The position numbers and the translations under genes were made by a program. A model generated the notes under the pieces. That model worked only from the letters and a program-made list of their open reading frames with translations. It searched no databases and was not told the origin of the DNA. This document shows, piece by piece, positions 1-30,437 of a stretch of 30,437 bases of DNA. The first letter of the stretch is position 1. Every line of letters starts with the position of its first letter. This DNA is from Candidatus Binataceae bacterium (GTDB taxonomy: Bacteria > Desulfobacterota > Binatia > Binatales > Binataceae): positions 1 through 30,437 of the forward strand of contig DASPQS010000173.1 in assembly GCA_035624865.1 (NCBI GenBank), written 5' to 3'.

Positions 1-627
1 GCCCAGCTCGAGGAGCGCAGGCGCAACCCGCGCGAGGATTTACTCACCGACCTGCTGAACGCCCGAGTCCAGGGCGAAGCGCCGCTCACCATGCCCGAGA
101 TGCTGAGCATCCTGAAGCAGCTGCTAATCGGGGGCAATGAAACCTCGACCAACCTAATCGGCAGCATGATGCTGGCGCTGATGAACAGCCCCGATCAACT
201 CGAGGCTGTGCGCAGGGATCGCGGCCTCGAGCAGAACGCGGTCGAGGAGGCGCTGCGGCTGGACGCCCCGGTCCAGGGGCTCTTCCGTTCCGCGACCGAG
301 GAAGTTGAGATAGGGGGCGTGAGGATTCCCAAGGGGGCCCATCTCGAGCTGCTCTATGCTTCGGGCAACCGCGACGATTCACGGTTTCATGATCCAGACC
401 GCTTTGACGTGCGTCGGCGCGAGTCAAGCAACCATATGGCCTTCGGCTTCGGGATCCATTTCTGCATCGGCGCACCGTTGGCCCGCTACGAGGGCCGGGT
501 CGCGCTGGATGTGCTCCTCGACCGCCTGCCCAACCTGCGATTGTCCCCGGGCCAGACGTTTGAGCATCATCCGCACTTCTTCCTGCGCGGCTTGAAGCAT
601 TTGCGGCTCGAATGGGACATTGCTTGA
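1..627 (+). CDS. Cytochrome P450, C-terminal part (5' end outside window)
   Basis: Frame 1 is open from base 1 (AQLEERRRNPREDLLTDLL...). Contains I-helix GGNETST, ExxR (EEALR), PDRF and the heme-Cys motif FGFGIHFCIG. Confidence 0.95.
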   Translation, partial: AQLEERRRNPREDLLTDLLNARVQGEAPLTMPEMLSILKQLLIGGNETSTNLIGSMMLALMNSPDQLEAVRRDRGLEQNAVEEALRLDAPVQGLFRSATEEVEIGGVRIPKGAHLELLYASGNRDDSRFHDPDRFDVRRRESSNHMAFGFGIHFCIGAPLARYEGRVALDVLLDRLPNLRLSPGQTFEHHPHFFLRGLKHLRLEWDIA

Positions 628-794
628 CCGCGAGGGTTTGGCGAACACAGTTGGCGATCGCCGAACGTTTATCAAAAGATCATCGTAGGCCGAACCAGAC
701 CTGATAACGCGTTGTGCCGTGTGCCGTCGCTGCGATATCATCTACGCTTCCCGCAACCAGGAGCGTTCATAGGCCACACGCGCTTGAACTTTCA

Positions 795-2498
795 ATGAAA
801 AAGCTGACAGGTGCTCAAATCGTAGTCGAGAGCCTTATCGCCGAGGGTGTCGACGTCATTTTTGGCTACCCAGGTGGCGCGATTCTGCCCACCTATGACG
901 CGCTGCTCGGCTCGAAGATGAAGCACGTCCTCGTCCGGCACGAACAGGGTGCGACCCACATGGCCGAGGGATACGCCAGGGTCAGTGGCCGTCCTGGCGT
1001 AGTCATCGTAACTTCGGGTCCGGGGGCGACCAACACCGTCACCGGTATTGCCGATGCATACATGGACTCGACCCCGATGGTGGTGCTGTCGGGGCAGGTA
1101 TCGACCTCGCTTATTGGCAACGACGCCTTCCAGGAGGCCGACATCGTTGGCATCACGCGTCCCTGCACCAAGCATAACTACCTGGTCAAGGACGTCCGCG
1201 ACCTGGCCCGCATCGTCAAGGAAGCCTTTTACATCGCCGGCAGCGGTCGGCCCGGCCCCGTGGTGGTCGACCTGCCTAAAGACGTCCAGCAGGCGGAACA
1301 CAGCTTCAAGTACCCGGACAAGGTCGACCTACGCAGCTACAAGCCAACGATCCGGGGCAACCCGCGCCAGATTGAGCGAGCGATCGAAGCAATCGAAAAG
1401 AGCGAGAAGCCGCTCTTCTACGTCGGTGGCGGAGTGCAATGGTCGGGGGCGGCGCCCGAACTGACGCAACTGGCCCGCGGCCTCGGCATCCCGGTATGCG
1501 AAACCCTGATGGGCCTAGGTTCGTTCCCGGCTTCCGATCCGCTCTGCCTCGGAATGCTTGGGATGCATGGCTCGTACGGGACTAACACGGCGGTATGCAA
1601 CACCGACTGCCTGATCGCGGTGGGTGCGCGCTTCGACGACCGCGTCACCGGCCGTATCGCCGATTTCGCGCCCAAGGCCGAGAGCATTATCCACGTCGAC
1701 ATCGATCCGTCCTCGATTTCCAAGAACGTGAAGGTCGACGTTCCGATCGTGGGCGACATCAAGTCGGTGCTCACCGATTTCCTGAAGGAAGTTCGCTCGC
1801 GCGAGGGTATCGCCAGGCACAAGGCCAAGTGGGCCAAGTGGCATCAGCAGATTCTGGAATGGAAGCGCGAGCGGCCACTCTATCAAAATGAGAATCATAG
1901 CGAACGTGAATCGGTCTCGCCCCTGCACGTGATCGAGGAAATGCACAACCTGACCAAGGGCGACTGCATCATCGCGACCGACGTCGGACAGCATCAGATG
2001 TGGATCGCGCAGCTGTTTCCGTTCGAGCGTCCTCGTTCCCTGCTTACCTCGGGTGGCCTGGGCACGATGGGCTACGGCTTGCCGGCCGGAATCGGCGCCA
2101 AGTTCGCGGCGCCGGACCGCAGAGTGATCGTCGTCTCCGGCGACGGTTCCATCCAGATGAATATCCAGGAGCTAGGCACCGCCGTTCAGTACGGCGTCGA
2201 CATTAAAGTCGTCATCCTGAACAATCACTTCCTCGGAATGGTGCGGCAGTGGCAGGAGCGGTTCTACGATGAGCGCTACTCCTACAGCGCGATGTCGGTG
2301 CCTAACTTTGTCAAGCTCGCCGACGCGTACGGCGCCAAGGGTTTTCGCATCGAGAAATCCAAGGAGCTGGCCAAGACCCTGAAGGATGCGTTCGCCACGC
2401 CGGGCCCGGTTCTTATCGACGTCGTCATCCCGAAGGAGGAGGCTGTGATGCCGATGATTCCTCCAGGCGGTGCGATGTCGGAAATGCTGTTCGCGTAG
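795..2498 (+). CDS. ilvB: Acetolactate synthase (AHAS) large catalytic subunit, biosynthetic type
   Basis: Typical N-terminus MKKLTGAQIVVESL from ATG 795. Motifs IFGYPGGAILP, RHEQ, SGPGATN, LGMLGMHG, GARFDDRVTG, ThDP motif GDGSIQM...NN, and GMVRQWQ. Confidence 0.95.
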   Translation: MKKLTGAQIVVESLIAEGVDVIFGYPGGAILPTYDALLGSKMKHVLVRHEQGATHMAEGYARVSGRPGVVIVTSGPGATNTVTGIADAYMDSTPMVVLSGQVSTSLIGNDAFQEADIVGITRPCTKHNYLVKDVRDLARIVKEAFYIAGSGRPGPVVVDLPKDVQQAEHSFKYPDKVDLRSYKPTIRGNPRQIERAIEAIEKSEKPLFYVGGGVQWSGAAPELTQLARGLGIPVCETLMGLGSFPASDPLCLGMLGMHGSYGTNTAVCNTDCLIAVGARFDDRVTGRIADFAPKAESIIHVDIDPSSISKNVKVDVPIVGDIKSVLTDFLKEVRSREGIARHKAKWAKWHQQILEWKRERPLYQNENHSERESVSPLHVIEEMHNLTKGDCIIATDVGQHQMWIAQLFPFERPRSLLTSGGLGTMGYGLPAGIGAKFAAPDRRVIVVSGDGSIQMNIQELGTAVQYGVDIKVVILNNHFLGMVRQWQERFYDERYSYSAMSVPNFVKLADAYGAKGFRIEKSKELAKTLKDAFATPGPVLIDVVIPKEEAVMPMIPPGGAMSEMLFA

Positions 2499-2616
2499 AC
2501 TGCGCAGAGCTTAACCATCGAGCTGATAGAGCGAGGCAGCGGAGGTCGCTTTCCTTTCCCTTTTTTCCCGAGAGTCGGTAGGCTGAGCGAAATCAGCAAA
2601 CGCGGAGGATCCCACG

Positions 2617-3162
2617 ATGGCGGCTCGGCTACCTTATCTTACCCGCAACGATCTGCCCGAGGACGATCGCGGCATCTGGGACGATTTCGTCAAGGTCCGC
2701 GGCACCGAGCCCGGCCATATCCATCGCACTGTCGCCAACGCGCCCAACCTGTTGCGCCGTTTCGTCGACCTCGCCAATGAATTGCGTAATGGCACACAGC
2801 TCGATCCCAAACTGCGCGAGCTTGCACTGATGACGGTGGGCCGGCTGACCGGCGCCGACTACGAATTCACACATCACTGGAACATGTCGCTACGTGTCGG
2901 GGTGAAGCGCGAGCAGCTTGAACATCTGGCTGATTTCGAGACCTCCCCGGCGTTCAACGACCATGAACGCGCGGTGATCCGCTACGCGGTCGAGGCGACG
3001 CGGGACGTAAAGGTCAGCGACGCGACCTTCAACGCATTGCGCGGGTTCCTCGACAACCGCCGTATCATGGATCTGGTGATGAATGTTGCCTTCTACAATT
3101 CCGTTGCTCGCGTGATTGTCCCGTGTGGCGTGGAACTCGAGCCCGGCGCTAAAAGGAACTGA
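2617..3162 (+). CDS. Carboxymuconolactone decarboxylase (CMD)/AhpD-fold protein, copy 1
   Basis: RLPY start, LDPKLRELA and YEFTHH core typical of the family; no CxxC. GGAGG ribosome-binding site before the ATG. Confidence 0.85.
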   Translation: MAARLPYLTRNDLPEDDRGIWDDFVKVRGTEPGHIHRTVANAPNLLRRFVDLANELRNGTQLDPKLRELALMTVGRLTGADYEFTHHWNMSLRVGVKREQLEHLADFETSPAFNDHERAVIRYAVEATRDVKVSDATFNALRGFLDNRRIMDLVMNVAFYNSVARVIVPCGVELEPGAKRN

Positions 3163-3192
3163 CCCCGAGCCTGACTACTGGAGGTCATACCG

Positions 3193-3741
3193 ATGGCAGC
3201 ACGGCTTCCCTATGTTGATCGCGAAGGTCTGCCCGAAGCTGACCGCGACATCTACGACCGTCTCGTGCGGGAGCGCGGAGGTGCTCCAGTCGGCAATATC
3301 TTCCGCACGCTCGCCAACGCTCCCAACCTGCTGCGGCGGTTCAATGCCCTTGGCGGCGAGCTGCGCAACGGGACCCAGCTTGATCCGAAGTTGCGTGAAC
3401 TCGCACTGGTGACGGTCGGCCGCCTGACCAACGCCGACTACGAGTTCACGCATCACTGGAATATTTCGTTGCAGGTCGGCGTCAAACGCGAGCAGCTCGA
3501 GCATCTGGCGGAGTTCGAGACGTCGCCGCTGTTCAACGATCACGAACGCGCAGTGATGCGTTACGCGCTAGAGGCAACGCGTGACGTCAAAGTCAGTGAC
3601 GGGGTCTTCGACGGCTTGCGCGGATTTCTCGACAACCGCCGTATCATGGATCTGGTGATGAACGTCGCATTTTACAATGCCGTGGTGCGCATCCTGGTGC
3701 CATGCGGTGTGGAGCTGGAACCTGGAGCCAAAAGGAACTAA
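3193..3741 (+). CDS. CMD/AhpD-fold protein, copy 2 (tandem paralog)
   Basis: About 79% identical to copy 1 (38 differences over 182 aligned positions, counted by hand). GGAGG ribosome-binding site. Confidence 0.85.
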   Translation: MAARLPYVDREGLPEADRDIYDRLVRERGGAPVGNIFRTLANAPNLLRRFNALGGELRNGTQLDPKLRELALVTVGRLTNADYEFTHHWNISLQVGVKREQLEHLAEFETSPLFNDHERAVMRYALEATRDVKVSDGVFDGLRGFLDNRRIMDLVMNVAFYNAVVRILVPCGVELEPGAKRN

Positions 3742-3825
3742 AGATCTGGCGAAACTCTTGACTTTGTCGGACCAGAAGTGGAACTTTCCATCAGTGGTAC
3801 TCTAACCTAACGCGGAGATCTGCTA

Positions 3826-5535
3826 ATGCCAGAATTCGACCTAGTGGTTAAAAACGGGATGATCGTGGACGGAACGCTCGCGCCGCGTTTCCGTGACGAC
3901 ATCGGAATCAAAAACGGGCGCATTGCCAAAATTGGGCGAATCATGCCCCATGAGGCGTCGAAGGTTATCGAAGCCGACGGCTTGGTTGTCGCCCCCGGCT
4001 TTATCGACCTGCACACCCATTACGATGCGCAAATCTTCTGGGATCCGTATCTGACGATCTCGGGCTGGCATGGAATAACCTCTGTCGTCCTCGGCAATTG
4101 CGGGTTCGGCTTCGCACCCGTCAAGCCCCAGGACGTCGAGCGTTCGATGCTCACGATGGTCCGCACCGAGGCGATTCCATTGCGTTCGATGCAGGCGGCC
4201 CTCAAGTTTAGCTGGGAAACCTATCCTCAGTTCATGGATGCGCTGGATCGCCAGCCCAAGGGCATCAACCTGCTCCCGTACGTTCCGATGAATCCGCTGC
4301 TGGGCTACGTTATGGGTATTGACGAGTCCAAGACCGGACGGATGCCGACGGACGCAGAGCACGCCACGATGCGCCGCTTGCTGAACGAGGCGATGGACGC
4401 GGGTGCATGCGGATGGTCTGCGCAGCGTTTGGTACCCGACGGCCCGTCGTCCGTGCAGCGCGATTTTGACGGCTCGCCGATGAACACCGACCTTATGCAC
4501 GACGAGACCTGTATCGAGATGGCGAAGGTGTTGGGCGAGCGCGGCGAAGGCTTCCAGGAGCTGACGCTTTCGAGCTGGGATCCCAAGAAGGACGCCAAGC
4601 ATTTCGAGTTGCTCGCCGAGATCAGCGGCCGCCCCATCATGTTCGAGGCCGTCGCGACGCAGGACCGCTTCCCGCACCGCCATCGCAACACCTTGAAGTG
4701 GCTCGAGCGCTGCCGCCAGCGCGGACTCCGCGTTTACGGGCAGGGTGTCACGACCGACGCCGGCCTGAGCTTCACCTTTGAGGACTGGAACCTGTTCGAC
4801 GACTCCGACTCCTGGCGCGAAGCGACCACCGGCACGGTGGCTGAGCGCAGGGAAAAGCTCGGTGATCCCCGGCGGCGCCAGGCCTTGAAAGACCAGATGC
4901 CGCGCGAAAGCCTGATCACCAGTTATTTCGACGAGATCATCATCACCGATTGCGTGAAGGCGGAGAATAAGAACCTCGAGGGTCTGACCCTGCGCAAGGC
5001 CGCCGCGCAAACCGGCAAGCATCCGGTTGACGTGATGCTCGACCTCGCGGTCTCCGAAGACCTCAAGACCGAGTTCTTCGCTCCCGCCGTCAACCAGAAC
5101 ATGGATCTGATGAAGGAACTGATCGATACGCCGTCGATCGCATTTGGTGTTAGCGACGGTGGCGCGCACACTAAGTTCCTGACCGCCGGCCGTTTCCCGA
5201 CCGAGGGTATCGTGAAGTACGTGCGGGAGAAGCAGTGGCTCAGCCTCGAGCAGATTCATTGGAGACTGAGCGCGTTGCCTGCGTTCTGCGCGGGCTTCAA
5301 GGATCGTGGATTCCTGCGCGAGGGTGCGCCGGCCGACATCGTGGTTTACGATTTCGAGAACCTTAAAGTGACGCCGATCGAAATTCTCCACGATCTGCCG
5401 GGCGACGAGTGGCGCCGCGTGCAGAAGGCCGAAGGCTACAAGTGGATCATCGTCAATGGCGAGGTCACCTTCAAAGACGGCGCCTGCACCGGGGCGACCC
5501 CGGGTAGGCTGCTGCGCCACGGCGTGAGCGCCTGA
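3826..5535 (+). CDS. Amidohydrolase, N-acyl-D-amino-acid deacylase-like family
   Basis: DLVVKNGMIVDG, PGFIDLHTHYD (HxH), GNCG, SDGGAH, G..REGAPADIVVYD, IVNG..T...G..TGATPGRLLR. Confidence 0.9.
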   Translation: MPEFDLVVKNGMIVDGTLAPRFRDDIGIKNGRIAKIGRIMPHEASKVIEADGLVVAPGFIDLHTHYDAQIFWDPYLTISGWHGITSVVLGNCGFGFAPVKPQDVERSMLTMVRTEAIPLRSMQAALKFSWETYPQFMDALDRQPKGINLLPYVPMNPLLGYVMGIDESKTGRMPTDAEHATMRRLLNEAMDAGACGWSAQRLVPDGPSSVQRDFDGSPMNTDLMHDETCIEMAKVLGERGEGFQELTLSSWDPKKDAKHFELLAEISGRPIMFEAVATQDRFPHRHRNTLKWLERCRQRGLRVYGQGVTTDAGLSFTFEDWNLFDDSDSWREATTGTVAERREKLGDPRRRQALKDQMPRESLITSYFDEIIITDCVKAENKNLEGLTLRKAAAQTGKHPVDVMLDLAVSEDLKTEFFAPAVNQNMDLMKELIDTPSIAFGVSDGGAHTKFLTAGRFPTEGIVKYVREKQWLSLEQIHWRLSALPAFCAGFKDRGFLREGAPADIVVYDFENLKVTPIEILHDLPGDEWRRVQKAEGYKWIIVNGEVTFKDGACTGATPGRLLRHGVSA

Positions 5536-5560
5536 GCCCCACGGCAACCGAGTAGCGATT

Positions 5561-5604
5561 GAAAGAAAAGGCGGCGGGATTTCTCCCGCCGCCTTTTTCC
5601 TTTC
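5561..5604. terminator. Bidirectional intrinsic terminator between convergent amidohydrolase and acyl-CoA ligase genes
   Basis: Perfect 14-bp stem AAAAGGCGGCGGGA (5566-5579), loop TTTC, TCCCGCCGCCTTTT (5584-5597), with T-runs on both strands. Confidence 0.9.
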
Positions 5605-5756
5605 TGTCGCGGGCCGCGCCGACCCCGGGTGCTGCTTCGCTTCGATTAAGGTTCTGGCGTTGGCGCGCGAGTGATCTAGAAGTCGCCGCGTTTGACCCTC
5701 GCCATCAGTTTCTCGCGCTTCGCGACCGACCAAGACTGGCTCCGCCCGAAGCTGGT

Positions 5757-7535
5757 TCAGCCGCCGTACATCGCCTCGATTTGCGCGCGGTAATGCTCCT
5801 GAACGACCTTGCGGCGCAGCTTAAGGGTCGGCGTCAGTTCGCCGTTATCTTGCGAAAACGGGCGGGCGGTCAGCGTAAAGTCGACGATCGCCTCGACGTC
5901 CGAGAGCGGCCGGTTGAATTCGCGAATCCGCGCGTGAAAGAATTCGCGCACTTTTGCCTCGTTCACCAGTTGTTCAGGGTCCTTGCCCTCGAGTTGAAGT
6001 CCCTTCAGTTGCGCGGCGAGGCTCTCAAAGTCCGGCACCAGGATCGCCGCCAGATGCTTGCGGCGGTCGCCGACGACACAGGCCTGCGCGATATATGGGT
6101 CGCTCGCCAGCCGGGTCTCCAGATTTGCCGGCGAGATATTTTTACCTCCCGAGAGGACAATGATTTCCTTCTTGCGGTCGGTGATACGGATGAAACCCTC
6201 GCCGTCGATTTGTGCCACATCACCAGTGTGAAGCCAGCCCGCGCTGTCGATCGCTTCGCGGCTTTCGGCTTCGCGCCCGTAATAACCTCTCATCACGTTG
6301 GCCCCGCGCACCAACAGTTCACCGTCCGCCGCGGTTTTCACTTCGATATCCTTGAGGGGACGGCCGACGGTGCCGATCCGGGTCTGCCCATGCAAGTTGC
6401 ACGAGACCACCGGTGCTGCCTCGGTCAGTCCGTAGCCCTCTACGATTGGAACTTCGGCAGCGGCCAGGAAACGGTTGATCTCGACCGGCAAAGGCGCGCC
6501 CCCCGAAATCAGATAGCGCAGGCGCCGGCCGAAAATTGCCCGTATTTTGTCGAAGACCAGCCGGCGGAAGACCGGCATCGCGGCGCGCAGGTGCGGCGGC
6601 AGAGCACGCCCGTGGTGACGATACTCGGTGGCTCGGGCGCCGATCGCGATCGCGGCGCGGAAAATTTTCTGCCGCAACACGGGCGAGGCCTCGACTGTCC
6701 GCATAACGCGGCTGTATATGACCTCGAGTAACCGCGGTACCGTCAGCACTACCGTGGGCTCGACTTCGAGGAGATTCTGCGCGATCTGACCCAGTCCTTC
6801 CGCGTAGTTGATCGTGCCGCCGGCCGCCATCACCGTGTAATAGCCTGCGGTGCGCTCGAACGAGTGAGCTACCGGAAGGAAAGAAAGCGTACTATCCGTC
6901 TCGTCGAGCCCCAGCGCAGCGAGATTCGAAGCGCAATTGGCCAGGATGTTCCGGTGCGATAGCATCGCCCCTTTCGGCGGTCCGGTGGTGCCCGAGGTAT
7001 AGATAAAGGTTGCAAGGTCGTCACCGCTGCCTTCGATCGCAGAGACAGGGTCAAAATTGCTCGCGTGCTCCAATGTGATTATCCTGGCCCCGTTGCTCTC
7101 GCCCGGCACAGCTCCCGGATGCAGTGTTATGATGCCTTCGACGTCCGGCAAAGCCGACGCGATTTGCCCCACTTTTCGAACCAGATGGTCCCCGCTTACC
7201 GCGATCAGGCGGGCCCCTGAATCCGCGATAACGTGCCGGGTCTCCTCTACCCCGCTCGTGGTGTAAAGCGGTACGACTACGGCTCCGGCGCCGAGCACGG
7301 CCTGGTCGACCACCACCCATTGCGGCGAGTTCTCCGAAAGGATGGCGACACGGTCGCCCGGTTGGAGGCCCAGCCGGATCAGGCCGCCGCGCAAACGCAT
7401 CGCCCGCTGGGCTATATCGCTCCACGAATGGTCGCGCCAGGAGCTTTCATAACGATCGCGCAGGAACGCTCGCCCGCTGTACTTCCGCGCCAGCCGTTCA
7501 AAAATTTGGGCCAAGCTCGCCGCTGCGCTCGCCAT
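5757..7535 (-). CDS. Long-chain fatty-acid--CoA ligase (AMP-dependent synthetase)
   Basis: YTSGTTGPPKG AMP-binding motif, FLPVAHSFER, SGGAPL, EGYGLTE, WLHTGD, DRKKEII, LTPTLKLRR. GGGAGGG ribosome-binding site. Confidence 0.95.
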   Translation of the reverse strand: MASAAASLAQIFERLARKYSGRAFLRDRYESSWRDHSWSDIAQRAMRLRGGLIRLGLQPGDRVAILSENSPQWVVVDQAVLGAGAVVVPLYTTSGVEETRHVIADSGARLIAVSGDHLVRKVGQIASALPDVEGIITLHPGAVPGESNGARIITLEHASNFDPVSAIEGSGDDLATFIYTSGTTGPPKGAMLSHRNILANCASNLAALGLDETDSTLSFLPVAHSFERTAGYYTVMAAGGTINYAEGLGQIAQNLLEVEPTVVLTVPRLLEVIYSRVMRTVEASPVLRQKIFRAAIAIGARATEYRHHGRALPPHLRAAMPVFRRLVFDKIRAIFGRRLRYLISGGAPLPVEINRFLAAAEVPIVEGYGLTEAAPVVSCNLHGQTRIGTVGRPLKDIEVKTAADGELLVRGANVMRGYYGREAESREAIDSAGWLHTGDVAQIDGEGFIRITDRKKEIIVLSGGKNISPANLETRLASDPYIAQACVVGDRRKHLAAILVPDFESLAAQLKGLQLEGKDPEQLVNEAKVREFFHARIREFNRPLSDVEAIVDFTLTARPFSQDNGELTPTLKLRRKVVQEHYRAQIEAMYGG

Positions 7536-7749
7536 TCAATCCCTCCCGCCGCTCAAGCATTGCGCCTCGATTTGTAGTCAAAACGCGAGCCAACTGCTAT
7601 CGCTCTGGCCGAGCCGGGCCGATCCGTCTCAGCTTCTTGCGGCGTCAAACCGCGGCGGGCTGGGCCTCAAAATAGGCGTTCCATTGCAGGTCAGCTATCT
7701 ATTACTATTACCGCCTGTGACTGTCCGACGTGAGCAAGGAACCCAAGAG

Positions 7750-9000
7750 ATGACTCTTGAACAAATCGACCTGATCGACCTCGACTTCTTCGTTCGTGGC
7801 GATATGTACGAAGCGTTTAAGCTGCTGCGGGAGCGGGACCCGGTTCACTGGCAGCAGCGTCAGCCTGGCCGCAGCTTCTGGTCACTTACCCGCTATGAGG
7901 ACGTGCTCGCGGTCTATCGCGACGCCAACAACTTCAGTTCCGTACTGGGCGTCACTCTATACTTCGGCAAACCCGAACCTGACCGGTCAGGTTTGGGCCG
8001 GATGATGATCATGACCGATCCACCGCGGCATGCGAAAGTACGCCAGGTGGTGAGCCGCCGTTTTACCCCGAGGGCCGTGGCGCTGTACGAGAGCCGGATC
8101 CGCCAGATCGCCTCCGAGATCGTCGACTCGATTATCGAGCGCGGTGAATGTGACTTCGTGGTTGATGTGGCGGCCAAATTGCCGACCGCCGCAATCTGCG
8201 AGTTGATGGGGATTCAGCGCGAGCACTGGGATCTGATGTTTACCATTGCGAATCAGTCCGTCGGCCGCCACGACGAAGAGTATTCGATGGGACGGACCGG
8301 GCGCGACACCATGTATGACGCCCAGGCGCAGGCCGCTGAGTTCTTCATCAAGGAAGCGGAAAAACGCAGGCGCAAGCCGACCGATGACCTGATTAGCGCT
8401 ATCGTTCACGGCTCAGTGATGGGCGAAGCGCTCGCGCCCCCGGATATAGTGGCGAACTGCTGGATGCTTATCCTCGGCGGCCAGGAGACCACCCGCAATG
8501 CGATTTCCGGTGCGATGCTGGCCCTGGTGCAAAACCCCGATGAGCGCGAAAAGTTCTATGCGGATCCGGATCCGGCGGCGCCTCTCGCTATCGAGGAATT
8601 CTTGCGCTGGACCTCGCCGGTCACTCATATCATGCGTACTGCTATGAGCGACATGACCATCCGTGGCGAGAAAATCCGTGCGGGCGACCGCGTGGTGCTG
8701 TGGAACGCCTCGGCGAACCGGGATGAAGCACAGTTTCCGGACCCCGACCGTTTCGATGTGCAACGGAGCCCAAACGAACATCTGGCCTTCGGTTACGGCG
8801 AGCACTTTTGCCTCGGCGCGAATCTCGCCCGCCTCGAGATGCGGGTGATGTTTGAAGAATTGGCGCGACGAATTCCCGACATCGAAATTGCTGGACCGGT
8901 CGAGCGTCTTCGCTCCAATTTTGTTGCCGGGATCAAGCATATGCCGGTGAGATTCACGCCCCATGCCGTGGAACGCGCGAAGCCCGTATCCGCCGCATAA
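7750..9000 (+). CDS. Cytochrome P450 (resembles CYP125/CYP142-like lipid or steroid oxidases)
   Basis: FWSLTRYEDV, DPPRHAKVR, GGQETT, EEFLR, PDRFD, FGYGEHFCLG. ATG 7750 is preferred over the TTG at 7684. Confidence 0.93.
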   Translation: MTLEQIDLIDLDFFVRGDMYEAFKLLRERDPVHWQQRQPGRSFWSLTRYEDVLAVYRDANNFSSVLGVTLYFGKPEPDRSGLGRMMIMTDPPRHAKVRQVVSRRFTPRAVALYESRIRQIASEIVDSIIERGECDFVVDVAAKLPTAAICELMGIQREHWDLMFTIANQSVGRHDEEYSMGRTGRDTMYDAQAQAAEFFIKEAEKRRRKPTDDLISAIVHGSVMGEALAPPDIVANCWMLILGGQETTRNAISGAMLALVQNPDEREKFYADPDPAAPLAIEEFLRWTSPVTHIMRTAMSDMTIRGEKIRAGDRVVLWNASANRDEAQFPDPDRFDVQRSPNEHLAFGYGEHFCLGANLARLEMRVMFEELARRIPDIEIAGPVERLRSNFVAGIKHMPVRFTPHAVERAKPVSAA

Positions 9001-9171
9001 GCCAGCGACGCGCCGTTAATTTAAAGGATTACTTGAGCCTTCAGCGGTTGGCTCATTGCCATCGCGAATGCTACTCTCGCTTCAGTTCTGCTTCTTTATC
9101 GTGCATCGGATGATTCGCCGGGCTAATAGCTGCGTGACTTGTCCGCATCGTCAGATGTCTTCGGTTGGCCT

Positions 9172-10179
9172 ATGACGATGAGGAACGCTTCCGTTCAGAT
9201 TCACGCTAATTTGCCGTCCTCGCCAGGACTGCATCGGTTCGCGATCGTGTGCGTGACTGCGACCTTTGTCCTGATTTTCGTCGGCGGTCTTGTTACCTCG
9301 ACCGGTTCGGCGCTCGCGGTGCCGGATTGGCCGCTTGCCTTCGGTCACTTGGTACCGAAATTAGTCGGTGGCGTGCGCTTTGAGTACGGTCATCGCGTGG
9401 TGGCGGGCGTGGTCGTCATATTGACCGCAGTTCTGGCGGCGTGGACGTGGCATGCGGAACCGCGCCGATGGGTTCGCAAAACGGCTCTTGCGGCCCTGGG
9501 CCTGATTGTCGCGCAGGCGATTCTGGGGGGCATCACGGTTTTGTTGCTTTTGCCGCTTGCGGTGGCGGTGGCGCACGCGGCCACCGCGCAGGCGTTCTTT
9601 TGCCTGATCGTTGCGATCGCGGTGTTCACGAATCCGCGTTTCGGCGAAGTTTCAGGAGAGCAGCCTGAGGCCCAAAAGTTACCCGTGGCGAGGCTGGCCG
9701 TGGTAACCACCGCCGTGATCTATGCCCAAATCCTGATCGGCGCTCTAATGCGCCACTTGGGGGCCGGCCTCGCGATTCCCGACTTCCCGCTGTCCTTCGG
9801 CGGCGTGTTGCCGCCTTTCGACTCCGTTTATGTCGATGTGAACTTTGCTCATCGATGCGGCGCGCTGGTGGTTACCGCACTCGTAATATCCCTGGTTGCG
9901 CGCATCATTTTTCACCGGGAAGAAGCAGGTCTTCGCCGCCCCGCGATAGGGCTGATTATCTTGCTGATGCTCCAGATTACTTTGGGGGCACTCACTATCT
10001 GGAGCGGGCGCGCGGTAATCCCGACTACTGCGCACGTTGCGATCGGGGCGGCGCTGCTCGCCACTTGCGTGACGCTGGCGCTGCGTGCGTTCGCCCTTGA
10101 GCATTTGGCAGCGGCACCCCAAGCGGATAAAGTGCCCGGGAACCTCGAGGCAGTGATGGAACGTGGGGTGACCATTTGA
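9172..10179 (+). CDS. ctaA: Heme A synthase (COX15/CtaA family)
   Basis: Multiple transmembrane segments with EYGHR, AHA, NFAHR and TAHV histidine motifs; adjacent to ctaB. Start uncertain (9139, 9172 or 9178). Confidence 0.88.
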   Translation: MTMRNASVQIHANLPSSPGLHRFAIVCVTATFVLIFVGGLVTSTGSALAVPDWPLAFGHLVPKLVGGVRFEYGHRVVAGVVVILTAVLAAWTWHAEPRRWVRKTALAALGLIVAQAILGGITVLLLLPLAVAVAHAATAQAFFCLIVAIAVFTNPRFGEVSGEQPEAQKLPVARLAVVTTAVIYAQILIGALMRHLGAGLAIPDFPLSFGGVLPPFDSVYVDVNFAHRCGALVVTALVISLVARIIFHREEAGLRRPAIGLIILLMLQITLGALTIWSGRAVIPTTAHVAIGAALLATCVTLALRAFALEHLAAAPQADKVPGNLEAVMERGVTI

Positions 10180-11078
10180 ATTCCGGAGTTGCGGCTATAA
10201 CGAGTCCGCTGGCTCTCGCGCGCGATCGCGTGATGGCCTATTACGAGTTGAACAAGCCCCGGGTGCTTACGATGGTCCTGATCACCACGCTTGCCGGCTT
10301 TTACATGGGCAGCGGCGGGCCATTCGACTTTGCCGATGCGCTCAAAGTTCTCGCCGGAACGGCGCTCGCCGCCGGAGGTACGCTCGCCCTCAATCAGTAC
10401 TTCGAGCGAGACACCGACGCGATGATGGTGCGCACCCGGGACCGTCCGCTGCCTTCCGGCCGGTTAGCTCCGATTGAGGCCCTGCTTTTCGGACTGCTCA
10501 CCAGTGTCGCCGGCCTCGTCTTCCTATGGCGCGCGGTGAATCCGCTATCCGCGACCGTGACCGGCGCGATCACTTTTCTCTATCTCGCGGCCTATACGCC
10601 GATGAAGCGATACTCCTGGATGTGTCATGTGGTGGGCGCAGTCCCGGGTGCGCTGCCGCCCCTCATCGGATGGGCCGCGGCGCGCGACAGCCTCTCCGCG
10701 CAACCGTGGGTTCTTTTCGGGATCATGTTCCTCTGGCAGTTGCCCCATTCGCTCTCGATCGCGCGGATTTACCAGGAGGATTACGCGCGCGCCGGGATGT
10801 CTCTCCTGCCCAGGGAACGTCCCTACGGCAATCCCGCTAACCTCCTGATGCTGACTGCGACCATTGTGCTGGTAGCCTTCGGCACCTTGCCCACCTGGAT
10901 GGGCTTTGCCGGCTGGATCTATCTGGGTGCGGCGGTAATCCTCGGCGCCATGATGCTCTACCACAGCGTCAGGCTGGTCCGCAGCATGGCGACCGAAGCC
11001 GGAGCTCGGCGAGTGATGATGCTATCGCTGATCTACCTGCCCGCGGTGCTGCTCGTCATGGTTCTGGACAAGGTTTGA
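10176..11078 (+). CDS. ctaB: Protoheme IX farnesyltransferase (heme O synthase)
   Basis: NQYFERDTDAMMVRTRDRPLPSGR, YTPMKR, GAVPGALPPLIGW, LWQLPH, DYARAG. TTGA overlap with the ctaA stop. Confidence 0.95.
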   Translation: MNSGVAAITSPLALARDRVMAYYELNKPRVLTMVLITTLAGFYMGSGGPFDFADALKVLAGTALAAGGTLALNQYFERDTDAMMVRTRDRPLPSGRLAPIEALLFGLLTSVAGLVFLWRAVNPLSATVTGAITFLYLAAYTPMKRYSWMCHVVGAVPGALPPLIGWAAARDSLSAQPWVLFGIMFLWQLPHSLSIARIYQEDYARAGMSLLPRERPYGNPANLLMLTATIVLVAFGTLPTWMGFAGWIYLGAAVILGAMMLYHSVRLVRSMATEAGARRVMMLSLIYLPAVLLVMVLDKV

Positions 11079-11104
11079 TTCTTCTCGCGCCCCTTTCGAC
11101 CCGA

Positions 11105-11132
11105 TTCACCAACTTTCTTTGGCCTGTATACT
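11105..11132 (+). promoter_or_regulatory. Possible sigma70 promoter for tyrS
   Basis: TTCACC (11105-11110), 16 bp spacer, TATACT (11127-11132), about 80 bp upstream of the tyrS start. Confidence 0.35.
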
Positions 11133-11212
11133 GATACGGCCTGCGCTGTGCAGCCCGCCACGCGTGCTGTACGCTTGCAGGATCGACTTTCATCGGAAAG
11201 GGGCTTGCGCAA

Positions 11213-12403
11213 TTGCCGTTGGATGAAAACGACGCCAGGGAACAAGCCGCCGACTTGAGCCGCAACTCCGTCGAGGTGATCTCAGGCGACGAACTCGCGG
11301 CGAAACTTCGCGAAGGGCGTCCTCTGCGCATCAAGCTCGGCATGGACCCCACCGCACCTGATCTCCATCTGGGCCATTCGATTTCGCTCAAGAAGCTGCG
11401 CGATTTCCAACGCCGCGGCCATACCGTGATCTTTCTCGTCGGCGATTTCACCGCGATGATCGGCGACCCCACCGGACGCTCCGAAGTCCGCAAGCCGCTC
11501 TCGTCCGACCAAATCAAGCTCAACGCCGAGACCTACCAAAGCCAGGTCTCCAAGGTGCTCGACCCGGCGAAAACCGAACTCCGTTTCAACAGCGAATGGA
11601 TGAACCGGGTCGATATGAGCCAGCTGATCGAGATTGCCGCCAAGCTCAGCGTGGCCCGCATCCTCGAACGCGACGACTTCGAGCAGCGCCTCGAGCGCCA
11701 GGAGCCGCTCTTCCTCCACGAGCTCCTCTACCCGCTGATCCAGGGCTACGATTCCGTCGCCCTCAAGGCCGACCTCGAACTCGGTGGAACCGATCAGAAG
11801 TTCAACATGCTGGTCGGACGCGAGCTCCAGCGCGCCTACGGACAGCCGCCCCAGGTCGTGATGACGATGCCGCTGCTCGAGGGCCTCGACGGCAAGCGCA
11901 AGATGTCAAAGTCCTACGGAAACTATGTCGGACTGAACGAAAAGCCCGAGGATATGTTCGGGAAGCTGATGTCGGTTTCCGACCATCTGATGCTGCGCTA
12001 TTTCGAGCTGCTCACCGACGTCGACGCCGCCGAACTCGCGGCCATCCGCTCCGGCGCGATTCACCCGATGGAAGCGAAGAAGCGCCTCGCCGAGCTGATC
12101 GTCACCGAATATCACGATACCGCCGCAGCCGAACTGGGCCGGCGCTACTTCGAGTCGAAATTCCAGCGGCATGAAGTGCCGGACGACATTCCCGTCTTCC
12201 GGATCGCGCAGGACCTCTGGATCTGCGAGCTGATGAAGCAGTTGCGCTTTGCCGCCTCGACCAGCGAGGCGCGCCGTCTGCTCGGCCAGGGCGCAGTCCG
12301 CGTCGACGGTCAGACCGTCACCGACGTAAATTTCCGCTTCGTCCCCGGCGATCACCGGATTCTCGAGGTCGGCAAGCGCCGCGTCGCCAGGATCGAACGC
12401 TGA
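11213..12403 (+). CDS. tyrS: Tyrosine--tRNA ligase
   Basis: GMDPTAPDLHLGH (HIGH), YPLIQGYD, GGTDQKFN, KMSKS, and a C-terminal S4 domain (SEARRLLGQGAVRVDG). TTG start. Confidence 0.97.
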   Translation: MPLDENDAREQAADLSRNSVEVISGDELAAKLREGRPLRIKLGMDPTAPDLHLGHSISLKKLRDFQRRGHTVIFLVGDFTAMIGDPTGRSEVRKPLSSDQIKLNAETYQSQVSKVLDPAKTELRFNSEWMNRVDMSQLIEIAAKLSVARILERDDFEQRLERQEPLFLHELLYPLIQGYDSVALKADLELGGTDQKFNMLVGRELQRAYGQPPQVVMTMPLLEGLDGKRKMSKSYGNYVGLNEKPEDMFGKLMSVSDHLMLRYFELLTDVDAAELAAIRSGAIHPMEAKKRLAELIVTEYHDTAAAELGRRYFESKFQRHEVPDDIPVFRIAQDLWICELMKQLRFAASTSEARRLLGQGAVRVDGQTVTDVNFRFVPGDHRILEVGKRRVARIER

Positions 12404-12409
12404 CCTGCC

Positions 12410-13597
12410 TCAGCCCTTCGGCAACCCCAGCACGCGTTCCCCGATGATATTGTGCTGGATCTGATTCGTCCCCGCCGCGATCGTTCCGGCTCGCGCCCCC
12501 AGCATCCGATACGACCAGCGCCCCTCGTCGATCGCCATCGGCGACCTCCATTCTAGCTGGCTGTATGGCCCCAGCAGTTCCATCGAGAACTGCATTATCC
12601 GCATTGCCAGTTCCGTCGCACACAGCTTCATGATCGACCCTTCCGGCCCCGGGGGCAGCCCCTTGAGCCGCCGGGTCAGATTCCGCAGGGCGGTGTATTT
12701 GAGCGCTTCGGCCTCGATCTTGAACTCCGCGATCTTCTGGCGAACGTCCGAGTCCTCCCATGCGGGCCGCCCCTCGCGCTCGACCCGGCGCGCCAGCCGC
12801 GACAGTTCCCCCACCACCGCGATTATCGGGCTGCCGCCGCCCCCCAGGCCGCGCTCGTACATCAGCGTCGTGATCGCGACCTGCCACCCCTGGTTCTTCT
12901 CGCCGACCAGATTCTTCTTGGGCACGCGCACATCGTCGAAAAAGACCTCGTTGAAGCCCCTCGCTCCCGTCATCTGCACCAGCGGACGCACAGTAATTCC
13001 GGGCGTCTTCATATCAACCAGGATATAGCTGATCCCCCGATGCTTCGGGGCTTCGGGGTCGGTGCGGCACAACACGAACGCCCAGTCCGCGTATTGCGCC
13101 TGCGAAGTCCAGATTTTCTGGCCGTTGATCCGGAAGTAGTCGCCGTCCTCGACCGCCCGCGTCTGCAGCGACGCCAGGTCGGATCCCGAGTTGGGCTCCG
13201 AATACCCCTGGCACCAGATCTCCTCGCCCGTCACGATCTTCCGGATAAAGCGCTCCTTCTGCTCGGGCGTCCCCCAATGCATCAGGGTGGGGCCGACCAG
13301 GCTCGGACCCGATCCGATAAACGGCAGCGGCACGTTAAACCGCTGCAGTTCCTCATGGTAGATAATCGATTGCAGGATCGAGAGCCCGCGCCCGCCGTAG
13401 TCCTTCGGCCAATCCACGCAGGTCCATCCGCCCGACGCCAGCCTGCGCCACCACCCGACCTTCTTGTTCCAGTCCTCGTCTGTCTCCGACGCCATTCCGT
13501 CCACTGGCTGGCTCGCATTTCGTGGCGCATTCTGCTCGAGCCAGGCCCTGAACTCCCGGCGAAAGGCTTCATCTTCGGCGCTGTAATTGAAATCCAT
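12410..13597 (-). CDS. Acyl-CoA dehydrogenase family protein (FadE26/FadE34-like subgroup)
   Basis: MDFNYSAEDEAFRREFRAWL, WCQGYSEPNSGSDLASL, NGQKIWTS, FNEVFFDDVRVP, TLMYER, TIAAGTNQIQHNII. Confidence 0.93.
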   Translation of the reverse strand: MDFNYSAEDEAFRREFRAWLEQNAPRNASQPVDGMASETDEDWNKKVGWWRRLASGGWTCVDWPKDYGGRGLSILQSIIYHEELQRFNVPLPFIGSGPSLVGPTLMHWGTPEQKERFIRKIVTGEEIWCQGYSEPNSGSDLASLQTRAVEDGDYFRINGQKIWTSQAQYADWAFVLCRTDPEAPKHRGISYILVDMKTPGITVRPLVQMTGARGFNEVFFDDVRVPKKNLVGEKNQGWQVAITTLMYERGLGGGGSPIIAVVGELSRLARRVEREGRPAWEDSDVRQKIAEFKIEAEALKYTALRNLTRRLKGLPPGPEGSIMKLCATELAMRIMQFSMELLGPYSQLEWRSPMAIDEGRWSYRMLGARAGTIAAGTNQIQHNIIGERVLGLPKG

Positions 13598-13807
13598 TCT
13601 GGTTCACCCGCGCTGCCGGTTGGCGAAATAATCCGCGCCCCACGCAGATTTTCGCATACACCGGCGCCGCGCGGCAAAGCAACGCGCTACGGCTTTACCG
13701 CCCCGTCCGGGCGATTGACAACGCCGACGTGATAGCGGGAAATAGTCCCTGATTTTCGACCAATCCAGGGCCGTCGTCCGGCCCTTTGGTACGAGGGAGA
13801 GCCTCCG

Positions 13808-14215
13808 ATGGAACTGCTGCATACCATGATCCGCGTCAACAACCTCGACGAATCGCTCAAGTTCTACTGCGACGCGCTCGGGATGAAGCTCCTGCGCAAG
13901 CACGACTTCCCCAACGGCAAATTCACCCTCGCCTTCGTCGGCTACGGCGAAGAGCGCGACCATACGGTGATCGAGCTCACCCACAACTGGGACACCTCGA
14001 GCTACGATCAGGGCACCGCCTTCGGCCATCTCGCGGTCGGCGTCGACGATATCTACAAAATGTGCAACACGCTCAAGCAAAAAGGCGTCAAGGTCGTGCG
14101 CGAGCCCGGTCCGATGAAATTCGGCGGACCCGAGATCGCCTTTATAGAAGATCCCAACGGCTACAAGATCGAGCTGATCCAGCACAAGCAGGGCGAGACC
14201 ATGAAGCTCGGCTGA
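13808..14215 (+). CDS. gloA: Lactoylglutathione lyase (glyoxalase I)
   Basis: LLHTMIRV, FTLAFVGYG, IELTHNWD, GTAFGHLAV, AFIEDPNGYKIELI. The four metal ligands (H, E, H, E) are present. Confidence 0.93.
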   Translation: MELLHTMIRVNNLDESLKFYCDALGMKLLRKHDFPNGKFTLAFVGYGEERDHTVIELTHNWDTSSYDQGTAFGHLAVGVDDIYKMCNTLKQKGVKVVREPGPMKFGGPEIAFIEDPNGYKIELIQHKQGETMKLG

Positions 14216-14238
14216 TCCGGCATGAAGCTCGGGTGATC
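14200..14238 (+). repeat. 18-bp tandem duplication of the gloA 3' end (period 21, one mismatch)
   Basis: CATGAAGCTCGGCTGATC (14200-14217) and CATGAAGCTCGGGTGATC (14221-14238). Confidence 0.8.
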
Positions 14239-14282
14239 AGATCGATCCCAGCAATCGCGCATCGGAGAGAAGGACCAACATC

Positions 14283-15299
14283 ATGAAGGCTGCCGCATTC
14301 AAGCGCCAGAACGAGATGGGCATCGTCGAAGTTGCCAAGCCCAAGGCCGCACCCGGCGAGGTCGTGCTCAAGGTCCATGACTGCGGCATCTGCGGCTCCG
14401 ATCTGCACGCATGCCAGTACGGCTTCGGGATGCCCGCCGATTCGATCATGGGGCACGAATTCTGCGGCGAAGTGCACGAGATCGGCGCCGGCGTCCGCGG
14501 CTTCGAGCCCGGCCAGCGCGTCGCCGGCCTGCCCTTCGTCTCCTGCGGCACCTGCGACCGCTGCAAGCGCGGAATGCAGATCCACTGCCACAACTTAAAG
14601 GGGCTCGGCCTCGGCCAGTTGCCCGGCGCTTACGCCGAGTTCGTATCCTGTGCTGCCACGAGCCTCTTCAAGCTGCCCGACAACGTAAGCTCGCGCGACG
14701 GCGCTCTGGTCGAACCGCTCTCGGTCGGCCTTCACGCGGTCAAGCGCTCCGGCGTCGGCCCGGGCGCAACGGCGATCATCATGGGCGCCGGACCGATCGG
14801 GCTTGCCACGCTGACCTGGGCGAAAGGGAAGGGCGCCACCGTCGTCGTGTCGGAACTCGCCGAGGGGCGCGCCGAACTCGCCCGCAAGCTCGGCGCCGAC
14901 GTCGTCGTCAATCCCAATAGCCAGAGCCCCGTCGACAAGGTGCGCGAGATGACCGAGCGCAATCCCGAGCTGGTCTTCGAATGCATCGGCGTCAAGGGCA
15001 CGCTCGAGCAGGCCATCAACATGGTCGGGCCGCGCAGCCAGGTGGTGGTCGTCGGCGTTTGCATGGAGCCCGACCAGATCCAGCCCATCCAGTGCATCAT
15101 GAAGGAAGTCAGCGTCAACTTCGTGCTCGGCTACGACCCCGTCGATTTCGACGACACCATCGACGCGCTCGCGACCGGCAAGATCAAGCCGCAGCCGATG
15201 GTGACCGATATCATTACAGTGGATCAGGTGCCCGAGATGTTCACCGCGCTGCGCCGCCCCGGCTCCCGCGCCAAGGTCCTGGTGGAGTTCCCGCACTAG
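14283..15299 (+). CDS. Zinc-dependent medium-chain dehydrogenase (sorbitol/threonine dehydrogenase-like)
   Basis: CGICGSDLH, GHEFCG, structural zinc C-x2-C-x2-C-x7-C, VEPLSV, Rossmann GAGPIG. Confidence 0.93.
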   Translation: MKAAAFKRQNEMGIVEVAKPKAAPGEVVLKVHDCGICGSDLHACQYGFGMPADSIMGHEFCGEVHEIGAGVRGFEPGQRVAGLPFVSCGTCDRCKRGMQIHCHNLKGLGLGQLPGAYAEFVSCAATSLFKLPDNVSSRDGALVEPLSVGLHAVKRSGVGPGATAIIMGAGPIGLATLTWAKGKGATVVVSELAEGRAELARKLGADVVVNPNSQSPVDKVREMTERNPELVFECIGVKGTLEQAINMVGPRSQVVVVGVCMEPDQIQPIQCIMKEVSVNFVLGYDPVDFDDTIDALATGKIKPQPMVTDIITVDQVPEMFTALRRPGSRAKVLVEFPH

Positions 15300-15372
15300 G
15301 TCCCGGTACGCATTTTTTCATCATTGCGGGCTGCGTCTGGCCGACTCCTTCGGCCGATGGGTGTTGAGACGG

Positions 15373-15708
15373 CTACGCGACCTTGCTCCTTCCGCCTGTG
15401 CTGACGAACCGGAGCTCGACGCGCTTGTTCAGCGCTTTGGCGATGCGCCTGAGCATCGCAAGCGAATGCCCTTCGTAGTCCGCGTCCTCCAGCCTGCTGA
15501 TCACCGAGGCGGTCGTGCCGACACGTTTTGCGAGTTGCTCTTGGGTCAGGCCTGCGCGCTTTCGAAGTTCGTAGATCTTGCGCGCTACGGTATCGTTCGC
15601 CTCGGCCTCGGCGAGACCAGTCATTCTTTCTGGGCGGCCTTCATAATAGCGCCGATGAATGATTTCGATCGCGTCCGTCGTGGCCTTTTGCCTGGTCGTC
15701 TTTCTCAT
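15373..15708 (-). CDS. XRE-family HTH antitoxin (HigA-like)
   Basis: LRKRAGLTQEQLAKRVGTTASVISRLE HTH, directly downstream of a RelE-like toxin gene. Confidence 0.85.
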   Translation of the reverse strand: MRKTTRQKATTDAIEIIHRRYYEGRPERMTGLAEAEANDTVARKIYELRKRAGLTQEQLAKRVGTTASVISRLEDADYEGHSLAMLRRIAKALNKRVELRFVSTGGRSKVA

Positions 15709-15733
15709 GTCCTTGCTTCCCTTCGGGGTGGGG

Positions 15734-16105
15734 CTATGACTCCTCGAAGGTATGGAGCTTGGGATCTTTTTCGTATCTTTGCTTTCGCGTGAGCGCCGTT
15801 TCGATGGCAGCCTCGGGGACTCTGTCCTCCTTCGTCAGTCCGTGTGCCAGCACAGCTGCTACACGCCCGCGGAAGAAGTACAGGATCCGGTAGTTCATGT
15901 GTTGCAGGCCAACTCTCAGCTCATGAATGCCATCGCGGCAGAAGGCCCGCTTCCGGCCGGCGCAATTCGTGTCCGAGTTCGGCCAGCCTCTCTGAATTCT
16001 GACCCTGCACTTGTCCTGCGCTTTGGGCGGCAAGCTGTCGAACCATTCGAGAACCGGTACGGTTCCATCCGCTTTGCGGTAGAAGACAACTTGGGTCTTC
16101 GGCAT
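15734..16105 (-). CDS. RelE/ParE-superfamily toxin (HigB/Gp49-like) with an internal frame-scrambled segment
   Basis: VVFY...G..PVLEWFDSL at the N-terminus and RDGIHELRV...YRILYFF...AVLAHGLTKE at the C-terminus. The family-like segment RLAELGHELRRPEA lies in another frame (see findings). Confidence 0.8.
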   Translation of the reverse strand: MPKTQVVFYRKADGTVPVLEWFDSLPPKAQDKCRVRIQRGWPNSDTNCAGRKRAFCRDGIHELRVGLQHMNYRILYFFRGRVAAVLAHGLTKEDRVPEAAIETALTRKQRYEKDPKLHTFEES

Positions 16106-16120
16106 TCTTCTTCTAGCAGA

Positions 16121-16138
16121 TTTCGCAAAATTGCGAAA
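16121..16138. promoter_or_regulatory. Inverted repeat, probable toxin-antitoxin operator
   Basis: TTTCGCAA-AA-TTGCGAAA, 16 bp upstream of the toxin ATG. Confidence 0.6.
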
Positions 16139-16204
16139 GAGCCATGTCCTGGCCGATCCGTTCCAAGCCTCAGCGCAAGAGCAAACGACTGACGCGGCGC
16201 CTCC

Positions 16205-17038
16205 TCAGCACCCCAAGAACTCCTTGATCGCACCCAGCGCCTCGGGCTCCAGCAGCGACGGCGCATGGCCCACCCCCGGTACCTCCACCACCCGCGTCGC
16301 CGGCATCACCTTCACCATCCGCTCGGTCGTCGCCCGCGCGAGGATATCGCTCTCCGCGCCCCGCACCACCAGTATTGGCGCCGTGATTCGCGCGAACGGC
16401 ACCCACATGTCCATCGGGCGCGCGGCCGACCCCGTGCGCGGTATATTGCGCACCGCCGGATCCATCTTCCACACCAGCCGCCCACCGGGTCCGGGCTTTA
16501 CCGCCCATTTGACGAACTCGGTCAGCGCCGCTTCCGGCGTCTCCCGCAGCGCCGGATAATTCTCGCGGTAATATGCCGCGACTTCCCCGAGATTGGCGAA
16601 ATCCGTCGGCGATGCCGTCATGTATTCGGTGATCCGTTTCGCTCCGCTCTGATCGACCTCGGGTCCCACGTCGTTCAGCACGATCTTCGCGACCCGCTCC
16701 GGATAACCTCCCGCATAGATCATCGAAATCACGCCGCCCATCGAGGTGCCGATCAGCGTCACGCGCTCGATCCCGAGCGCCTCCAGCATCGCCGCCAGAT
16801 CGCTGCTGTACGTCGCCGGGTTGTAATCGCCCGACGGTCCCCATTCGCTGTCGCCGCGCCCGCGCACGTCGATCGCCATCACCCGGTACGCCGCGGAGAG
16901 ATGGGGCGCGAGCGCGTCGAAATTATGGGCGTTGCCGCTCAAACCGTGGAGACATACCAGCGGCGGTTTCGGCCCGCCGCCGAAATCCAGGTAATGCAGC
17001 TTGAGTCCGTTTACCGTTACGAACTGGCTCGAAGGCAC
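16205..17038 (-). CDS. Alpha/beta-fold hydrolase
   Basis: LHG oxyanion motif, DVRGRGDS, nucleophile elbow GTSMG, GAESD and GVGHAP. GTG start at 17038 after GGAGGAGG. Confidence 0.9.
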   Translation of the reverse strand: MPSSQFVTVNGLKLHYLDFGGGPKPPLVCLHGLSGNAHNFDALAPHLSAAYRVMAIDVRGRGDSEWGPSGDYNPATYSSDLAAMLEALGIERVTLIGTSMGGVISMIYAGGYPERVAKIVLNDVGPEVDQSGAKRITEYMTASPTDFANLGEVAAYYRENYPALRETPEAALTEFVKWAVKPGPGGRLVWKMDPAVRNIPRTGSAARPMDMWVPFARITAPILVVRGAESDILARATTERMVKVMPATRVVEVPGVGHAPSLLEPEALGAIKEFLGC

Positions 17039-17081
17039 TTCGCCTCCTCCTTTCTGAATGCACTGTGGTCGTAGCGCGAGA

Positions 17082-17825
17082 CTATTCGATCGGGGAGGCC
17101 TGGGCCAACGCACGCAGCCGCTCGGGCACGATAATCATCCGCCGTCCGTCGCGAATAATCATCCGCTCGTTTTCGAATTCAATCAGATGCTCGGTCGTTC
17201 GCTGGCGCGAGGCCCCGACCAGTTCGGCCAGATCGAAATGCGTCAGCTTGAGCGTCAGCAACACCCCGCGCGCCTCCTCGGCGCCGAACTTGGTCCCGAG
17301 TTCGAGCAGCGCGTCGGCCAGCCTTTCGCGCACGCTCAGCCCCTGGTAATTCGTGTACCGTTGCAGCATCGCCCACCAGCGCCCCACCGTGACTTCCAGC
17401 ATCCGGCTGAAGCGCTCCAGCGGTACTCCCAGCATTACTTCCACCAAGGTCGAAGGACTGCCCACACCCACGATGCAATCGCTGAAGGCATCGCAGCGGA
17501 AGGGGCGCGTCGCGTTTGGCAACAGCGAAGACACGCCAAAGACCTCGCCCGGTCCGACCAGGCCGACCAATACCCGCTCCTCGCGATTAAGCAGCGAAAG
17601 CTTGGCCACGCCCGAAAGCAGTATGTAGACCTGGTCCGACGCTTCGCCCTCGTAGAAGATCGTCTCGCGCTTTTTTCGTCTTATAGGAGTTAAACTCTGC
17701 GCGAGACCCTGCAACTGGTCTCTATTGAGCCACGATAGATTGCGTAGACGTCCCAAAAAATTTGCGTCTATCGCGGTCTTGGCTTGGCGCTTGTTCACTT
17801 GGTCTTTGCTATCACAGCCGGGCAC
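17082..17825 (-). CDS. CRP/FNR-family transcriptional regulator
   Basis: IFYEGE...VYILLSGVAKL...GPGEVFG beta-roll, RERLADALLEL C-helix, and HTH LTHFDLAELVGASRQRTT. Start uncertain (GTG 17825 or 17798). Confidence 0.9.
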   Translation of the reverse strand: MPGCDSKDQVNKRQAKTAIDANFLGRLRNLSWLNRDQLQGLAQSLTPIRRKKRETIFYEGEASDQVYILLSGVAKLSLLNREERVLVGLVGPGEVFGVSSLLPNATRPFRCDAFSDCIVGVGSPSTLVEVMLGVPLERFSRMLEVTVGRWWAMLQRYTNYQGLSVRERLADALLELGTKFGAEEARGVLLTLKLTHFDLAELVGASRQRTTEHLIEFENERMIIRDGRRMIIVPERLRALAQASPIE

Positions 17826-17827
17826 TG

Positions 17828-17843
17828 TGTCGCCAAGGCGACA
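17828..17843. promoter_or_regulatory. CRP-family-type box 1 (TGTCG-N6-CGACA)
   Basis: TGTCGC-CAAG-GCGACA, perfect half-sites, immediately upstream of the regulator start. Confidence 0.7.
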
Positions 17844-17878
17844 AATGCGCGCGATATCAAGGTAAGACCGGTTTCTTT

Positions 17879-17894
17879 TGTCGCACTCGCGACA
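17879..17894. promoter_or_regulatory. CRP-family-type box 2 (TGTCG-N6-CGACA)
   Basis: TGTCGC-ACTC-GCGACA, with the same half-sites as box 1, 51 bp away. Confidence 0.7.
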
Positions 17895-17913
17895 AGTCGG
17901 CAGAAATTAATTC

Positions 17914-17941
17914 TTGATGGGCGTTTAACACTCAGTACACT
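17914..17941 (+). promoter_or_regulatory. Putative sigma70 promoter of the phaEC operon
   Basis: TTGATG (17914-17919), 16 bp spacer, TACACT (17936-17941). Confidence 0.45.
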
Positions 17942-18026
17942 TGTTAGCTGTAAAGTCATTGGTGATTCCAGACATATCAGACCAACACGCAGGCGCGGCG
18001 AATCTTTGAAGGTGGGGTGAGTGACG

Positions 18027-18554
18027 ATGAGCGTCAAGCAGTCGCATTTCGCGGATGAATTGGTGAGATTCTGTGAAGCGGCCTGGTTCGATCTCCCGTT
18101 GGCCGCAGCCGGACGCATCGCAGGGAGTGTCGACGAAAAGAGTCTGAGCGAGGCCGGATGGAAAGCTTACGAGGCGTGGGTCGGCTTGGCTAACGAGGCT
18201 GCCAATCGCCTCTACGCCAACCCCGCCTTCGGCGAAGCGACGGGCCGCGCCTTCGAAACGGCACTGAAACTCCAGCGCGTCGGCGACGCGCTCGCTTCGG
18301 CATTCTTCGCCAATCTCTGGCCCGCCCTCGGATTGCCGACCCAAAGCCAGATCAATGCTCTGCGCGACGAAGTCATCGCGTTGCGCGAGCAAGTCGCCAA
18401 CGCTCCTTCGGCGCAGCAGTCCCAGCCTCCGCCGCAACCGCCTGCCGAACAACCCTCTGCGTCCGCCGAATGGCCGCGAGCGCTCCGCAACGGCTCATCG
18501 CGCGAAACAGCGGCGTGGGCAAACGGAGAAGGCAAGCAACGTGTCGCCGCTTGA
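18027..18554 (+). CDS. phaE: Short PhaE-like subunit of class III PHA synthase
   Basis: YEAWVGLANEA...ANPAF...LGLPTQSQINALRDEVIALREQV resembles the PhaE C-terminal LPTRxE coiled-coil region. Lies directly upstream of and overlaps phaC. Confidence 0.65.
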   Translation: MSVKQSHFADELVRFCEAAWFDLPLAAAGRIAGSVDEKSLSEAGWKAYEAWVGLANEAANRLYANPAFGEATGRAFETALKLQRVGDALASAFFANLWPALGLPTQSQINALRDEVIALREQVANAPSAQQSQPPPQPPAEQPSASAEWPRALRNGSSRETAAWANGEGKQRVAA

Positions 18555-19650
18555 GCATATCGCCGGCTTTTGGGTCGATGGCGCTTTGCGCACGCTTGAC
18601 GCCTTTGCCAACGGCTTCGGCTCGCCTGACACTGATCCGCCCGCCACCACTCCGTATGAGGTGATCTACCAAGGCGGGAAGGTCAGCCTGCGCCATTACA
18701 AGCCCGAAATTCGGCGTCACAGAACTCCCTTGGTGATCGTTTACGCCCTGATCAAGCGCCCGTTCGTGCTCGACCTCCAGCCAGGCAAAAGCGTCGTCGA
18801 AAACTTGCTGAAACAGGGGTTTGAAATCTACCTGGTCGACTGGATTCCGCCGCAGCGTGCCGACGCCTGGCGAGGATTCGACGCGTACGTCAACCAGGAT
18901 CTGGCCAACGCCGTGCGCGCCGTCCAGGTCGCCGAGGGCGTCGAACAGGTTTCCGTCCTCGGCTATTGCTTCGGCGCGCTCCTAAGCCTGCTGTACACTG
19001 CGCTTCACCCGGCCCCGGTCAAGAATCTCGTTACGCTCACGATCCCCTTCGACATGGGCCGGCGCGAACTGCCGTTCTACAATTTAATCGACTCGATCAG
19101 CGGTGCGGCCGCCGACCTCGTAACCGATATCTACGGCAACTGTCCGGCCTGGATGGTCCACGCCGGCTTCACCGCGATGTCGCCGGTGCATCACGCTTTC
19201 GACAAGTATGTCGGGCTATATCGCAATGCCCGGCGCGACGGTTACGCCGAGATGTTCGACCTATTCGAGCGATGGATTCACAGCGACGTGCCGCTGGCAG
19301 GCAGGCTCTTCAGGGAAACAATCGATATATTCCAAAGTAACATTTGTGCCAAGGATGAATTCGCGATCAACGGCGTCCCGGTCAACCTGGCTAACGTCAA
19401 ATCTCCGCTGCTCAACGTCGTCGCCGAATATGACGACGTCGTGCATCCTTCCTCGAGTCTTCCTCTGCCTCAGTTCATCGGCAGCGAAGACAAGCGAAAT
19501 TTGACCTTCCCGACCGGCCATCTGGGCGCCGTGGTCAGCACCAGCGCCCTGACCAAATTGTGGCCGCAAATCGGCGCCTGGCTGGCCGATCGTGATCGAC
19601 AAGCTTCGGAATCCTCCGGTTTCGTCAGTTCCGTGACAAAAGCCGGATAA
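18541..19650 (+). CDS. phaC: Class III poly(3-hydroxyalkanoate) synthase subunit PhaC
   Basis: TPYEVIY, PLVIVYALIKRPFVLDLQPGKS, YLVDW, lipase-box GYCFG, catalytic Asp (AEYDD) and His (TGHLG); 369 aa. GTG start at 18541 after GGAGAAGG. Confidence 0.88.
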   Translation: MSPLEHIAGFWVDGALRTLDAFANGFGSPDTDPPATTPYEVIYQGGKVSLRHYKPEIRRHRTPLVIVYALIKRPFVLDLQPGKSVVENLLKQGFEIYLVDWIPPQRADAWRGFDAYVNQDLANAVRAVQVAEGVEQVSVLGYCFGALLSLLYTALHPAPVKNLVTLTIPFDMGRRELPFYNLIDSISGAAADLVTDIYGNCPAWMVHAGFTAMSPVHHAFDKYVGLYRNARRDGYAEMFDLFERWIHSDVPLAGRLFRETIDIFQSNICAKDEFAINGVPVNLANVKSPLLNVVAEYDDVVHPSSSLPLPQFIGSEDKRNLTFPTGHLGAVVSTSALTKLWPQIGAWLADRDRQASESSGFVSSVTKAG

Positions 19651-19746
19651 GGGGGCGACGGGTTCGTGGTTAAAATTGATGGGTCGGCAGGTGGCAAGCC
19701 CACCCGCAAAACAAAATCACCCGAAAGGGATCTTGGAGGAGATAGC

Positions 19747-20022
19747 GTGACCGAAAAGGAAAACCGAGAAGGAGTGTTCGAGGCATTCACCAAAATGGGC
19801 GAAACGTTCCTGAGTCTGGAAAGCGCCAAGAAGGCGGCAGCCTGGTACATCGACAACAGCGAGAAATTGGCCAAACAGGCGATCGAATTGCAGGAAAAGG
19901 CGACCACTTGGGCCAAGGAGACCCCGTTTGCCAGCCTGTTCGAGACGCAAACCTCAATCGCGCGCAAGTTTGTCGAGCGTTCTGCCAACGCCGCCCGCGA
20001 TCTCTGGCAAATTCAGCACTGA
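19747..20022 (+). CDS. Small alpha-helical protein, putative phasin-like granule protein
   Basis: 91 aa from GTG 19747 after GGAGGAG. Amphipathic-looking and rich in A/E/K. Last gene before a strong terminator in the phaEC transcript. Confidence 0.55.
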   Translation: MTEKENREGVFEAFTKMGETFLSLESAKKAAAWYIDNSEKLAKQAIELQEKATTWAKETPFASLFETQTSIARKFVERSANAARDLWQIQH

Positions 20023-20050
20023 GCAGCCGCTTTTTCCTTCTGACGAGACA

Positions 20051-20086
20051 GGCGTGAGGCCGAGCGCGGCTTCGCGCCTTTTTTTT
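20051..20086 (+). terminator. Intrinsic terminator of the pha operon
   Basis: 11-bp stem GGCGTGAGGCC / GGCTTCGCGCC (two G-U pairs), 6-nt loop, then T8. Confidence 0.85.
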
Positions 20087-20321
20087 GGCGCAAATCATTT
20101 GAGCGCCCCGGACAGACTCCCATCTTTCACGCGCCCACCGAGTGCGCACAATTTTCAATTGTCGCCATCGAATCAGGCGTTCTCGAGGTGGAGCTTTACC
20201 ACTTGTTGAATCGGGGTTAGTATCGCCGCCGCATCGAAAGAAATGTACCGATGTTCGGCCTCGGATGCGGTGTGGCGCAAAGTACCGACCGACCGGCTAA
20301 ATTCGCGTTGGAGGTAATGAG

Positions 20322-21140
20322 ATGGCGAGCTACGAAACGCTGATCTACGAAAAAGTCGAAGACAAGATCTTCCGGCTCACTCTCAACCGGCCCGAAAAGC
20401 TCAATGCGATGTCGCAGAAGCTGTTGAAGGAGCTCGACGGCGTCATGGAGGAGTTCGAAGGGGATCCCACCGCCAGCGTGCTCATCGTGCGAGGAGCAGG
20501 GCGCGCATTCTGTGCCGGCTACGACCTACAACCCACTCAGCAGCCGGGGTCGGGCTTTACCGTGCACAATGACCGCACCAACCTGCACAAGATGGTCGAC
20601 CGATGGCAGCGGCTGTGGGCTCTACCCAAGCCGATCATCGCCCAGGTCCACGGCTACTGCCTGGCGGGCGCCACCGAACTCGCAGGCCATTGCGATATCG
20701 TTTTCGCCAGCGAGGATGCCCAATTCGGCCATCCAGCCGGTCGCGCGCTGGGGATCCTGCCTACCCTGTCGATGTGGCCCATCCTCATCGGGCCGCGCAA
20801 GACCAAAGAATATTTTTTCACCGGCGACCTAATGAGCGCGAAGGAGGCAATCGAATGCCACCTGGTGAACCGGGTCTTCCCTAAGGATCAGCTGGAAGCG
20901 GAGACCCTGTCCTATGCTCGCCGGGTCGCGATGGTTCCGCTGGACCTGCTCGCTCTCCATAAGGCCTCCATCAATCGCTGGCTTGACGTGATGGGCTATC
21001 GGGCGCTTGAGCAATCCTCCGCCGACCTTGACTGCATTGCTCATCAGACGGAAACCGTTAAGAACTGGATGAAGGCCAGCCGTGAGAAGGGGCTTAAGGC
21101 CGCTCTGACGGAGCGGGATCGGCCTTTCGCCAGAAAATGA
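20322..21140 (+). CDS. Enoyl-CoA hydratase/isomerase (crotonase) family protein
   Basis: LNRPEKLNAMS, GAGRAFCAGYDL, KPIIAQVHGYCLAGATELAGHCD. GGAGG ribosome-binding site. Confidence 0.92.
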   Translation: MASYETLIYEKVEDKIFRLTLNRPEKLNAMSQKLLKELDGVMEEFEGDPTASVLIVRGAGRAFCAGYDLQPTQQPGSGFTVHNDRTNLHKMVDRWQRLWALPKPIIAQVHGYCLAGATELAGHCDIVFASEDAQFGHPAGRALGILPTLSMWPILIGPRKTKEYFFTGDLMSAKEAIECHLVNRVFPKDQLEAETLSYARRVAMVPLDLLALHKASINRWLDVMGYRALEQSSADLDCIAHQTETVKNWMKASREKGLKAALTERDRPFARK

Positions 21141-21328
21141 CTTGGAAGCTCCGCGAGCGTTGTTACGACGAAATTCTTGCGGACGGGTATTCATAATACA
21201 TGGCATGAATGCACAGTTAGTGGCGCTGTTTGTGTCATTTACGCTACAAGACGGAACTAATCTCATCGCAAACATAATCTAAAGATAAAAAAGCCCTTTT
21301 AGATGAGAATTAACTAATATGAGTGTTA

Positions 21329-21343
21329 TGGCACATCTGTTGC
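21329..21343 (+). promoter_or_regulatory. Sigma54 (-24/-12) promoter
   Basis: TGGCAC-ATCTG-TTGC matches the core consensus exactly and follows an AT-rich tract (11 G+C in 21271-21320). Predicted +1 near 21355. Confidence 0.75.
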
Positions 21344-21408
21344 GGTGCGAGACAGCGTGGTGAAGCGCGGGAGATGGGGATTCTTACAGGAGGAGACGCT
21401 TACACGCT

Positions 21409-21609
21409 ATGGAATCCATCCGCATCAACAAGGGCGTTTGCGAACCCGAAATCGATATGAGCCGGCCCGCAGTGACAGGATCACCGCGCAAGGTCTGGCG
21501 GCTGCTTAGTTCGCTCCTCGGTTCGTCCAACCGATTCCCATCGAGGATAGGGACGCCGCGGCGCTCGGTCGACCGCGAGCAGCAACAGTACGCTCCGATA
21601 TACGACTGA
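21409..21609 (+). CDS. Hypothetical 66-aa protein (could instead be part of an sRNA)
   Basis: Downstream of the sigma54 promoter. AGGAGGAG at 21388-21395, but with a long 13-nt spacing to the ATG. No family recognised. Confidence 0.35.
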   Translation: MESIRINKGVCEPEIDMSRPAVTGSPRKVWRLLSSLLGSSNRFPSRIGTPRRSVDREQQQYAPIYD

Positions 21610-21713
21610 GAAGAAACGAAGAACGAGGATAGGTCTTTGCCCGAGCGGGCTAAGGCGTATCTTCTATCCCCAGTCTCGTCCGGCGCGGCGGTCGAAAATG
21701 ATCGGCATGCTTG

Positions 21714-21743
21714 ATAGTCGCGCAAGGCATAGTCGCGCAAGGC
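21714..21743 (+). repeat. Perfect 15-bp tandem repeat, two copies
   Basis: ATAGTCGCGCAAGGC at 21714-21728 and 21729-21743, intergenic. Confidence 0.85.
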
Positions 21744-21979
21744 ATATCGGGTAGCCGCCTCCCATCGGGGCTAGCCAGTTCTCTCCCGCCTGGCAACATG
21801 CCTCGCAGCCACATTCCTCCGGATCGTAGGTAACTTACAGTCATTGCTACAAAGCGGGCGCCCGCATTTTGCCGATGCCCCTTCGAGTAGCGAAACTACA
21901 AGCTATCGGTCACTCTCACTCACTCGAATATGATGGCACTAATTTTGTTCCCCAAAGGCTCCCACGTGGGCAGCTTGCG

Positions 21980-23713
21980 ATGCAGCGGCAGCAATGGCGC
22001 GGGTGGACGGGGAACGTAGCGTCTCGATGGCGGTTCGTGCCTCGGTTCGCGCTCGTTACGGTGAGCGGGCTACTGACTCTTTTGCCCAGCGGACAGCCAA
22101 GAGCATACGAGATCGGTCCAACCCGGACAGAAGAACTGTTTGGGCCAGTACTCGCCTGGGAGAGTCGGCCAGGGTTTCGCCTTGATAACCTGTCCGGCGC
22201 GATGCGCAATCTGGCGGCGGCGGCCGAACGTGAAAATCAACCGAAGGCTGATTCCAGTACGGGGGATTCTTACCCGAGGGAACCAGAGTCGCCGTTGCCG
22301 CTCGGATTCGTGACCGCGGATAGTCTCACAATCTCGTCGGCGAACCTTAAGCTGAGTCGCTACACCGGGTTTACGCAGAGCGAGACTTCTGCCGCTTGGT
22401 GCGGCTCGAACATGCTGGTCGCCTTCAACGATACCGCGGCAGAAATAAGCACAATTGCCGCGGCCAGTGGAGTAAGCGCGATCGGATTTTCAGTGTCCTC
22501 CAATTTTGGGTCGAAGTTCACCTACACAGGCGCCCCCAAGACCGCGCCAAATCTCTCACAGATTCTCGCTGGAGATCCGGCGCTCGTATGCGCCGACTCG
22601 AAAACGTTCTACTACAGCGCGATCTGGATGGACGGAGTGGCGACGACAAATGGTGTGGCCATCAGCAAGTCGGTGGACGGTGGTATGACCTTCTCCGCAC
22701 CTGTCCCGGCGGTCACAAAGCTCAACTCTAGCCATATCATCAGCCGGGATTGGCTCGCGATCGATTCCGCAAACCCTGGCCATCTTTACATTGCTTACGT
22801 GGACTTCGATTTCTCTGCCACAGTCTGCGGAAGAGATCCTATCTCAAATCAACCGATTGCCCGCTATGCAGTGGAGATGGTGAACTCTGTAGATGGAGGC
22901 GCCGATTGGAGTTCCCCCACGGTCGTGGAGCAGGTGTGCGCGGACTCGACCAGCCCGAACGCGCGGGTTATGGCCCCACAGGCGGCCGTCGATGCTGAGG
23001 GAGCTGTGTACGTGGTCTGGGAGGCGATGGGCGAGAATGGTGGTCCCCTTACCGCGCGGCAAATCCGGATCGCGCGCTCGATCGACGGCGGCGGTTCGTT
23101 TTCCGCGCCCCTGCAGATCGCGGCGGTCACCTCAATCGGCAATGGCGCTGACTTGCAGGGGTTTATTCGGGGCTTCGAGTCTCCGAGTCTGACCATTGGC
23201 AAAGGCAAGAAAGACAAGGGATTCATCTATGTCGCTTGGAGCGACGCGAGCGCCAGTGCCGCGGATAAGCTTTCGACGACCGGGTTGTACGGCTTTTCCG
23301 ATATCAGGTTCGCGAGTTCGGCCGATCACGGCGCTACCTGGTCCACACCTGTGCGCGTCAACAACAACGTCGAAAGCGCAACTGCGCAATCCGATCAGTT
23401 CGAACCGGCCGTGGGCGCCGACAAAAATGGGGAAATCGTAGTCTGTTTCTATGATCGCCGAAGGGATTCGAACAACTTCCTGCTAGACCGCTATTGTGGG
23501 CTCTCGACTAACCGCGGCGTCTCCTGGAGCAACAGGAGGATTTCCTCCTCCAATTTCCCTCCGCTGGTTGGGCAGGATGCCCTGGTGGCGGCCGATTACA
23601 TGGGTGAGTACGACGTCGTTACTGGCGATGGGCTTGGCCAGCACGCCGGCCTGATTGCGCCCTACGCGAACAATGCGACAGGTCACCCTGTCGTAACGTT
23701 CAAAAAATTCTGA
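21980..23713 (+). CDS. Exported BNR/Asp-box beta-propeller protein (sialidase-like fold)
   Basis: Five Asp-boxes (SVDGGMTF, SVDGGADW, SIDGGGSF, SADHGATW, STNRGVSW) and an N-terminal hydrophobic segment after RWRFVPR. Start uncertain (21869 or 21980). Confidence 0.8.
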   Translation: MQRQQWRGWTGNVASRWRFVPRFALVTVSGLLTLLPSGQPRAYEIGPTRTEELFGPVLAWESRPGFRLDNLSGAMRNLAAAAERENQPKADSSTGDSYPREPESPLPLGFVTADSLTISSANLKLSRYTGFTQSETSAAWCGSNMLVAFNDTAAEISTIAAASGVSAIGFSVSSNFGSKFTYTGAPKTAPNLSQILAGDPALVCADSKTFYYSAIWMDGVATTNGVAISKSVDGGMTFSAPVPAVTKLNSSHIISRDWLAIDSANPGHLYIAYVDFDFSATVCGRDPISNQPIARYAVEMVNSVDGGADWSSPTVVEQVCADSTSPNARVMAPQAAVDAEGAVYVVWEAMGENGGPLTARQIRIARSIDGGGSFSAPLQIAAVTSIGNGADLQGFIRGFESPSLTIGKGKKDKGFIYVAWSDASASAADKLSTTGLYGFSDIRFASSADHGATWSTPVRVNNNVESATAQSDQFEPAVGADKNGEIVVCFYDRRRDSNNFLLDRYCGLSTNRGVSWSNRRISSSNFPPLVGQDALVAADYMGEYDVVTGDGLGQHAGLIAPYANNATGHPVVTFKKF

Positions 23714-23716
23714 CTA

Positions 23717-24646
23717 TCAGGGCCGAGCCAGGATCAAGACCTCGGAGCGCCGTGTTTCAGGATCGAGCCGTACGAGGTAGGCGGGCAAACCACTGTCCTG
23801 CGCTGCAATATTGGTTTTGCCGTTGCAGCGGCATCGTGCGACCAATGCGTCATTGATGTCGGCGAAGCGGTCGAGATTGAGCGCTGCCGTTTTCATTTGG
23901 GTGTTTGCGATCCATAGCCTGAGCACGCCTTTGTTGACCTCGACGTTTGAGACCATGCTCATGCCGGAAACGGTCGTTTTGTCCGCGACCCAGCGCCTGA
24001 AGGCGCCTTCGTTCATCGCTCGCAACTGCGGATACTGGCGCGAAATCTCGGAGATAATGGGAGCCAGGTGACCGTCATGTCGCCCCGTCGCGGAGTCGCG
24101 GTTGACCAGCGCCCAAAGCTGCTTGGACCAGCGTTGCGCCGCCTGCGGGTCGCTGCCCGGAACGTCTTCGTAGCGCATGATGGCGGCCTCGGCCTGCGCC
24201 GTGTCTTTGTTGGCGAGAGCGGTTTCGATTTCAGTCGCCAGGGCAGTGCGCTCCGTCTGTTGAACCTCGACCAAAATGGCGGCGCTCTGGCTGCCAGAAC
24301 GGTCCGAGGCGACGGAGCATGCGCGCGCCTGTTCAGCGAGCGGGTAAGAGGGAGCTCCAATCCGGTATTCCGTCAAACAGAGGTCATCGGCTACTTCACG
24401 TTGCTCGTGCGCGGAAAGCTTTGGTTCGCTGTGCTCAGCGGCGACCAGGTATTGATGTGCCGACGCATAGCGTCCAGCCTTGATCTCGCCGCGCGCTGCC
24501 GCAAGGGAACCATTGACACATCCGCTGGCGCCTACACATAGCGCGGCCACCGTCGCGGCGGCCGCTAGAAACCGCAGACGCGAACTAAGCTTCGCGCGGA
24601 CGTTACGAGTGTTCACGGCAAATTCTCGGATCCTGCTTCCGTGCAT
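23717..24646 (-). CDS. Hypothetical lipoprotein
   Basis: Basic N-terminus, hydrophobic stretch FLAAAATVAALCVG and lipobox-like ASGC; long protein-like ORF. The true start may be slightly downstream. Confidence 0.7.
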   Translation of the reverse strand: MHGSRIREFAVNTRNVRAKLSSRLRFLAAAATVAALCVGASGCVNGSLAAARGEIKAGRYASAHQYLVAAEHSEPKLSAHEQREVADDLCLTEYRIGAPSYPLAEQARACSVASDRSGSQSAAILVEVQQTERTALATEIETALANKDTAQAEAAIMRYEDVPGSDPQAAQRWSKQLWALVNRDSATGRHDGHLAPIISEISRQYPQLRAMNEGAFRRWVADKTTVSGMSMVSNVEVNKGVLRLWIANTQMKTAALNLDRFADINDALVARCRCNGKTNIAAQDSGLPAYLVRLDPETRRSEVLILARP

Positions 24647-24765
24647 CGACAGATTATTGCCAACAACAAATCCTGATTCGAGATGCCTTGCTAAAGGAAG
24701 CTATATTTGACGATAAAAGCATCATCTGGGTCAATTTCGATCGGTAGGATGAGGCGGAAGCCCCT

Positions 24766-24782
24766 CTGGCACGGCGGCTGCG
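24766..24782 (+). promoter_or_regulatory. Sigma54 (-24/-12) promoter of the cpaE-like gene
   Basis: CTGGCACGGCGGCTGCG versus consensus YTGGCACGRNNNTTGCW (two mismatches; GG/GC spacing exact). Predicted +1 near 24793, 25 nt before the ATG. Confidence 0.6.
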
Positions 24783-24817
24783 TGTAGCTTCAATCCAAAC
24801 TACCTCAAAGGTTTTTC

Positions 24818-26023
24818 ATGTCATTGATGCGGCTATCACGCGAGCAGTGGCAAAAATTGCGGGTCGGGGTCGTCGGTGGAGACAAGAAGGGCCGGGCTGA
24901 GGTCACAAGCGTATTGGCCAACTTCGAGGGGCCAAAGCTAGAAATAGCTGAAATTGACATCCCTAGCGATAGCCGATCCCGCGCCGAGCCTGACCTCTCG
25001 ATTCTCCTGTTCGGCGCGAACCAAGCCGAGTCGATCCGTTATCTCGAGACTCAGGCGGGCCGCGCACATCGTCCGGTCCTGGTCGCGATCCTTCCCGGCC
25101 ATTCGCCGACGGCAATGCGGCGGGTATTGCACGCCGGTGCCGACGAGGTGTTACTTCACCCGCTGGACGCCGCCGACCTCAAACGCATCCTGATACGGCT
25201 CGCGGAGGAGCGCGGCCCACTCGAACAAGGCTTGATCTATTCGATTTCCAGCCTGTGCGGCGGCGTTGGCGTGACGACGCTAAGCGGCGGCCTTGCACTC
25301 GCTTTGCGCTACGCGTTCGACCAAAGCGTTGCGCTCGTTGACCTTGATCTCCAGAGCGGAGGACTCGATGCCTTCCTTCACGTCGAGCCTGATCGGACTA
25401 TACTTCCTTTAACTGTTTCGACCTCCACGCTTGACCCCTCGAGACTTGAAGCGGCGCTAACCAGGCATCCGTCGGGCGTGTACCTGCTGGCGGCGCCGCG
25501 CCGAATCGACGATTCCGAACGCGTGAGCGACCTCATTGTCGCCGCCGCGCTCGACCATCTGCGCCGCTCCTTCGACGCCGTCGTGGTGGATTGCGGGCGC
25601 CATGTCGACGCCAATGTGGTGGCGGCATGGGAAAGGTCCGAAGAGGTTCTCTACGTGCTCGAACCGTCCGCGGCAGCAGCGCGAAGCGCGGCGCGCTTTC
25701 GTGAGATGTTTGACCATTTGGGGCTTCACGGGATTCAGCCCACGATGGTGTTGAACAAGTTTCACACGCATGACGCGCTGGACCAAGCGCAAATTTCGGC
25801 TTTGGCCGGGGCAGGGCCCTTCGCCCTGATTCCTCGCGACGACCGCTTGCTCGAGCGGGCCGAACTCCAGGCGCAGGACCCATGGCAAGTCGCGCCGGAT
25901 TCGAAGTTCGTTCGCGCCATCGAGGATCTTGCCCGAGGCTTGATCCAACGACGGCCGCAGGCCGCCACTCGTGGCGGGAAAATCGTCGCCTGCCGTCCGA
26001 CCGCAATCGGCCCGCGCATCTGA
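24818..26023 (+). CDS. CpaE/TadZ-like protein: pseudo-receiver domain plus MinD/ParA-like ATPase fold
   Basis: PDLSILLF...AGADEVLLHP atypical receiver, degenerate Walker A CGGVGVTT, VDLDLQSG, YLLAAP, Walker B FDAVVVDCG, VLNK. Confidence 0.8.
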   Translation: MSLMRLSREQWQKLRVGVVGGDKKGRAEVTSVLANFEGPKLEIAEIDIPSDSRSRAEPDLSILLFGANQAESIRYLETQAGRAHRPVLVAILPGHSPTAMRRVLHAGADEVLLHPLDAADLKRILIRLAEERGPLEQGLIYSISSLCGGVGVTTLSGGLALALRYAFDQSVALVDLDLQSGGLDAFLHVEPDRTILPLTVSTSTLDPSRLEAALTRHPSGVYLLAAPRRIDDSERVSDLIVAAALDHLRRSFDAVVVDCGRHVDANVVAAWERSEEVLYVLEPSAAAARSAARFREMFDHLGLHGIQPTMVLNKFHTHDALDQAQISALAGAGPFALIPRDDRLLERAELQAQDPWQVAPDSKFVRAIEDLARGLIQRRPQAATRGGKIVACRPTAIGPRI

Positions 26024-26668
26024 AGGTATCACCCGGCGCGTGTCTGATCGCTGAGCTTTCTCAAGCTCGGACGCAATCTGGACGCTCAGATCCTCCACGT
26101 CAGTGCTCATCGCCGCTACTGAATCGGCCGTCGCCGAGCTCTTTGCCGATTCGCTAAAGCTCGAATCCCGCTGCGCCAGCAGCCTGTTTGTGGCGCCGTC
26201 GCGGACCGTCCAACGGGCGATCAGATGCGCGTTGCCCGAGGCGTCTCGTTCGAAGCGATCGACGCTTACCTCCACTTTGTAGTCGATCCGGGTCGTGCTG
26301 TACCACGGGAACTGAACGATCTGCGCATTCACCAGCCGCGCCGCGAGGTCCGTTCCCAGCACGCGCCGAAAATTCGCTTCGACCGGTTCCGCCCATTTGT
26401 CGGTGTCCGACAGCTCGAGGCGATTGGGCTCGGTGCGCGTGACGATCTCGGCGCGATCGAGGTAGGCCGGAAGCCTTACCGGTCCCAGTCCGATCGTTAC
26501 GTGGTTCAACGACGCCCCGGCCGGCTGAAAGCCGGACTGAGCCGCGGTCAGAATGAAGAACTTTGAGACATCGGGCCGCGGCGCGAGAATCGAGCTGCAT
26601 CCGGCCAAGCTGCAGCTGACGATGATAACCGCCGCCGCCATCGCCAGACCTGTCCGCAGATACCTCAT
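25457..26668 (-). CDS. pqiC: PqiC-family (ABC transport auxiliary) lipoprotein; recognisable domain about 26050-26668, frame reads on antisense into the cpaE-like gene
   Basis: Lipobox LAGC, IGLGPVRLPAYLDRAEIV, DKWAEP, IVQFPW, VDRFE, LIARW. ATGA coupling with mlaD. Confidence 0.8.
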   Translation of the reverse strand: MRYLRTGLAMAAAVIIVSCSLAGCSSILAPRPDVSKFFILTAAQSGFQPAGASLNHVTIGLGPVRLPAYLDRAEIVTRTEPNRLELSDTDKWAEPVEANFRRVLGTDLAARLVNAQIVQFPWYSTTRIDYKVEVSVDRFERDASGNAHLIARWTVRDGATNRLLAQRDSSFSESAKSSATADSVAAMSTDVEDLSVQIASELEKAQRSDTRRVIPSDARADCGRTAGDDFPATSGGLRPSLDQASGKILDGANELRIRRDLPWVLRLEFGPLEQAVVARNQGEGPCPGQSRNLRLVQRVMRVKLVQHHRGLNPVKPQMVKHLTKARRASRCCRGRFEHVENLFGPFPCRHHIGVDMAPAIHHDGVEGAAQMVERGGDNEVAHAFGIVDSARRRQQVHARRMPG

Positions 26669-27648
26669 GGTTCGGCCCGCTGGATCGCGCGGCCACGTAC
26701 CAGCGCGCTGGGATTGCGCTGGAGATAGTCGGTGAGTTCCCTCAGCGATCTCGCCGCTTCGGACACCTGTTCCATGGTCTGCCCCGACTGATAGATCAGC
26801 GGTGCTTCCGGACCCAGGCTGGCCTGCAGGGCGTCGAGCGTGACCTGCATCTGCTTGAGCGTGGCATTGATGTTCTCGGAGTTCGTGTGCAGCCCCTGGG
26901 CCAGCGGACCGACCTGCTTGTTCATCTGATCGGCCAGCTCGTGGAGGCTGACTGCGGTCTTGTCCATCGCAACGACCGTGCGGTTGAGATTGGTGACCGC
27001 CTCTTTGGTCGCTGGCGAACCCACGATTTCCTTGATGGCATCGAGCGTTTTGATCACGGTGTCGAAGACTTTGGGAAAGTCCACGTGGTCCAACGCCGCC
27101 ACCACCCGCGCCGCCGCCGATTGTGCCTCCTCGAGCGCGGTCGGGATAGTCGGAATCTCCTGGATCGGCCCCCCTGGCTTTAGCACCATTGTGGCCTGTG
27201 TGTCGGGGTACATCTCCAGGTCCACGTAAAGGAGGCCGGTCAACAGGCTCTCCATCGAGAGTTGGGCCCGCAGGCCCGCCTCAATCGCCTGTCGAAGGTT
27301 GCGCGGATCGGTCAGGTCGAAGGCTCCGGCGCCGTAACGCGCCAGCTTGCCCTGGTCAATCTCGATCACGACCGGGATCGTGATGTCGGCCTGAACGGGT
27401 CTCCGCGCCGCTTCTGTCGCGAGTCTCAGGTTAAGCAGGATTTTCTGCACGGAACCGATTTCGACCCCTTTGAATTTAACCGCCGCGCCCACGCGCAGTC
27501 CGTTGACGTTGCCGCGGAAGAACAAAACGTATTGGCTGGTCTGACGGAAGAGCCGGCCCGAACCGAGGATCAGCACTGCGGCCACCGCCAATGCGATCGC
27601 GCCCAGCACGAACAGTCCGATCGTTTTTGGATTTGCCCGTCTAGCCAT
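26665..27648 (-). CDS. mlaD: MlaD/MCE-family substrate-binding protein
   Basis: N-terminal TM (IGLFVLGAIALAV), FRGNVNGLRVGAAVKFKGVEIGSV, GLRAQL...LLTGLLYVDL, helical C-terminus ending YLQRNPSALVRG. Confidence 0.92.
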   Translation of the reverse strand: MARRANPKTIGLFVLGAIALAVAAVLILGSGRLFRQTSQYVLFFRGNVNGLRVGAAVKFKGVEIGSVQKILLNLRLATEAARRPVQADITIPVVIEIDQGKLARYGAGAFDLTDPRNLRQAIEAGLRAQLSMESLLTGLLYVDLEMYPDTQATMVLKPGGPIQEIPTIPTALEEAQSAAARVVAALDHVDFPKVFDTVIKTLDAIKEIVGSPATKEAVTNLNRTVVAMDKTAVSLHELADQMNKQVGPLAQGLHTNSENINATLKQMQVTLDALQASLGPEAPLIYQSGQTMEQVSEAARSLRELTDYLQRNPSALVRGRAIQRAEP

Positions 27649-28471
27649 GCTCTCCCTCCGGTTTGGCCGCGCTTCCGCGACGGGTCAGGAAACGAATCAC
27701 GCGCGGATCTTGCGAATGCGCCAGCAGCTCCCTGGGATCGCCCCGCGCGATTATGCTGCGGCTCTCCGCGTCGAGCAGGACGCTGTCGCTGCCGATTCTG
27801 AAAATGCTCGGCAATTCGTGCGAGACCACCACGATCGTCGCGCCGAGGCTGTCACGCAGCTCCAGGATCAAATCGTCAAGCAGGCTCGAGCTGATCGGAT
27901 CGAGCCCGGCCGAAGGCTCGTCGAAGAACACGATCTCGGGGTCGAGCGCGATCGCCCGCGCCAGGCCCGCGCGCTTGTGCATGCCCCCGCTGATCTCGTT
28001 CGGATAGAAGTCCTCGAAACCCTTAAGCCCGACCAGCGCGAGCTTAAGGCAGGCTATCTCGCGAATCTCGGCCGGACTCAGGTCGGTGAACTCGCCCAGC
28101 GGCAGACCCACGTTTTCCGCCAGCGTCATCGAACTCCACAGCGCTCCACCCTGATAGAGCACGCCAAACCGCCGCAGCATCGCATCGCGCTCCTCCGGCG
28201 CCGCCCTGGTGAAGCTTCGTCCATCGTAAAGGACTTCTCCTGCCGCCGGCTCACGCAGTCCGACCATGTGGCGCAGCAGCGTCGTTTTGCCGCATCCCGA
28301 CCCGCCCATGATTATGAAGACGGACCCGTGCGGCACCGTGAAATTGAGCTCGCGCATCACCACGAAGTCGCCGTATGCCATGGTCAGATGGCGCACTTCG
28401 ATATGCGGCGCCGCCGTCTGGCCCGGTTCACGACGCGTGGTCCCGTCGCCGATAGCCCTGGTCTCTGCCAC
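27641..28471 (-). CDS. mlaF: ABC transporter ATP-binding protein (MlaF/Mkl-like)
   Basis: Walker A GGSGCGKTT, signature ISGGMHKRAGLARA, Walker B FFDEPSAGLDP, VVSHE. Confidence 0.93.
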   Translation of the reverse strand: MAETRAIGDGTTRREPGQTAAPHIEVRHLTMAYGDFVVMRELNFTVPHGSVFIIMGGSGCGKTTLLRHMVGLREPAAGEVLYDGRSFTRAAPEERDAMLRRFGVLYQGGALWSSMTLAENVGLPLGEFTDLSPAEIREIACLKLALVGLKGFEDFYPNEISGGMHKRAGLARAIALDPEIVFFDEPSAGLDPISSSLLDDLILELRDSLGATIVVVSHELPSIFRIGSDSVLLDAESRSIIARGDPRELLAHSQDPRVIRFLTRRGSAAKPEGEHG

Positions 28472-28495
28472 TGAAAAGCCGGCCTCCCGCGCGCC

Positions 28496-29644
28496 TTAGA
28501 TGCCCAACACGTTGAAGATCACCGCAAAAATTCCGCAGGAGACCACGATTGCCACGATCCCGGTGACAACCGCGTCCGTCGCCGCATCGCCCACTGCGGA
28601 GGAACTGTTGCCGCACTGGAAACCCCGCAGGCATCCGGCGTACGCGATCAGGATTCCGTACACGACACTTTTCGACAGTCCGCCTACCAACTGGGTCAGC
28701 GTTACCGCGTGGAAGGTCTCCCTTAAGTACGTGGGTATGGAGAGCCCGAGCATTGTGTAGCCGACCGCCGCGCCGCCCAACACCCCAACGAAGTCCGCAT
28801 AAAGACATAGCATCGGCATCATCAGCACCAACGCGATCACGCGCGGCAGTACGAGGAACTCGATTGACGAAATACCCATCGTGGCAAACGCGTCGAGCTC
28901 CTCCGTTACCTTCATCGTCCCCAGTTCCGCCGCGAAGGCGGCCCCCGTCCGCCCGGCCATGATAATCCCCGTCATCATCGCGCCCATCTCGCGGACCATC
29001 CCGATCCCGACCAGGTCCGCAACATAGATCGCCGCGCCGAATTGCTGGAGCTGTACCGCGCCCATGAACGCGAGGATCATTCCGACCAGGAAGCTGATCA
29101 GCGTTACGATCCCGAGCGCGCTCGCGCCGCATTGCTGGATCACGTCCAGCAGGTCGGACCGGCGATAGCGCGCTCTACCGCGCATCAGCTTGCCCGCGGC
29201 AACTGCTATCTCTCCCAGAAAGTCGAGAAACTCGCCCGCCCCTTCTAGCGCTCCCACCAGCCACAGGCCGAGACGCTCGAGCAAACCGCCGTCGCCGGCG
29301 GCGCCGCGCGCCTTGGTCTCGGGTACGGTTTCAGCCAAGGTGACGATTCGTTGCAGACCGGCAGGCAGTCCCGCCAGGTCGGCTGCGACCCGACGCTCCC
29401 GGCAGAGTTCATTCAGGCGGACGACGAAACTCACCAGGCTGCTGTCCCAATGTGACAACCCGGAAGCCTCGAACACGACCTTGTGCGGCGGTGTCGGCGC
29501 GGCAAATTCCCGCGCAACTGCATCGATCGAGGGCATCCCACGCCGCAGGCGCCATGCACCGGCCAGGCGCACGACAAGGGTATCCGCGTCGATGCGGGAG
29601 AAGGATAGAAGCTCCTTCGTGATATTGGCTTCGGCTGCGGCCAT
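28496..29644 (-). CDS. mlaE: MlaE-family ABC permease with N-terminal STAS-like domain
   Basis: LSHWDSSLV STAS-like segment; GMVREMGAMMTGIIMAGRTGAAFAAELGTMKVTEELDA; LVLPRV. Confidence 0.93.
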   Translation of the reverse strand: MAAAEANITKELLSFSRIDADTLVVRLAGAWRLRRGMPSIDAVAREFAAPTPPHKVVFEASGLSHWDSSLVSFVVRLNELCRERRVAADLAGLPAGLQRIVTLAETVPETKARGAAGDGGLLERLGLWLVGALEGAGEFLDFLGEIAVAAGKLMRGRARYRRSDLLDVIQQCGASALGIVTLISFLVGMILAFMGAVQLQQFGAAIYVADLVGIGMVREMGAMMTGIIMAGRTGAAFAAELGTMKVTEELDAFATMGISSIEFLVLPRVIALVLMMPMLCLYADFVGVLGGAAVGYTMLGLSIPTYLRETFHAVTLTQLVGGLSKSVVYGILIAYAGCLRGFQCGNSSSAVGDAATDAVVTGIVAIVVSCGIFAVIFNVLGI

Positions 29645-29761
29645 CGGCAGCTCAAAATTATACGGATCACTCGCGCAAAAATACGCGGGGTCGCCTTAAG
29701 AGAATTAAGCGGCTTGCGCCGCGTTTGGAAGGGCCCGAAAGTTCTAAAGCGGGACACTTCC

Positions 29762-29783
29762 GGCATTCCGCTGACGGAATGCC
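29762..29783. promoter_or_regulatory. Perfect 9-bp inverted repeat, candidate upstream activator sequence or operator
   Basis: GGCATTCCG-CTGA-CGGAATGCC in the divergent mlaE/activator intergenic region, centred about 113 bp upstream of the predicted sigma54 +1. Confidence 0.5.
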
Positions 29784-29859
29784 AATCGTTTGCCGTCGAT
29801 CCGCAACGCTAATCCACGAAATCGTCCAAGGTATTCTCAATCAAACTTCGAGTTCGTGA

Positions 29860-29875
29860 TGGCCTGCGACTTGCT
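29860..29875 (+). promoter_or_regulatory. Weaker sigma54 (-24/-12) promoter match upstream of the sigma54 activator gene
   Basis: TGGCCT-GCGAC-TTGCT: GG/GC spacing exact, CAC replaced by CCT. Predicted +1 near 29886. Confidence 0.45.
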
Positions 29876-29928
29876 CAACAGTCCCGCAGTTGCGCGTCAA
29901 TTAGTCTGCGCATCCGAGAGAGTGCCCC

Positions 29929-30437
29929 TTGGAATCAGACCGGCCGTTAGCTCACAACCTGCCCGACGATCCGAATACGTCCGGCGGCCTCGAATGGCTC
30001 ACTATCGAGTCGCTCAGCCGCGACGCCGAGGATGTGGGTGGGATGTTGGTGAAGTCGGAAGGGATGCGCAAGGTGATGCGGACGATCACGCGGCTGGGAC
30101 CGTACAAGGCGACCGTGCTGGTGCACGGGGAGTCGGGTACGGGCAAGGAGCTGGTGGCACGCGGACTGCACACCTTGGGGCCGGTGCCCAAGGGACCCTT
30201 CGTCACCTTCAACTGCTCCAACCTGGTCGACTCGCTGGCCGAGGCCCAGTTGTTCGGCCACGTGCGCGGCGCCTTTACCGACGCCCGCGAGGATGCGCTC
30301 GGCTATTTTCGCTCGGCCAACGGCGGCACCCTGTTCCTCGACGAAATCGGCGAACTGCCGCTGCGGCTACAGCCCAAGCTGTTGCGCGCGGTCGAGACCC
30401 ACGAAGTGCAGCCGGTGGGCTCGGCCCAGAGCTACAA
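29929..30437 (+). CDS. Sigma54-dependent transcriptional activator (bEBP) AAA+ domain, partial (runs off window; not in ORF track)
   Basis: Frame 1 is open from the stop at 29902-29904 to the window end: TVLVHGESGTGKELVARGLH, FVTFNC, AQLFGHVRGAFTDA, GGTLFLDEIGELPLRLQPKLLRAVE. Earliest start is TTG 29929. Confidence 0.92.
   Translation, partial: MESDRPLAHNLPDDPNTSGGLEWLTIESLSRDAEDVGGMLVKSEGMRKVMRTITRLGPYKATVLVHGESGTGKELVARGLHTLGPVPKGPFVTFNCSNLVDSLAEAQLFGHVRGAFTDAREDALGYFRSANGGTLFLDEIGELPLRLQPKLLRAVETHEVQPVGSAQSY

Follow-up and report, generated by a model that had tools for sequence, protein, structure and literature searches.

A locally encoded CRP/FNR-family protein is the predicted regulator of a PHA locus conserved in Binataceae

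We analyzed 30,437 nucleotides of contig DASPQS010000173.1 from a Candidatus Binataceae bacterium (the window) and found a CRP/FNR-family gene beside PHA genes, with palindromic boxes that are conserved, rare and fixed in their spacing (Table 1). We predict with good confidence that the encoded protein is the dedicated transcription factor of the PHA locus and acts through these boxes. Very probably the locus has in it a switch of its own, a type of PHA control not yet described. The dedicated PHA regulators known are PhaR, PhaQ, PhaD, PhbR and haloarchaeal PhaR, and the CRP/FNR proteins reported at pha genes have been global oxygen regulators only (review PMC9049629). Among the papers searched, none dealt with Binatota and PHA.

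Table 1. Features of the PHA locus, in window coordinates
Feature	Coordinates	Strand	Details
Alpha/beta hydrolase gene	16205..17038	-	Abhydrolase_1, 3.7e-29
CRP/FNR-family regulator gene	17082..17798	-	238 aa, GTG 17798 to TAG 17082-17084
Recognition helix GASRQRTT	17193..17216	-	Aligned to CooA SRQTTS, CRP SRETVN
Extended -10-like element TGaTAGCAA, regulator gene	17806..17814	-	7 nt before regulator start; family consensus cTGTGCTA
Box 1 TGTCGC-CAAG-GCGACA	17828..17843	.	About -36.5/-37.5 of regulator promoter; predicted autoregulatory site
Box 2 TGTCGC-ACTC-GCGACA	17879..17894	.	Predicted at -61.5 of phaE promoter
-35 hexamer TTGATG, phaE-phaC promoter	17914..17919	+	cTTGAy in 16 aligned loci; regex survey
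-10 hexamer TACACT, phaE-phaC promoter	17936..17941	+	16-nt spacer; kept as TA(A/C)ACT
PhaE-like small subunit candidate	18027..18554	+	175 aa from ATG 18027; no curated family
PHA synthase PhaC, class III-like	18541..19650	+	From GTG 18541 (read from sequence)
Box 3 CGTCAG-TTCC-GTGACA	19623..19638	.	Degenerate, right half-site perfect; matrix 13.2 bits
Extended -10-like element TGgTTAAAA, phasin-like gene	19667..19675	+	28 nt after box 3
Phasin-like gene	19747..20022	+	91 aa; GTG 19747 after SD GGAGGA

Results

The regulator has a CRP fold and a CooA-like recognition helix

The regulator is a member of the CRP/FNR superfamily by both of its domains and by its fold. Its N-terminus is a cNMP_binding beta-roll domain (PF00027, E 1.5e-13, 51 bits vs a cut-off of 27.5) and its C-terminus is an HTH_Crp_2 domain (PF13545, E 1.1e-11). 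The AF2 model (pLDDT 85) has GlxR, Mtb CRP and NtcA as its best Foldseek matches (E 1e-19 to 1e-16, TM 0.65-0.76). Start codons align across orthologues at the GTG start in Table 1 and database homologues are 234-238 aa long; a start at 17825 was ruled out on the same grounds.

The recognition helix had been noted in the initial annotation for carrying RQ in place of the RE of CRP, and our alignments agree: GASRQRTT aligns with GsSRQtTS in CooA (1FT9) and with GASREtvn in M. tuberculosis CRP. Among 34 homologues, the helix residues G, A, S, R and Q and also T202 are invariant, and R200 and T201 are kept in at least 90%; the invariant columns of the protein are G195-Q199, T202 and E203. An Arg-Gln helix paired with a TGTC(G/A)-N6-(C/T)GACA target is a feature of the CooA subfamily that the regulator and its boxes share. 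Consistent with their earlier description as CooA-type, the boxes fit the CooA site consensus TGTCGGCNNGCCGACA (PMC545781), and the SRQ of the helix matches CooA.

The sensor domain differs from those of the characterized relatives. Aligned with Mtb CRP, it has FGV for FGE and R-P for R-T, so that only the Arg is kept; the cAMP-contact Glu and Ser/Thr are missing. Because the domain lacks these contacts, the regulator's signal is likely something other than cAMP, and the contact residues and RQ helix together rule out a cAMP-binding CRP proper. The only conserved cysteines are C102 and C108, both in the beta-roll. No Cys motif for an Fe-S centre is present at the N-terminus, and FNR proper was ruled out for want of this cluster.

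Taken together, the SRQ helix and the CooA-type box would suit a true CooA-type haem regulator that senses CO and couples PHA synthesis to carbon monoxide. We consider this extremely improbable, since only the DNA-binding domain (residues 160-243) aligns to CooA 1FT9 (E 5.8e-5), while cAMP-type CRPs and NtcA are much better matches for the full-length protein (E 7e-16) and are also what its sensor domain aligns to. Moreover, the neighbors of the regulator gene are the hydrolase gene, the phaE-like gene, phaC, the phasin-like gene and an enoyl-CoA hydratase gene, and no coo (CO dehydrogenase/hydrogenase) genes were found among them. With a sensor domain that cannot be aligned to CooA and no coo genes nearby, the regulator was ruled out as a CooA orthologue.

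The paired boxes are rare and are conserved at the locus

Two perfect palindromes lie between the regulator gene and the phaE-like/phaC operon, exactly where the initial annotation had placed them. Each consists of two 5-base half-sites 6 bp apart, which is the CRP/FNR layout and is conserved, and the palindrome of box 2 is lengthened by TT/AA flanks. The bacterium's 2.51-Mb genome has three exact TGTCG-N6-CGACA sites, vs ~2.9 expected from composition. All three have the 12-base form TGTCGC-N4-GCGACA (~0.28 expected), and boxes 1 and 2 account for two of them, 51 bp apart in a single intergenic region. Chance is therefore excluded for these two boxes, because the 12-base form is rare and two copies fall within one intergenic region. 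When the genome was scored with a matrix built from the orthologous loci of other genomes only, boxes 1 and 2 ranked second and third. The top rank belongs to a site on contig C249 within an unrelated coding sequence; this site aside, a search for a wider regulon in the genome gave further matrix hits of at most 19.5 bits, all in coding DNA.

A scan of the genome and of orthologous loci for TGTCG-N6-CGACA had been proposed in the initial annotation. The motif proved rare and the boxes conserved at the pha locus. The 10 family-f1 genomes searched for the strict form TGTCRC-N4-GYGACA have 0-4 copies each; 10 of the 15 hits are at the pha locus, and a single-contig genome of 4.6 Mb (G204) has its only two hits there. 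At least one intergenic box is present in 36/36 loci and two are present in 34/36, usually 50-51 bp apart. Across the 36 loci we counted 72 matrix hits in 11 kb of intergenic DNA vs 1 in ~120 kb of flanks; the enrichment is inflated in part, since the matrix was derived from the intergenic DNA of these loci. Where the intergenic region is longer, each box stays with its own promoter, box 1 with the regulator gene.

The regulator co-occurs with the phaE-like gene (both are present in 66 of 121 same-family genomes), and the regulator gene is adjacent to and divergent from the phaE-like gene in 63 of 68 related genomes. Synteny and co-occurrence are kept across at least 15 genera. Both the linkage and the boxes, whose conservation had been named beforehand as tests, are thus conserved.

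Another factor might bind the palindromes, or they might be mere conserved promoter or structural DNA, with the CRP-family gene linked by synteny alone. Such a reading would fit G041, a genome 98% complete in which no SRQ regulator was found but where a strong box persists between the hydrolase and phaE genes, and it would fit the intragenic position of our genome's top-scoring site. However, the 5-6-5 arrangement of the box is typical of CRP/FNR sites, and its sequence fits the target of CooA, the sole characterized SRQ protein that we compared. SRQ is also present in orthologues from family f8, where no pha linkage of the regulator homologue was found, the gene sitting elsewhere, and where phaC has no strict box. 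Even so, in two of the three f8 genomes searched a box immediately precedes the regulator gene; the third has its nearest box downstream of that gene. Paralogous regulators (30-42% identity) have SRP for SRQ and no box. The specificity residue therefore covaries with the boxes, since SRQ orthologues have boxes and SRP paralogues have none. Finally, where genomes have lost the regulator together with phaC, the boxes are decayed. Binding by another factor or a purely structural role is thus improbable, and we continue with the regulator as the predicted binding protein.

The locus encodes a divergent PHA synthase and associated proteins

The hydrolase gene is co-directional with the regulator gene and follows it after 43 nt, with its GTG start preceded by the SD AGGAGGAG. 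The two genes probably form one operon, and the hydrolase synteny is retained in most loci. NCBIfam matches of the hydrolase are all weak, including that to intracellular scl-PHA depolymerase (78 bits vs a cut-off of 300). We regard it as a candidate PHA-related esterase or depolymerase.

On the other side of the boxes, the gene annotated initially as phaE is present, but its product gave no match to a curated family. It has no Pfam or NCBIfam hit, and PF09712 (PHA_synth_III_E) is absent even at E 10; the orthologue from G013 gives a weak, sub-threshold match to PF09712 (E 0.003, 18 bits). Every homologue is 'hypothetical'; in the Atlas, short PhaE families appear as look-alikes (0.86), which we take as a lead only. 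The phaC gene overlaps the phaE-like gene by 14 nt, and its product has PhaC_N and Abhydrolase_1 domains. TIGR01836 is its best family by far (284 bits, E 1.4e-84) yet falls under the curated cut-off of 365, which indicates that PhaC is class III-like but divergent.

The phasin-like protein has a weak match to Phasin_2 (E 4e-4, under cut-off), and its start agrees with those of orthologues. A start at GTG 19666 was ruled out, as that codon lies within a conserved promoter element. Box 3 precedes this gene from inside the 3' end of phaC, and a box is found at this place in 15 of 21 loci, reaching 27 bits; that of G016 is perfect.

Box positions suggest activation of phaE-phaC and autoregulation of the regulator

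The TTGATG/TACACT promoter proposed earlier for phaE, with box 2 near -61.5, is supported by a footprint conserved across genera: cTTGAy, 16 nt and TA(A/C)ACT, always 19-20 nt after box 2. In G018, with an intergenic region of 600 bp, box 2 still lies 19-20 nt before the conserved -35. This fixed gap would place box 2 at -61.5/-62.5, with the start of phaE-phaC transcription predicted at ~17948. The promoter matches consensus at 8/12 positions and a scan for sigma-70 promoters and terminators by simple consensus (17600-19900) called nothing; the promoter is predicted by phylogenetic footprinting only.

In ~30 loci the extended -10-like element of the regulator gene is conserved at constant distances from box 1 and from the GTG/ATG start. 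There is no SD before the regulator start, and the transcript is probably leaderless, beginning at ~17798/17799. Box 1 does not abut the regulator start, as had been annotated; with GTG 17798 as the start, it would lie at about -37 of the regulator promoter. The corresponding element of the phasin-like gene is kept as gTGGTTAAAt, 26-28 nt after box 3, and a distance of 28 nt here would put box 3 at about -51. Not all of the positions inferred for the boxes (-37, -51 and -61.5) are canonical for activation by CRP.

For regulator binding, start sites, direction of control and effector, we infer the following. A regulator dimer would bind TTGTC(G/A)C-N4-G(C/T)GACAA through its CooA-like SRQ recognition helix, and three promoters at the locus would each be served by their own box. 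At -61.5 of a moderate sigma-70-type phaE-phaC promoter, box 2 would have class I geometry and most likely mediate activation. Box 1, at about -37 of the regulator's extended -10 promoter, may autoregulate the regulator-hydrolase operon; repression is likelier than activation here because the box is half a helical turn closer than canonical class II. For the phasin-like gene, the weaker box 3 may act from about -51. The sensor domain, a CRP fold without cAMP contacts, would answer to some other signal.

The same protein and sites could instead serve mainly for repression, with a PhaR-like regulator sitting on all three promoters until a PHA-linked signal releases it. Box 1 overlaps the -35/spacer region, box 3 is at a non-canonical position for activation, and the near-consensus extended -10 of the phasin promoter should need no activator. 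The targets, a phasin gene and the regulator's own gene, mirror the PhaR regulon (PMC9049629), and PhaR (PF07879, PHB_acc_N) itself was not found in this genome and four relatives, with a hit in the control genome. Box 2, however, is wholly upstream of the -35, and the strict gap of 19-20 nt corresponds to class I geometry, a poor arrangement for occlusion; the hexamers of the phaE promoter are no more than moderate. CRP/FNR members whose sites lie at -61.5 are mostly activators, which also counts against general repression. We regard a mainly repressing role as possible but doubtful, and favor activation through box 2.

Discussion

Protein, sites and promoters at this locus together make up a complete, testable model of how a locally encoded CRP-type regulator would control PHA genes. 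The model amounts to a well-supported regulon prediction from sequence, and the locus is conserved in at least 15 genera of the Binataceae, a soil lineage without a cultured member. The small, apparently locus-confined regulon and the sharp operator of 16-20 bp should make heterologous testing easy, and once the effector is known the system could be used as an orthogonal switch.

A broader reading, which we offer tentatively and think rather unlikely to hold in full, is that the SRQ subfamily forms a sensor class of its own, new to the CRP fold, and reads a PHA-pathway or redox signal. In Binataceae it would take the place of PhaR as the master switch that governs polymer synthesis, the coating of granules and possibly mobilization, the last because the co-transcribed hydrolase could be a depolymerase. 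Possible signals would be acyl-CoA, hydroxyacyl-CoA or the state of the Cys102/Cys108 pair.

Comparison with known systems

CooA, the CO-sensing activator of Rhodospirillum rubrum and Desulfovibrio, shares with the PHA regulator the Arg-Gln at the positions of CRP R180/E181 and the target palindrome TGTCG-N6-CGACA, and both are encoded beside the operon that they control (predicted for the PHA regulator). In contrast, the sensor domain here is un-CooA-like, alignment being confined to the DNA-binding domain; the inner half-site bases are GC and not GGC; and the predicted targets are PHA genes, whereas those of CooA are CO dehydrogenase/hydrogenase. CooA promoter positions were not found in the open papers searched, and the comparison is made without them.

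At class I CRP-dependent promoters, the site is upstream of the -35 element (PMC10187061). Box 2 resembles this arrangement in lying upstream of a moderate sigma-70-type -35, at a predicted -61.5 and with fixed spacing, and box 1, a second box 51 bp further upstream, recalls class III tandem sites. Unlike CRP, the PHA regulator lacks the cAMP-contact Glu and Ser/Thr, and the start site here is a predicted one.

Anr, CydR and Fnr belong to the same superfamily and set a precedent for CRP/FNR action at pha promoters (PMC9049629). Those proteins, however, are global Fe-S oxygen sensors that use FNR boxes and are encoded elsewhere in the genome, whereas the PHA regulator has no Cys cluster, a distinct box and a regulon that is apparently confined to its locus.

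The regulator resembles PhaR, PhaQ, PhaD and PhbR in having its gene within the PHA locus and in its predicted targets, which include that gene and a phasin-like gene. Its fold and DNA site are unrelated to theirs, and granule binding is not expected for it. A further difference is that the synthase operon itself is also among its predicted targets.

Rare palindromes mark the regulator-phaE intergenic region

Between the CRP/FNR-family regulator gene and the phaE-like gene of the PHA locus lie two palindromes, box 1 and box 2, exactly where the initial annotation had placed them.

Features of the PHA locus in the window
Feature	Position	Strand	Remarks
Alpha/beta hydrolase gene	16205-17038	minus	43 nt downstream of regulator; lipase-box-like GTSMG; strong Shine-Dalgarno
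CRP/FNR-family regulator gene	ORF 17082-17825	minus	cNMP_binding, E 1.5e-13; HTH_Crp_2, E 1.1e-11
Box 1	17828-17843		TGTCGC-CAAG-GCGACA
Box 2	17879-17894		TGTCGC-ACTC-GCGACA
-35 hexamer, phaE side	17914-17919		TTGATG
-10 hexamer, phaE side	17936-17941		TACACT
phaE-like gene	18027-18554	plus	175-177 aa; no family assigned
PHA synthase gene (phaC), class III-like	overlaps phaE-like gene	plus	TIGR01836, 284 bits, below cut-off of 365
Box 3	19623-19638		3' end of phaC; degenerate in window, 13.2 bits
Phasin-like gene	from GTG 19747	plus	weakly phasin-like
Enoyl-CoA hydratase gene		plus	PHA locus

The box consensus is TTGTC(G/A)C-N4-G(C/T)GACAA. The source assembly (2.51 Mb, 314 contigs, 63% G+C, 86% complete) contains three exact TGTCG-N6-CGACA sites versus ~2.9 expected from composition. 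All three carry the longer TGTCGC-N4-GCGACA form (~0.28 expected), and two of them are 51 bp apart, both in the regulator-phaE intergenic region. When a weight matrix was built without this genome, the window boxes ranked second and third genome-wide, behind a site on contig C249. Strict TGTCRC-N4-GYGACA matches number 0-4 per genome, and across ten family genomes 10 of 15 occurrences fall at the pha locus. The single-contig genome G204 (4.6 Mb) has its sole two strict matches there.

The C249 site (1295-1310, locus L001; TTTGTCGC-GCGT-GCGACAAA, 26.6 bits) is the third exact site and lies within an NTP-transferase coding sequence that is clustered with genes of the HAD hydrolase, CDP-alcohol phosphatidyltransferase and B12-radical SAM types. 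An identical 16-mer occurs in the same-genus genome G003 (C21:110002), and no strict match to it is present in three other genera. This intragenic site may be an internal operator or may have arisen by chance.

The regulator, the boxes and the pha genes are linked across the family

The names given to close homologues assign the lineage to Candidatus Binataceae. We surveyed a sample of 121 genomes of the same family, counting the regulator at E <= 1e-55. The regulator is found in 69, the phaE-like gene in 72 and both in 66. In the three regulator-only genomes the gene sits at the edge of a contig. The six phaE-only genomes give weaker matches (~30-39% identity); four of them retain loci with the hydrolase and phasin-like genes from which the regulator, and in three cases also phaC, has been lost. 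Regulator and phaE-like gene are adjacent and divergent in 63 of 68 relatives. Among loci with both genes, at least one intergenic box is present in 36/36 and two in 34/36, usually spaced 50-51 bp apart. Thus, both the linkage and the boxes described in the initial annotation are conserved. The weight matrix yields 72 matches in 11 kb of intergenic DNA versus 1 in ~120 kb of flanks, a contrast that is partly circular because the matrix was derived from these same intergenic regions. Three checks are free of circularity: the matrix built without the source genome, the strict-pattern counts and a third box position outside the matrix.

At one same-genus locus (G003:C15; L006 / L060), alignment to the regulator orthologue is split between two frames (query 12-60 and 40-247), suggesting a frameshift or an error of assembly close to its 5' end. 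Both boxes are kept despite the split frame.

In most loci the regulator is followed by the hydrolase gene and phaC by the phasin-like gene, and loss of the regulator leaves the hydrolase gene next to phaE. The hydrolase may be a PHA depolymerase or esterase; it matched no curated depolymerase family above cut-off. For the phaE-like protein, whose gene the initial annotation named phaE, neither Pfam nor NCBIfam gives a family; each of the 78 homologues found is labelled 'hypothetical', and PF09712 reaches just the C-terminal core of one orthologue (18 bits). Its gene overlaps phaC by 14 nt. If it is PhaE at all, it would be a short and highly divergent version whose translation is coupled to that of phaC.

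The boxes travel with the SRQ regulator

The regulator's recognition helix, vGASRQrTTehL, pairs residue for residue with iGsSRQtTStaL of CooA (PDB 1FT9) and GASREtvnkaL of M. tuberculosis CRP. This alignment bears out the earlier claim that, as in CooA, Arg-Gln stands in place of CRP's Arg-Glu. The two systems also share the outer five bases of each half-site, at which the boxes agree with the published CooA consensus, TGTCGGCNNGCCGACA (Rodionov et al. 2004, PMC545781). The helix GASRQ(R/K)xTE is invariant across all orthologues.

That the regulator is itself a true CooA is extremely improbable. We rejected this identity because the 1FT9 alignment is limited to the DNA-binding domain (residues 160-243), and the full-length protein aligns with cAMP-type CRPs, GlxR and NtcA, by sequence and predicted fold. 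Compared with M. tuberculosis CRP, a Val takes the place of the cAMP-contact Glu, and a Pro instead of Ser/Thr follows the conserved Arg. The sequence lacks an FNR-type cysteine cluster, and two beta-roll cysteines, C102 and C108, are conserved.

In f8, a different family within the class, homologues (~50% identity) have no adjoining pha genes. Two of the three f8 genomes searched carry TGTCAC-N4-GTGACA just upstream of the homologue's own gene; in G031 this is the sole strict match in 4.2 Mb. In the third, G056, the nearest box lies downstream of the gene. CRP-family paralogues in the same genomes (30-42% identity) have SRP instead of SRQ, and no boxes were found at their loci. These data indicate that the presence of the box follows that of the SRQ protein and not that of the pha genes themselves.

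Binataceae genomes hold many paralogous CRP/FNR genes, with up to 10 matches in G003 (L017-L021, L087-L097). The helix sequences are GASRPRVTEHL or GSSRPMVSKLL, and adjacent pairs occur among the genes.

Another factor might instead recognise the boxes. G041 (98% complete) retains a box scoring 24 bits, located between its hydrolase gene and phaE; no SRQ regulator was found in this genome, and all three homologues read SRP. The sister genomes G057, G074 and G222 have lost both regulator and phaC and their boxes have decayed, with the hydrolase, phaE-like and phasin-like genes remaining. We regard recognition by another factor as improbable, and predict with considerable confidence both binding of the boxes by the regulator and its control of the locus.

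The PHA loci of genus g39 (L077-L081 in G041, G057, G074 and G222) are decaying, and the regulator gene appears to be gone from G041.

Box positions relative to three predicted promoters

In an alignment of 16 loci, cTTGAy follows box 2 after a constant gap of 19-20 nt, and a 16-nt spacer separates it from TA(A/C)ACT. The TTGATG/TACACT hexamers of the initial annotation occupy these same conserved positions. Given a predicted start near 17948, box 2 would be centred at -61.5. Even in the 600-bp intergenic region of G018, a strong box is still 19 nt from the -35. The window hexamers match 8 of 12 consensus positions, and a simple promoter scan did not call the phaE promoter of the window, which is compatible with an activator-dependent promoter and is no evidence alone.

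Orthologue alignments place the regulator start at GTG 17798 (database homologues have 234-238 aa). Box 1 does not touch this codon, and the earlier view that it abuts the start does not hold. A conserved cTGTGCTA element lies 7 nt upstream of the start (TGaTAGCAA in the window, 17806-17814). No Shine-Dalgarno precedes the regulator start; the hydrolase, phaE, phaC and phasin genes each have a strong one. We infer that the element may act as an extended -10 for a leaderless mRNA, with box 1 centred at ~-37. Compared with the canonical class II position, box 1 would lie 5 bp nearer and on a different helical face, so we lean towards negative autoregulation there.

A box at the 3' end of phaC, a position not used for the matrix, is present in 15 of 21 extended loci and reaches 27 bits elsewhere. 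A conserved gTGGTTAAAt follows 26-28 nt after box 3; the window version, TGgTTAAAA (19667-19675), would make a good extended -10, placing box 3 near -51 of the predicted phasin-side promoter. GGAGGA precedes the phasin-like start. GTG 19666 was rejected as the start, as the 5' part of that long ORF (19666-19746) comprises promoter and leader with the conserved TGgTTAAAA.

We propose that a dedicated regulator would activate phaE-phaC from the class I-like box 2, control the phasin-like gene and autoregulate the regulator-hydrolase operon. Activation at the phaE promoter is favoured, with modest confidence. The -37 and -51 positions of boxes 1 and 3, together with the strength of the phasin promoter, lend support to a PhaR-like repressor model, which is possible yet rather doubtful. 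PhaR itself (PF07879) was not found in the source genome or four relatives, in a search whose control matched Caulobacter.

Comparison with known systems

A 2021 review of PHA regulation names PhaR, PhaQ, PhaD, PhbR and global Fnr/Anr/CydR effects, and includes no locally encoded CRP-family regulator (PMC9049629). Our literature search found no paper connecting Binatota with PHA. The regulon prediction is clean, conserved and directly testable, in an uncultured lineage. CooA, CprK and HcpR are, like the regulator predicted here, CRP/FNR proteins with a small local regulon.

Follow-up and report, generated by a model that had tools for sequence, protein, structure and literature searches.

A probable stand-alone sigma-54-dependent small-protein gene in Candidatus Binataceae

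Small products of sigma-54 promoters and the Binataceae locus

Sigma-54-dependent transcription is known to deliver small products of several kinds. In the PspA/PspF and HrpV/HrpS systems, a protein made under sigma-54 control feeds back on a 'headless' activator. CrcZ is a sigma-54-dependent small RNA, and the sponge RNAs RsmY/Z and CsrB carry repeated GGA motifs. The nif clusters controlled by NifA and sigma-54 encode NifT/FixU, a protein of about 70 residues whose role is obscure. Further, SutA of Pseudomonas aeruginosa is a small intrinsically disordered regulator of RNA polymerase (bioRxiv 10.1101/423384).

The window considered here is a stretch of 30,437 nucleotides from a Candidatus Binataceae bacterium (contig DASPQS010000173.1, positions 1 to 30,437). 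Within it, a gap of about 840 bp separates the stop codon of an enoyl-CoA hydratase gene (20322-21140; Pfam ECH_1) from the start codon, ATG 21980, of a gene for a 577-residue Asp-box/BNR protein (21980-23713, plus strand; Pfam BNR_2, 2.6e-9). Comparison across genomes leads us to regard this region, with good confidence, as a stand-alone, sigma-54-dependent gene for a small protein of 66 residues. A small protein under sigma-54 control is a known kind of thing, and it is the family itself that is new.

How far the known systems serve as guides differs from case to case. As in PspA/PspF and HrpV/HrpS, the small gene appears to be sigma-54-driven and its conserved neighbourhood also encodes a headless AAA+ activator; like PspA and HrpV, the small protein would be non-enzymatic and would probably act by partner binding. 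Unlike them, it shares no sequence similarity with PspA/IM30 or HrpV, is far smaller and probably mostly disordered, and its gene is only loosely linked to that of the activator (at 8-10 kb, seen in 4 of the roughly 10 extended loci). With SutA it has in common, by analogy only, its small size, restriction to one lineage, predicted disorder, a short helix and a presumed docking on a large partner, whereas the two proteins are non-homologous and their promoters are of different types. The resemblance to CrcZ lies in a sigma-54 promoter placed before a short transcript in a large intergenic gap; unlike CrcZ, RsmY/Z and CsrB, this transcript encodes a conserved protein and shows no GGA excess, CsrA partner, credible Rfam match or conserved RNA structure. 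Finally, NifT/FixU is likewise a small protein of a sigma-54 regulon, and the palindrome upstream of the Binataceae gene has TGT...ACA ends as in the NifA site, although the spacing is TGT-N12-ACA here against TGT-N10-ACA there, the protein has no match to Pfam NifT and there is no nif context.

A seemingly empty intergenic gap would in this way acquire a defined gene and a defined control element. The gene belongs to a protein family that nearly all members of a single bacterial family, uncultured and of global distribution, possess, and that was found in none of the sampled genomes beyond it. Given the uncultured host, the immediate impact is modest. Nevertheless, the sigma-54-driven form, tied as it is to a conserved neighbour with a sigma-54-type site of its own, should offer a compact and testable entry into the sigma-54 signalling of the Binatota.

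The small gene, its promoter and the elements upstream

The AT-rich tract, the perfect TGGCAC-N5-TTGC and the 66-residue open reading frame that a sequence-only reading of the gap had picked out are all present. The reading frame (21409-21609, plus strand) begins with ATG and bears the marks of a translated sequence. When it is compared with three genomes of the same genus, the differences at codon positions 1, 2 and 3 number 3, 2 and 20 for the nearest, and 9, 9 and 31 and 13, 10 and 31 for the other two. The columns of the ATG and of the stop (TGA, TAA or TAG) are kept in the alignment, indels are in frame, including a 6-nt insertion in one genome, and sequence identity drops off directly 3' of the stop. 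The codon-periodic substitutions and in-frame indels, together with the existence of a Binataceae family of homologs, mark the reading frame as a protein-coding gene under purifying selection. The only DNA of the gap conserved in all three of the other genus genomes extends from the promoter through the stop codon (query 184-474).

The promoter, which we call P1 (TGGCAC-N5-TTGC, 21329-21343, plus strand), has the exact sigma-54 consensus and is the sole exact match in the window. Its GG and GC are exactly 10 nt apart, it faces the small gene from 66 nt before the ATG, and the start site is predicted near 21355. The -24/-12 element is invariant in the alignment with the three same-genus genomes. 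Among 29 published loci of the family, a -24/-12 site, called at 8 or more of the 10 specified bases with the GG and GC kept, is found 36-102 nt 5' of the gene in 21, against an expectation of 0.054 per 250 nt taken from the remainder of the same loci. The position of such an element is thus preserved across many genera, in no fewer than 21 loci, although the flanking sequence diverges. In the genome as a whole (a 2.5-Mb assembly in 314 contigs, 86% complete), 11 sites of the form TGGCA[CT]-N5-TTGC occur and about 9 are expected; since this count is not beyond chance, the motif by itself is weak evidence, and it is conservation and position in relatives, not the match alone, that argue for P1 being real.

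The machinery that such a promoter would need is encoded in the same genome. The rpoN gene, whose presence the sequence-only reading had left to be looked up, is found on contig C79 (2.3e-62). With nine strong matches to PF00158, the genome also has at least nine sigma-54 activator genes, of which one sits at the window's 3' end.

Several elements lie upstream of P1. The best candidate for its activator-binding site (UAS) is an 18-bp imperfect palindrome of the form TGTNNCA-N4-TGNNACA (21231-21248, plus strand), centred at about -115 from the predicted start site, which matches 9 of the 10 specified bases and is the only such site in the window. A palindrome of this type with at least 8 of 10 bases recurs in several genera (9 of 20 loci), invariably 80-99 nt 5' of the -24 element, compared with 1.9% of control 200-nt windows, a statistic that is partly circular because the motif was derived from the same loci. 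Within the genome, this palindrome is the only one at activator distance from a sigma-54 site of consensus grade (10/10). Other pairings of palindrome and sigma-54 site, on contigs C123 and C170, involve weaker sites (8-9/10) that are about 50 nt away or overlap the palindrome. The C123 copy (C123:2035-2052) is a perfect TGTAGCA-N4-TGCAACA with its weak sigma-54-like site about 50 nt off, on the minus strand, and is the assembly's only other candidate site for the same regulator.

The PHA locus in the window carries palindromes of a different kind, namely perfect TGTCGC-N4-GCGACA boxes at 17828-17843 and 17879-17894, between the gene of a CRP-family regulator and phaE. The palindrome before P1 differs in spacing from these CRP-type boxes and shows 3 mismatches to them whichever spacing is used, a level of agreement that chance alone would give. 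In a single other genus, half-sites of the CRP-type box and of the small-gene palindrome do look alike, but with 2 bp more spacing.

Further upstream, at about -140 to -155 from the predicted start site, a block GGCAT..ATGCAC (21201-21215, plus strand) is largely invariant in four same-genus genomes, within which it was traced, and is possibly a regulator site as well. Between the palindrome and P1 lies the AT-rich tract (21256-21328, plus strand), with a GC content of 0.31 at 21240-21319 against about 0.6 around it; no match to the IHF consensus was found in this tract, which is likely a bendable spacer. Downstream of P1, the predicted leader of about 54 nt contains a Shine-Dalgarno-like sequence, AGGAGGAG (21388-21395, plus strand), so read from its letters and conserved in the genus, at 13-15 nt from the ATG, a distance longer than optimal.

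The mechanism that we favour can be put together from these parts. Sigma-54 RNA polymerase would bind TGGCAC-N5-TTGC at 21329-21343 and would be remodelled, across the AT-rich spacer, by an AAA+ activator bound upstream, for which the palindrome at 21231-21248 is the best candidate site. Transcription would begin near 21355 and produce a short mRNA composed of the leader with its strong Shine-Dalgarno sequence, the reading frame at 21409-21609 and a stem-loop at 21625-21664, from which the 66-residue protein would be made. This protein would most likely be a small adaptor or regulator that docks on a partner, and not an enzyme, because it appears mostly disordered, has one amphipathic helix and carries two very conserved short motifs at its ends. 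The Asp-box gene, for its part, would have its own sigma-54-type promoter and its own upstream palindrome; together, the small gene and the Asp-box gene would make up a conserved pair of sigma-54 outputs next to the PHA/enoyl-CoA hydratase locus.

The Asp-box gene and the wider neighbourhood

The order of enoyl-CoA hydratase gene, small gene and Asp-box gene is kept in 13-15 loci across genera, and an Asp-box homolog follows the small gene on the same strand in 15 loci. In the window, the Asp-box protein starts at ATG 21980 and not in a longer TTG frame, since the nearest relative (G002) differs by a 1-nt indel 5' of this ATG, which breaks the longer frame, and by a 3-nt indel 3' of it. Its N-terminus has a hydrophobic segment, as judged by eye.

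Two elements of the spacer bear on where the small transcript ends. A GC-rich stem-loop of 40 nt without a U tail (21625-21664, plus strand) begins 16 nt past the stop codon; it has a predicted energy of -24.4 kcal/mol (z = -4.5), and none of 200 shuffles is as stable. The counterpart in G002 is a hairpin of 42 nt with a changed stem sequence, and no consensus structure is found across the four genus genomes. This hairpin probably marks the 3' end of the small mRNA or serves its termination or stability; as it has no U tail and is not conserved as a genus-wide structure, read-through into the Asp-box gene is possible. The second element is the weak terminator earlier proposed at 21851-21870, which fared poorly: as RNA it folds at -6.7 kcal/mol (z = +0.62), and a scan of the region for intrinsic terminators found none. 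It is contained in a DNA palindrome (21842-21877, assigned to neither strand) with an A-rich arm, a GGCGCC core and a TTTTGCC arm. Of 14 loci, 11 have the core followed by a T run at 77-83 or 133-151 nt 5' of the second sigma-54-type site described below, compared with 2.7% of control windows. In three other loci, the DNA palindrome is kept in all orthologous elements checked, and these fold no better than shuffles, except in G001 (-19 kcal/mol, z -2.9). The palindrome is hence better read as a putative protein-binding site upstream of that second promoter.

This second site, P2 (TGGCAC-N5-TTGT, 21934-21948, plus strand), lies 32 nt before the Asp-box ATG. It has T in place of the -12 C and is invariant in G002. 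A single copy of TGGCA[CT]-N5-TTG is present in the spacer in 14 of the 15 loci, against none in about 100 kb of control sequence, and in many loci the -12 C of the P2-type site is replaced by T, G or A.

These observations frame an alternative that we consider unlikely: the small gene and the Asp-box gene could form one sigma-54 operon, with transcription from P1 reading through the tail-less hairpin, P2 acting as an internal or auxiliary promoter, and the small reading frame serving as an upstream cistron or as part of a long leader. The adjacency of the two genes on the same strand in 15 loci across genera would fit such an operon, as would the failure of the scan to find a canonical intrinsic terminator and the lack of a U run after the hairpin. 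However, the two genes are separated by a poorly conserved spacer of 250-600 nt, a -24/-12-type site belonging to the Asp-box gene itself is present in all but one of the 15 loci, that gene also has an upstream palindrome to itself, and some sigma-54-driven members of the family have no downstream Asp-box gene. The sequence-only reading had named as its own refutation a transcript that is simply a long leader of the Asp-box gene. This did not hold, as the reading frame is a conserved gene and a conserved sigma-54-type site stands directly before the Asp-box gene.

In the same spacer, a perfect tandem duplication of a 15-nt unit is seen at 21714-21743, and it appears to be recent, because the nearest relative carries only one diverged copy.

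Beyond the spacer, the conserved trio of genes often has phaC and a phasin-like gene on its 5' side. A CpaE-like gene is often next on the 3' side, and orthologs of the headless activator follow 8-10 kb downstream in four other loci out of about 10 extended ones. The activator at the window's end has only about 50 residues before its AAA+ core, and its orthologs are 405-410 residues long. It is tempting to view the 66-residue protein as an anti-activator or co-activator of this headless activator about 8 kb downstream, closing a feedback loop; a sigma-70-driven paralog would then provide the basal amount, and the Asp-box gene would be an output regulated alongside. If true, this would constitute a new, Binataceae-specific class of small protein regulators of bacterial enhancer-binding proteins, unrelated to PspA and HrpV and much smaller than either. 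We nonetheless find the proposal quite doubtful and give it low weight, because its basis is loose linkage and analogy.

A few other features of this neighbourhood may be recorded. Sites resembling the -24/-12 element occur at 24767-24781, before the CpaE-like gene, and at 29860-29874, before the gene for the headless activator, with a perfect 9+9 palindrome (29764-29785) some 85 nt ahead of the latter. In a locus of another genus (L064, G281:C4), the Asp-box gene and the headless activator are separated (7448-9914) by two TadB/TadC-like (T2SSF) genes, a TPR gene and an IS (rve) element. Given these TadB/TadC-like genes, the orphan CpaE-like gene of the window (24818-26023) may be the remnant of a Tad pilus cluster.

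The protein family, its paralogs and the remaining readings

The alignment of the family shows an N-terminal EPE-x-DM-x-R, a variable basic linker, an amphipathic helix and a C-terminal PRRS-[VI]-DRE-x-Q. The C-terminal motif is very conserved, and the last residue of the family is usually acidic. A word-indexed search returned ten homologs, unnamed or called 'hypothetical protein'. The earlier description of the reading frame as unannotated was thus half right: it has no name, but some public gene calls do list its homologs as hypothetical proteins. Gene callers treat this small gene inconsistently, and annotators stand to gain from its definition. A profile search of 1.8 billion representatives gave about 61 clusters (at 50% identity), nearly all of 60-75 residues. 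The longer gene calls that were examined are explained by over-extended starts and, in one case, by a partial tandem duplication, and fused or longer forms of the family were accordingly rejected.

The family is present in 76 of 81 Binataceae genomes and in 29 of 30 genera, with 1-5 copies each. This tally includes five unpublished genomes (G019, G254, G256, G270 and G282) and stands at 71 of 76 without them; none of the locus-level analyses drew on these five. Across the rest of the phylum, the family was not found in about 199 sampled genomes of other families, and the only match among the roughly 200 phylum genomes sampled besides the window's own was in the single Binataceae genome among them. 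The window's protein has no match in Pfam, NCBIfam or the PDB, and 35 members of the family gave only scattered single-member matches in Pfam and NCBIfam, with E values of 0.008 or worse. The closest clusters in the ESM Atlas are unnamed, and we found no mention of the protein in the literature. Judged by these searches, the family is previously undescribed and, among the genomes sampled, specific to the Binataceae. An AlphaFold model built with the family alignment is of low confidence (pLDDT 64) and shows a single helix at residues 27-38, on which grounds the protein is probably disordered for the most part when on its own.

Paralogs add a further layer to the family. The 8 of 29 loci without a -24/-12 site constitute a second class, class B, whose C-terminal motif ends in W-P-S and whose loci show sigma-70-like -35/-10 pairs. 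Class B is present in other genera too, and the split of promoter types between the classes indicates that the family has a sigma-54-driven form and a sigma-70-type form. The window's own genome carries a diverged class B copy (L021, C258:1444-1617), with a sigma-70-like TTGATT-16-TATAGT on its 5' side and a RidA/L-PSP gene on its 3' side. The neighbours of the other paralogs are unrelated to one another (metallo-beta-lactamase, RidA, thiolase and CMD genes), and genomic neighbourhood alone therefore names no partner.

It could be asked whether so small a protein is instead the precursor of a modified or exported peptide, whether RiPP-like, PqqA-like or a Pup-like tag. Methylotrophy goes with the use of PQQ. 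The small size, the very conserved C-terminal segment with its E-x3-Y spacing and the frequent acidic last residue could be taken in favour of a precursor, and the reported methylotrophy of the Binatota (PMC8262859) would fit PQQ use. We nevertheless consider a precursor very unlikely, as neither Pfam nor NCBIfam links the protein to the PqqA, Pup or RiPP leader families, the conserved neighbours include no maturation enzyme, ligase or transporter, and the protein has neither a Cys pattern nor a signal peptide. The PqqA-like reading of E-x3-Y in particular was rejected, since the Tyr is not kept in class B, where Trp or other residues replace it.

A probable regulator or adaptor made from P1 is the reading we retain. 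That P1 is a fortuitous match, with the small gene transcribed from another, sigma-70 promoter, might be argued from the chance-level frequency of the motif genome-wide and from the sigma-70-like promoters of class B; however, no sigma-70-like site is found in 20900-22200, and the conserved placement of the -24/-12 element at a fixed distance, across genera and amid diverging flanks, makes this highly improbable.

The transcript had also been read as a possible RNA output, and this part of the proposal did not survive. The 10 GGA motifs in 21355-21870, a stretch that had been read as GGA-rich, equal the level in dinucleotide shuffles (9.6 +/- 2.2), as do the 2 A-N-GGA motifs (1.9). A search for CsrA (PF02599) found none in 61 Binataceae genomes, the window's own and 60 more; 57 of these 61 are of high quality, and the tally is 0 of 57 once the four unpublished genomes that it includes are left out. 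The RNA fold shows no excess structure (z = -0.74), the leader and the 3' region yield no consensus RNA structure (-2.5 and -1.05 kcal/mol), and the Rfam search gave nothing credible, its sole match, to a Burkholderia sRNA, being sub-threshold (E 0.15), on the opposite strand and beyond the limits of the transcript. A non-coding Csr/Rsm sponge or CrcZ-like sRNA with a fortuitous reading frame, for which several GGA motifs, AGGAGGAG among them, 3' of a sigma-54 promoter could be cited, is thus almost certainly the wrong reading, the more so as the substitutions follow a codon-like pattern. What stands of the 'dedicated sigma-54 output, peptide or RNA' is the peptide, with P1 kept across genera, rpoN present and the reading frame under purifying selection.

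Lastly, 6 of the 11 TGGCA[CT]-N5-TTGC sites of the genome (on contigs C185, C188, C231, C260, C275 and C283) have the extended form TGGCATCGC-N2-TTGC. The same form also precedes the Asp-box gene in relatives, and it may represent a local sigma-54 consensus.
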